A DNA stretch of 64,000 nt from Fistulifera solaris (lineage: Eukaryota): assembly GCA_030295235.1 (NCBI GenBank), contig AP026145.1:124001-188000 (forward strand), read 5' to 3'. Position numbers and translations under genes: made by a program. Shown here one piece after another: positions 1 through 64,000 of this stretch (within the stretch, counting starts at the first letter, position 1; each line of letters opens with the position of its first letter). A model generated the notes under the pieces. It made no database searches. It had not been told where the DNA came from and saw only the letters and a list, made by a program, of their open reading frames with translations.

Positions 1-157
1 GATGGTGCGCCGTTTCCTGAAGTAAATCCGCCACCTTACTGAGGTTATCTCGTTGTTGTTTCAGTACTTCAATCATATATGTGTCATCACTTTGTTTCGA
101 CTTGGTAGGAGCCATGCTCGCGTTAGGAGCTGCTGATGAGGCGCTCATAGGGGCCAT
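1..157 (-). CDS. 5' part of a hypothetical protein running off the window start
   Basis: Open frame read by hand from ATG 157 (or 148): MAPMSASSAAPNASMAPTKSKQSDDTYMIEVLKQQRDNLSKVADLLQETAHH..., with no stop before base 1. No family recognised. Confidence 0.45.
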   Translation of the reverse strand, partial: MAPMSASSAAPNASMAPTKSKQSDDTYMIEVLKQQRDNLSKVADLLQETAHH

Positions 158-1740
158 AGGACTCGTCACTTATCAACTTGCTTGAGGAGAATTCAACCTA
201 CGAAAGAATTGAATGCTTGATAAATTTTAACGATGAGGACGGTGCTGGCGAATAATAAGCTCTGTGCATGTGATGATGATACCGTACCAGGTACGGAGTA
301 CATGTAAACGGTGATGAGACTGTTCGGAGAAAACTAAAATAAACAGAAGAAAATCAAACGCGCCAAGCGCCAAGCGCCTTGCCAAGCGCCAGAGGGTGAA
401 GACACAGAGCTAAAGAGAACACTAAATAAAACGGAGGGCCATTCGATTCCTCGCCACACTATGTAAGTTCGACAACTTTTAATTTAGAACACATAACACC
501 ATGCTAAATATTTAATTCCTAATTTTCCTAAAATGCGGATGCATAATTCCTGAAAGTCATGACATCGTACATTTCAAGGCAGTGTACTTGTACTGTTTTT
601 CTAGATTATAGTTAGAAGCTTATTGTTTCAAAACCGCGAAATGGTTCTACGCAAGCAACGATACAGAACAGTAGTGGTTCTTGTTCTAAAAAAGGTATAC
701 CCGTCTAAGTATCATTAATTATTGAATAGCAGTATGCATTGACTAGCAAGTAACAAGTAGCCTTAAGCCTTAGGCTTGACAGGCACAGAGAGATGCAGGA
801 TGCAGAATACAAATACCTGTACAACTAAAAATTAAAAGCAAGTAGGGCTTAAACCAAATTAAAGATTCTCCGCCTAATAAGTCGTTTTTATTATGAATTT
901 ACTACGTACGTTGTGCTGAAATCTGAAATCAAACATTTTTTAAAAAATAAAACATCGAACCCTCTAGAGAACAGAGAACAGCCACACTTCGTGCACGCCG
1001 CACTCCGCACAGTGCACAGTGCGCCGCACAGTCCTCCTTTTATTATTGCGCATTCTTTTCATAAAAAAAAAACGTAAGGTTTTTCTTGTACAGTAACCTT
1101 ACTGTATTGGCTAAGGCGATTGGCTATTGGCTATTGGCTGTTTAGATCTTTGATCTCTGGTTTTTGTCCTTTGTCTCCCCGTTCGTTCGTTCCCTGTTCT
1201 CGGAGATCACACTGATCTCTCTAGCTAGAGAGAGATCAGAGTGAGTTCCCATATTTTATTTTTTATTTAAAAAAAATAGAACCGCATGAGTCTTTAGCAA
1301 TGAGCATATATAATCACAAATCACGAGGAGGAGTCTTGTGTATTGTAAGAAGTGAAGCTAATAGTTTTATGTTCTATGCTCTTATACTCCGTAGCTATCA
1401 TCTAATAGCATAATACACGATACACGGTACCTAAGACCTATAGTTAGCTAGAGTGAGATAGGTACCTGAACATCTAAGGTTACTCTCTCCATCTCTCTAG
1501 CTAGAGAAAAGAGAATACCTTCGGTAAGATACGAAAATTCTTGACAGACAAAAGAGGAACCAAGGCTAATCCCAGGTCATTTTAGTAAGGAAGAAAGCTG
1601 CACCCGAAATGCAAGCAGTAACACATAATTATAATAAAGAAAAACAATTTTTCTTCCAGGCGGTTTGTTGATTCCTTCAAAAACGATAGCGACTAGTGTT
1701 CTATTAATAATGCATCAACAAGCTTTTCTATCTGAGAGGT

Positions 1741-4700
1741 CTAATCGACTCCTGATCTTGTCCCAATTGGTCGTAGCGCTGCTGAAAGCGATAAACACTT
1801 GCATCCGCATCCGGCTGGGCACTCCTCCATTTTCAAAAACCAGCTTTGTAAATGATTCATGTGTCCGCCATGGCCGCAGCTATCGGAGATTGAAATAAGT
1901 TTGTTTCATTGCCGCTAGCATTGTTCAACCGAGCATTGACGTACCTTTTGCACACAGTAAACAGCCCTCGAACAGCGTTGTCGCAGATACTACATCGGAA
2001 GGCATAATCGCGACAAGTATGGCAGTAGTTTGTTCCCAAATTTGTTTCCCCTCCACATCGGGCACACAAGAAAACGAGTCCAATCGTCGGCTCGGACGTC
2101 ACATCCTCATCAAGAGCTTGCGATACACGCCGGGTGCGATGAAATTCGGGGAGAGGCGACAAATGCTTCAATACTTCGGCGCGGACTGTTAGCAAGCCCC
2201 ATCCGTACAGCAGATCCGCATAACGTCGGATGTAGATATCATACTTTCCCTCTCTATTATCGGAAATAAGTTTACCCGCGTCAAGGCCGGAATCGTTCTT
2301 GCTTCGCAGAACACAAACAATAGACGCCAGCATTTGGACGTCTCCGAGCGACTCGTAATACTTCAAAAGATTATCGATCAGCGAGACACGAAAAGACATT
2401 CCTCCAAACTCACCCCAGCCATCGAATCTAGTGCGGCTGGTTTCGTTCAGGCGCATATCCACCAACTGAGCAATCAAACACCAAACTTCGTGCTTCTCGA
2501 TTTCATCGAAGGACTTGCATATTTGTGCGTTATGGAGACAGACTTCTTTAATGTGCTGCAACTCAAGGCTGACAACATTTGCGGTAGGTACCCTTCGTAG
2601 CGTGAATACTCCCAACGCCTTTCGACCTTCTTTGTCCGCTTTGCTGTGGCTATCTTGCAGTGTATTGAACGAGGGGGCGGATTGAATATCATGAGGCCAA
2701 AATCCTCTTCGCGATAGCCCTTTTGTAACTGCTCGTAACGATTAGAGCACACCTTGTAAGGCATTAATGATGTAAACAAGACGAGGGACACTTACGGAGA
2801 CGTCCATCCGGCGGTGATAGCAGTTTATTCACGGCATCACCACCTTCCCGTTGGTGAGTAAATAGTTTTCTTAGAAAAACCATCGAGTCCTGGACATTGG
2901 GACGAACACTAAATTCTCCATTATGCACTCCTCTTTCAATTCCTGGAAATGTCGATCGATTGATAGATGGTTCGTTTGCTGTATCGATGTAACTTCTGCG
3001 AAGAAGCAACTCATCGTAGTTTGGCCGGCCTGCTTTTTGAGAGGAAGCGTGAGCAAAACAGTAACACGACATGGAGAACAACCTGTCGGGTTTTACCATG
3101 GTGTGAGTGATGCCTCAATGGCCACCCTGGAGAATTGCTTTGTGACTCTCCGCTCTTTTTCTTAGCACTTATATCCCCAAGTTTCCAATCCTTTGCAAAG
3201 ACTACGCTTTGCCGGTTCAATACCAGAGGGTCATACTCGAAGGTGATCTTCACAAAAGGTGCAAGTACGTCAGAGGGGGTTCCGTCTTGAAGCGCTCCTT
3301 CTACAACTTCATTTTCTTCTTCCAGTCTTGTGCGCTCTTCAAATAATGAGAAAGCTGGCTGTTGATATTCGCCAAAGTATTGAGTGTACAAGTCCTTGGA
3401 ATCTTTTGCATCGCTGTTCATGAAATCATCGTTGTGTTCGTCACCGGAATCCGACGAGGAGGCACTGTCATGTTCAAAGAAACTGTCTCCTTCTAGATGA
3501 GCTATTGCAGACGACGCACCGTCTTCGGTCCCACCCCATTGTGCGTCTCTGGCGGCCGCCGTCATTTCGTGTAAATCCTTTAAGGACCGTGGAAAAGCAG
3601 GACCCATTCTTACAGTCGTGGGCGGGTTCTCTTGATCCCTGTCGTTGATGCTATTACTGTTCACAGTCGCGTGCCCCACCGTGCCAGAAAAGGCCGAGCG
3701 CTTAGCACTATTTTTGTTTTCCCACCATGACCACACCTTCCGAATGTCCCCATTGTGAAACACTGACAAGCCTCCGACACCTGGACCAAATGTTACTCCA
3801 CACAAGCGCGGGCAAGGGATTCGATCCGTGTCTATGTTCTTCATTAGCTCAACCGTTTCAAATCTGATAGCTTCTGCTTTCTCCTCCTCTTCTGCGGCAG
3901 AAGCCGTACTATCATTGACGGCTCCTACTGTGATAGCCGATGCAGGCAATAAACTGGAAGCTTCAACGTCAAAGACGTTATAATCGATGGCGGGATTAGC
4001 GGCAAGGTCCTTTTCGCTAGCTTCCGCACGGAAATCTCGGTCCGAACTGCCTTCGAATAATGATCTTTGCCAAAGGCGAGCAGCATCGCCAGGGATACCT
4101 TCCCCCCTCGGGCGGAAACACTCGAGAAGAATCCGAAAAATGTCTCCTATTAGGTGAGACCGGCAATGCGACTGATGTATTTGACTCTGCCCTGAGCAAC
4201 GGCATGGCTTCAGGTATACTCTAAATTGAAAAGGAATGTCAGACGGTGATACTAAGTCCGGTGACTTATCATGCTGCTCACTTACATAACTCGCCAGGAA
4301 GCCGTTGTTAGTCAATGTGCACAAAAGGAGGGTAAAATCTTCTTTATTTCTATGTACAACCAGCTCTGCAGCACACAACGCGCCTTTTGTTGTTTCAAAT
4401 TGCTTTTGCTCCAGTCCGGCTCCACCGAGAAAAGACAGCGAAGGTTGTAGTCCACGCGAGGTGGCCTTCCACATAGTAGCATTCCATTGGGCTAGCTGTG
4501 CCGTATTCTCTTCAAACGATACAGTCACAAGACACGATTCAGCAGGTTTCGGACACACGCGTGCGCATGCCAAGTGCGGTTTAGTAATCGTTCCCAACAA
4601 ACGACGGGACGAATGACTGGGATCCTCTTCTCGGCTCCATACTTTGACAACACCGTCACCTCCAACCTCGTCCAAACCCCACGTCAACCAACCCGAGTCC

Positions 4701-5409
4701 ATCGTAGCCAATCCCACTCCTGCATAGGACAAAGCCGAAAAAGAATACAAAACTCCGCCGGCGGACTGCCGATCCGTCACACGCAAATCATAAATACGCA
4801 ACATTCCCTTGGCGTCAAGAACCGCACATTCGTGAGGTTCATGTCCCGGAGCCATTTGCACATACGGAGCAACAGCATCCCCTTTCCGTACACCAAAGCG
4901 CAACGAAGGACGAGATGGATGGCTCCGTAAATCCCATGCGGCGAGTGACGTGTCCGTAGCCGCTGTGACCATTGGACCCGGATACCACGCTAACGAAACA
5001 ATGGAAGCCCGAGATTCCATCCCCAAACGTCCCCACAAAGGACTTAGTCGAAGCCCACTCACGTCCCACACAAGAATACCATTTCCTTGCGCGGATGCGA
5101 GCATCAAATTGGATTGCGGCAGCGGATTCTGCGGCACAGCGGAAAATGCCAGAGAGACCGGAGCGGGCAACGCACGGTTTAACATCATGACGGGTTTGTG
5201 TATTTCGTCCATCGAAAGAGAGCGACACCATGCGGTCCTGCCACAGCTCCTAACGCGTCCCCTTCGAGTGTTGTGCAGCAGGCGAGCGCCTTGGGTTTAA
5301 ACTTTTCATAACTGGCCAACGATTGAAAGCGCGATGATTCGAAGGGAGACACCGCAACTGCATTGTCAAACAAATTGCGCGTCGGTGTTGTCGCGGAATA
5401 TGAGTATTC

Positions 5410-5440
<31 letters not shown>

Positions 5441-5529
5441 ATGAAAAAATGAGGTACATCTCGAATATTGTTGTGTTCCGGAGAAGCAGGAAGTTGCGTC
5501 TGTAACGCGAGGCGAGAGGGAGAACTCAT
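1741..5529 (-). CDS. WDR59: GATOR2/SEA complex WD40 + C-terminal zinc-RING protein (WDR59/Sea3-like); multi-exon, two homopolymer frameshifts
   Basis: N-terminal WD-like strands, PCPRLCGVTF, GDVQMLA and YADLLYGWGL..RAEVLK. Splicing intron 1880-1944 completes the RING: CSICDNAVRGLFTVCKSCGHGGH...CPAGCGC, stop at 1741. Other GT-AG introns at 4221-4285, ~3030-3098 and ~2730-2795. Indels near 5215 and 4105. Confidence 0.8.
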
Positions 5530-5729
5530 ATGCGTTGTTTGATGATTTCTATTGTCGTATTGCTAAAGCTGATGGTGTCAATCCGGCATGGCTGTCTCTC
5601 TTTCTGCGAACAAAGATACGAAGAGCTGGGGATCACAAAGGAAAACGAAATGATGTTATTGTTTCCTTCGAACTTTCTTTTTGCCCTTAAAATGCTCAAT
5701 GCAAAAATTCTACTGCGCGCCTTTCATCT

Positions 5730-6040
5730 CATCCGGGTTCCCCCTCTGTCGATAAATTTCCCTACGGGCTCTACGTGAAACGCACGTAGACATTCGCAAC
5801 AGTGCCATTGTTGTCTTTTCATGTTTGGCGTTACAATTAATGTCAGATCATGATTAGGGAAACTGTGAAGATATGCGGAGGATTGCTCTGATGATCTCTT
5901 GTCGCTTTCGGACCCGAAAATGATGAGGTCAAAGTTGAAAAATTCCGGGTATTTTGGTGCTACCTACATCGATAAAAATCCTACGAGACCTACGTGAATG
6001 TTACGTAGACATCCGAAACGTTGCATCTTTGCTATTTTCA
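5730..6040. repeat. Diverged 220-bp direct duplication in the divergent WDR59/S28 intergenic region
   Basis: TCGATAAA..CCTACG...CTACGTGAA...ACGTAGACAT.CG.AAC at 5749 and 5969. Confidence 0.7.
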
Positions 6041-6421
6041 ACGTTTTGATTGCGTCCTGATTATGAACAAAATACTTCGTAAAAATTATCGATGATGGTT
6101 TGATGCAAAGTAGAATGGTTGTCTATAAATGAAAGGTTTACGCGAAATGTATTATTCATCCATCATTCGCTTTGTTGGGTCACTGTGCGACTTTTGAATC
6201 TTTCCCAAAACATCACTATACATGAAATAGTAGTCTGGACGGTTCGCCAGTGCCGCTTCCTCCTCCGCACGAAAGTTCAGAAAAAGCCAAAACTCCGCGA
6301 CGTACAAGTATCCGCATCGCAACATGCCAATCTTCTCGACTATAATAATTCTTGCGCATCTTTTCTCACAATCCTGTGCTATCTCAGTTCTGTCGCTTTT
6401 CCTTCATTATAAACATCAAGC

Positions 6422-8095
6422 ATGACACGTTACGGAAGTATTCCTATTGTTACAAATGCCCACGAAGTAGTGGCTTTCCTAGAAACAGCCGACGAAAGTT
6501 TCTCCATCGATTACGAGCGACAAAACCGTCGTCGTGCGCCCCTTCTCCTCTTGGCTGCATTTGCATTGGGATGTGTGGCTTACATTACAGTACCGTCTGC
6601 TTCCTGGACGACAGCACATATGATGATGCACGGAACTCCTTACCATCGCAAACGCCATTTACTTGACAACAAACTCGATGGGAAAGAAATGTGGTATCCT
6701 CATCAGTCGGTCGATCAACTCGATCCCAAGGATCATCGCACTTGGTCGCATCGTTTCTATAAAGTATCAAAACACTTTCAGGGACCAGGACATCCCATCT
6801 TTGTCGTTATTAGTGGCGAAGATGATCTCGATAGTCTCCTTTATCCCTTTATTGAAGAAGGTATGGCCTCCAAGTTTGGTGCCTTTGTGATCGAACCGGA
6901 ACATCGCTTTTACGGCAAGTCACGTCCTCTCAAACACGAATCGGTGGCAAAGTATTCGCATTACTTGAGTCCGGATCAGGCTCTCCTCGATCTGGTGCAG
7001 CTTGTACAAGCCACACGCACGGAGCTCGGTTGCAGTTTATCACGCACCAGTCCTAAGTACTGCCCCGTCATTACCGTCGGAGGATCGTATCCTGGTTATT
7101 TGAGTGCCATGGCGCGTTTCTTGTTCCCCGATTACATTGACATGTCCTACGCGAGCAGTGCACCGGTGCAATTGTACAGTCAAAATGTCGATGCTTACTC
7201 TTATTATGACAAGGTCTCGGATGTCGCCGAAGCCATGTCACCGGGTTGTCGGGATGCCAGTCGTCGCTTGCTTGACGAACTCCGTGAAACCGTTCTAAAT
7301 AGCGATTGGTCGGTCCATCAAGCGGCGGAGAAATTAGGATATTGCTCCCACACGCTTCCTTCGTACTTTCATGATCTCGAAACGCTGGTCGAAGAAGGTG
7401 TCGTCTACATTGTCCCGGCCATTTTTGCCGAATTTAACATGTTCTCCTATCCACCGGGTCCCAAAACACAGAATGCACGTGTTTGCGAGATCTTCAAAAA
7501 CGAATCTCTCACGGCGTTTGAAAAGTTCCACGGATTCTTTAGCATTCGAGGTGGACTTGTTAAACGCAAGGATGGTTCGTCCTGCTTTGACATGATGTCG
7601 GAAATGCCCGCTGGCAAGCATTCCCGTCTCATGGGCAGTGATTGGAGTGGTACGGGAGAAGGTCGCACAGGGCTTATTTGGGAATTCCAGTGCTGCACCG
7701 ATTTGGTCATTCGCACTGGTTACTCTAATTCCAGCATGTTCTATCCCCGTGAGTTCAGTTATGAATGGCTCGAGGACCATTGTGCCGCACGATTTCCAGG
7801 CTTTCACTGGAATCCTATGCGATTGCAGAACGAATGGAACTTTGATCAAATGGAGGGAGCCTCCAATATTGTCTTCACCAATGGAATGAACGACGGATGG
7901 GCCGTGACGGGGAGCTTCTTGCATGATCTGAGTGACACAGTGTTGGCGATCAATATTGAGGATGGCGCGCATCATTCGGATCTAGGACCCAAGTACCCCA
8001 ACGACGATGATACAATCGCTGTGAAGAATGCCCAACAGCAAGTCATGGATATTTTAGAGAAATGGCTGAACGAAATCAAAGCTGGACAAGTCTAA
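6422..8095 (+). CDS. Serine peptidase family S28 (Pro-X carboxypeptidase/DPP7-like) with N-terminal TM anchor
   Basis: Intact 557-aa ORF with EHRFYGKS, QAL.D, nucleophile motif GGSYPG, ASSAPV, FTNG..DGW and GAHHSDL. Confidence 0.92.
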   Translation: MTRYGSIPIVTNAHEVVAFLETADESFSIDYERQNRRRAPLLLLAAFALGCVAYITVPSASWTTAHMMMHGTPYHRKRHLLDNKLDGKEMWYPHQSVDQLDPKDHRTWSHRFYKVSKHFQGPGHPIFVVISGEDDLDSLLYPFIEEGMASKFGAFVIEPEHRFYGKSRPLKHESVAKYSHYLSPDQALLDLVQLVQATRTELGCSLSRTSPKYCPVITVGGSYPGYLSAMARFLFPDYIDMSYASSAPVQLYSQNVDAYSYYDKVSDVAEAMSPGCRDASRRLLDELRETVLNSDWSVHQAAEKLGYCSHTLPSYFHDLETLVEEGVVYIVPAIFAEFNMFSYPPGPKTQNARVCEIFKNESLTAFEKFHGFFSIRGGLVKRKDGSSCFDMMSEMPAGKHSRLMGSDWSGTGEGRTGLIWEFQCCTDLVIRTGYSNSSMFYPREFSYEWLEDHCAARFPGFHWNPMRLQNEWNFDQMEGASNIVFTNGMNDGWAVTGSFLHDLSDTVLAINIEDGAHHSDLGPKYPNDDDTIAVKNAQQQVMDILEKWLNEIKAGQV

Positions 8096-8258
8096 ACAAA
8101 GGAAGTTAGTCTGATCATTTGGTTATAGACTCGACGCAGACAATTTTGTGTTGATAATTGATAACGAAATCAGACAACTTATTGATGTAGTAAATATTAC
8201 ACTATAGGCAGTTATTAGTATACAACGAAAGACATCGCGAATCGAAGGCTCGCTTTCT

Positions 8259-9011
8259 TCACGCAGCTGCAGCACCGCACGATCGGGTCGAACTGATTGA
8301 TTGAGCGATGAGCATATTATGGAAGTTCATGTACTCCTCCAACAGCGCTGTACTGAACGCAGATGCCACATCTTCCATTTTCATCAAGGTCGCTGTTTCC
8401 TTTACACAGCGTAAAACGAGAATTTGCATGGCACGCTGTTGCATCTTCATGTATTCATCTACGATGTTTACATCATAAAGAAACGAGTCGACACTCGACA
8501 AAGACAGTGACCATAACTCATGAGCACCCGCGAGTGCTCCCTCCAAGCTGGATTGCTTCGTGTCTGCGCTGATGTAAGCACTCGCCATGTTATTCAGCAC
8601 TGTAGCGACCACAACATCCACATAATACGCTTTCGTCGCAAAATCATGAGGCGCCGAAAACTGTATCAGGTAGCACCTGAAAGGAAAATTATCTTGCATT
8701 ACATCCTCGTCAAGCTCACCCCTTGCAATTGTAATGAGATCGTCATCGGAAAGTATGATTGGTGAAGCAAAAACCCCGGTTTGTGATGCACGAACTTGGT
8801 GCTGATGGAAGTTTGCGATGTACTGATTCGCCTTGGAGACAAAGTCATGTGCAGCATCCCCGCACGGGTGGTCACTTTTCAACAATGTTAGAGCGTCGCA
8901 AAAGACTTCGATTGCTTTTGCGTGACATCGTTTGTCAATAAGTGAAACAGCGATGTTATTCAAAGTCATCGCCATATTGAAGCAGGCAACGTCATAGGTT
9001 GTAGGTTGCAT
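8259..9011 (-). CDS. Hypothetical helical (TPR-like) protein ending in poly-Ala; paralogue of 32431-33207
   Basis: 250-aa ORF with AMTLNNIAVSLI, VLNNMASAYI and C-terminal CGAAAA*. Colinear similarity to the ORF at 32431. Confidence 0.8.
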   Translation of the reverse strand: MQPTTYDVACFNMAMTLNNIAVSLIDKRCHAKAIEVFCDALTLLKSDHPCGDAAHDFVSKANQYIANFHQHQVRASQTGVFASPIILSDDDLITIARGELDEDVMQDNFPFRCYLIQFSAPHDFATKAYYVDVVVATVLNNMASAYISADTKQSSLEGALAGAHELWSLSLSSVDSFLYDVNIVDEYMKMQQRAMQILVLRCVKETATLMKMEDVASAFSTALLEEYMNFHNMLIAQSISSTRSCGAAAA

Positions 9012-10610
9012 TGTCTCTTGATGATGGAGAAAAAGAAGCTAAAGTGAAGTATCGGCCTTTGCTTTCGATAACAAGTGAAAAAGTCAAATAATGTGCTTGC
9101 TAAGTTGCTGGCAATTATTCTGCTTTTCTCCGCCTGCACTTGCATATTTTTTCGGTTGACGTAGCACGTATCACGTAGCACGCACTACGAAAACCGAACC
9201 GTTTCGATGACTGCACGATGGTGTACGGTGTACCAGTAGGGTCGGGTGTAGGATGTAGGATAGGATTTTTAGGGTGTACAGTAGGAGTTTCTCGGAGAAA
9301 TTTGAAAAACACGTCATCCATAAGAAACAATAACGAACTCATATCGTTACGGAGAAATATGTGTTACATAAACACGTATAGTACATTTCTGTACTCGATT
9401 AACAATACAATTTATGTAGCAGTTGGTGCTGGGTGCTGGGTGCTGGCAGGTATCAGCGAACTGAGTAGTACTGTCTGAAATCTGAAATCTGGAATCGTGG
9501 ATCTTGGTATCCGAAATCCGAATCCGAAATATTGATACCCACGTACTTAGTATTGGAGATTGGACATCGGAGATCGGAGATCGGAGTCCCTATATATCCA
9601 ATTCCAATGACCAATGACGTAACGCCTAATGACGCACACCTTCTTGTGATGCATGATTCATTCAGGTCTCAGGTCTGAAGTTCTTACTGTGGTTTGGGGA
9701 GAGAACAGAGAAAAGTGAAAAGTGACCCTCATACAGTACCTTATAACTTTCTTGACCCTTGACCCTTGACCTTGACCCCATAAATCCTTAACCCCTAACG
9801 CCCTAACGTTCCAAGTTACACGTAGCTAGTCTATTTATTTTACATCACAAGCATGTTCATGGTTCAACTTTCTTCAGGAGAAAAGCTAAGTGTGTCAGCA
9901 TTCAGCGGTTAGCTATCGGCTATCACCTATCACCTTTCAGCTACGGAGTACTACCTATAAAACAAGAGGGAGATACGATACGAAACAGGGGTGCTGTTGT
10001 GTGATATTAATCCGAAGACATTGTTTTCCTTTTTATAAGGTTTTAAAACTTCCGTCTATGTCGAAGCTTGCCTTTCGTCTCTATTTACTTTGCAAGAAGC
10101 GGCGGTACTATTTATCAGCCAGAATTTACTACGCCTACGACCTACGACCTATCATTACAAAAGAACCGAATCCCTAATAGAGTGTTTTAAAGTTATCGTT
10201 CTCAACCGACTGTGGCTACTTCTAGGCCAAAATCGATTTCAACAACTTCTATTGCTCTAGTGCAATTTGATGCGTCGAAAACGATGATAATGCAATGATT
10301 TAAGTGTAAGACCTACGATCAAATCCTTTGCTTACTTGCACTACCAGGTAACCTACTTTATACACCATAAGCAGCAGTGTCGGACCGGGCGTTTTGGCAA
10401 TAGAGTTCAGTACCGCACGCAAATCTCCGCCATGCATTTTGCACCTTCATATCGAGCCCGCACCCCGCACCGCGGTGCAGAATGATTTTGGGCAATGATG
10501 CCATGATCTGCTATCCCTTTGTAGCCTTGTAGCGATCATTGCTTCCATAAACAAACCCACAGTGAAATCTGAATCTCTTAGCTGTCACTGAGTCTCCTTT
10601 CTAGTCGAAA

Positions 10611-12561
10611 ATGGAAACAAATTACAGGTCTTTCGCTCCTCCCGATCCGCTGGAGTCGATTCCGTCATCGATTTCTCATTCGGGCTGTTCCGAACCAACG
10701 GCGTCAACGGCTCGGCATTCCTATAGAGGATTCTCTACTTCAATTGCTGCTATTTTTCAAGATGAAGAGCATGCTGCGACGGATTGTTGTAGTTTGACGT
10801 GTTGTGGATTGATACAGTCAGATCGAGATCGCTTTTTAGTGACGGGCGTGCGACCTCCGACGCCCTGTAAACGCATCAGCGTCCATTTCGTTTTGCCCCT
10901 GGTCCTCTTTTTTTACCGCTGGATTACTGGCGGTACATATTCCGGATCATACACTCAATGAAATAGCCTGTACTGCTGTCGTATTGATGATTGTTGCTTA
11001 TTTCATGGTACAATGTTACAAGGGAAGTCTGAAACGAAGGTTTGTGCGAAAGCAACTGTTGCGGACGAAATATGAAATGCTGCACGGAGGGCATTCCTCT
11101 TCATCATCGCAACATACAGAAGATACAGAAGATGAAGCCAGCGATTACAGATACAAACCGGAACACCATTTGGGTCAACGGAAAAGCGATTTGCGGTGCG
11201 CTCATCCCTGTTGGATGATCGGATGTTATGCGCAAGATCATGCGAACGATGACGACGAAGAAGCGGATCTAAAACGACCGCATACACTCTGTGCTTGGTT
11301 GTACTACTGGTGCTTTCCTTCTCCTCTCGCTGGATATCATGTGCAAGTGTGGGGAAGTTGTGCTTTGGCACAAGAAGCTCGTGAACTCGCTCGCATTCTA
11401 CCCCCTGCCGACCGACAAGTTGATTATATAACCATGCAACCCTATCGTGACTATACCGGCAGCAACAAACTATCCCAGCTATCATTGCAGTTGATAAAGT
11501 GGGCTTGCATATTTGTACTCGTCTTGATTCTTTGGTGCGTGGTAGGTCCATGGTACATGAGACACGTCATCGTCGACAATCGGGCGAGTCGACACGTATT
11601 TGGATGGATCGATCTGGGTATCTTCGTTTTGACATGGTGTGAGGCTATTGGATTGTTATTTGTGTTCAAGAAACTTCTGAACAAGCCAGAACCTTCGCAA
11701 CTCAGTGTAGACGCCATGATCAAGTTCTTTGCCGCGGGTTTTTGCTTGTCGACTTTCTTGGCTGTGGCCTGGCAGGTCTTTTTAGGGTTGCTGGTGCAGA
11801 CCATCATTGTACTAGCAATGGCTGTGGCGGGTGTAAAGGCAGTGGATTCTCCCGAAACCAACGAATCCTCATTTTTGAGAAATGCATTTGCACAGAACCC
11901 CTGGACCTTGATGAGTGCCTCCGATTTTATCGATTCGGTGCAACACGAGCATCCCATCTTTGCCACGTTCTACATACTCTTTGCCACTTTCATTTTGGCT
12001 GCCATGGTGGAAGAACTGTGCAAGTATTACGGATATCGCATGTGCGAACACCCAGACTTGTTGTTCAACCAAAACGGCAAATCCAAGCAAGCGCGCGGAG
12101 CTGCCATTACGCTGGCCATGTTATCGACCGCCATGGGATTTACGTGCTGTGAAAATTTGGTGTATGTCTTTGTCTACGGTGGCACAAGCACACAATTGGA
12201 ACTATCGATACTGTTCGCTCGGAGTTTGTTTCCTGTGCACCCGTTAGCCGCTGCTTTACAAAGCTTGGGTGTTGTGGAACGAGATGTGGAAGCCCCCGCC
12301 ACTACTCAAACGAAAAGCAAGCGATTCTGGGATTTTGTTATTCTTGGACCGGCCATCCTATTTCACGGGTTTTATGATTTCTTGATAGTTTGGTTGGACT
12401 ATTTAGGGAGCGGGAATTGGACGCGACTAGAGTCAGTGGGGAGTTTTCTCGTTTTGTCAGCGGCGTTAGCGTATTACATCAAGATGCGACGGAAGCAACA
12501 GCAGCGATTGCAACTTCTAGACCGAGCCATGAATGCGGCTTCTACGACGAATGTGGTGTAA
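10611..12561 (+). CDS. Multi-pass membrane protein: PLAC8-like Cys-rich region fused to a PrsW-family intramembrane protease; one frameshift in T-run ~10910
   Basis: DCCSLTCCG and CALAQEARE (PLAC8-like). PrsW-type motifs EELCK, FTCCEN, FPVHPL and HGFYD. The two ORFs join after removing one T (LVLFFTAGLLAVHIPDH...). Confidence 0.8.
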
Positions 12562-12665
12562 CGGGGCACAGTGTTCGCGGCTTCGCATGAGTTCAATAAT
12601 GTTCTTGTAAGATATTTACCTCTTCTAGATTACATAATAGCGATTCTACTTGAGTAAGTCTCCCG

Positions 12666-13571
12666 TTAAGGCCAGTCTTCCAAGTGAATACCAGGCCACG
12701 GCAATCGAGGCCTCGACCAATACGAGACGGAATCGACGCCCAAACAGGCCGATCCCAAATACACCAAACCAGCTGTACCTTGTAAAAGATCATCGGTCAT
12801 ACCGGCATCAAGCGGTTGATCGGTGAACTGTATGGGTGCTTGCACACGAATGCATCGATCGACCAGCTTCTGTTGAAGAAACTGTTGTGCAGTGAACGGA
12901 CCTCCTTCGACCATGAGATGATGGACTTTGAACTCGTCCGATAAAATATGCAGGACGGCAGTGAGTGAAATGCTTCCACCCTCGGTCCTAGGGACACGTC
13001 GAAATTGTACCGCTTCCGAGAGCAGTGTTTTTATCTTGGTCGTTGCTGCGTCAATGGTGTGAAAGACGACCGTTTTGTATCCGTCGTGAAAGAGTTGATA
13101 CGGAGGAGTTGACGACGACGATGAGGAAAACAAGGAGAGAGATGGATCAAGAACGACCCGTAAGGGTTGCTGCGTAACTGTGACATTCCTACGGACTAAT
13201 AAACTGGGATTGTCGGCTTGTACGGTTCCTTTTCCGACAAGGACGGCTTGACATGAAGCTCGTAACCGATGCACCATATCTAAGGATGCGTCGCAAGTAA
13301 AACGCTCTTGTATTTTGGCTCCCAAGTCAGCTGCAGCACCTTTTGCGTCTACAGCGATTTTGAGTGTTATCCCGTGTATGGAAGGAGTGCTAAAGCTTTC
13401 AATCTGGTTCGCATTACGGTCACTAGCAAATGTGACGGTTCGGTTTAATCTCTTGAGACTTTGTTGAATGCGAAAAGGAACAGGAATCGTCCAAGCCCCC
13501 ACTTCTAGAAAGAGAAGCAAGACATTGCCTGATAGCAGCAGAACGAAATACAATCTTGTCGTTAATAGCAT
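12666..13571 (-). CDS. RibD C-terminal (pyrimidine reductase/DHFR-like) domain protein, predicted plastid presequence
   Basis: ITLKIAV, VHRLRA..AVLVGKGTVQADNPSL, PLRVVLD and LMVEGG. Signal peptide ending VGA|WT. Confidence 0.85.
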   Translation of the reverse strand: MLLTTRLYFVLLLSGNVLLLFLEVGAWTIPVPFRIQQSLKRLNRTVTFASDRNANQIESFSTPSIHGITLKIAVDAKGAAADLGAKIQERFTCDASLDMVHRLRASCQAVLVGKGTVQADNPSLLVRRNVTVTQQPLRVVLDPSLSLFSSSSSSTPPYQLFHDGYKTVVFHTIDAATTKIKTLLSEAVQFRRVPRTEGGSISLTAVLHILSDEFKVHHLMVEGGPFTAQQFLQQKLVDRCIRVQAPIQFTDQPLDAGMTDDLLQGTAGLVYLGSACLGVDSVSYWSRPRLPWPGIHLEDWP

Positions 13572-14166
13572 GATGATTCAATCTCTTCCCATCATTTTGA
13601 GGTGAGAAAATGCGAAAGAAAAATTAAGGGCCTCGAGAATTCCGAAATTTTTCGTCCTCAATAAAACGTCCGGGACTGAAAAGAACTTCAGTCGGAGGGA
13701 TTAGAACCTACATTTCACGCTATAGTACACGCTATACCATAGAAAATGAAATTAGCTGTTTATTGACTTTTTTGGGTCGTAAATAGTTCTCAATTATTTA
13801 CGTATAGCGACAGAGGCTGAAATGAGCTGAAGGTGGGCGAGATGTAATAAAATACAACGCGCAAAGTGCTACGGAGTAGCAAGATTCTGACCTAATGTAG
13901 ACTAATGGAGCAAAGGTAATCACACATCTCCAAGCCTAGTGGAATCTCAAAGCGGCGGGCGTTACCCGTTTGTCCGAAAAGACTTGCACTATGAACTTTA
14001 CTCTCTACTTCAACTTATGCTGTAAAATAATATATACACAGAGTATTTGATATGATTGTGTTTCAATGCCCTGGTACCGTACCTTGGTACCAAGTGTTGC
14101 TTATTTAGTTGAGTTGTTTATCACAGCAAAGTTCTTTAAAATGGCTAGAGTTACCGTATCGCTGGC

Positions 14167-15985
14167 TCAGCTAATAGCGCGAAGCTCCAAATCCCCTCCC
14201 ATCGTGTATCCGTCAGACCAGGCAGCCCTTCGATAATTTCTCACACCACGTCGTTCTCTAAAAAGACAGAACGCCAGCAAGGCAAACAAGGTCGCTCCTA
14301 CAACCAATGGAATGACAGATGAAGCATCGTCAGTGTTTCCCGATGGTAAAGTTGGTGAACGCGGAGATGTCTGCGGCGGCATCACATTGCGATGTGGTGC
14401 TAAAGAAGGTTGTTGAGTTGGTTCCTTTGTTAGGAAGGGTACTGGAGCAGGACTTGCTGTGGTGCCTGGGATCATTGTTCTCGTAGGTACGCTTGTTTCC
14501 GAAGAAAAAGGTGCCAATGACGACCCTTCTTCTTCGAAGTACGAAGGAGTCGGTGATTTGGTGTAACCTTCGTCAATGGTGGGTGCGTAAGTGGGAAAAG
14601 GACTGCTGTTCGGGTTGATTGTGACACCGTTGTAAATATCTATATCCTCGTCATCCGCACAAGGAGGCGAATCATCGTTCTCGGCAGTCCGTTTCGGAGC
14701 TAAACCAACCTTGTTCTCATGAAAGTCAAAAGCCACAAAGTTGCTCAAGAAAAATTGTTCTCCTAGTAACCATACAGAGAGGTTCTCGTCGGGAAGCAAT
14801 GTCAGTAAGCACCACTGGTCAACATTGGAATCAAAATTTTCGACTTCGACCACTTCGTCCGTACTGAGCGGGGTGGTCATTTCCGTCAACTTATACGAAA
14901 CTCCATCAATATTCAAAATCAACGCATCGACGGGAGATTCACATGGACCAAAGCCGAACTCAAAAGCAGTAGTATCGCAACTGACGCTCTGCATGGCCCC
15001 CGATGCTTCGCCTCGTGTACCGCAATACCATCCCGGTGTTTGCTTCCAAAAATGCTGCAACGACCGACGAAGGACCCAGAGAAAAGGAAGCACTACTGTC
15101 CAACACCGCCGTATCGACGAGTGGTAACTCGACGTTCCCGACCCGCGATGATTCGACCTTCAAGTCCCATAAAATGTCGACACCCATTTCGAGCGGTTGC
15201 ACCTCATGCCAGACCAGGCATCCGGAATACAGAGTGCGATCGATTCCCCCCAGTAGTAACTCGGATGACAGTTCATCGCCCGTGAGATGCAATGCAAACA
15301 TGGGACGAGGCAATGCATCATGGAGCTGTTTGATGACTGTAGCAAAGTGCTCGACTTGGCCTTCTCCGGTCAATCCTTCATTGAGCGGACCCAGACCAAG
15401 ATACCCATCCCACTGATTCGGACATGCCTGATCGTAGTATGTTTCCATTTTATCGATGACAGCAAAACCTTGTTCGGGAATTTGGATTTCATCGGTAAAC
15501 GCAACTTTATCTTTGTACAGTAGCCCCGCTACCTTTAAGAAGAGGGTGAAGAAAGAAGAAAGAGTATTGAATCAGTAACAAAGACAAGGAAATAGATGCT
15601 TCTTCGTGCGGATTTGATAACGTACTTGATCTCCTCCGGTAACGGATTCGTACATGTTCTCCAAAGCATTGTCGAACAACGGCGTCGCGTTTGTCGCATC
15701 ATATCGATTCTGTGTTTCTATACAATCCACACAATCTTGCGATGTCACCCACAAATCCGTCGACGTCGTATCAACCACTAATTGAAAGGGTTGCGTCCCG
15801 ATGGTCACACTGACCGTGTAGAACGGCATATCGTCATCGCACGGCGTAAGAGGCACGGCATCGGCAGCGGCTTGTGCCTGGCGACGGCTCGTTCGATACT
15901 TCTTGCGTGCAAGAATCGTTTCCAGCTTTTCTCTTCCGTCTGCTATCAAAAAGGTTTTTGACCTCGAAAGAGAAAGTCGTGTCAT
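14167..15985 (-). CDS. Pepsin-like (A1) aspartic protease-fold protein with P/T/S-rich stalk and C-terminal TM; start uncertain
   Basis: YTVSVTIGT.QPFQLVVDTTSTDLWV, DGYLGLG, AVLDSSAS, WLLGEQF..FD...KVGLA. Intron 15533-15625 and an indel near 15033. A further upstream exon (~16008-16105) is possible. Confidence 0.8.
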
Positions 15986-16077
15986 AATAAGTTAACTAAT
16001 ATTCACTTGTATTGCTCCCAAGTATTTCCGCTGTCTTTGGTTGAAATAATGCGCAATGCCTCGCGTTTATGACCCAG

Positions 16078-16365
16078 GACTGAAATCAGTCGTGAAAAAG
16101 TCATATACACTCTAACACTATAGTCTAACTCCAGATCAGGGACAAGAGCACAAGCACGATGTTCTAGAGATGAGAATGAGACTTGATACATAATGGATTG
16201 CTATGAGTAGAGCAAGAGTAGAGCGCAATTTCGTATTTTAATAATTTTTCATACGAAATAGTCTACGACGAGGTCGCAAAGTTTTTTTTGATTTCAGAGA
16301 AACCTTTCCTTTCTCGTGACTGAAAATCAGTCGTGACGTGTTTCCTCCTAACGTACTTTGTAGAC
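16078..16365 (+). repeat. Same repeat family, two heads 241 bp apart
   Basis: GACTGAAATCAGTCGTG...AACACTATAGTCTA (CAGTCGTG at 16087) and TCGTGACTGAAAATCAGTCGTGA (16328). Confidence 0.65.
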
Positions 16366-16608
16366 GGAGAACCAGTGAAACAACGTTAAAGACGTTATAA
16401 ATCAACAGTAAGGCGATACTCCGTTTTGAATATCGCACCGACTATGTGACAACAAGACCGGCCGGCGGAGAACACTTAGGAACTCACAAAGTGAGGTGAC
16501 AAACGCTTTCAAACTGGTACTGTAAGGTAAAGCGCCACGCGCAACACGCAACACACAACACAAGCAACATCCTCATCATTTATTATTGTTAGTTGTAATT
16601 AACACACA

Positions 16609-19600
16609 ATGGAGACTCCTATTTGGGAACAAGCAAAAGAAAACTCTGCTCCTTTAGAAAGAGGTCGCAATGTCGCATTGCTCGAGCAATCGGCGGTCGC
16701 GACGGAAGAGGATCGACGTGAGCTCGAACGCATGTTGCGTCATTACGAAAAATTAGTGCAACAGGACGACGACGATGCCCTCATTCATTGGCTTTCGTAC
16801 ATTAAGTTTCATCAGGAATCATTCCCAGTCGATACTCACGAACAGTTCTTATTGTTAGAGCGCTGTTTTCGAGCTCTGTGTCCCGTCCGCAAGTATGCAA
16901 ATGACTTGCGATTCATTCGCGTTTGCTGTCGTTATGCGGAACAAACGAAACGACCGCGTGAAATATTTCAATATCTGTATCAGCAAAATATAGGAGCGCA
17001 AGTTGCAATCTTCTGGGCGGCTTGGGCTTTTGTGGCGGAGAAAGAGCAGGATTACGCGTTTGCGGACAAGATATTTAACAAGGGTTTGTCCAAAAGGCGG
17101 CGCCTTTGAATTATTTGCAGCAACGACACAAGCAGTTTCAGCGCAGGATGAGTCGGTACTGGCTCAATTCAACCAACAATCAAGATGCCGACGACGATGA
17201 CGATCAGCAAGATGGACGAGGCGTGTTAGGAGGCTTGTCGGAAGATTCGTTTCGTCGCAATGATCGTCGGGCTACATCGAGACCGAATTCGCTGCGGAAT
17301 CCTCGCATGCCTGCGAATACAGCCACTTTGCGACTCGGAGAAGTTCGACTCGAAGTACGTTACAAAGACAGGATGAAAATCAACCATTTGCGATCTATAC
17401 AGAAGATACACAAACAGAAAACGAAGCCTTGAACGATTCCCTAATTGAACCAGACGGCCGAGTTCTAGAAAGCGAAGAGGACCGTCTTAAGGAAAATACT
17501 ATACTTCCAGAACGTTGGAATGAAAGGGGAGCTCTATCTACCAGTCATATATCTTCCACTACTCCTATTCTCTGTGCACCCAAGCAGCCCGTGGCGTTTG
17601 CCGTTTATGTCGATGAAGAATGCGCCGCGCGGCATGAACGCGAGCAAGCTGACAAGCGCCGTGCTATTGAGCGCCATCGCCAAGTCCGCGATGACAGAAC
17701 TTTTAAAGAACGTGGAGTAGATAGCGTAGCCGAACGGCTAACCAACGATCCATTGCGGTATGTGCGAGACCCATCGCAAGTGCAATCCGACCAACCTGTT
17801 CGGCCCGAAGCGCCCTCGCAACTGAAATCACGAGGATTTGACAAGATGCTGCTAAAGAGTCCCTCAGGCGTGGAGCAATGTTTTGAGGAGGCTCGAGTTC
17901 AAGCCAGCTATTTTAAGCTCGTTTCGAGTTGTTCCAATGTGAATTTATTTGCGACGAGTCGTAACAAGGAGCAAAACGACTCGAATATGTCCATGGACGA
18001 ATCTACCAATGCTTCCTATCATTCCATCTCCATTCAATCAGCTTGCGCTACATCAGTGGTAGCTCCGCAAGCCGTCGCTTTCACGCCAGGTTTACAGAAC
18101 CGCCCCACTGACCCAAACGTCACAACAGACAGCGCAACGTCTTCTGTAGCTGTTGGCGGGGTTGCCGATCCGACTATCAATACGCAATTGGCGTTGAGAG
18201 AATTATCAATGATGTTTTCGAGTCCTGCATTTCCGCTAACGGAACGAAGTCGAATCGAAGATCGTTCTGGTGGCTTGGGTCCCATTCTAAACGAATCCGG
18301 TGTCTCGGACTCATGCAATACTTCAGTCATTATTCAGCAAGAAGAAGTGATGGCTGATTGTGATCCAGACTCTTCATTACTTGTCGTAACGGAACCGAGG
18401 ACTGGTTTTGCTATCTTTACAGACGTTGAACACGACGACGTGCCACCGGCGGATCGTGCAACAGCCGTTAAGGAACCTTCGATATTTGCGACTGCCTTTG
18501 AAATCTACACAGATGCTCCCGGAGCGGATACTCGGGTTGAAACAGCACAGGTGCCCGTGTGTAAGAACACCTTGATGCCAAGTCAGGCATTTGATATATT
18601 CATCGATGAGTTACAGCCAGACGCAAGTAGAATGATTTCTAAAGACACCGCTAATGAAGAGCTGCACGTCGATCGAAAAAGAAAAGTGGCGTCTTGGAGC
18701 ATATTGATGAAAGGAGCGATGACTCGAACTCCTGCGACGAAGAGAATGACGGTGACACCGCAACATTTTCTCTTTTTAATGAAGTCGTACAGATGTTGGA
18801 CGATGTGAGCATTGAGGGTGATAGTGACGACTGCAACGGTAAAAGTGAGTAAGTCCATTTTAAACTCGTACTCAAACCATGCTGACATGTGCGTCTTACC
18901 CACTTGTGATGAAACAGATTTAACCAATTTTACTAGCAGCCAGTCAAGGCATTACCCCGCCTCCAATGCTAAGAATATTTTCCCGGACTACGCAAATGTA
19001 TACCAAGATTTGATCAAATCTTCGACGCACCATTTAAAGGCTAATGCAGCATCTCATTTTCCCAATATTCCAGCGCTTACTCGCGTGCTTTCTGAATCGC
19101 AGAAAATTTATGATCTACAAGAGCATGCCTTACCGCGTCCTCTCAAGCGACAGCAAGTAAATCAGGGTGTTGAAATTAGAATTAGTCACAGCTCAGCAAA
19201 GATCGTAGCGGAGCTTGGAAAAGGTTCGTTCGGAAGCGTCGCCTTGCTAGAATCAGAAACATCAGTAAAGATTGCGATCAAATCTCAGGCACCGATCGAC
19301 TGTCTCGCCCTCGAGTTTGAGCTGCTACAAACGGCTAAAAAGCGCATAGGAACGAGTAAGCTCTTCTTTCCTGACCCTTTGTCGCTAATATTCTTTGCGG
19401 ACGGGGCCTTGCTCGCAATGTCTGCTGTGACCACGTCGGGTTTGAATCTTATTGACCTTGTCAATGCTTATACGTTACATGACGAATCCGTGCCAGAGAT
19501 CGTAGTCCTTTACTACACCTCGTTGATGCTTTCATACATTGAAACACTTCACTGGAAGGCGAAAATTTTGGTACGTCTGTCATGCAGGGACGAGTGGGTT

Positions 19601-20214
19601 GCGATTCTATCTCATCTCTCATTTTCTTTGTTCTTGTTGAATAGCATTGTGATGTCAAGCCTGACAACTGGGTTTTATCGCAATCTCATACAATGGCGGG
19701 TGATTCTGTTATTGGATCCGACCTTTGTTTAATCGACTTTGGGCGAGGTATCGATTTGGCTAAAGACGAAGGGCGTGCTGTATTCAGGAGTGACGACAAT
19801 GTGATGAACAAGAGATTCGTAGGACCCTCTTGTGTGAAAGAGATGATGTGTGTCGCGATGAGGAGAGGTCTTCCGTGGTCGTTTGACGCAGACACATTTG
19901 GTATCTGTGCATGCGTTCATGTATTACTTTTTAGCTCGCACATTGAATTGAAGGAAGATAAAAACGGTGATTGGGTTCCAAACGAACCGTTGGAAGGATT
20001 AAAATACGTCACTTTTTGGGATGAGATGTTTCGGACATTGTTAAATCTAGACCCTGAAACACAATTAGCGATTGGGTCACGTCCTCATTCTTTACGCCAG
20101 TTGCGGAAGAAAATAGACAAAGAATGGAGCGACAATTCTGTTCTGCAAAGTGAGCTTCGCCGACAAGCTTCTTTGCTGCCCAGTACGCGAGATGTTATGA
20201 AGGCAAGGAAATAG
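16609..20214 (+). CDS. BUB1: MadBub (BUB1/BUBR1) spindle-checkpoint kinase; two introns, several homopolymer frameshifts
   Basis: WEQAKENSAPLERGR (KEN1), TPR region (YANDLRF), GLEBS-like EQCFEEAR, CD1-like DPTINTQLALRELSMMFS. Kinase motifs GKGSFG, IAIK, HCDVKPDN (after intron 19571-19644) and IDFG. Another intron at ~18840-18917. Confidence 0.9.
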
Positions 20215-20283
20215 ACGTAACAGTTTCGCGAACGAATCTATTCTTAGATCTTTTAAATGCGGTTATTGCTGCAATGTACTCTT

Positions 20284-21850
20284 TTACATTTGTCGACACT
20301 GCACGTTACTGTCCTCTTCATACATGGGACCTTGTCGCATGCCAAAGAAGGATTGGTGCCCTGTGCATGATAAAAGAAAGGGTGTGGTTCTTCTTGTTCC
20401 TCTTCGTATCGATGACGTGTGTCATTCGGTGGAATTCCACTAGCGACTCCGAATTCGGAGCGTTTGGCTTGTGTCAATTCCAAAGTATCTTTCACGTGCG
20501 CAGGTTTTGTGCCTTCCATTTTGTGAACAAGTCGTTTCAACTCATTGTATTCTTCCTCCGTCAACTGATTTCGATGTTGTGGCAGTAGCACCTCAAACTC
20601 GATGTATAAATCACCGAATTCAGTACCAGTTTTGGGCATACCGTATCCATTCAAGCGATAGACATCTCCCGATTGAATTGCACCGGCTACTGCGATAGGA
20701 ATGTCTTTTCCATTCAAGTGTCGAATGCGCCGCTGAAAACCACCCAACGCTTCACTCCACGAAATCGATAAGGACATGGCCAGATCATAGTGCTTGCGCG
20801 TAAAGACATCATGCCGTTGCTGCTGTACGACTAGCACCAGATCCGCCGGCGTCGCATCCGGTACAAAATCAATTTCACCACTGCACAGCACCACATGTCC
20901 CGCCTCGGCTCCGGCGGGAATGTGTACGGATACATGTTTGGCGTGATGATGCGTTTCATGAAACGGCGAAGCATTGGGTGGTGGTACCAGAATCGTCTTG
21001 GTGATACCGTGATACAAGTCTTCCAGGGTAACGGTAATTTGATAACGAGTGGTCCGATTGATGGGATGTTGATTGTTGAATGGACGTCCCTGGCTGAAGA
21101 ACTGTTGAAAAATGTCGTAGGGCATGCCCCCTTGTTGCTGTTGCAAACCCGCCTTGCCGTATCGATTGTACAATTGCCGCTGTTCGGGATCCGAAAGTAC
21201 TTGATACGCTTCCGCGACTTTGTCGAAGGCACGTCGATCTCCCTGGGTCTTGTCGGGATGTGTCACAACGGCACGCCTTCGATACGCCTTTTGTATTTTG
21301 GCGTCGGCATCTGGATGCAGACCATCTTGGCGAGTTAATCCTAATATTTGATAATAATCGTCTTGCTTCAAGATGTCTTGCAGTAGCTGTTGTTGTCGTG
21401 TGAATGAAGCAGATGAGGAAGAGCTGGATGTAGTGTTTGTTTCGGTCGATGAATTCGGAGGAGGTGATTTCTTTTGCTCTTCTTCTTTTTATGATGATGA
21501 TGCGAGTCTTTGGGTTCGTGAGTGGATGTATGATTGTTGTCAGGTGCATTCGCTTCTGTTTCCCCGCCTCGCAAGGCTGTCGTCGCACGCAAAGAACGTG
21601 AGGCATGCGAAGCGACAGCTGTGGCCGTTGAAGTCGACAACGAAACGAAACACAGCCACTCCTTCTTCTTCATGAGTTTGCGTTTATCGACACCAGAGTA
21701 ATCTGGCGGTTGTAGTGCAACAGGGTTGCCTAAAGAGCAACCTAAGAAGACGAAGAAAATATAGGAAAGAATGATCATCGAAAACGGCAAAGCGAAAAAA
21801 CAACATCGCAAGGCGACGAGGAAGGAGGTCGTCTTCCACGTGGATGACAT
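20284..21850 (-). CDS. DnaJ/Hsp40 chaperone (J domain + C-terminal substrate-binding domain, no Zn finger) with N-terminal extension; start may be 21673
   Basis: DYYQILG, HPDK, AYQVLSDP..R.LY, VTLEDLYHG, EALGGF, G.GMP, GDLYIEF. A one-base correction at ~20350 gives the CaaX-like end NVQCRQM* (stop 20284). Another indel at ~21475. Confidence 0.85.
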
Positions 21851-22209
21851 TCGAGACGTTATGAAGGATCGGGTTAACGACCACTGTACGACAATGTAGG
21901 ACGACAGTCAGACAATCGCGGTGCGCGAAAGCAAATAAATCAAATAGGCGAAGTGACTACATGTCATTGGATACACATAACCGTTTCCCCTACCAATCCA
22001 TAGCAACGGACACATTTTGAGTCCGAATTGGTCCGCGAAAACAAAAAAGGGCGACTCACATAGCGTAGCTAAAAAATGGGTGGAAGAAGGAACAATCGTG
22101 TGAGCGGCATAAACAAAGAACGTTGCGAAAAAGAGAATAATTACACATCTCAATCTCATACTCTTCATTCTTTGATAGATTCAAACAACAACACAAGAGA
22201 AAACACATC

Positions 22210-23646
22210 ATGTCGAGTCTATCGTACAAAGATAATCCTGGCGAAACATCAACATATGGCGAGGACGCCTTTCCGCCCACGGCGAGCGTCTTTCGATCGA
22301 ACGACGACAACGCCTCGACCGCGACCTCACGCCGTCGCAAGATTTGCTGCTGCTTGCCACGCCCGAAATCGCGTCGTGGTGTTTGGTTGTTGCGCGCAGT
22401 CTTTGCCTTTGGATTGCTGCTAATGGCTGTCATCGGAGTGGCTGTCTATCTTGGACTACAGAGTTCTTCGTCCACGCCCCGCAATGTCGGTCCCTTGATC
22501 ACGTCCGAAGAGATGGATCGCTACTTGCGTCAAGCCGTAGGAGCCAATGAATTGGAAAACAGAGACTCGTACACCAGTCTAGCCTACCGGTGGATGCTAC
22601 AAAATCCTTTCTCGTTACAAGAATTCCGCATGCGTGTGGAAGATCGGGTTTTGCAGCGATATGCCCTCGCGTGCTTGTACTACGCCACCTACCGCGTCAA
22701 CAACGACTGGCTTCGTTACAATCAAGGTTTGATGGATGCTCAACCTCAAGACATTTTTCCTTGGACCGAAAGCCAAGGATGGTTGGTGTACGCCAACGAG
22801 TGTGACTGGTACGGTATTACTTGCAATCAGTTCGGCTACGTCACCAGTTTGGACCTGGGCTCGAACGATTTGACAGGAGAAATCCCTCCGCAGTTGCAGT
22901 ACTTGAGTCACGGCTTAGAATTCTTGAATATCGAAGGCAACTACGCGTACAATGTTCATCCCCACTTTCTGGGAAAGCTGACCAATCTCAAGTACTTGTA
23001 CATGAAGGATTCATTGTTCGAGAGCGACGGTATTCCGCTGGTATTCGCTGCACTCACGAATCTGGAAGAATTTGATTGCTCGCACACCATGTTCCACGGA
23101 CCGCTACGCGAGGATATCTTTGAGAACATGGCGCAACTCCGGTATTTGGAAATTTCCGGCAATCAAGTGAACAGTACTCTGCCCCAATCCCTCATCAGTT
23201 TGCCCAATCTCAAGTACTTTTATGCTGATAATGTAGGACTGACGGGCAATTTGGAGTTTTTGCAAGACATGAGTGCCTTAGTGGAGACGTGGTTGGATCG
23301 CAATCCGACCTTAACAGGCACCCTCCCCACGATTTTGGGGCCACAGTTGGAGTCGCTCAGTTTGACACGCAACAATATCACAAGCAGCATTCCAGACGAA
23401 TGGGGTAGCCACTCCAAGTTGAAGCATTTGTGGCTGTACAGCAATTACTTGTACGGTTCCATCCCTCATTCCTTCCGAAAGTTATCTCAATTACAGACGT
23501 TTGCAGTTGAAGACAACTTGTTCACGGGAAACGTTGAACACATGTGCGCCGATTTGAGTATCCCGGATTTTCAAGTCGACTGTGAAATGGATTGCAGTTG
23601 CTGCAGTTGCTGTGGAATCGAAGAATGCACCGGTGAAAGAAGTTGA
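22210..23646 (+). CDS. Type II membrane leucine-rich-repeat protein (diatom-type LRR family)
   Basis: TM near the N-terminus, QRYALACLYYAT, ECDWYGITC cap, LxLxxNxLxGxIP repeats and Cys-rich tail DC...CSCCSCC. Confidence 0.92.
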   Translation: MSSLSYKDNPGETSTYGEDAFPPTASVFRSNDDNASTATSRRRKICCCLPRPKSRRGVWLLRAVFAFGLLLMAVIGVAVYLGLQSSSSTPRNVGPLITSEEMDRYLRQAVGANELENRDSYTSLAYRWMLQNPFSLQEFRMRVEDRVLQRYALACLYYATYRVNNDWLRYNQGLMDAQPQDIFPWTESQGWLVYANECDWYGITCNQFGYVTSLDLGSNDLTGEIPPQLQYLSHGLEFLNIEGNYAYNVHPHFLGKLTNLKYLYMKDSLFESDGIPLVFAALTNLEEFDCSHTMFHGPLREDIFENMAQLRYLEISGNQVNSTLPQSLISLPNLKYFYADNVGLTGNLEFLQDMSALVETWLDRNPTLTGTLPTILGPQLESLSLTRNNITSSIPDEWGSHSKLKHLWLYSNYLYGSIPHSFRKLSQLQTFAVEDNLFTGNVEHMCADLSIPDFQVDCEMDCSCCSCCGIEECTGERS

Positions 23647-23898
23647 ACGTGTCAGTACTGAGACACAATATGATTCTGGCTGACTACGGCTTTATTAGCA
23701 TTATTATATTTTTCCATTAAATATTACATCTTGCATCTAACAAGCATTTCAATCTCTTTAGTTTATTGACTTTCAACGCGCTATAAAGTACTTGTATTTG
23801 TGGTAGAAAAAGGAAAATAATGATGGCGAGATAACGATAATATTTACTCCTTATATGGTTCTTAACAATGAGCAGGTTCTTAACTCATGACTCATGAC

Positions 23899-24395
23899 TC
23901 AAGACTGCTTTGCAGTCGTGGTCTCCTGAACCAACACTTTGAGCCCATAGTAAATACACAAGACAACGTCTCGCAGGCTTTTCGACGTACAAATATTCGA
24001 AGGGGTGAAATGTAAACGCTGCGTAAGGCTATTGGACTGCAACAATGACAAACGGAGCTCAAGGAAAATTGGCGAACGAACGAATTGTAGGTAACAATGT
24101 CGCTCGAAAGGATATCGATTCATGACTGAAGTGCAGTCGTGGTAAATACGGACATCACTTTGGTAGATAGTAATAAACGGCAAACAACGTTTCGCAGGAT
24201 TCGACGTAAAAATATCAACGCGTGTAGTGTAAACGCTGCTAAGAACTATTTCATTGCAACAATGACAAAGGAAGCTCGAGATAATATGACGAACGAACAA
24301 ATTGTAGATAACAATGTCGCGCGAAAGAATATAGATTCATGACTGCGAAGTGCAGTCGTGGTAAATACGGACAACACTTTGGACAATAGTAAATA
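23899..24395 (+). repeat. Hairpin-headed ~220-bp repeat family, array of 3 heads and 2 bodies
   Basis: GACTG-N5-7-CAGTCGTGG...CACTTTG...TAGTAA heads, with CAGTCGTG at 23913, 24134 and 24353. The bodies align with each other. Confidence 0.9.
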
Positions 24396-24822
24396 TCTTG
24401 TTGCGTATTTTAATACAGACGGAAATTCTGTATTAATGTGTTTGTCGCATTGAACGACACCGGCCTGTTCGTGCAACGTCGACGTCATTGCAACCGGTTG
24501 AACTGAAATCTCGCGCTTGCGTCAATTGCTCTGCACGTCGTACGTGGTATCTTACCGTCTTTTCTCGCGAGCTTCAAAAAGTCAATGACGTCTCTTTCTC
24601 GTGTTGTTGGCGTGTTGTTATTACGTTTGCCGTCGCTGACATTCACTATCTTATTCTCGCTATCATTACTTCTTCATTTCCTTTAAAAGGTTTCCATCTC
24701 ATTCGCATTGAAAGAAAGGACCGCATTCATCAAAGGAAACCAAGCTTTGAAGAAGAAACGATCGCTTTCCTCCTCGCAAACTCATTTCTCCAGAACTACA
24801 TTTTCTCAACAACAAATTCATC

Positions 24823-27364
24823 ATGAGATTCTCTGCAGCCGTTTCGATGCTCTTTCTCTGCATCAATCCCCACGAGGGGTTTCAACTTTCAGGAAACTTT
24901 GCTCCTTTTGGGAAGAAAATGGCGGATGGAAAGGGAAGCAGCGCATACCTCGACAATATGAAAGCTTCATCCGCCTATGGAGCGTCCTCGCCGGCGACGC
25001 CCGTCAATGCGTTTGTAGGTGGCGCCGCCAACAACAACCAAGCTTACATTGCTCCTCCCAGTAGCTACAGTCCCTTTGGAAGGAAGATGGCGGACGGAAA
25101 GTCGAGTAGCCCTTACTTGAATGCTGTTGCATCGAATGCACCGACTTCCTCTTCTTACGAATCTTACTCGGCACCTGTCGAGATGCTCTCTGGATCCTCT
25201 CCTGTCGCTCCATCGGCTTCTACCAGTAGCTATTTGAGCAATATGGGAGGTTCGACTGCTGCTACAGCGAAGCCTGGTAACTATTCACCATTTGGTCGCA
25301 AAATGGGCGACGGAAAGTCGTCGAGTTCGTATCTGAACAATGTGGCTGGACCTTCTAAGGCTAGTGGAGGTTACAGTCCCTTTGGTAGGAAAATGGCTGA
25401 CGGAAAATCGAGCAGCCCATACTTGAATAGTGTCGCCTCCGCTACGCCAGCTTCTGCTTCTTTTACGGCACCTGTTGAGACTTCCTCTGAGCCCTCTGCC
25501 GTGGCTCAGTCGGCATCCACCAGCAGCTATTTGAGCAATATGGGAGGTGCCAGTGCTGCTAAAACCAAGCCAGGTAGCTATTCACCATTTGGCCGCAAGA
25601 TGGGGGACGGAAAGTCGTCGAGTTCTTACCTAAACACCGTCTCCGGTCCTTCGAAAGCTAGTGGAGGATACAGTCCCTTCGGTAAAAAAGATGGCAGACG
25701 GCAAATCTAGCAGCCCGTACTTGAATAGTGTTGCATCCGCTGCACCGGCTTCCTCCTCTTTTGAATCTTATTCTTCTCCTGTTCAGGCTTCTGCTCCTGT
25801 TCAAGCTTCTGAGCCTTCTGCCGTGGCTCCGTCGGCTTCTACTAGTAGCTATTTGAGCAGTATGGGAGGTGCCAGTGCCGCCAAGCCTGGTAGTTATTCA
25901 CCATTCGGTCGCAAAATGGGCGACGGAAAGTCATCTAGTTCGTATTTGAACACTGTCGCTGGTCCTTCTAAGGCTAGTGGCGGATACAGTCCCTTTGGTA
26001 GAAAGATGGCTGATGGAAAGTCGAGTAGCCCGTACTTAAACTCTGTTGCATCCGCTGCACCGGCTTCTACTTCTTACGACTTGTATGCAGCTCCCGTTCA
26101 AGCTGCCGAGCCTTCTGCTGCCGCTCCGCCTGCCTCTACCAGCAGCTACTTGAGCAATATGGGAGGTGCCAGTGCTGCAACAAGCAAGCCTGGTAGTTAT
26201 TCACCATTCGGTCGCAAGATGGGCGACGGAAAGTCTTCTAGTTCGTATTTGAACACTGTTTCTGGTCCTTCTAAGACTAGTGGCGGATACAGTCCCTTTG
26301 GTAGAAAGATGGCAGACGGCAAATCTAGCAGCCCATACTTGAATGCCGTTGCTTCCGCCGCTCCGGCTTCTACGTCGTACGATTCGTATGCAGCTCCCGT
26401 TCAAGCTGCTGAGCCTTCTGCTGCCGCCCCGCCTGCCTCTACCAGCAGCTACTTGAGCAATATGGGAGGTGCCAGCGCAGCTACAACTAAGCCAGGTAGC
26501 TATTCACCATTCGGTCGCAAAATGGGAGACGGAAAGTCTTCTAGTTCGTATTTGAACACTGTGGCTGGACCGTCTAAGGCCAGTGGTGCGTACAGTCCTT
26601 TTGGTAGAAAGATGGCTGATGGAAAGTCAAGTAGCCCGTACTTGAATTCTGTTGCATCCGCTGCTCCGGCTTCCACTTCGTACGAATCCTATTCGGCCCC
26701 TGTTCAGGCGTCTGCTCCTGTTCAAGCTTTTGAGCCTTCTGCTACCGCGCCGCCTGCCTCTACCAGCAGCTACTTAAGCAATATGGGAGGTGCCAGTGCC
26801 GCCAAGCCTGGTAGTTATTCACCATTCGGTCGCAAAATGGGCGACGGAAAGTCTTCTAGTTCGTATTTGAACACCGTCGCTGGACCGTCTAAGGCTGGTG
26901 GAGGATTCAGTCCTTTTGGTAGAAAGATGGCTGACGGCAAATCGAGTAGCCCGTACTTGAATGCCGTCGCTTCCGCGGCTCCGGCTTCTACGTCGTTCGA
27001 TTCGTATTCCGCTCCTCCTGCGTCCAGCTACTCTACCACTCCTGTTTCAGCACCACCGTCGGCAGCAACTTACTCGCCAGCCCCTGACGCGTCAGCAAGC
27101 TATGGATCTGCTCCAGCTGCTGCATCTCCATCCGCGCCTGCAACTGCTGCTTCGACTGGTTTTTCATACTTGAATACGTTGGCACCGGCGAATCCAGCTC
27201 CATTCAAGTACGCCCCAATAGACGGAAAGATGGGGGATGCGAGATCGGGAAACAGCTACTTGGATGGCCTTCGCAGCTACCAGCCAGTGTCGAATTCCTA
27301 CGGGTCACTCCAGGACTCGTTCTCAAGTGCTACGGGTGTGAATGAAATGTCTGGACGCCAGTAA
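24823..27364 (+). CDS. Predicted plastid-targeted, low-complexity tandem-repeat protein (~846 aa after removing one A at ~25684)
   Basis: Signal peptide MRFSAAVSMLFLCINPHEG|FQL. 14 copies of (Y/F)(S/A)PFG(R/K)KM(A/G)DGK plus one degenerate copy. Many synonymous differences between repeats. GGTAAAAAAGATG versus sibling GGTAGAAAGATG identifies the indel. Confidence 0.9.
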
Positions 27365-27501
27365 AGTTGATGCTTTATTCAAGAAGTCGAGACGTGTCAG
27401 AAGTACCATTTCGTAAATATTATAAAAGAATTCGTTAACGAGTAAATACTTTGTGTCAGCGTAATGTTGCCTAGCGTGCGGTTTGATATTCTTATACCGC
27501 T

Positions 27502-28395
27502 TCACACTAGAGGTTTGTCTGCGCTAAGAAAGCTATGCGTGACTTCGGTGAGACGCTCTCGAATCATCATCAGCAACGCACTTTTCAGCAGTGTATGCAA
27601 CAGCTGCAAGCGGCATCCTTGATACAAACCAGAACACCCCCTTTCGTTGTACTCTTTTCGCAACGTATTCCACAGACCGCCTTGAATCGATTGTGTCACG
27701 ATCAACATTTTTGCGCGAATGAGTGGATATGTTGCTATTGTCGCTACTAGTTTCGCAATCGCACCCAGACAGAATGCTTCCATCCAATGCAATGGCCGGT
27801 TCTGCTGATGACTGGCGTCGCGATGAAGTATTCGATGTCGGATACTGTCAAAGACAGTGTAATGAATGGACGGATTGGCGCAAAGCAAAAGAGATGGCAA
27901 TAGTCCTTTCCAGTATTTCGATAGCTCGGAAGCATATTGTTGAATTTTTGCAGAATTTAGCGAAGGAGTAGGAAATGTTTGAGGCCTGATTACACTTAGA
28001 TGTTTCATGTGAATCTGTTGCTGTTGTTGCTCTTGCGTCGAAATGACATCCAAGGGCAAAGTCACAAAAGTGTTACCGATCGCTGCTACTGCGGCCATCA
28101 GCAAGCGTAACAAGACAGACGGAGACTGCTGCCGGTGGCGCTTTCGAACGATGCGTTGAACTGAGGAATACAGATAAAAATAAACAAAATTGCTCGCCGC
28201 CGTGTGCGCGCTTTTCCATTGAATTCCAGCTAACAAGGAATGTAGTTTTGTGGAAGAAGACACCGCAGGACATCCTTGAATCAAAGTCTTGTAAACATCG
28301 AGCGGATAGAAAGACCATAAGGAAATCAAACCGGCCAAAGTACCAGCTACGGCATCACTCAGCGCCCTATTAGACTGAGTTTCGGAGGATGACAT
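27502..28395 (-). CDS. Mitochondrial-carrier-family protein, peroxisomal adenine nucleotide/CoA carrier-like (PMP34/ANT1 type)
   Basis: Three carrier signatures YPLDVYKT, LPLDVIST and YPLIRAKM; NFVYFYLYS; YWKGLLPSLLLCANPSIHY. Confidence 0.85.
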   Translation of the reverse strand: MSSSETQSNRALSDAVAGTLAGLISLWSFYPLDVYKTLIQGCPAVSSSTKLHSLLAGIQWKSAHTAASNFVYFYLYSSVQRIVRKRHRQQSPSVLLRLLMAAVAAIGNTFVTLPLDVISTQEQQQQQIHMKHLSVIRPQTFPTPSLNSAKIQQYASELSKYWKGLLPSLLLCANPSIHYTVFDSIRHRILHRDASHQQNRPLHWMEAFCLGAIAKLVATIATYPLIRAKMLIVTQSIQGGLWNTLRKEYNERGCSGLYQGCRLQLLHTLLKSALLMMIRERLTEVTHSFLSADKPLV

Positions 28396-28594
28396 GTTTT
28401 TGGTCAGTGATAGTGCGTCTGGAAATGCAATTCGTTTGCAATCACTTCAAGCTTCCTTATGTGAAGTGCTTGAGCAGTTAAAGAGCTTCATTGAGTTGAA
28501 ACTGTGTATTGTTCGTCTCACAACGCCGTAAAGGTACATGTTGTGACGCTTCATCCTTCATCGTGATGAGCACATAAATTCAAGAATTTATAAT

Positions 28595-29035
28595 CCTACA
28601 GAAATTCTGGCCGAGTTCGTGCGATCCTACGGAAGCCGAAGTGCTGTTCACGTCCCAGAATTTCTGGACCAGCTTTTTCGATCCGACCACAGCGTTCCAG
28701 AAATTCTGGAAACTGTGTTTTAAATCATAACGAAGGAAAGTACGCTTTCCAGAAATTCTGGAAAAGATATATCTAAATATACAGAAATTCTGTGATAGTC
28801 CAGAAATTCTGGACAAGCTTTTTCGATTAGACCGAAACGCAGTGCACGTTCCAGAAGATCTGGACAAGGTGGTTTCTGATCCTGACGAAAGAAAGTGGGC
28901 GTTCCAGAAATTCTGGAAACTGTGTTTTGGATCATAACGAAGGAAAGTGAGATTTCCAGAAATCCTGGACAAGATATATCTAAATATACAGAAATTCTGT
29001 TATGGTCCACAAAGTCTGGACCAGCTTTTTCAATT
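28595..29035. repeat. Array of ~11 near-palindromic CCAGAAATTCTGG words inside a 207-bp tandem duplication
   Basis: Copies at ~28599, 28655, 28697, 28749, 28782, 28800, 28851, 28904, 28956, 28989 and 29007. The block starting at 28692 is repeated at 28899. Confidence 0.9.
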
Positions 29036-29171
29036 GTTTTCAACACTAACAATCAAAAGGGCAAACTCAATATGAATTACCTTGCAATCTATTGATCGCT
29101 TCATAATGTCGATGATCTGCAGCTTTCTACGGAGTACTTTTTTGGACCTGATTGTTGTTCGTTTATCGATT

Positions 29172-29230
29172 TAGACTGGATTTCAGTCGTGATAGACATG
29201 ACTAGGCGAAAAACCTATGCACTAGACTAC
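29172..29230 (+). repeat. Solo degenerate head of the same repeat family
   Basis: GACTGGATTTCAGTCGTGA (CAGTCGTG at 29184) followed by CACTAGACTA. Confidence 0.45.
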
Positions 29231-29379
29231 CGGTAGTTTCGTCATGTGTTCACATCCCACTTGAACAGCGAATGCTGAAACAAACATCCCCAATTCTAGG
29301 CAATCCTTTCTTTAGCCAATCCGCAGCTACTCAATGAAAACAGCTAATGCAAAATCGCTACAATCCAAATCTTTTGAGT

Positions 29380-30348
29380 TTAGAACCGTCTAGACTTTTT
29401 CTGCTTACTCTTCGTCGTCGTTTTGGCTTTGTGCTTCTCGAACCGTTTTGAATGCCGATTTCGTTGTTCCGGATCGCGGTCCAAAACTAAATTATCAACA
29501 TTCGCCGCCAAAGACCCCAGATTACTGTAATTCTCTCGCTGCAGGCGCTTTCTCTCTTTCTTCTCCTGCCGTGTCACTGTCAAACGTACAAAGTTATCTT
29601 CTTCGTACTTTCGTTTCTCGTTTTGACGTTGTTCCATGCGTTGGTATTCACGCGTGGCGTTGATGCGTTCACCGGCGCCTTGGTTGTCTTCGGTCTCAGG
29701 TGTTTCCGTAAATTCGTGCCGAAGGGCTTGAGCAATTTCTCCCGCTCGTAATCGTTGACGGAGTCGTTTTTGTTGAACTTCGGAAGTGTGCGTAGCATCA
29801 TGTGTGTAGGGAACTGCCTGTAGACGTGGTGCTTGATAGATTGTTTCGGAATTCGACTCGTTGCTTTCTCCGCGCTCGAACGAAGCAACTTTCGCCCCAT
29901 CTTCGTCATCTTCATCGTCGTCGTCCTCTTCCTCATCTGCCAACTGCGGTTTGTAGGCCAACGGATCTTCTGCTGTGTTGAAATCACTGACACCGGCTGC
30001 TGCGAAGCTTGATGATTGCAAGGATAATAATTTCTCAATAGGATATTTCAGTTTCGCATCCATCGTTTTTAGTTTTTCTAAAACAGTCCTCATCTCTAAA
30101 AGACGACTCGAATGGTTTTCGTCATCCGCGCCTCCACCTTTCAAATGTACAACTAGGTCGATCAAGTACGACAACAAAACAGAATTTTTGACGTGCAAAA
30201 AGTCCAAACCGGGTTTTTGAGATACGGGCTTGTGCGATGAAGGATCCTCGTCCGTCGAGTGATAAAATCGTTCCGCATGCTCATCAATGAGAGCTTGCAC
30301 CGTCGACTGCACCTTGTGTGTCGTCTCTTTCACACTTGTGGCAGACAT
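29380..30348 (-). CDS. NGDN: Neuroguidin/Lcp5 (Sas10/Utp3/C1D family) SSU processome factor
   Basis: GLDFLHVKNSVLLSYL, RTVLEKL..MDAKLKYPIEKL, YQAPRL, YEEDNFVRL and a basic C-terminus. Confidence 0.85.
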   Translation of the reverse strand: MSATSVKETTHKVQSTVQALIDEHAERFYHSTDEDPSSHKPVSQKPGLDFLHVKNSVLLSYLIDLVVHLKGGGADDENHSSRLLEMRTVLEKLKTMDAKLKYPIEKLLSLQSSSFAAAGVSDFNTAEDPLAYKPQLADEEEDDDDEDDEDGAKVASFERGESNESNSETIYQAPRLQAVPYTHDATHTSEVQQKRLRQRLRAGEIAQALRHEFTETPETEDNQGAGERINATREYQRMEQRQNEKRKYEEDNFVRLTVTRQEKKERKRLQRENYSNLGSLAANVDNLVLDRDPEQRNRHSKRFEKHKAKTTTKSKQKKSRRF

Positions 30349-30798
30349 TATTTGATCTAGATGGTAAACAAATTAAAATCCTTCCAAATGTAGTAGTTTA
30401 TTGTCGCTTTACTGGTATTGTCGCTTTGTCGCTTTTTCGTTTTGTTCCGTTTTTTTTGGTGGACTTGAGTGAGCAGGCGCGATCGCAGGACAGACGAACC
30501 TAAGTCACGAATCATCACGAATAAAAAATGAAGAAAAAATTCAAATCTGGTCTAATTCATTTAAGTCGACATTTAGATGTAACCCAGACATACATTTGGT
30601 CAGCTGCTTTAAAATTCCTTTAAGTGAAGTTGAATGCAGATGCACGATGGCCTCTAAGGTTACGACGATCACAACAAAGTGTTCACATCGGAATAGAGGA
30701 ATGGCTACAAGTAAAAGAACCTACAACTACTATAGAAGAGGAATTCATTCACTTCATTAGACCTATTAGTTCCTTGACTCATACTTCGTATACAATTT

Positions 30799-31777
30799 CT
30801 AATCACTGTTCATCTTTTTGAGCTGGTCGACCGTGCGCTGCAAGCGGTGTTGCATCATGTTGCAAATATCGACATTGGCCTTTCCAACCTTGTGAGCAGG
30901 CATTTGAAGAACAGTCTTAACGTCTTGCAAAGCAAAGCGATAACGTTCAACACCTTCAAAGGCTTGAGCGCGTCGAATAAGTGCCTTGACATTGTCAGGC
31001 TCGACTTCGAGTACCGACGTGCAGTCAGCAATGGTTCCATCGAAATGACTAATTTGCTTGTAACAGGCAGCGCGGTTAGAGTAAGCCTTGAGAATCAAAT
31101 CCGATGTTCCTTGGTTCGACGCGATGAGGGCGTCGATGCATTTCGTGTATTCGACGGTGGCGGCCTCAAATTGAGCGTTCTTGTACAAGTCATCGCCCTT
31201 TTCTTTGTGCAATTCTGGACCACTCAAACTCGCTTTGCGTTTCGCTTCAGCCTTTTCGTATAGCGGGTTGACTTTAGCCTTGATTTTTTTCGATAATGGG
31301 ATTTCCCGAGTCGAGGCGACTCGCCAAATCGATCTGTTTGTAAGCACCGTAGACATCATTGGCAGCAAGAAGCTCCTCGGCCTTTTGACAGTACGCGGCA
31401 ACTTGATCGGCACGCACTAGCTCCTGCACTTGCTTCTTCATGTTTTTCAAATCCGCATTCGACGAACTGACTGCTAATCCGCTTTCGAGCGTCTTGACGC
31501 ATTCGTCTAGTTGGTTGAGGTTTTTCAAGGCCACGGCAAGGCGGAAGTATCCTTTGACGAAGCTGCGATCTGCTTTGATGCAGTTGCGAGAAGCATCTGC
31601 CATTTCTTCGAATTTACTCAGTTTCTCGAAACAAGCCGCCATGTTACTCCAGTACGCCGGAACAGAGTCATCTAACTTCGTCGCGGCTTGATACTTTTCG
31701 ATGGCTTCGGCGTATTTTCCGTTTTTGAAGAAGGTGTTTCCTTCTTCTTTTAAAGCTTCAGCTCCTGCGTGTGGCAT
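30799..31777 (-). CDS. TPR co-chaperone-like protein (carboxylate-clamp TPRs); one frameshift in A-run ~31285
   Basis: LKEEGNTFFK..Y.EAIEKY, YWSNMAAC, KGYFRLA, HKEKGDDLYK, YSNRAACY, KALIRRAQAFE. Confidence 0.88.
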
Positions 31778-32430
31778 TATTTCAAGTTCTTGTAGTAAAT
31801 ATTATTCAAAGTAGAAATAAAGTTCGTCGTTTTCCCTTTTCTTCTTCCCGCTTCCGTATTCAAATTGCTGGTCTAATAATAAAACAGGCACAAAAGGCAT
31901 TGGGAAAACAAACGCACCACATCCACTCATCACCGCGCGTCTACCGCGCAGTTGCCTTTAGATTCCACGTGGAACATGAACGAATTCAAGTGTCCATTGA
32001 GAGTTAGGGTTAAGGACAAGTCATTCAAAGAACGGGCAAAAAATCAAAAAAAATCAAGCGCGCAATAAAGATCACGGATCAGCGGTCACGGGTCGCGGTC
32101 ACGAGACGAGGAATGTCCGCTTTTCCCAATCAAGGAAAATCATTATACTCTTCAGTCTAGAGTAGAAGATAATCCGTGTTCGCATTTTTTCAAGGCCACG
32201 GCAACACCAAACGGGATTGCAAACGCACGACTTCTTCTCCGCAATGCTTCACTTTCTCCGCCGTGATGAAAGCGAACGACTTGCTTGCTAGCGCAAGCAA
32301 CTAAGGTCGTTAAGGTGGTTAGCTTCAATAGTAAAATTTCTAACCAAGATATCAAAGTCAAGTACATTTAAACGAGTCTATGCGTTATGCGTATTTTACA
32401 TTTTTACTAGCCAGCAAGAAACATCACATT

Positions 32431-33207
32431 TTAGGCAGCCGCTGCGGCTGCTTGGCCAGCGAATGTTCGATAAAGGGCATCCATTTTTATGAAGCTCTCC
32501 AAGACATCTATCATTGTTGAATGGTAAGTTCTTGCATCGGGTAGAAAGCCGAGAACTGTTGAAATCCGATCCAAATTTTGAAGAATGATGACAGATAGGG
32601 GAAATAATCGCACTGTCAGCTCGTCGTACTCAATCTTGAAATTCTTGGATGAAATTGCAACCAAATTGGAACACGCCAACTGAAATAGCCTGTATGCTGC
32701 TTCCCAGAGATCAAGAGCTCGGTGTGAGTCAGTCTCGATGATGGCTGCACTGATGTAAGCGTTCCCGAAATTATTGAGAAGCAATGCTGCGATAAGCCCA
32801 CCCATGTGCTTCTGTATTTCCACTTCATTCTTTGGGATTAGTTCGATGCGAATCAGGAAAAGTTTCAGAGTTTGTGAACTGTTGATGGCATCGTGCACAA
32901 TGTTGCGCACGGACTCAGCAATATCGTCTTCGGTTATTACTTTGACTTCGACACCTTCACAGCCTGGATGCGACGCCTTTTTAAATTGACTCTCTGAAAG
33001 CATCTGGTCGGCTTTATGAACTTTTTGTCGAGCCTCTGCTTCACGATGAGCGCATGGATCCTCGTTTGCATTTCTGAGGACTTGTATTCCGTCGGCGAAC
33101 GTTTCCATGGCTTCATTCAAATGCCCCTTCGAAAGAAGCGACACTGCATTGTTATTCAGCGCAATCGCACAAGAGTAAGACCACCCGATGTTGCTTGGCT
33201 TTTCCAT
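32431..33207 (-). CDS. Hypothetical helical protein ending in poly-Ala; paralogue of 8259-9011
   Basis: Likely start MEKPSN at 33207. AIALNNNAVSLL, LLNNFGNAYI, C-terminal GQAAAAA*. Confidence 0.8.
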   Translation of the reverse strand: MEKPSNIGWSYSCAIALNNNAVSLLSKGHLNEAMETFADGIQVLRNANEDPCAHREAEARQKVHKADQMLSESQFKKASHPGCEGVEVKVITEDDIAESVRNIVHDAINSSQTLKLFLIRIELIPKNEVEIQKHMGGLIAALLLNNFGNAYISAAIIETDSHRALDLWEAAYRLFQLACSNLVAISSKNFKIEYDELTVRLFPLSVIILQNLDRISTVLGFLPDARTYHSTMIDVLESFIKMDALYRTFAGQAAAAAA

Positions 33208-34312
33208 TGTTCGGTGGCTTATTTTTGGAGAGATGATTGGTCGTTTGGTTTGAAAATGGGAAAAGTTTGAATTTGTCCAAATGAAAAAGGTTCTCGGAGT
33301 GTCGCTTTTCTCTGATTCGTTACCCGTTGCCGGACTCCGCGAAAGGTCGCCAGTAGCAAAATCCCGAAATGCCTCGACTTTCGGACCCAGCAACTTTACT
33401 ATTTCGTTTTCAGTTAACTCGACATCCCGAGAATTCAATAACATGCGTGCTGCAACATTCCCTATAAGTTTACTATAGGCCTGAGAAATTCCGCAGGTAC
33501 AGTACTGGGTACTCTAGATAATGAAAATTGACTAGGTGACTACTTTGTACACTTTTCACTGGTACAACTTTCTCCTTTGACGGTCAGTTTTCTTTTTATG
33601 AGGTGTTCCTCGATGTCCCTTACTCCGGTGCTGTGTGTCAGGTTTCATCCTAATTTCTGATTTCTTTGTTCTCCTGCCTGAGTTCTTTGCTTTTGAGCGA
33701 CACACGGGACACGGGCCATTTACACATGCAACCTTTCGGCTTTCGGTTTGCAGAAGAATGCAAAATATTGCAGAATGCAGAAGCTGCTGACAGCTGCGAG
33801 CTGAGTCCTGGGTCCTGGGTCCTGTGTGCTGGCATCTTGCATATTTTTCCTCGTGGTCTTTGGGACATATAATAAGCCCTTTTTGTTTGTTCTAGTTTCG
33901 CCGCTCACCGCTCATCGCTCATGCTCTCGTCTTCCGTCTTCACTGTTGTTTAGTTGTTTACTGGTACGAATTACGTGTTGCGCATTACGTGTTGAAGGGT
34001 GACGAGTGACGAGTGACGAGTGACGACCGACTGACGACATTTCCGCGGAGTAAGCAGTAAGTAAGTAAAGAGTAAAAGTTCTTTTTTTCCGTTAAGGCCT
34101 TGAATGACCGCTTTAGACGAGAAAAATAAATAATGACTGTTCACGTGTTCACGTTCACCCAACGTTCACCGTCAAACGTCAACCGTCAACCCGTCAACCC
34201 GTCAACCATCGCATCGAACCACGTTCACAAACTCAATGGTCGCGGACCGCGATCAAGTCCGAGTCACGAGATCTATCTACTTGTAACAAATTATGCTATA
34301 ACCTTGCCTTTC

Positions 34313-34600
34313 TAGCGCCGACTTCGGTTGATTTTGAGACGGCCTTTGCATTATCGGCGTAAAAGGGCCATTTCAACATCCTTGTCAAACGGAATTGTAA
34401 ACACCGAGAGAAAAGTGTTTTACTGGTCTGAATTGCGAGCATAAACCAGTAGGTCAAATTCACAAGCTTCACCTCTAAATTTTCGTATTACAAATTTGAA
34501 GCTTTATTCAGCGGGATAATAACTTAGTGGCAGGTCGCGTTTACCGTTTGCCTAACATCCCTGTTTGAACGGCAAGTTCTTCGAATCAAAGTCGCCACTA
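34313..34600. mobile_element. Possible degenerate MITE (~285 bp) bounded by TA
   Basis: Left TAGCGCCGACTTCGGTT versus reverse complement of right end TAGTGGCGACTTTGATT. No coding capacity. Confidence 0.35.
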
Positions 34601-34954
34601 CCAGGTAGAGCATGTTTGCCATGTATTACCTAGTTTCCCTCTATAGTAACAAAATTCCCTCTACAGTAGCAAAATGATGCTTGGCGCAGAAATCGGAAAT
34701 GTTTGTTCGATGGATGGCATTACAAGTACGGTACCAGGTACCAGGTACTACGTACATAGATTTAGCGTGTCTCCGCCGAGACGACGACATACATACAGAC
34801 GACGATCAACGAGGACGAACGCAACGAGGCTCGAGGCTCAGAATGAGAAAAATATACGGAGTAATGAAATAATGAAACTCAACTAAAACAATAACAACGA
34901 TGATGGCGTAATTCATTTGTCATATGCATTATAAAGTTGATATGATACACGATC

Positions 34955-37482
34955 TTACATGAAGTACAAGCTTCTGCTTGTCAGTTCGAGAGATGGAGAC
35001 AACAGCGAAATCAACTCTCTCTGCGAAAGGTCTTCCACCGCTGCACATTCATTTTTGAAGTAAATGCTGTGAGCGACCCGAGGAGAATTCAATTCTTCAT
35101 TTCCATCAGAATTTTCTGTGCTGGTCGACGTTTCCGTGAGCGCTGTGGACACTCGCCTGACAACATGCTTCTTGGGGCTGTAATTAGTTGAATCCACTTC
35201 CGGGGAATACTGCTGCGTGTCGCTGCGAACGGTGTCTTCGGCTTTAAACGATTCCATTTTCACCAAATCCTTCTTCACGAGTTCCTCGAGAGCCTTCAAA
35301 CCAGTTTGGTTGGCAAACTCGTTCATTTCGGAAGCGTATAACCAGTGGGTGTTTTGTTGGCCTTTGCCCTTCATTTCAATCAATCCGCGATCTTGTAATA
35401 CAAACAGCTCGGGTGCACTCATTTCGAGTTCCTTTCGCGTTGCGTCGGAACAGTGTACCATACCCGCTTTGCCCGTGCTTTCGTGACGAGCAGTCGTATT
35501 GATAGTATCACCAAAGACACAATAGCGTGGGTTGGTCACCCCGACAACACCGCTGGCGCAAGCTCCGGAATGAATGCCGATACGCAGCTGGATCGGTTTT
35601 CCGTCCACGGGAGACTTGACGAGCCCGCAACAATGATTGACGGCAAGAGCGAAGTTGGCGACGTTGCGAGCGTGGTTTTCGTCACTATCGGGAAGCCCAC
35701 TGCAGCAGACATAGGCATCTCCGATCGTTTCCACCTTGAACAAATTGAACTTTAAAGCCAAGCAATCCATGATGCAGTAGAGCTGATTGAGCATGTTGAT
35801 GACCTCCCACGGAAAGATCTGGTCGCAAATGCTTGTAAAGCCCACGATGTCTGAAAAGAAGACGGTGACATCGTTGTGAAGACGCGGCTCGACACTGCGA
35901 CCCATTCGCAATCCTTCGGCGGCGTGCTCGGGCAGAAGGGACTCGAGTAGTTTCTTTTCCTTCTGGAGGGATTTGCTAAGCTTTTCCATTTTGAGGGCAT
36001 CGTTCATTTGGCTACTGAGATGCTCGCGAAGGAACACAGCATCGCGGTGAGATCCGTGCACAGGAAGATCACTCAATGTCAGCCCCATGTCGCGTAGCTC
36101 GTCTAAGTTGTTGGCATCTGGGCACAAGATAACGATCCAGTCTGCTGTCTTGCGGTCATCGAGACGAACAGCGCTACCTTTGAACACCAGCTTTTGAGCG
36201 GATTTCATGGTCGGTGTAACTGTCATGGCTTGATCCTCCAGCTTTCGGAGCCAGCTAGAGCTCCAGACGGCTGCTGCAGGTTTTTGAATGTCGAAGACCT
36301 GTGCAGCGGGCATGCCAAGAAGATCGCTCTCATACAAGTTCAAAAGCTTGGGTAGCGCTTTACCGACTTGAAGAATGCACAAATCAGGGCCCAAAGTAAT
36401 GTGGTAGGGAAACAATTTTTGGTTACCCTTGCCGACAATCCACCATTTGGGTCCGAAGTCGTTGATGAATAGCTTTTCGTAATGGACGTGTCTAAAGATT
36501 GATCGCTGAGCGATGCTCTTCGAAACACTTTTCGATGGCCGAAATCAGAGACGGTGCTGTCCACCTTGCTCATGCAATCTTTTTCGCTCAACACATCTAT
36601 GGATGTGTTCACATCGCTGTTCTCGATCGGGCAATGGGCGTCGTTGGAAAACGTCACGCCTGTCACGGGGCACGTGTTTGCCCTTTTAGAGGACTTTCCT
36701 CGTGGCTTTCGACGTAAAGGTCAGGCGGAGCACTGTACACGACACCAGTGAAGGGGCATTTGACTTCAGTGGGAGGGTGGTTTTCTCCGTAACAACTCTT
36801 CTTCTGTGTGAGCTTGTACATGTCGAGAGGGTCTTCGGTTGTGATTCTCCAACTGATTGTGCAAATACGGATTGTGGCGGTGTGAGACTATGTGGATGGT
36901 TGATGCTAGGCATCGTTGCAACCATTTCGTAACGTACCTGGTGACTTTTGCACCGTTTACTCCTTGAGACGTCAGTTTGTCAAATACGATGTCAAGATCA
37001 AATTCAGTCTTTGCCACGCACTTTACAATGCCTTTGGCAATGGGAGCCAGATAGTTGCCTCTTGAAGACAAATAGTACAAGATAATCGATTCGTCATGAT
37101 CGTCCATTTCTACCCAAAACTCAGGCATTGTCATCTTGTTGGGAAATGTCGTCTGCAGGTGCGAATGAATGGCATTGATATTCGTTAACCAGTCCTTGAG
37201 TGTCGAACCTTGACACCAGAGAAGGTTCTCGTAGCCTTCGCCAGCCACATATGGTGCCCAGAACTCACCAAGCGCCTCAAGAACTTCATCAAACGTAAGT
37301 CCGGATACTTCACTTGCAGCAGCGACGAGATCGATGGTGCTTTGATCCGAATAGCTTTCGAGTTTCAAGAATCCTCCATCTTCTACGTCGCACTTCGCCT
37401 TTGACTTGACAGTGTGCCATGCTTCCAACCCGAACTTGTTGATAACAAGTTTTTCAGCGCAATCATTGATCCAGCCAAGCAT
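34955..37482 (-). CDS. Soluble guanylate cyclase: H-NOX + PAS/coiled coil (HNOBA) + cyclase; intron 36853-36937, two frameshifts
   Basis: MLGWINDC..FG.EAW, IHSHL, PEF, YLSSR (YxSxR); FPYHITL, DLPVHGSHRD, LLESLLP; FSDIVGFT, KVETIGDAY, RIGIHSG, PRYCVFGDTINTTAR. Indels at ~36685 and ~36418. Confidence 0.92.
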
Positions 37483-39118
37483 CTTGCTCGTTTGAACCGA
37501 CTCTGTTATTTGTAAATGTTGTGATAAATCTTCTGAGAAATGAGGAGAGAATGAGGCCCACGATATCCAAAATGGGGCGTAAGCGTTGATAGCGTGCCCC
37601 GCAAGAAGTTCTCTAGAAGCTTTGAAAGTGTGAAGGCTCAAGATTTCCGAAAAGTCTTGACTTTTTTTCTAATAAGGTGGTCGCTCTTCAAAAGTGTAGG
37701 GAAGGCGGTAATGTGGGCGGATGCGGTGATGTTATGGTTAAGTTCTGAAGACCCAATGACCAAAGAGCTCAACTTTGGGCGTAAATGCCAGGGTGGGATG
37801 ATGGAGGCGGAGATGCTCCAAGTATGATGCTCTTTGTAGAGACGACAGCAAAGTTTATTGCATGAATAAAGTGTTAAGTAGTGATTAGTTTTTAGATTTT
37901 TATGCACGCGCCACAACAAACGCCGCTCCAGAGTCCAGAGTCCAGAGAGCCGACCAGCATTTTGCACGAATGAAGCATGAAACATGAAACATGATGTAAA
38001 AATTACAGATTACAGAATTACAGATGGCAGATGGATGACGTAGGAGTAGGAAACTAAAATTCTAAGGTTCTTGGTTCTTGCTTTTCTCTACAGTCTACAG
38101 TCTACAGTCTACAGTCTACAGCCTACTACAGTTTATCAATGACCAGTGATACATTCATCCACGAATTCAAGTACGTTGTTAATTCTTAACTCTTAACTCC
38201 GCCCAAAGAGCCAAGAGCCGCTCGCCGCACGCTGCTTTAGCCGCCGCAAGCCGCAAAGACCTAAAACCTCTTAAAAAGTCCCTACAATACTGTAATCTGT
38301 AATCCTACCTGGTAGAGGCCAAAGGCCAAGCGCCAAAAGCCAAAAGCCGTAGCGCTGACTCAGACATTCAAACGTGTTCTCTTTCATCTCTCATTCCCTT
38401 TCTACTTTTGATTATTCACTATTCACGCATTACGCATTAGGCCCAAGAGCGGCGTCTTTAATCTTATAAAAAAACACCAAGATTATGCATATTTTCTGTT
38501 CAGATTCTTGATTCGTTCCCTGGCTACTGGCTACTGGCTACCGGCTACATGCTACATAAGCGTAAAGTCATTTCACTATCGTAGTTGACCTGTCTTGGAT
38601 GTCTGGGGTAAGGAACAGAGAGAGAGGTCTTGAGTCCGTACAAGTAGTCCGCCATCTTCATGATTATCTATCATCTATCATCTTACGGAATTAGCGGATA
38701 ATGGCTTGGATAATGGATGTCTGTGCGCTCGATAGTTCTATTTGTCTTTGCGGATGTTGTTCTTGTGGTCGAGCAAGAGAAAGGCGAAGGTGCGAGGTGC
38801 GAGTGCGAGAGATGCAACGAAAAATGGCAAGGCGATATAACGATGAGATTGATGAGCGCACAATACGTTAGGGTTCAAGTTCACATGGGTTGCCAATTTT
38901 TTGCGCGCAAACGCTTCTTCAAAAAATTTCTTCAATTTTTGTGACTCACTCGTTGACTCCTTTGTCGATGGTCGTTGATGCAGTGATTATTTCTCCTTTT
39001 ACAGAAATGGTGAACACTTAATTGACTTTCTGTTTATTCGCAATTGAATCACTATCGAAACCTAGTAATTTTGTCGGAAATAAACGCGCACAAGCATTGT
39101 CTCTAAAAGCCGATTCAA

Positions 39119-40392
39119 ATGACTTCTTTTCGGTCGGGTGTCACAATCCTTATTCTCCTTTTGCCGATGCCGTTGCTCGGCAGCAATGTATTGGAATGGG
39201 AAGCCGTCACAGCCTATCCAGGACCGGCTAGGCATCATCCTATTACCTTTGCGAACGAAACACACGGCTTTTTGTTGACCGGATCGACTATCGATCAGAC
39301 GGCTACGTCCGACTTTTATATGTACGATGCAGCGAACGACGCGTGGACGGACATATCCAACCAAACGGGAAATGCCTTTCCGGGAACACCTCGTGGTTAC
39401 GCCTACGGTGTTGTGTTGAATATTCCGTTCCATTCGAAAGCTTATCTGGGTCTGGGAGCCGGCGAAGCGGGGCTTCTGAACGATTTCTGGGAATTTGACA
39501 TGGTGACTCACATTTGGAAGCAGTTAGCAGATATGCCCATTGAAGGTCGACGACATCCTGCCATGAATGCTGTACGCAAAACAAATCTAGGTAATCGAGT
39601 TGAGGATACCGTGGAACAATGGGAAATCCATGTCGGATTGGGAGACGACAGTGGAGGAAATTTAAACGATTGGTGGATTTACGATATTGCCACAGATTCA
39701 TGGGAAGCTGCGTCCGATCTCCCGCTGCAGCACGTCATCATCCGTTTCATTTTTCGCTCGGTGCTCAAAGTTACACAGGATTGGGGCATTCCAGTCAAGG
39801 CATCGAACGAGATTGGTTTCGCATGGAGAATCGTACATGGGTAGCCGAACCGAATTTTGAGAGTTTCAACGAAGAAGATGTATCAATCACAACGGAAGCT
39901 CGTGTAGCGGGAACACAATTTTCTTTGGAATTTGATGGCGAATCGTCAAGCGTACTCTCACAAGATGATTCTGGAACAGTACCACTATTTGGTTCGATGG
40001 GCTTTGTGCTCAGTGGCGATGGCGACGATCATCGGTCCATGACAGAAGGTGAATTTCATGCTTTTGATCCAAAAACCGGTCGATGGCATGTCCTTCCACC
40101 GCATCCTGGCAGGTCACGCTGGGCTCCAGGCTCCTTTGTGATGCGAGGATCGCCTGTAGTGTATTTCACCAGTGGATACGATCGAACGTCTCAAGAATTG
40201 TTCAATGATGTATGGCGGATAGATTTAACTCCGTTGTTTGTTGAGGGTCCCAATAATTCCACAGAAACAGCACCGGTTACCACGCCCTCAAATACTGGAG
40301 GAATGGAACCTACATCTAGTACTTCAATGCGGAATGTGAGATCATTTTGGTTGGTCTGTTCTTGTCTCATGACGTTTTATCACACAAGTTAG
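39119..40392 (+). CDS. Secreted kelch-type beta-propeller protein, possibly GPI-anchored; one frameshift ~39721
   Basis: Signal peptide. Repeated PGPARHHP / PGTPRGY / PIEGRRHP / PAAARHHP / PGRSRWAP blades with NDFWEFD..W. S/T-rich linker and a hydrophobic tail. Confidence 0.8.
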
Positions 40393-40499
40393 GGGTTCTA
40401 AATAATACGGAGAAGTTTAGCCAAGTACATATGGCGTCCACGCGACTATCTGAAAGAATTGACGTATGAATTCAGATTCACCCTAGCTAATTTGGCTTT

Positions 40500-40945
40500 G
40501 TAGTAAGACAGGAAGGCAGTGAATTGCCGACCTAATCCACATAAAGCAACATGGTGTGCTTCTCAAAAGCTTCCGAAGGTATCTAATTGCTTATATCATT
40601 AGGAGAATGACCTAAGATTCGGTAACAGTTTAGCCCGGAAATATGTAGCTTCGTGACTGGAAGGCAGTCGTGGCGAAAACGGACAACACATTGAGTCTAC
40701 TGTATACTCCGTACTAAACTAGGATGTCAGCAAATTACAAACCATTTCGACATAAAACAACATTGTTTGCATCTCAAAAGCTTCTGAAGGTAACTTAAAT
40801 AGTAATTTGGACAATTTTAGCTTATTTTCAATTGGAAAAGGAACGAAGATTCAATAGCAATCCGCATCAAAAAAGTTGTCTCGTGACAGAAAAAACTGAA
40901 CTGCAGTCGTGGAAAAGGTTGCTTACACAAAGACCTATAGTCGAG
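40500..40945 (+). repeat. Same repeat family, diverged array
   Basis: TCGTGACTGGAAGGCAGTCGTGGCGAAAACGGACAACAC at 40651 is nearly identical to the 54223 head. Second CAGTCGTG at 40904. TCTCAAAAGCTTC.GAAGGTA occurs at both ~40562 and ~40772. Confidence 0.8.
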
Positions 40946-42106
40946 TCGAACCATCATCACTGCGACATGATCAACAAATATCACGGAGTATAAGGTTCTG
41001 CATGTTATTATTGTCAAACCTTTTTCATTTCTATTTGATTTTCCGAAAAGTGTAACGTTCGTTTTGATGAAGGGGGTCTGGGGGTGAGGGGTGCTCGGTC
41101 ATCATTACTTTCTAGGCTATTTTTTGGCTCTTTACTCAGGTGTGAAGTGTTCTAAAAAAATCGGGCACGGCATAGTTGACTACTTACCCCTAATATAGTC
41201 GTTTCGGGTCATTTTCAGAATTCTTTCTTTCCTGTATCGAAAAAACCAGCTAAATTTATTTCTGAAAAGCTATGAAACGGCCTACGTCAGTTGTATTGTT
41301 GAGGAAAGTTTCGTTAATTTTTCAAACGGAAATTTAACTTACAAATCGTCTGGGCTATATTTTTGATTATCAATCTAGGTTATGGCCTTTCGTAGTTGTA
41401 TCTCCAGCTAAATTTGTTTTCCGGTCACTCAAAAAGCACTCAACTGTATGGCGCCATCAAAATGAGCTTTTGTCATGACGAAATCCAATCTTGATACAAC
41501 TGCATAGTAAAGGAACTAAAGTTGTCAAGTATTCATTCAAGTCGTTTCCAACATTTTCCAGCTTCTTTGTTTTACATTTTGTCGCGTTCCTGCAAACGTT
41601 GTGTCGACGCTATCTGTGGAAAACAATTTCAAACGTACATCGCCGATTAATTCATCAACTTCCCGACTAAAAGCCCCTTAGTCGACGACTCCTCGGTTTA
41701 CGCATTAACAGAAGGAGAGAGAGAGTCTCGATAAACAAGATAGATCAACTTGACCACTAGACCTAACTTCAATCTAACTCACGATAGACTACTAAAACTA
41801 AAATCACAGATTTCTGTTGAGGCAAAGATATTTTACACAGAATTTCCGTGTGTCTAAATAGATCAAAACCAATAAGACTCGATCACTTTTCCGCCTCTTA
41901 AGGCGCCAGGGAGACACGGGAACGCACCTCTGCTTGGTACATTTTTCTACGCAAGCCTACGTGAGTGTACACTTTTTCCCGAACCTTCCAGCCAACAATC
42001 TCTTGATAAAACCAAACGTTAGACTACGGAAGTATTTTTTTTTTATTTTTTATTAAAAAAAAATATACCTGGTGCGGTATCGTCATGTATTGGAAGAAAG
42101 AACGAC

Positions 42107-43333
42107 ATGACAAGCCGACCGCTATTTGAAGTAGACGACAAAGGCATAGAGTGTTTCGTGGAGGATGTGCAATTTCTTTGGTGTTCATCATCACGAGCTC
42201 GCAATGATGATGAGTGTCCTTCTATCGCTATACTCGAAGATCCCCCGTCGGCTCTAGAGTATTTGCGTGATTATGTTTCCGTCAGCCGGCCTTGTATCAT
42301 TCGCAATGCAGCATCGTTTCGTTGTACGATCCCCGATTTGGTGCGACTCGATCCGCAGATGGAACTCGTCGTTGATGTTTCACCCGATGGACATGCGGAT
42401 GTGCTTCGCCGTGTTCAGACTTCTACGGAAAAGAACGACGAAAAGGTTCCTGTAGAGGACGGCGACTCGAATAAAAGCGATTGTACTCGTACGATATTTG
42501 TGCAGCCAGAGCAACGATGCACGACGATCGAATCCTTTCACAAACAACTCGTTCATCAAAGCAATCAGCGAATCAAGCACAAACGTGTGTATTCAGGTCA
42601 AGAACCATGCTCTCGTGTATTTCAAATCATTGAGAAGGAAGAATATGGTATTGATTCGAGCAGCGAAGGAGCCTTGGAGGATGAAAGCGTCTTTTACTAT
42701 TCGCGGCAAAACGATTGTCTTCGACAAGAGTTGACAGAATTTTGGAAATCTTCGACGACGACTCATGACACCAATCAACTACCTCAAACGTTTGCATGGG
42801 CGGAAGAAGCCTTCGGCACAGGACCACCGCAAGCCGTAAACTTGTGGATGGGAAATGAATGTTCCGTTTCTTCTATGCACAAAGATCATTACGAGAATCT
42901 GTTCTATGTGGCTTCGGGCGAAAAGGTATTTACACTGTGTCCTCCTGCGGATGCTCCTTTCCTGTACGAGCAAGAGTGTGAAAGCGGTCAATTTCTTTGG
43001 GACGCAGATCGGCAAGAATGGATGGTACAACTCGAGGAGGATGCAAACGACAATTACAGTGTCGGTGATCCTCAACGAACGCGGTGGATCGCCGCTGATA
43101 TAACTATGAAGCACAATGACAAGTATTTAGAGGCATTTCCATTATTGAAGTACACACATCCCGTGGAAGTCAAGGTGAAGGAAGGTGAATTACTGTACTT
43201 GCCGGCCTTGTGGTTTCATCGAGTTACGCAATCGTGTGAAACGGTGGGCGTGAATTACTGGTACGACATGAAGTTTGAATCTCCCATTTGGACCTTTTTT
43301 CACTTATTGCAGCAACTCAAATCTCCAACGTAG
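42107..43333 (+). CDS. JMJD7: JmjC/cupin-8 2-oxoglutarate oxygenase, JMJD7-like
   Basis: SRPCIIRNA, VDVSPDGHAD, YSRQNDCL, AVNLWMG, SMHKDHYENL, LYLPALWFHRV, VNYWYDM. Confidence 0.88.
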   Translation: MTSRPLFEVDDKGIECFVEDVQFLWCSSSRARNDDECPSIAILEDPPSALEYLRDYVSVSRPCIIRNAASFRCTIPDLVRLDPQMELVVDVSPDGHADVLRRVQTSTEKNDEKVPVEDGDSNKSDCTRTIFVQPEQRCTTIESFHKQLVHQSNQRIKHKRVYSGQEPCSRVFQIIEKEEYGIDSSSEGALEDESVFYYSRQNDCLRQELTEFWKSSTTTHDTNQLPQTFAWAEEAFGTGPPQAVNLWMGNECSVSSMHKDHYENLFYVASGEKVFTLCPPADAPFLYEQECESGQFLWDADRQEWMVQLEEDANDNYSVGDPQRTRWIAADITMKHNDKYLEAFPLLKYTHPVEVKVKEGELLYLPALWFHRVTQSCETVGVNYWYDMKFESPIWTFFHLLQQLKSPT

Positions 43334-43511
43334 TTGATGGATGGGAAGTATCGACTACTGAGCCTGTGAAGAAGGTTTGGCCACCTTCTGTTGTAATATT
43401 ACTTTATGGCTTTATGGCTTGTCACGCGCGCTCCTGAGCATTATCGTCCATCGGAACAGAAAGACTTTTGCGAATTGTAAACAGAAAACGGAAATCGTGG
43501 ATGAGTTGAAC

Positions 43512-43594
43512 GGGGAAGCGACGTTAAAATTCTGCCTCGCCGTAGGCTCTACGTAGAAACTTGTACGGAGAGGCAGAATTTTAACGTCCTTCCG
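43512..43594. repeat. Inverted repeat with perfect 19-bp arms
   Basis: GACGTTAAAATTCTGCCTC (43520-43538) and GAGGCAGAATTTTAACGTC (43570-43588), extendable imperfectly on both sides. Confidence 0.85.
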
Positions 43595-44027
43595 TACTTA
43601 GAAAAGGCGTGTCGGCGTCTTCATTCGATAGATGCCCTCACGTTACAACCTTCAAGGCATGATTTATTGTAGCAGATCCTATTTCCTTTGTTTTCGTGAC
43701 CATTGTCCATTGTAGGTATGAAAAGCATAGGAATGGAATTAAGGTCGAAGAAGTACTCTTTCGGAATGATCTTTAGTACGGATTACGGAGTAATCTTTAA
43801 TTAAACTCGTTACTGAAATTCAATCACGAGAAAAATTCGTCGTTGGCAAGCGCAATAAAATAAGTCTGCACCGTGGCTGCGTGATGAGGTGTAATGCTCA
43901 TCATCATAGACGATTACTGTTTTACGCTCTACGCATTACCAACATCTTTTACGTGTAACTCTGCTATGACTGTTAACAAGAAGATTCGACAACGGCGAGC
44001 AAACGAAAAAGGATTCATCAGATCATC

Positions 44028-47000
44028 ATGAATCGTCCTAGCGGCGGATCAGCCACGGAGAGCGAGGAGGATTTCGAAGCCAAACTCCTCTTTCTTCGAC
44101 TACAACCTATCATCAATCCACTCTTACAAGCCACTCAAGAATATCGAGGTCTTGTGACAGCCCCGACACGCAACGTAAAGAGTCTTTTATCCGTATTAAA
44201 AATACAGGCGCAACTGTTAGAGCGGCTCGTCAGTCTTCTTCCTCATCTCGCGACGCAACATAAACTCTCGGAAACGCAGCTCTCTAATTCAGTGTGCCTC
44301 CTGTTGGACTATGTTCTTTTTCCGATACTGGCAATCTTCAAGGGGACTGTCATCGGCTGGAATGGAGAGGAACGAATTGAAGAGGATCAATCGGCGGTCA
44401 AGAGTGCTTCGTTTCTTGTTGTGCAACAAGGGGCTTCGCTTCTTTCGACAATACTGGATCTTCTGCAATCTCCACCCGAAGAGAAGTTCATTCGCTGTCT
44501 CATAGCATGCGCCTTTGCCCTCCCGACCAGTCAGTATATGGCAAATGATTATCGCCATGACACGAGTTTAGATCGAGGAGACAACTGTTTGAAGCATTTG
44601 TTCGAAAGTATCCGTCGATTGGTGGATCACCCGGGATTGACGCAACAACAAACGTTTGCTCCATTATTGGCGGGTGCACTGGATGGAGCTTTGCTCGCTC
44701 GTTTGGCCGATTGCATGGTTGCTGTGGTGGAACCCTCCGAATCGGGAAAAGGTGCCCATGCAGACTTGCAACTCCAAGCACTGCAAACACTGCGAATCAT
44801 TATGAAGACGGTTCCCATGGCGTCCGTCTGGAGGCATATCTTTCCGGGAATATTTGCGGGCCTCTATCGTTGCTGTTTGCAAGCCATGCGCATTGGTCAA
44901 CAATCATCGAAAGTGGCTGCCACGACCCTGTCCGTCATTGCGGATTTGTTGCGATGTTGCGTGCAATCGGACACGGCATCTATACGAGAAACCAGCGAGG
45001 ATTCGATGGAAAAGACGGTGACTGAAAAATTGAAAGCACTGACGTTGAATTGTGGCAAAGAAATAGATCAATCGAGTTCCGGCAACGTTGAGAGCAACGA
45101 CTTTGTCTCCCGAGCAAACAAATTCCTACCCATGCCAATGACGGTTCTGATGAATATGACGACAATGGCTCGCACTAAACAGATTCGAGAAGTTCTTCTT
45201 GAGCTTCTATCCGTCGTAATGGTTCAATCGCCGTCGTTTTGGGAACCAGGTAGCAATGTTGTCACCGTGGCTTTTGAGTCGTGTCTTGTTCTTTCTCAGG
45301 ACGCTCAGCAAGACATCTCCGCTGCAGCTATCTTAATCCTTTCCGATTACAAAAAGAAAGTAGGGTCAGAATATTTGAGCTCGATTCCACGCGTTGTCGG
45401 TCCACGATTTATGTCATTAGTCAATGAACTGCCTGCTTTGATGGAAGCAGCGAGAGAAACGGACCTCGTCTCGTCGCTGCGGCGGGTAAACGGATACCTG
45501 GAAGCGATGTCACTGTCTAAAGATACAACAAGAAAATTAAAGGCTCTCATAATGACAGAAGAAAACATGTGCATAATCAGGGACGTCTTCAGCTCACTTT
45601 GCAATCCTCTTGCGCAGAGAAATAATGTCGAAGAAATGGATCCAATGTCCCTTTCATCGCTCGTACTGAAGAAAGAACGAAAAGCGAAAATTATTGCATT
45701 AGAAGAACAAAATGGAGAAGTCCAAATCGCCGTTCAATCGACGCTCTCTAGTTTGTCAAGGCTCTTAGGGACGAAAGCAACAGTTTATCTAGTTGATCAA
45801 TGTGTGACAGATCTACATACTGACTTCGAATCACGTCATTCGGCTGGTTATTCGCAAAGTGGATTGAATCAAATCGTTTGGGCGAATTCTTGGACCGGCA
45901 CGGTATACTTTTCGTCGTTTCTGTTAAGGGGCCTTACAAAGACGGAGGTGCAGTGTCGGCGAGAAAAATATATTCACCATTTATCACGTTCTACACTTCC
46001 TCTGATCTTCAGTGAATCGCTTTGGAATCTGCCTGTCGATGATGATCTAGCATCAATAAAGAAACCGGAAGGAGTTACGACGCTCATCAATAAGCAAAGC
46101 TCGATTCCCAGCGCAAAGGCTGCAAATGCTGACTTAATAGTGGCGCTTCTGGGCATTGTCGAGTCGATTGTTGATTTTGTGGATGCGAGTCCATCGGACG
46201 GGCACTTTGATATTGCATTACTTCCTCTTCTCGAAAGGGCTATATCTAAATCGTCCAAAGTTTCAAATCGGGCGCTTCATGTGCTTGGCAAAATTGAAAA
46301 ACTAGCCACGTACTCAGGAATCGACGGATTGATTGCCAACAGAGTAGATGCGATATTTGGCGCAATTTTATTGAAAGTTCGCATTCCAGGGGGGCGACCA
46401 GTCCAGAAAGAGAACGCAATAAGCAACGATATTCTGATAGCTACTGAGGTAGCCATTTTCGCAATCAGCTCCATCACACATTCTTTCGCGAAAGCTGGTC
46501 CCTGGGATTTTCAAAAGATGGATGCTAGAGTAGTCATGTCGCCACAAGAAGTCGTACGAGAATTAATGTTGCGTTTCGATCTCGCCGGGTCAAATGTGCA
46601 AAACGACGTTCGTTTGGCCGCCGTCTTCTTGACTCTATTTCAAAACATGTCGGCTCTACTTCATGCTTATTACAAGCGCTGCATTAAGGAAATGAATCAA
46701 GACACATATTTTCATTCTCCGGAACCATGGCTTGACCTACTGGAGTCTTACCGAATATCTCCAGTTACTCCTGTGAATGGTTTTGCTGAGTATAGGAGGG
46801 AAAAAGACCAAACGAAAGAGGAAATTCCTGAGGCTCTGACTTTACCTACTAGTCATTTGCAAAGAGACACCGATTTCATGGCGCTTCTCATTTCAAGGAA
46901 CGCCTACACACTTTCGCATCCAAGTTTGTCAATACAAGTAAGAAGCTGCGACGCTCTGATTTCTGCTTTTCACTTTCTTGCCATCGTAGCAGCGATACCA

Positions 47001-47743
47001 GTTCGCACGGGCGAAGAAGAAACGAACGGTCCTCGCACTGCCGTTTTAAGGCAAATACACAGCGTGTGGCCTGCTGTTGCGGGTAGATTGAAATCAGTGA
47101 GCGCCGAAGTGCGACCATCGAATAAGACGTCACTGGTCATCACATCTCCCTCGTCGCAACCGATGCATATAGATGTTAGTGAAAAAGATTTTTTCTCTCG
47201 AAATTATTCGAGCTCATAGCTGGATTGGCAGAAGCTTCCGACGATTTCATGGCTAGAAGATTTCGGGATGTTGTTTGGCCCTCTATTGGTGGACTGATGA
47301 CGCATTTTCTAAAAAGATCGAACCCTCAACAATCCGCACTTGCGTGTCAATTTTTGGAAAGTGAGATTGAATTATTGTGTTCTATTATAAGTTGCTGTGG
47401 TCGAATGTTCAAGCATCGCGAAACGGGGGAAGCCCTAGCAGGGTTGATTCCCTCAGTAGGGGGTATTATCTTCCCTTTTCTCGGAGACGAGAACCAGCAA
47501 GTGGCTGATTTAAGCAATGATACGCTTAAGGCAATGTGCTTGGTGGATAGTGACGCACTGCGAAGACCACTATTTGAACTGGCCGGCATATCTTTCAGAG
47601 CGTGCCCTCTCTTTGACCAATCACAGAACACTGTCACGTTGACGGGACGCAATGCGATCCATAGCAAAGACGTTACAGCCAAAGCGGCCGCTAAAATTTT
47701 GATTGAATTTATAGAAAGCCTTCCCGAGCAACCTCTGCTATAA
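44028..47743 (+). CDS. TTI1: Large HEAT/ARM-repeat protein, TTI1-like (TTT complex); one frameshift in T-run ~47192
   Basis: LDYVLFPIL, IFPGIFAGL, IHSVWPAV, DFMARRF..VWP and LCLVDSDA-like C-terminus. About 1240 aa when joined. Confidence 0.7.
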
Positions 47744-48201
47744 TAAGAGGGAGAATGATTTGTGTAGATGCCTACATGTTTCCATTGCAGAAAATCTTGA
47801 CTATAATATCAGCGCACACTTCGGCTTATCATCACTCCACTTCAAACAGTTACATAGTATGGCTTTGAACGATTGTTTAATAACACAAAGTATCATTCTT
47901 ATCATGATCTCGTAGCGACGCACTTTAACGACGGTTCGAGAAAGAGCTGCCATCTGTGCATCAATCATCCCTCTTTCCCGTTTTCGACAAGAAAAAAAAA
48001 GTCGTGGCTGCGATCAGATTGGATGCTACTAATACTATCAGCTCTTTAATAAGTTGATTAAAAAGTCGTAGCACGATGGCGGACACTCATTTTACGCTAA
48101 GAAAGTGCAGAAATGTAAATGAAAGCAGTACTGTTACACAGCGACTTATCCAAACACATGAAGGCATCGTTTTTGAATGCATCAGTCAACGCATGACATA
48201 G

Positions 48202-49742
48202 TTAGTCCAGCATGATGTGAGCTATTCGATTGATCGCTTGCATTGGATTTGGTAATACCGGCAGATCACCAGTTAGCGCAGCATTCGATGCCAAGACGTC
48301 TTCTTCAAGGTAAAGCTCTTTCAAAGCTGACACATCACCGACCGTAATTTGAAAGGCTAATCTGGATATCACATTTTTGAGCCCGTTCACCAGACTATCG
48401 CGTTCATCCAGTGTGTTGGACTCGAAGATGTATACCTGTCCGTTGCTGACAGTTATCGTGAAAAGCAGAAATCTTCCCGTTCTTCCTCTAGACCTTGATT
48501 GGTCAGCAGCTCGTCTCTGCTCGAAGATTTTATGGAAACAATATCAAAGAGATCAATCGAGGTTGTAAGCGCATCATGAGTTTGACCTCCGATAACCGTC
48601 GTCCATGATATTCTGGGCTGTACCGCTTCATGCTCGTTTGGATCCGGAGAACCTTTCCTTAGGTGCATTGCTACGGTTCGTCCTTTCCAATCACTGGTCC
48701 TGTTTCCTACTGTTCCGGGTGCTTGAAGGTACAATAATGCGACCCCTTTCGTTGTCATCCGCCGGATGAAGCGGAGCGTAAAGTCTTCATCGAAGTATGG
48801 TCGATCAGATTCTTCCAGATTTCCCGAAGTGCAAGCATTGTCATAGAACAAGTCAATGAGCCGTCGTACGGGGTTCTTGGATAAGCTGATTTCACGAAAC
48901 GTATAGCGAAAGTGCGATGGAGCACCAAAGTTCACATCGTCGGCACAGAAGGTTCCAAACAGCTTTCTGGCTACATTGTCACGAACCGAGCTGGAGTCAC
49001 CTTCTGGTTTCTTCGACAAGTCGTCGTCGTTCATAATTGTATCATCGATTGTAGCAGCATCCCTCGATTCTTCATCTACAGGCATGGCATTATCAAGAAC
49101 GGGGGTGTCCGGAACGTTGTCAACGATTGCTGGTGGTTCCTCCAATAAACTATCCGTAGAAGACGCTGTATGTTTGACTCCATGATCGGGCAAAGGAGGA
49201 GTTGAATACACAGAGCCATTTTCCGAGTTATCCGGAGAGTCCACGGAGACGGGTCCTTGGTATGTTGCCTTTCGATGGGTCAAGAGGTCTTCCGTTCTCT
49301 TGACGGCCGATGGGGATTTCTGAAATGACTGTGGCGCCATGACTATTCCTTCTACTGCGTCTGGCGATTCAAGATATTTACCATCGGGTGTTACTTCCAC
49401 TGACATGGAAGTTGCAAGACGGCCAAATGGTTCGGTAAGGTCGTCTGGCGCTGTTTCCTCCGGAAAAAGGTTTCGACGAATTCGTTCATCCATTTGTTCT
49501 TTCGATTCAGGGGTCAGTACTTCAATGTCATCCCCGATTGTAACATTGATAAGTTGAGGTGTCTCGGGGACCGGGTTAACGTCAAAGTCGGCATTGATTG
49601 TGTTGGGAGATTTGACGTTGTTGCTCTTCTTTCGGAAAGGAGGCAAAAATCTTCTCGGCGAGGGATTTGTGCCCGTTTGTTCAGGTGATTCCTCCACGAT
49701 ATCGCTATTGTCGCGACGGGCGACCTTGATCGGAGTCACCAT
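48202..49742 (-). CDS. Hypothetical protein: disordered N-terminus, PH-like C-terminal domain; one frameshift ~48462
   Basis: Joined reading ...IDLFDIVSI...FCFFTITVSNGQVYIFESNTLDERDSLVNGLKNVISRL resembles PH-domain final strands and helix. Confidence 0.7.
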
Positions 49743-50420
49743 GGTGACTGAGTATTTTCTGGTGCTTTCGTTGCAGAGATAAGATGAAGCAATGTGTCAC
49801 AAAAATGGACAACAAAGGCTGTCAACGATGAAAAGATTCGTGTAAGGTCGCTATTGCACTATTCCTCAATAGATTTGTAAGGAGGCGATCCTCGTGTGTG
49901 TATTTCAGCGCTTGGCGCACCTAATGCAGAGGCAAACAACCATGCAAGTAAGACCTTGTTGCCATTCGAGAGCAAAGCGTTGCAAGTTGCAAGTGCTCGA
50001 AAGCTCGCCGTTGAATGGGAAAAATAGGCGCACTTTTGGACACATTCGTTTTCACCACCAAAAAATACATGTGCCCCGACACCGGTATTCAGTTCATTAG
50101 CCTTAGAACAAGAACCGAAGACAGGACCATTTTCTTTTCCCTAAGTACTGGGTGCCGCGTCATCCGTTCTTCTTTCCGCGAAGCTTTATTGTGAAAAGTG
50201 TACCTTGTATGTACAGTTTATATGCCCTACTCAAAAGCCTTGGCGGACGTCATCCTTGTGCGTTTTGCGCACCTTTCCGCTTTCAATGTTCTGTGAGAAA
50301 AATGAATGATGACGAGTGAATGACAACACAGCGCCGCCTTTATGAAACAACTGGCTCAGTGTTTGCAATTCTTCTTATCATACATTTGTAGATACAACCG
50401 TCTCTCTTCCTATCAACGCA

Positions 50421-51413
50421 ATGCAGTCATTCGCGCCCCTTATTTGCCTGCTAGTCTATTCGACAACCGACGCATTCGTTGTCAAACAAACGAGCCATGC
50501 CCATCCCCCATCGGCACTCCATTCCTCGGCGGCAGGCATCCCCGTCACGATGATCGAATCCGTTGCCGATGCCATGTCCGGAGCAGGACCGATTCAAGTC
50601 GATATGAATCAATACAATCTAGATCCAGACATTATTGCGAACGAATGGACCGCCGTTCTGCAACCGGCGACGCCCCTGCAAGACGAAGGTATCTATTTGC
50701 AAGCCAAAAATAAACGAGAAATTCTAGTGGATACTGTGAAAATAAAGATCCCTCGTCGCGAAGGAAAAGGTTTGGGATTGGAGTTACTGGAGCTGGCCGG
50801 CGGTCGAGAAGACGGTTTGGGGATTACCGTTGTGTCGGGTTTGGTGGAAGGCGGTTGCGCCGACGGCTCCGAAATCATGGTAGGAGATTCCATCAGCAAG
50901 TTGCAAGTCATTGACACACAAGATAATGAAATTGTTTCGGTTTCGACCGAGTGTCTGAGCTACGACGGTACGGTCGATGCCGTTTTGTCGTTACCACCAG
51001 CGGAAGACGGCCAAAGTATGGTGATTACGCTCAAACGTCTTCGTCGTAAACCAAAAGTGCAAGTCACGATACAATATCCACCATCTATGAAAGAAAAAGA
51101 TGTAACAATAGAATTGTTTTCCGGCGAAAATCTGCGACGATCGATGCTGATTAAAGGGATTAAACTCAATGACCCGCTCGCACGACGTTTCGACAGCGGA
51201 GGGACCGGCAGCTGCGGCGCCGAAGGGACCTGTGGCACGTGTAGTGTCAGCATCCTTCGGGGACAAGAGCTATTGAGTCCACCGGGACAGACTGAGCAAC
51301 AAATGTTCCGCAACAATCCGCGATGGCGACTGTCTTGTAAGGCCCGCGTGGGATATGGCTTGCGGGAAGGAGAATTGGTGGTTCGTGTCAATCCAGGGCA
51401 ATGGGAACAATGA
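50421..51413 (+). CDS. Plastid-targeted PDZ-like + 2Fe-2S ferredoxin-domain protein
   Basis: Signal TDA|FVV; GLGLELLE..GITVVSGLVEGG..IMVGD (PDZ-like); GENLRR, CGAEGTCGTC...RLSC. Confidence 0.88.
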   Translation: MQSFAPLICLLVYSTTDAFVVKQTSHAHPPSALHSSAAGIPVTMIESVADAMSGAGPIQVDMNQYNLDPDIIANEWTAVLQPATPLQDEGIYLQAKNKREILVDTVKIKIPRREGKGLGLELLELAGGREDGLGITVVSGLVEGGCADGSEIMVGDSISKLQVIDTQDNEIVSVSTECLSYDGTVDAVLSLPPAEDGQSMVITLKRLRRKPKVQVTIQYPPSMKEKDVTIELFSGENLRRSMLIKGIKLNDPLARRFDSGGTGSCGAEGTCGTCSVSILRGQELLSPPGQTEQQMFRNNPRWRLSCKARVGYGLREGELVVRVNPGQWEQ

Positions 51414-51946
51414 AGTTTGCTGTTACAGCAGCGACACTGATAAACCTCATTGCTATGGATTGACTCGACGAAGTTGACTCGAAGGTCTTTCCCGTGATAG
51501 AGTTCAAAGCGAGTCGTCAGTCTCAGAGAAAAGCGGGCACCGTTGATTACGGACACATACTAGATACTACTGCGTAACTTACTTCTCAGCGATAAAATTT
51601 AGTAAATCAAGCAAGTACAACGCATACATCGTTGCATTTGCGTAGCGATGTTGCTGATTAAAAAGTATTGCAACGTTTACCTGGTAGTCGTCCTAGTTTG
51701 TTCGTCTCTTTGCGTGCACTATACGATAAAGTGTATATTACTTTTTTTATATTTTTTCCTTTAACCTTATCCTTTAAACCGCAAGGAAAGTCATAAGGAC
51801 GAGAGCCGTGTGTGCCGCAAAGCTGCGCAAACGATAACGCTCGCGTCTCTTTCGTTGTGTTGAAATCGCATTTGTGGTTTGTGGTTGCCTGTTGGGTGGC
51901 TTTTCGTGCAAAAACTTAATTCTACGGAGCATTACTTGCAGAAATC

Positions 51947-53569
51947 ATGACGAAACACGCAGACGAAGAAGAAACGCTTCCTTTGACGCGCAAAAACAGT
52001 CCGCGTCGCGCTTCTTCCTCTTCGTTGCTCGATGAACTCCGTTCTTCGACCGATATTGTCTTTCAAAGTCGCTATAATTGGTTACTTGTCTTGGGACCGA
52101 TGGCAGTCTTGGGAGAAGCCTCCGGGACGCTCAATGAAGCGGCGTGTTTTGCCTTTTCGGGTTTGGCGTTGATTCCTCTGGCCGAACGATTGTCATTTAT
52201 AACAGAACAAGTCGCGGAACACACCAACGGAACGATCGGTGCTTTATTAAATGCGACTTTCGGGAATGCTCCCGAATTACTAATATCGGTGGCGGCTCTC
52301 AATTCTGGTTACTACCGCGTCGTGCAATTGGCCATGTTGGGGTCTATGTTTACGAATATGATACTCGTATTTGGTGTTGCGTGTTTGATCGGGGGCTTTC
52401 GATGACAAGTGCAGGAACTCCGATTGACTTCCGGTAATGTCAATGTACTCATGTTGATGCTTTCGACGGCGGGATTATTGTTTCCGGCGGCGCTGGTGTT
52501 GACGGGGCAACTCGATCTAGATGTACACAACCGCGACGATCGCATTCCCTCCAAACAAGAAGTTAAATTTTCCAGAGTCAATGCGGCTGTTATGCTGATT
52601 CTATATCTATGCTTTTTACTGTTTCAACTCGGAACGCACAAGGACGAATTTGACGAAAAACCTCGTCCCAAGACGAAATTCAATGCATTTTGCCGGCGGT
52701 TTCTTCGACACGCGAATCAAGATGTTATCAACAGTCATCATGAATCGTTTTCACAAACCGAACTACGGGTACTGCGGCGAAAATCGCATCATTCCGAATC
52801 GAAGCTTTTGAACGGGAGCGATCTTATGAATTTAGAGGAGGATGACACGAGCGCGGACGGTGATTCGTCGGTGCATCACCGGAGACGACAACGGAAAATG
52901 AGTTTGGGTAGAAGCATTCCAATCTCCGACGCCATGTTACATTCCAGTGTATCTTCGGAAAAGATGAAACATGCTTTAGATTTGGATTTTAGCAGTACCC
53001 ATCACGACGACGATGACGACAACGCGTCGGACGATTCTCATGCGCACCATTCGGGGCCGCTTATTTCATTACGAGTCGGTATTGGGTGGCTCTTCATCAT
53101 CACCTTGTGCGTATCCTCCATTACGGATGTTTTAGTAGAAACGATCGATGGCTTTGCCGCACGCATGGGCGTCAGTCAAGTGTTTACATCCATGGTCATC
53201 GTACCGTTCTTTTCCAATGTGGCCGAACAAGTGAGTGCGTTCCTCTTTGCCTACCGGAACGAAATGGATCTATGTGTGGGAGTTACGGTGGGAAGTGCGA
53301 TTCAAATAGCCACCTTTGTATTACCCGGCAGTGTGTTGATTGGAATGATGATGGATCGATCCATGACTCTCTTCTTTCACGGTTACGAAACCGTTAGTTT
53401 ATTCTTTGGAGTCATGGTGGTGGGAGCGATATTACAAAGTGGTAGCACCAACTGGTTGGTGGGTGCTATACTTGTGGGAATCTATGTCATTTTTGCCTCT
53501 GGTATTTGGTTCCATGAAGTGGAAGAATTGACCGTGGATGCCGAAACGTTCCGTGTTCCGGGCGGCTAA
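51947..53569 (+). CDS. CAX: Cation/H+ exchanger (CAX, CaCA family) interrupted by one in-frame TGA at 52403-52405
   Basis: LIPLAERLSFITEQ, GALLNATFGNAPEL, LGSMFTN, FQLGTH, NEMDL.VG..GSAIQIA. ORFs 51947-52405 and 52409-53569 are in the same frame. Confidence 0.85.
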
Positions 53570-54222
53570 AGCATATGGAGGATGAATCTTTCGCATCCAA
53601 AAGCATCTTGTGAAACGAACCAATGTTTCGAAGCGAAGAGAGGCCAGAAAAAGAACGCCTTGCTACTCAGCACGGCATCCTTAGATCGACCCAAAGATCG
53701 AGTGCAAATATGCATAAAATTTTAAAAGTATCATGATCAAAAGCATTCCACTGTAAGTGCTCTTAATATATAAAATATTTTCAGAAAATATTTGCCATGA
53801 ATACTCAGAAGTTCATTATTTTTATTTGGGCGAACTCAGGTAAGCGGAAACGTGCAATTAATTAGTCATGGGTGGACAAGCTTAGACCGTTATGAATCAG
53901 GTGCATGTGGGTTATCGATGTAAACGATAAAAAGTGCCGCAAACGTTGTTATTTATGAATAGTAAACAGAGAAGTCAATTTTGCAAGATTTCCTAATTTC
54001 CTAAGCAGTTGGTGCTCCCTAGATGCTGACGTCATGAAATAAATATTGCCAATTGAGAATGAATTGTACGCATTTGTCTTCTCCCGCATTCCTCTAAATT
54101 ATATTCTTTGTTTGTTTTAGTGACTTCGCACTCATTCCAACATGACTTCGCCCATCATCAAAATTCGGAAGTTTTTTTGTGCAAGGAAAACATTCCCTGC
54201 GGCTGTTGAGAAGACTATTGTT

Positions 54223-54915
54223 TCATGACTGAAATGCAGTCGTGGCGAAATACGGACAACACTATAGTAAATACGGAAATCATTGATTTTCAAACCTTTT
54301 CGACATTATTAATCGCCAATTGCATTACAAAAGTGCTGTAGGCTATTGTATTATAATCATGACCATTTTATATTTTTATGAATTCCGAAATGCGACCAGC
54401 GGTTAGGTAGCAGTGGGCCTTGACACTTTTTTTTTTATAAAACTGCAGTCGTGTTTACCCTAAACTAACACTTTAGTCTATAGTAAATAAAAAATCATTG
54501 ATTTCCAAACCTTTTCAACATCATGGATCGCCAACTGCATTAAAATAGTGCTGCAAGCTATTGTATTGTAATGAAAATCATCACATAGTAATATTTTTTT
54601 TGAAAAGCGAACAGCGTTTAGGTAGCAGTCGGGCCGTGACACTTTTTATGAAATGCAGTCGTGTTTCCCTTGAACTAACACTTTAGTCTATAGTAAATAC
54701 GAAAGTCTAAAAAATTCAAGCTTGATCGATGTACGCGTTGCAAATGCTGCACCCGGATATCGCATTGTATTTGTAAAAATAAAATACCGGTACTCCGTAA
54801 TTCATTAACTGATAAAACAACAAGAAGGTGAAGGTTAGGTAGAGGTCTCACAATCATGTGGATTGATTCCTGACTAAAATCCACTCGAATGCTCCACACT
54901 TTCGACTATAGTATA
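54223..54915 (+). repeat. Same repeat family, array of 3 heads plus a degenerate 4th
   Basis: CAGTCGTG at 54237, 54446 and 54656, degenerate head at ~54870. Bodies share TGCTG, ATTGTAT and TTAGGTAG; the first two also share AAACCTTTTC. Confidence 0.9.
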
Positions 54916-55071
54916 GTCAAATAACGGTGCGATGAAGAGTTGTGCCACATCATCGTGAGCTTTTTTTCCTCGATCCGCCGTTTTGCGGAGAGCACATTCG
55001 TCGGCATCGTCATCCTACAATCGTCCTATTTATCTTTGATTTGTCGTTTCAAGAAACAATACGTACTGACT

Positions 55072-57050
55072 ATGAAGGGATTGTTACTTTTGGTTAGTCC
55101 GGCATTGTTGCTGAGTGCAACAGAGGCTTTCGTGACGCCCAATCAACGTTCTTACTCATCGTCATCGGCAGTACACCCAAAGCTGCCAATTTCATTCTCG
55201 AAAGAGTCTATATTCTCTTCCACAACACTTTCTGCTGTGCCGACATCATTGATAGCAACATCGGAATCGGGTTCTGTAGCTCTTATGAATTTGCTTCTGG
55301 AGACTCTCATTATTAACGGAGTACCGGCGCTGTTTACGATTTTGACCATCGGCGCAGCGGCCTTCTTTTTCGCCATGGCGCGCGGAAAAGACAAAAAGTC
55401 CACGGAACGATCTTCATTCGGAGGAAAGAATCCCGTTTATCAGCTATACGATGACTTGTATGGAGATCAAGATCAATCAACCGACAAGGAACGAAAAAGT
55501 CCTTTCCAACGTCTTTTGGGATCGCGACAACCCGATCCGCTCCCACAAAATGTCGGAGTCCCCGCAGAACAGTACATTACGCTCACAAATTTGAATCGCG
55601 TGTACGACTCTTACAAATACAGCATGACCGCTGCAACACAAAGTAAAGCCGCGGCGGCAGCCGCCTTTCGGCAAACGGCCTTTCAGAATGCTTGGGTTAA
55701 GGCGGTGGCGGAAGATTCATCGATGTGGCGTGAATTGCAACAAGCCGAAGCGGAATTTCTGGAGGAAGGGGCTTCTTTTACGTCCGAGCTGCATGCTCTG
55801 CAAGCGCAACTGACTCAAAATGTGGTGGATGAAGAGGTCAAGGCCATGATGGAGGATGGTGACGCCTCCTCTCTGTATCAACTGGATCCTCATGTGACCG
55901 TCAGCAACGTTACGGCCAATGCAACCAAGGTGGAACGAAAGAACCCGTTGAAGAGCAAAAAGTCAATAGTAAGATTCTGGAGCTGCAAAAATCAATTCAA
56001 GACTTGGAGCTTGATTTTATTCGAGATGTGGTGAATATTGTCGGTCCGAAACATGCTGCCTCCGTTCGCACGGCTTTGATGGGGAATGTCGCCACGCGAG
56101 GCATTGGTAGCCTGTTACAAGACTTGCAAGATCGGCCACTGAACCAACTTCTTTCTTCGAAGGATCATGTTCGCCCGAACTTATTCGTCGCCCGCTTTCC
56201 CGGTGACGCCACCGCATCTCAGGTGGAAACACTCCGTGAAGAAGTCACCGCCATTGTGAATTCGGCTCGTCCGGGTATTGATGAGGCGCTGATTGTGCTC
56301 CAGACGGGAGGAGGAACAGTTACTGGCTATGGTTTAGCGGCGGCTCAGTTGCTGCGTCTCAAGACGGCGGGATTGAAACTGACCATTGCGGTGGAACAAG
56401 TCGCGGCGTCGGGTGGGTATATGATGTGTTGTGTCGCCGACCACATTGTAGCGAGTCCATTCGCGGTGCTGGGGTCGATTGGTGTAATCACCGACATTCC
56501 GAACGTATACGAAAGACTCAAAAAGGAGGGCATTGAATTTCAAACGGTGACAGCAGGAAAGTTCAAACGGACTCTGACGCCTACCAAAAAAGTCTCCAAA
56601 GAAGATTTTGAAAAGACCAAGGCCGATGTGGAGGAAATCTTGGTCTTGTTTCGAGATTTCGTCGCAGAAAATCGACCCCAACTGGACATAGAGAAAGTAG
56701 CCACGGGTGAAACATGGTTCGGAACAGCGGCACTTGAACGAAAGCTCTGCGATGAGATCAAAGCGGTTGATGACACAATAGCTGATTTTGTCAAGAAGGG
56801 ATATAATGTATTTGAAATTGAATATACTCCCCCAGTGGAAACCCTATTTGGTCGCATTTCGCCAGCAAGTGCCGAAAAGCTGAATAGTACGGGAGGAGCT
56901 GGGTTGCTGACAAAGGGTGTTACCTGGCTCGTTAGGACTGTCGTTCGCGAGGTTACAAAGGAACTCGGAGGCTCGCTCAACGATGTGGCTTTACAAAACC
57001 GATATATGATGAGAGACGACAGGGCGGACAGAATCAGATCGCAGGATTGA
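55072..57050 (+). CDS. Plastid-targeted S49 peptidase (SohB-like); one frameshift ~55940
   Basis: Signal TEA|FVTP; F.GD..ASQV..LREEVTAI, GGGTVTGYGLAAAQL, VAASGGYMM, GSIGV, TAGKFKRTL, VATGETWFG. Confidence 0.88.
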
Positions 57051-57132
57051 GAGAGCTCACATTCCTTTTACAAGTGCCATGTAATATTGCTATTAGCTAA
57101 ATGGTAAACTTATTAATTTTTTTGAGGCCTCT

Positions 57133-59289
57133 TTAAATGCGCAAATTGCCGACTGCCTCTGCCAACGAGGCATCTGAAATCACCTTGGCTTTGTCGCTGC
57201 TACCACTGGAAAGCAAGCTCTTCAAATCGCCGCTACTTTTGCTATTGGGCGTGATGGAAGGTTGGTTAGAAGGCTGATTGCTGAACGAACGACTTCGCTG
57301 CGCTTGGCGATCGGTCTTGTCATTCGGTGACTTGGATGGTGATTTCGACCGCAAAAGTGCAGCTATGTGACTTCCACTCGGACGCCGATTTCGGGGTGTT
57401 TTAGGCTCGGCGTTATCACGTGACGACAATCGATTTTGGAAAATATCTCTTTCACTGAAAGCCCTTCCGGTCGAGCGCCCGCGGCCTTTCGCGGGACGTA
57501 TTGCTGGTTCGTCTTCGTTATTGTAGCTAGTGTTGTAAAATTCACTTTGACGTCGAGGAGCTTTCGAGTGCGCTTTCAGTGTGCTTTCTGCTGACTTTAA
57601 CGTTGTCAAGTCTTCGCTCGCGCGACGGGTAGCTTTGACTAAACTATCGTGGCTGGACCTTTGTGGAGCGGATCGACGAAGTACATGCTCCGATTCACTT
57701 TTCTCCTTGACGCGTCCACTTCCTGGTGAACGACGAGGCGTCGTTCCCATCTCGACCGTATCTTTGTTGCGACTGTCGGGTGTCCTCATGTCGACTGCCG
57801 GTAACTTGCGACTGCCCCGTCTGGGAGTCTTAAACGTTTGACCGGATTCATCGCGTCCCTTGGAACTATCCGGACTCCGACTGAGTTTGAGTTTTCGGTC
57901 TTCGACCGCCGAAGCCGATTGCGGAGCCGGCGATGCTCGCGCCGATATTTTCTTTCGACGAGGTGCTGGTGTTCGGAAGGAACCGTCCGCCGAAACCGTT
58001 CGGGGTGGTGGCGGTCTTCGCTTCTGGCTCGGGGGCGTATCGCCCGCCGATCGACTGCGGGTGACACTGTCACGCTTCTCCTCCTCTTCCTCTACTTCAT
58101 TTTCTTCGTCAGTATCTCTATAAACTCCCGACGTTCCCACTGTTACGAATGATCCATTTTTACTATCTCCTCCATCCGACGTCCCTCGGGTACGACCCGA
58201 ATCGTGCTTGGCGTTGTCGTATTCGTCGCCACTGAACAGCAGAGCATTTTCTAAATTGTCGCACAATACTTTCATGGCCGGACGATGTATGGGATCCCAG
58301 GCACTGGTTACCAGTTCGATCAAAGAGGACGACCAGTAATAGGGGTCTAGCTCTGGTCGCTGTTGTTCTGTGACGGTTCGATAATACAACTCTGCTCGAC
58401 TCGAACAACGACGAAAGGGGATTTTCAATGTGACCATTTCCCATAACATGATGCCAAAAGCGTAGACATCCGATGCCGACGATACCATACCCGTATAGAC
58501 TTCGGGAGCCGCATAGGGCAAAACGCACCGTAAATCATCGGATTGTCGCAAACTCCGTGGAAAATGTGGAGACTGCACGTGCCGGGCGTGTCGAAATTGA
58601 CACAATTTGATGCGTCCATAGCGCGAATCGAACCCCACTTTGGACGGTGTGAGATGATAGACGATTTTTTTGGAATGCAAATACGCGACAGCCGAAGCCA
58701 CGTCCATGGCAATTTCCAGTCGTTCGTGCAATCCCTTGGCGGAGCGTCTCCAAGAATCGATGCGATCGGGTAGCATTTCAACGACACGATCAATAATGAG
58801 AAAAGCTCCCGTTCTTCCCGGTGATAATAGAGTCTGTTCATCTTTCTGCATTCCGTACGCTTGTAATATATGAGGATGTTTGGGAGCCGCTTCCGTCAAC
58901 ATGTACAATTCGGTCACCCAATCGATGACGGTATCTTCTGACAAGGGCGGCTGTAAGGACCGTAACACATAATGCCCGTCAATACTCCGATCCGCAAAAC
59001 GACTTCTTGCATGTTCCATTCCTTTTCCAAAAGAACCCGACTGTAAATCCATGACAATCCGGATCGTTCGTAATTCATGATCGGCCGTGTGATGCGACCA
59101 ATTGACGGGGTCTTTGGAAACAACGACTTCATCACCATGAAAGATAGGAACGGACGGCGTTGAGCCACTTGCTGATGTAGGATCATAGAAATCTCGAATC
59201 AAGCATTCTTGCGCTTGTGCAGCGACTTCCAGTAAAGACGTGATGTGTTGTGAGGTATCTTCCGACGCGTCGGAGGATTGATGATCCAT
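57133..59289 (-). CDS. TKL-like protein kinase-fold protein (predicted pseudokinase) with S/R-rich disordered tail
   Basis: HPHIL, ERLEIAMDVASAVAYLH, YAAPEV, SDVYAFGIMLWEM..PF are present. Catalytic motifs are degenerate (VYHLTPSKVGF, LCQFRHAR). Confidence 0.85.
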   Translation of the reverse strand: MDHQSSDASEDTSQHITSLLEVAAQAQECLIRDFYDPTSASGSTPSVPIFHGDEVVVSKDPVNWSHHTADHELRTIRIVMDLQSGSFGKGMEHARSRFADRSIDGHYVLRSLQPPLSEDTVIDWVTELYMLTEAAPKHPHILQAYGMQKDEQTLLSPGRTGAFLIIDRVVEMLPDRIDSWRRSAKGLHERLEIAMDVASAVAYLHSKKIVYHLTPSKVGFDSRYGRIKLCQFRHARHVQSPHFPRSLRQSDDLRCVLPYAAPEVYTGMVSSASDVYAFGIMLWEMVTLKIPFRRCSSRAELYYRTVTEQQRPELDPYYWSSSLIELVTSAWDPIHRPAMKVLCDNLENALLFSGDEYDNAKHDSGRTRGTSDGGDSKNGSFVTVGTSGVYRDTDEENEVEEEEEKRDSVTRSRSAGDTPPSQKRRPPPPRTVSADGSFRTPAPRRKKISARASPAPQSASAVEDRKLKLSRSPDSSKGRDESGQTFKTPRRGSRKLPAVDMRTPDSRNKDTVEMGTTPRRSPGSGRVKEKSESEHVLRRSAPQRSSHDSLVKATRRASEDLTTLKSAESTLKAHSKAPRRQSEFYNTSYNNEDEPAIRPAKGRGRSTGRAFSERDIFQNRLSSRDNAEPKTPRNRRPSGSHIAALLRSKSPSKSPNDKTDRQAQRSRSFSNQPSNQPSITPNSKSSGDLKSLLSSGSSDKAKVISDASLAEAVGNLRI

Positions 59290-59604
59290 CAGAGAGTTTC
59301 ACACAAGTTGATAATTAGTTTGGTGCAAAATAACAATCAGTTCCTCCTTATCATGGAAAAGATGACGACAGTTGTGGGTCTATAAATGTTAATAATATCA
59401 AAAACAACGTATTTCACTGGATGAATGTTGCAAGATAGGACGAGTAATAAAAGTCTTTTTCCGTCGCTTCTTTGGCGCATCGGTCTTTATTGGGTTTTCC
59501 ATGGAAGTTGATTGGGCGAGAAAATGAGAAAGAGATAAGGGCATGAGTACCAGGTAGACCAAGTCCCATGAAAGTTGAGTCTCGAATAAAGATCGAGGTC
59601 GTTC

Positions 59605-59730
59605 GCAGAAAATGTGGGCGCGTGATATTTTCACACGTCCAGAAAATGTGGATGACTTATATTTTCACTTCTCCAGAAAATGTGTGCGTGTGGTTTTGCA
59701 CGTGTCCAGAAAATGTGGGCGTGTGCTGTT
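59605..59730. repeat. 33-34-bp minisatellite x4 with CAGAAAATGTG core, in a divergent intergenic region
   Basis: Cores at ~59606, 59640, 59674 and 59707. Confidence 0.85.
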
Positions 59731-59893
59731 TTACCTATGATGTTGTATTACCCGTATTACCGCGCATGCAAGGTACCTGGTAATGTTACAACGCAACACC
59801 CTCGCAACCGTCGCCATTATCAATGCATTTCATTCTTTGTCGTCTGCGATCTCCAATTTCTTCCCTTTCATTCATACTCGATTGGTGTTGACA

Positions 59894-61359
59894 ATGCTGC
59901 GAGCTGTACAATTCTTAATTTTGGGTTATTTATTCGCTTCTGCGGATGCATTCGTGCTGCGCAACGTCGCATCGCGTCACGCGACGGCACGATCCGCATC
60001 TTCGTCGTTGACGGAATCACTCAATGTCACGATTGTGGGTGCCGGACCGGCAGGATTGTTGTTGGCACATCGATTGCTCGAAGCGGGAGCATCCGTCAAC
60101 ATTTACGAAAAGCGGGCACGGCCCATCTTGGGAACTCTGCCTACGGAGGGACGAGCGTATGCTCTCGGCATCGGCCGACGGGGTCGGACGGCGCTGCAAC
60201 AAGCACCCCAAGTATGGGAAGCCGTGCGATCTGCAGGATTTCCTTCCGATCGATTTCGCTTGCATGCGGGGCCCGTGGCGTTGAAATTACGAGACAGCGC
60301 TGGCCAGCAAGAGCCATCCTTGCTTTGTTTTCAAAGTGATTTGTGTGCGGCTCTGTTGAAAGAACTGGAACAGCAATATAATCCGGATCGACTGACAATT
60401 CGATTCAATACGCCGGTCGCGAATATTAATCTCAAAGATCGAATGTGTCAAACAGAAAATGGTGAAGTTGTTGCGTTTGATCTCATTGTGGGTTGTGATG
60501 GTGTTAATTCTGTCGTTCGAGAAGCTATGCAAAAGGAATGGCCTGCCTTCGAAGTAACCCAACGAGAGCTACCCGGGAAATTCAAAACGGTGCAATTACC
60601 CAATGTTCCCAGTGACAAGTTGGACCCAACAGCGGTCTCGCTCGTGATGCCGCAAAAGGAAGCACGACAGCCTTTGTCGAGCCGGTTTCCGACAGTGGCC
60701 GCTGTTGCGTATTATTTGCCGGTTCCAATGCCACGGATCCACTTTTGGTGTCAAGTGATGCGATCGAAATAGAACAAGTGTTGCAGGAACGCTATCCCTC
60801 CTTTCGACCGGAAGCGCTAACATCGGCGGCCGAGCAGTTGGCGAATATCCCCAAGGCGTCTCAAGCCTCGTCGGTTCAATGTAATATTTATCACTACAAC
60901 GATGTAGCGGTACTTTGTGGCGACGCAGCTCATGCAACGGGTGGCGTATCGGGACAAGGCGTAAACAGTGCCCTTACCGATAGTGTCGTATTGGCGAAAT
61001 GCATCCATCAAAGCGCTTCGTTGCGCCAAGCGCTGATTGCCTATTCCATGAAACAGGTACCCGAAGGACACGCTTTGTATGATCTGTCATTCCCTCCACC
61101 GCCGTCGAGTAAACTCGAAGCATTGGGTCGCACGTTACGAACGCTGCGCGATTTTATTTTTCGTGGGCGTTTGGGGATTGGAAAGCTTCCGATACAAGTG
61201 CAATTGACCACATCATTAGAGTCTTTTGCTGATATACGACGCGCGCGAATGGACGGCTTTCCATCCCAGAGTGAATGGGAAAGGAAACTGTCGACTCTAG
61301 ATGCAACTGCTGGAGCCAGTTTGTCAGCCCGAGGCAAAGAAGCGACTAGTGCAACATAG
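59894..61359 (+). CDS. Plastid-targeted FAD-dependent monooxygenase (kynurenine-3-monooxygenase-like family); one frameshift ~60655
   Basis: Signal ADA|FVL; IVGAGPAG, IYEKR, DLIVGCDGVNSVVR, LCGDAAHA...GQGVNSAL. Confidence 0.88.
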
Positions 61360-62001
61360 TCTGGTTGAAGTTATTGAAAATGATAGGAGTCAGGCAAGGT
61401 TTCCATTCATGAGCTCATCCTAATTATGGTGATTAGTCGTTCTGGAAGACGAATAATTGCATGAATCTAGCTAGGTTGTTACTTTTGTTTGTTTATAAAA
61501 ACTACAAACATCAAATAGATCTCGCAAAAAATAGATCGTGTATTGTGTATTTTCTTCCACCCCCGTACAATGCTGCTTCATTATAATAGAAAACATGTTT
61601 CAGTAGCGTGTTGCAGTAGTACGGAGTAATTGAAGACGAGACTACTATATGTCTCCATACATACCAATATTTGACTGTCATAACCTGGGACCGTGTATTA
61701 TTTCTCCGCCGCGCCCACACCGCCGCACCGCTGCTCTCTCTTTTCTTTTGACGAGCAACAACAATAAACAACCAACTGACAACAAGAACAAGGGAATCAA
61801 CATTGCCAGAAGAAAATTCGTTTTGTTTTCAATTCTTGAGCACTGAAACAGGAGGAGACGCTGTCGATGCTGAACGATATTTACAATCTTGATTGAAAAA
61901 TAGATTTCAAACCGAGCTATTTTCGAATCATCTTTGATTGCGCGCCTTCGTCAGTGCGCGTGGCATCTGTTACAGTATCAGTCTGATTGAAATACATCGC
62001 A

Positions 62002-64000
62002 ATGTCTTCCCAAGATCAAAATAATTCGCAGAATGAAAGCTTAGAGAAGCAAGCAGTGGAAACTGAATCATCGCGAACGTGGAGCACGGTCGAGACAGCG
62101 GCACCGGAAGATGGCCGAACAAGGAACAATTCATCGATCCCATTTCGGATGAATTTACACCAATCTAAAAAGCGTAAACGGAGAATCACAACTTCCGATA
62201 TGACAGGTGGAAACTCGAGTAGCGGTAGTAGCAGCGAAGAAGATATTGGCGACGAAGAGGGGAGCAAAGCTGTTGAAAACCAACCAAGAAAAGACGCCGA
62301 CACGAGTTCGAGAGGAGAGATCATTGATGGTGAACACAAGCATACAACTAACAATGACGCTGAAACTGCTGGGAATGATGGCTCTCCTCTTTCACCGCAT
62401 TCTTCTTTTCCTCAACCAGAGGGCTGGAGGGTAAAGTTGTACCGTTTGAATGCAGACGGAAGCTGGGATGATTGTGGGACGGGTCGCATCGTTTGCTTAT
62501 ACCGCCAACAGCAGAAGAGCAATAAGTCATTCGCTCCTGGCTCCGATCAATGGCTGTATCAAGAAACAGGCGAAGCAACATTATGTGTACATGCCGAAGT
62601 AACGAAGCAGAATCGTCAGCAGCGCGTTTTGTTGAGGACGAGGATTTTGCTTCGGGACGCGTACCAACGACAAGGAGAGAATATAATAACCTGGTGCGAG
62701 CCGTACTACGGTGGAGACCCAAATCAGCAGCAACGAAATTCAGCAAACCATCAGCACAGCCACGGTCATCATCACTCTAGTCCTGTCGGCGCTGGAAACA
62801 ATGTCGGCGTCGACCTTGCGTTATCATTTCAAGACAATGCGGGATGTTTAGATATATGGCGCCAGATTACACATGTTCAGCATTATGCGGCAGAGCTTAT
62901 GCGACAGCAGGCGCAACCAGACCGTGTTCAGGATATGGCTGCTCAGGTGGCGGCAGAGCATCACTCCAATCTACATAGGCAGCAACAGCAAGAATTATGG
63001 GCGCATTTGACCGATGAGCACACCAACTCTGTCTCTGAGGCGGAGGTACATTACAACAATTTACTGGAGCAAGCGCTGGTGCAATCGTTACCAAGTCCAC
63101 CAACACTTGAGAATTTGGAAGATATAGCGGACACGATCGCTGCTTTGCAACATACGCAATATGCCCCTCAGCAACGAGAATACTTGGCACTTTGGATCGC
63201 GAAAGATGATTGCTCTTATTTGAAACAGCTGATCGGTTTGTTTCCGGCAGCGGAGGCGAAAGGGGACTACGGGAAGCTGGCGACTTTGGCAGCATGCGTG
63301 AAAACAATCTTGCTTCTTAATGAACCTTCAATTCTGGAACTGGTCATCAATGTTGCTTCGATCTTTGAAGGCGTTTGCAGTTGTTTAGAATACGACCCCG
63401 ACTTGCGAGAGAAGGCAAATCATCGATGGTTTTTGCAAGAAAGAGCTAAGTTTCGGACAGTGGTCCCTATGGAGGACCCCGAGTTGATTTCCGCAATTCA
63501 CCGGGCATTTAGGGTCAATTTCTTGCGTGACACACTATTGCGACCAACCATGGATGAATCAGCACTGACTACACTGAGTTCACTACTTACGTTTACACAT
63601 GCTGATGTTGTCAAAGGTGTTATGCTTTCAGGGTCGGGAAAAGAGGTCGTTCTTAAAGACAGCTATTTAGTCCGGGTCATTCGTTTGCTTGCCGTGGAAG
63701 TATACGCTTTGGCTGCACTGGACTGGATCGACCTTGAAAATCACGCAAACGGAGAAAGCAAGTTGGCACTCACAGTCGCGCCGGACGACGACTTTCTGGT
63801 TGGCGACCCGTCAATTGTCGTTGGAGAGGCTTCCCTCAATACAACGTCATGGAAACAATACCTTGCACCTCAGGATCGCACACCGGCTTCGCGAAGGCTC
63901 CGCAAACGTGGTTGCTTATATTTTCTTCGTGAGCTATTCAATATGGTCCGAATGTCATTACAACAATGTGACAAAGACAACTTTTTCCCTGCTATATGTA
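62002..64000 (+). CDS. PPP4R3: PP4 regulatory subunit 3 (SMEK/Psy2), truncated by window end (absent from ORF track)
   Basis: Hand translation from ATG 62002: [61 protein letters not shown]. Confidence 0.9.

Follow-up and report, generated by a model that had tools for sequence, protein, structure and literature searches.

A Fistulifera solaris repeat-protein gene encodes a candidate multivalent plastid scaffold built from a three-tyrosine module

In excerpts of the literature, diatom pyrenoids are credited with about a fifth of global CO2 fixation. The same excerpts give PYCO1 as the only known diatom Rubisco linker, confined to Phaeodactylum and with none found in Thalassiosira, and a preprint excerpt likewise describes the diatom Rubisco linker as otherwise not known (bioRxiv 10.1101/2023.10.26.564148). 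The way in which most diatoms condense their Rubisco is therefore an open question. The locus described here raises the question of whether a repeat protein of F. solaris could be a linker of this kind.

Reading frame, repeat array, and selection on the motifs

Coordinates refer to the window, the whole 64-kb stretch of DNA that was analyzed. The features of the gene body are as follows.

24823..27364, plus strand: repeat-protein coding region, 846 aa without the extra assembly A; stop codon at 27362-27364
25684..25689, plus strand: A6 run with an apparent +1 assembly frameshift, from comparison with other units and the contigs of two public runs
25066..26991, plus strand: six higher-order units of ~101 aa in tandem, from Tandem Repeats Finder (303 x 6.3) and the unit alignment
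26138..26266, plus strand: example of the ~42-aa three-tyrosine module, TSSYLSNMGG...YSPFGRKMGDGKSSSSYLNTVSG, from alignment A1 and hhalign against the family-2 module
27209..27274, plus strand: degenerate last module, YAPIDGKMGDARSGNSYLDGLR, from the motif count; its SYLDGLR is the sole helix in a single-sequence AlphaFold model

In the assembly, two overlapping open reading frames (24823-25710 and 25661-27364) meet at an A-run, which the first-pass annotation had marked as a point to confirm with reads. The run reads GGTAAAAAAGATGG and the corresponding place in the other units reads GGTAGAAAGATGG, a difference of +1 base at 25684-25689. Two public runs from different studies, X1 and X2, were the only ones to cover this site, and the contigs of both are in frame: X1 has one base fewer at 25684-25689, and X2 reads GGT AGG AAG ATG. 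Because the +1 frameshift is missing from the contigs of both runs, this nuclear gene is intact. It is also unannotated, as judged from the protein collections searched, in which neither the exact 294-aa product of the first reading frame nor any other self-match was present. A protein atlas search gave no usable match.

Tandem Repeats Finder assigned the array a period of 303 nt, with 6.3 copies and 78% matches, and the higher-order units start at 25222, 25519, 25841, 26138, 26441, and 26762. Each unit is laid out as SYLS(N/S)MGG - YSPFGRKMGDGKSSSSYLNxV - YSPFG(R/K)KMADGKSSSPYLNxV - A/P/S spacer. By regular expression, 13 complete [FYW][SA]PFG[RK]K sites were found (5 in the N part and 8 in the C part), with one more straddling the frame break. 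The read-through protein has 15 of these motif-A sites, 14 of them full YSPFG(R/K)KM(A/G)DGK copies and one degenerate, YAPIDGKMGDAR, the same count as in the first-pass annotation. Successive motif-A sites are 56, 72, 30, 69, 30, 75, 30, 71, 30, 71, 30, 75, 30, and 101 residues apart, a spacing that mostly alternates between 30 and 69 to 75 residues. The same protein has 22 [x]YL[NDS]x[VMLG] sites, including 6 SYLS[NS]M sites, which with the 303-nt period agrees with the earlier description of an extra SYLS(N/S)M motif in a ~100-aa unit repeated about six times. The six frames of the rest of the window contain 0 motif-A, 0 YLxxMGG-type, and 0 C-end-type sites, and 2 SYL-type sites.

Invariant motif residues are encoded by 2 to 4 synonymous codons each; Ser2, for example, is AGT seven times and TCA six times. 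The Nei-Gojobori dS among the six ~101-aa units is 0.75 to 0.92, and the six units are therefore old. By the same method, dN/dS among the six units is 0.029 for the 52 motif columns versus 0.174 for the 62 spacer columns. Strong purifying selection acts on the motifs, and the mixed synonymous codons and the two ratios confirm that the motifs are kept while spacers and third codon positions drift, as the first-pass annotation had stated.

These data also bear on whether the locus is a pseudogene with a true frameshift or a chance open reading frame in a tandem repeat. Such an explanation would fit the +1 frameshift of the assembly, the apparent lack of annotation and of a self-match, and the fact that, among the runs listed with the gene, none is recorded as RNA. 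X1 is RNA by guess only and includes a 24-kb contig, and it therefore says nothing on expression. However, X1 and X2 are both in frame, dN/dS is 0.03 to 0.17 at a dS of ~0.8 between units, and homologues with the same N and C termini are present in several sequence groups. We consider a pseudogene or chance frame very improbable.

Presequence, composition, and predicted disorder

The N terminus carries two further features, in which the arrow in each site marks the putative cleavage point.

24823..24879, plus strand: putative signal peptide, aa 1-19, MRFSAAVSMLFLCINPHEG, with a peak 10-aa hydropathy of 2.63 and a position homologous to the relatives' G↓F
24880..24960, plus strand: transit-peptide-like start, FQLSGNFAPFGKKMADGKGSSAYLDNM, from the ASAFind matrix; the first motif copy and another possible site, SGN↓F, lie within it

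We judged signal peptides by their n-, h-, and c-region features, their hydropathy (2.3 to 2.8), and their homologous position, and the ASAFind matrix and its rules are those of PMC4329603. For this protein, the bipartite pattern of diatom plastid presequences had been proposed, with Phe directly after a signal peptide, and this pattern is present. The N terminus is MRFSAAVSMLFLCINPHEG↓FQLSG, with ASAFind transit scores of 4.16 at site 19 (HEG↓F) and 5.01 at site 25 (SGN↓F) against a cut-off of 2, scores to be read with the matrix's own preference for any Phe (LRR and carrier controls without a signal peptide reach 5.24 and 4.87). Among the N-terminally complete relatives, the signal peptide ends at G/S↓F in 12 of 13, and the transit scores of these 12 are 4.16 to 5.01; the exception, P0014, has G↓L and a score of 1.27. 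At -3 of its homologous cleavage site, the window protein has an atypical His, and its transit-like region includes two Asp residues and already a motif copy. Plastid import of the repeat protein is well supported in silico, and the protein would then probably be imported into the stroma.

The 846-aa protein is rich in S, A, G, and P, with a mature pI of 9.56, a net charge of +27, 6.1% Tyr, 13.7% hydrophobic residues, 0 Trp, and 1 Cys. In Pfam, no family has any single stretch that passes. The Pfam match to FNIII-A_GpJ (31 bits) was rejected as repeat-summed, with no stretch passing alone, and so was the match of BNR_assoc_N to the relative P0025. AlphaFold2 on 307 aa as a single sequence gave a mean pLDDT of 42.2, a pTM of 0.12, and one 7-residue helix (SYLDGLR). 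The canonical modules have no helix in this model, and SYLDGLR and the C-terminal NSYGSLQDSFSSAT are predicted to be helical with a pLDDT of only ~50 to 54. The repeat protein is thus, by these models, largely disordered, and the first reading of it as an S/A/P/G-rich chain without a folded domain, bearing multivalent aromatic and basic motifs on a basic disordered protein, stands.

This composition also brings to mind a secreted cell-surface protein (frustule-associated, mucilage, or adhesive), Tyr/Lys/Ser/Pro-rich as other wall or adhesive proteins of diatoms are, in which Phe would follow the signal peptide by coincidence. As a raphid pennate, F. solaris would fit such a reading; the protein has a signal peptide and a low-complexity composition with much S, A, G, P, Y, and K, and among the relatives there are 7 to 8 KxxK tetrapeptides in group C and up to 14 Lys per 100 aa in P0014. 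Silaffin- or cingulin-like proteins are recognized by a signal peptide, Ser at >=18 and Lys at >=10 per 100 aa, KxxK clusters, and RxL sites. In contrast, the window protein has 0 silaffin-like windows, no more than 9 Lys in any 100 aa, 0 KxxK, 0 RxL, and the single Cys, and no Pfam wall or adhesion domain was matched. Furthermore, the +1 Phe is retained in 12 of 13 relatives although the remainder of the signal peptide drifts, and canonical ..SDA↓F.. sites occur in a second family that carries the module (below). Even with a specificity of only 0.82 for the low-confidence class of ASAFind (PMC4329603), we regard secretion as improbable.

A three-tyrosine module shared by two families

About 20 relatives resemble the window protein in three respects: they carry the ~42-aa module with its three tyrosines, their signal peptide is followed by Phe, and their C-terminal motif is predicted to be helical. 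Alignment A1 comprises 10 units drawn from 5 sequence groups, and all of them keep Y4, Y21, Y37, and L38. The pI of one relative, P0016, is acidic (4.6), a point against the scaffold reading given below. The trematode repeat protein P0015 was rejected as a relative, being a low-complexity false positive, and was left out of all family counts.

The module also makes up the tail of proteins in a second family with a plastid address (Pseudo-nitzschia, Bacillariaceae; P0034-P0056, here called family 2); these proteins have hydrophobic helices and a coiled coil. It occurs in 19 family-2 proteins, in 2 to 6 copies per protein, with modal Tyr-Tyr distances of 16 and 16 (62 and 55 modules, respectively). 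When the window-family module was compared with the family-2 module by hhalign, the match was 96.2% with an E value of 2.1e-9. Wherever a family-2 protein extends to an N-terminal signal peptide, it has ..SDA↓F(V/A).. (8/8).

The YL-type and YSPFG-type motifs are always paired, in one family as in the other, with a fixed Tyr-16-Tyr-16-Tyr spacing. Because of this constant pairing, they look like one composite module and not two independent stickers, and the first-pass proposal of two alternating sticker types for two partners finds no support in that form. The family was not found among Phaeodactylum, Thalassiosira, or the other named proteomes in the searched collections and therefore cannot be a general diatom solution. 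A full-text literature search for the motif strings returned unrelated papers only, and the family was not described in the literature searched on diatoms, pyrenoids, and Rubisco-binding motifs.

The 42-aa length of the unit and the likeness of YSPDGRKMA to FSPDGkxLA raised the possibility of WD40 ancestry, which was rejected as a fold. Pfam WD40 is absent at E<=1, the pLDDT is 42, and profile A1 reached designed WD40 proteins in the PDB set only through the sum of seven 1.9-bit matches. PDB sequence searches with the C-terminal end, P0029, and profiles A2 and A1 returned only designed Kelch-like, phage capsid, and designed WD40 proteins, nothing meaningful.

The C-terminal helix, known linkers, and the candidate partner

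A second conserved element lies near the end of the chain.

27293..27334, plus strand: conserved C-terminal motif NSYGSLQDSFSSAT, aa 824-837, predicted helical, from alignment A2 and AlphaFold

This motif is aligned in 9 of 9 sequences in alignment A2, with S-x-S-Y invariant, and AlphaFold supplied with that alignment predicts a helix at residues 46-59 of the 68-aa C-terminal piece. Of 27 family sequences, 12 have a single [WY][GASN]S[ML][NQ] match, 21 to 40 residues from the C-terminal end, against an expected 0.01 to 0.06 per shuffled sequence. The predicted helical motifs are YGSLQD in the window protein, YGSMNN in P0025 and P0029, and YNSMQN in group C. In PYCO1, the helical motifs AAEWGSMNQ and ASEWASMNT bind the large subunit of Rubisco in a hydrophobic cleft (PMC10288592). 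The predicted C-terminal helix of the family resembles this large-subunit-binding helix in a short pattern of 5 to 6 residues that was found post hoc. Of the cleft residues, Y89, D92, F102, L361, F366, and F482 are the same in all of 27 environmental diatom-type RbcL sequences, whose F104 is at least 90% conserved. A complex prediction that combined RbcL and RbcS of an environmental diatom (locus L074) with the 68-aa C-terminal piece, run without controls or supplied alignments, gave scores of 0.02 and 0.00, below the mark of 0.34, and returned no answer; it speaks neither for nor against binding.

Among known proteins, one of the nearest in general design is PYCO1 (Phatr3_J49957), which links Rubisco in Phaeodactylum tricornutum. 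Both are pennate-diatom proteins with predicted plastid targeting (ASAFind high confidence for PYCO1, Dataset S1), and both consist mostly of disordered tandem repeats with aromatic stickers at a high pI (10.03 for PYCO1, 9.56 for the window protein). They share an aromatic-S-P-x-G core (KWSPRGGS in PYCO1, SYSPFGRK in the window protein), and near the C terminus they show the short, post hoc likeness in [WY]-x-S-[ML]-[NQ] (AAEWGSMNQ, helical in PYCO1, and NSYGSLQD, predicted helical in the window protein). However, the window protein has ~15 copies of a 42-aa module within 101-aa super-units, whereas PYCO1 has six ~80-aa repeats, and it lacks the KWSPR small-subunit sticker, GTGYNP, and Trp of PYCO1. 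The module (A1) and C-terminal (A2) profiles retrieved no PYCO1 chain from the PDB sequence set, and BLAST with PYCO1 gave no homologues outside Phaeodactylum (Oh et al., PMC10288592). As compared through profiles and described motifs, the window protein shows no sequence homology to PYCO1, and the first-pass expectation of a sequence different from that of PYCO1 was right.

We also compared the protein with general descriptions of Rubisco linkers. In the excerpted account of FLIPPer (PMC11570498), linkers are disordered, have at least 3 repeated elements 20 to 120 residues apart, have a pI above 8, and have structured stickers. The window protein shows disorder, at least 3 repeats (15 sites) within this spacing range, and a pI of 9.56, features that are unspecific: according to the excerpts, 13 such proteins in Chlorella and 8 in Ulva each included a single true linker. 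According to partial accounts, EPYC1 (Chlamydomonas), CsLinker (Chlorella), and SUPA1 (Ulva) share the architecture of a plastid-targeted, disordered protein with a pI above 8 and at least 3 repeats, in which 20 to 120 residues separate the stickers. These proteins serve the form IB Rubisco of the green lineage with 5 to 6 helical stickers and have unrelated sequences, whereas the window protein has ~15 tyrosine-based modules in which AlphaFold predicts no repeated helix.

Taken together, these observations are consistent with a plastid-imported multivalent scaffold, the reading that we place first and hold tentatively. The 846-aa basic, disordered protein would enter the plastid via its signal peptide and Phe-initiated transit peptide, and the mature protein would be a string of ~15 copies of a ~35- to 42-aa short-linear-motif module, Y(L/M)xx(L/M)GG - ~11 aa - K..SY(S/A)PFG(R/K)K - ~11 aa - SYL(N/D)xV, closed by a conserved amphipathic helix, SYGSLQDSF. 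In the manner of stickers and spacers, each module would bind weakly, with its tyrosines and the Lys/Arg beside them as contacts, to an abundant oligomer of the plastid, for which form ID Rubisco is the likeliest candidate. With many modules per chain, this oligomeric partner would be cross-linked into the pyrenoid matrix, and the tyrosines may contribute self-association too. Family 2, with its module, hydrophobic helices, and coiled coil, may serve to anchor this partner at a membrane or shell.

The presequence, disorder, selection, and shared module would fit equally well if this plastid scaffold had a partner other than Rubisco, namely the PyShell lattice, the pyrenoid-penetrating thylakoid, another stromal complex, or itself in a homotypic Tyr/Arg-Lys condensate. 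The hydrophobic helices and coiled coil of family 2 make it plausible that the module works at a membrane or shell, and PYCO1 also self-associates via Tyr motifs (PMC10288592). However, the likeness of the C-terminal helix to the large-subunit-binding helix of PYCO1 argues for Rubisco, as does the excerpted survey in which characterized algal-plastid proteins of such architecture are all Rubisco linkers or Rubisco-motif tethers (PMC13655443). A non-Rubisco partner seems possible, if rather unlikely; in that case, the module would still define a new plastid short-linear-motif system.

For the Rubisco-linking scaffold, a parallel in organization is the Rubisco-binding-motif network of Chlamydomonas, in which, by partial accounts, a short motif is common to the soluble EPYC1 and the tethers SAGA1, MITH1, and RBMP2. 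Similarly, one module is found here on the soluble window family and on family 2, with an unrelated motif sequence; the Chlamydomonas motif binds Rubisco, whereas the diatom module is a candidate binder. In a more far-reaching version, which we think doubtful, the three-tyrosine module would be the raphid-pennate counterpart of the Chlamydomonas motif and serve form ID Rubisco as a shared address and sticker, the soluble linker and the family-2 tether would build and anchor the pyrenoid, and PYCO1 would be a strongly diverged relative keeping the aromatic-SPxG core and the C-terminal helix.

The gene provides a concrete, sequence-defined linker candidate in a transformable, oil-producing diatom, for which an excerpted report describes CRISPR ribonucleoprotein editing (PMC13276009). 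The module, being common to a second plastid family, can be used for mining diatom genomes for pyrenoid-organizing proteins.

FUS-type Tyr/Arg-rich prion-like domains and mussel-foot-type cationic Tyr proteins are also S/G/Y-rich with interspersed basic residues, a parallel that Oh et al. draw for PYCO1 (PMC10288592). Whereas those domains are defined by composition, the tyrosines of the window protein belong to regularly spaced, strictly conserved motifs on which purifying selection is strong.

Reading frame and genomic setting of the repeat gene

In the ORF listing, the repeat gene is split into two overlapping frames, and the genes flanking it are both present in the protein collection:

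22210-23646, plus strand: LRR protein (LRR_8, LRR_4, LRR_1), flanking gene
24823-25710, plus strand: ORF 1 of the repeat gene, 295 aa
25661-27364, plus strand: ORF 2 of the repeat gene, 567 aa, overlapping ORF 1
27502-28395, minus strand: mitochondrial-carrier protein, flanking gene

At the junction of the two ORFs (25681-25694), the assembly reads GGTAAAAAAGATGG, where all other repeat units have GGTAGAAAGATGG; it carries one surplus base in the A-run (A6) at 25684-25689, a +1 frameshift. The first-pass annotation had singled out this A-run, and we compared contigs of two public sequencing runs, X1 and X2, with the assembly over 25550-25830. In X1, which may be the source data of the assembly itself, a single 840-nt contig spans the interval twice and is identical except for one base fewer at the A-run. 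X2 is an independent metagenome from a separate study; its 147-nt contig is likewise one base shorter there and shows two A>G changes, giving GGT AGG AAG ATG. The frame is restored in both (G-K-K-M in X1 and G-R-K-M in X2). Therefore, the repeat gene is one continuous frame of 846 aa, and the frameshift is an artefact of the assembly or the homopolymer, or a rare allele at most. Neither the exact ORF 1 product nor a self-match occurs in the protein collections searched, so the gene is seemingly unannotated, probably as a result of the A6 frameshift. Further genes in this assembly may be hidden by homopolymer frameshifts.

The X1 contig runs over the stretch a second time ("goes back 213"), and the tandem repeat seems to be rearranged or collapsed in that assembly, so the number of 101-aa higher-order units is provisional pending long reads. 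Three short ORFs in other frames, two overlapping the 5' region of the repeat gene (24488-24826 and 24708-25064, both plus strand) and one overlapping the carrier gene (27533-27971), are probably chance ORFs.

At 90% identity, the LRR protein clusters under the representative GAX11689.1 (FisN_7Lh057), its F. solaris homeologue (477 versus 478 aa). The F. solaris genome is allopolyploid, and its homeologous chromosomes are about 75% identical within a pair (PMC5935921). This homeologue and the allopolyploidy together indicate that the window comes from F. solaris, where it lies on one of the two subgenomes, or from a near-identical strain. The remaining neighbors are ordinary nuclear genes (DnaJ, Sas10/Utp3, and TPR).

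Repeat architecture and family-1 relatives

The protein had been described as a chain of conserved motifs lacking any recognizable folded domain, and its motif counts, repeat period, disorder, and codon drift all agree with that description. A regular-expression search of the ORFs found 13 complete copies of motif A ([FYW][SA]PFG[RK]K) and one spanning the frame break; the read-through protein has 15 such sites, including the degenerate YAPIDGKMGDAR, and 22 YL sites, six of them SYLS(N/S)M. Tandem Repeats Finder reported a period of 303 nt in 6.3 copies at 78% identity, and the motifs are spaced 30 and ~71 residues apart. The protein is rich in S (23%), A (16%), G (10%), P (9.7%), Y (6.1%), and K (5.4%); it lacks Trp, contains a single Cys, and has a net charge of +27 and a mature pI of 9.56. 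No Pfam family had an individually passing stretch on it, and AlphaFold2 on 307 aa gave a pLDDT of 42.2, with a 7-residue helix as the only one. Elsewhere in the 64-kb window, a six-frame scan gave just two SYL-type matches and no hit to motif A, YLxxMGG, or the C-end pattern.

Each invariant motif residue uses two to four different codons. Among the six 101-aa units, dS was 0.75 to 0.92, and dN/dS was 0.029 over 52 motif columns versus 0.174 over 62 spacer columns. Therefore, the repeats are old and under purifying selection, which acts most strongly on the motifs. A pseudogene, the reading that would take the broken frame of the assembly at face value, is highly improbable.

A word-indexed search with the window protein returned four proteins, and phmmer, run exhaustively against 1.84 billion representatives, returned eight at E<=0.001, from which a trematode repeat protein was removed as a low-complexity false positive. 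With a repeat-unit profile, 20 proteins were retrieved at E<=0.01. The true relatives (family 1) are all environmental sequences, with none from named model diatoms in the collections searched. They form at least five sequence groups, each built of one ~42-aa unit in which Y4, Y21, Y37, and L38 are invariant (alignment A1; 10 units, five groups). The consensus is Y(L/M)xx(L/M)GG, followed by K..(S/N)Y(S/A)(P/G)xG(R/K)K and finally by SYL(D/N)xV. The unit length and the string YSPDGRKMA recall WD40 repeats, yet there was neither a Pfam WD40 match nor a predicted fold, and this reading was rejected. Compared with the PDB, the same alignment matched only designed WD40-type repeat proteins, whose seven identical blades each add an (A)FSPDG-like stretch to the summed score.

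The relatives have pIs of 9.3 to 9.9, except P0016 (pI 4.6). This acidic protein keeps the SYLGSLGG and SSYLDGV motifs, with PKSYAPSGGIPK replacing the basic core; it has an additional nonrepeat helical C-terminal region, and its N terminus is doubtful. At their extreme C termini, many relatives finish with an extra (S/G)YL(S/E)xL motif and two with ..RW; the window protein ends in GVNEMSGRQ and has no extra motif.

The shared module and the predicted plastid presequences

P0034, a 910-aa protein, was a weak match to the unit profile, and its N-terminal part is unrelated to family 1. Residues 1 to 640 used as the query found 22 relatives (family 2), including two MMETSP Pseudo-nitzschia proteins and one "Bacillariaceae sp." MAG protein; we found no Pfam domain and no literature description of them. 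The layout, taken from P0048 and P0040, comprises a presequence, a small N-domain, a hydrophobic helix, a coiled coil of ~250 aa, a second hydrophobic helix, a Pro-rich stretch, and a tail of two to six modules. The tail module reads SYL(E/D)SM...K.SYSPF(S/G)..K...SLYxPP, and almost every tail finishes with ...SYLxxLxxSSxSxLKKSYSPFG(R/T/K)KPK.V.DNGLYSPGN. In both families, the modal Tyr1-Tyr2 and Tyr2-Tyr3 distances are 16 (family 1: 62 modules, 15 proteins; family 2: 55 modules, 19 proteins), and profile-profile comparison of the family-1 units with 13 family-2 terminal modules gave a probability of 96.2% (E = 2.1e-9, 30 columns). One short-linear-motif module is thus carried by a soluble pure-repeat protein and by a hydrophobic-helix/coiled-coil protein, both with predicted plastid presequences. 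The suggestion that two kinds of sticker act independently on two partners is disfavored because the YL and YSPFG motifs always occur together at a fixed spacing.

Presequences were judged from signal-peptide features and the ASAFind rules and scoring matrix (Table S2 of Gruber et al. 2015, PMC4329603; transit-score cutoff of 2). Twelve of 13 N-terminally complete relatives have a signal peptide of 18 to 21 residues followed by G/S|F, with transit scores of 4.16 to 5.01; the other, P0014, has G|L and scores 1.27. These 13 represent about seven independent groups, with Phe in six. The matrix rewards any Phe (two controls without a signal peptide scored 5.24 and 4.87), and therefore the evidential weight lies in the persistence of Phe at the homologous position after a signal peptide that itself drifts. 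In the window protein, the site is HEG|F, and its His at -3 is atypical. All eight family-2 proteins that reach the N-terminal signal peptide have a canonical ..SDA|F(V/A).. site. Plastid localization of the window protein is a prediction from sequence. Secretion as a wall or adhesive protein is improbable; against it stand the conserved Phe after the signal peptide, the canonical family-2 presequences, and the lack of silaffin-like characteristics.

Candidate role as a diatom Rubisco linker

The window protein has the anatomy of a stickers-and-spacers scaffold: its chain is disordered and basic and bears many strongly conserved aromatic/basic motifs at even spacing. Family 2 would be a membrane tether bearing the same module. 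The motif spacing is within the 20 to 120 residues of the FLIPPer screen for Rubisco linkers (PMC11570498). Sharing of a module with a putative tether parallels Chlamydomonas, where EPYC1 and structural pyrenoid proteins have a Rubisco-binding motif in common (PMC13655443; bioRxiv 10.1101/2023.10.26.564148). PYCO1, the linker of Phaeodactylum tricornutum, is confined to Phaeodactylum (PMC10288592), with none known from any other diatom (bioRxiv 10.1101/2023.10.26.564148), so the niche of a diatom linker is vacant. Given this anatomy, the shared module, and the vacant niche, we rank first, tentatively and at somewhat short of even confidence, a pyrenoid matrix linker binding form ID Rubisco. 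Caution is due because the features are nonspecific (among FLIPPer's candidates, just one of 13 in Chlorella and one of eight in Ulva proved to be the linker), the data are neutral as to partner, and localization is read from sequence. The main rival, a plastid scaffold with another partner (PyShell, the thylakoid, or itself), is somewhat less probable.

The earlier proposal of a phase-separating plastid/pyrenoid linker is now better founded and plausible. The protein appears linker-like, yet outside the PYCO1 family: it lacks Trp, KWSPR, and GTGYNP, has other unit lengths, and showed no detectable PYCO1 homology in profile and sequence searches of PDB sequences. Nor is it related to EPYC1, CsLinker, or SUPA1. 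Full-text searches for the motif strings and literature searches on PYCO1 and diatom pyrenoid Rubisco-binding motifs found no description of the family or module. By these comparisons, it would be a new family within an already known functional class, its shared module being newly recognized, and the gene and module make the open diatom-linker question directly testable.

All nine sequences of a C-terminal alignment share ...SYL(E/D)xL, 6 to 9 aa, and V-S-S-S-Y-x-S-(M/L/F)-x-x-S-(F/L)-(A/S)-x-A-T-G; AlphaFold with this alignment gave a single helix, NSYGSLQDSFSSAT (aa 824 to 837; pLDDT of ~54). Of 27 family sequences examined, 12 contain the pattern [WY][GASN]S[ML][NQ] exactly once, at 21 to 40 residues from the C-end, against 0.01 to 0.06 chance matches per shuffled sequence. 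Eleven of the 27, part fragments and part variants such as YSGMA, fit neither this pattern nor the looser [WYF][GASN][SG][MLF][NQH]. P0025 and P0029 have YGSMNN, compared with WGSMNQ in PYCO1. The cleft residues that contact PYCO1 were compared across 27 environmental form ID RbcL sequences, retrieved with a primer for diatom rbcL: Y89, D92, F102, L361, F366, and F482 do not vary, and F104 is conserved in 90% or more. In the PDB, these RbcL sequences match Rubisco large-subunit chains best, led by 5MZ2, the Thalassiosira antarctica Rubisco according to Oh et al. (PMC10288592). The resemblance to the large-subunit-binding motif of PYCO1 is a lead and not proof: it covers a short stretch, comes from nonindependent family members, and was noticed post hoc.

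Among the environmental loci L019, L011, and L027, the primer pattern also occurs in a green-type rbcL locus (form IB, 475 aa) and in loci with a different RbcL N terminus (MSQSVTQRT...) and an ATG-start rbcS. In most diatom-type loci, rbcS starts with GTG.
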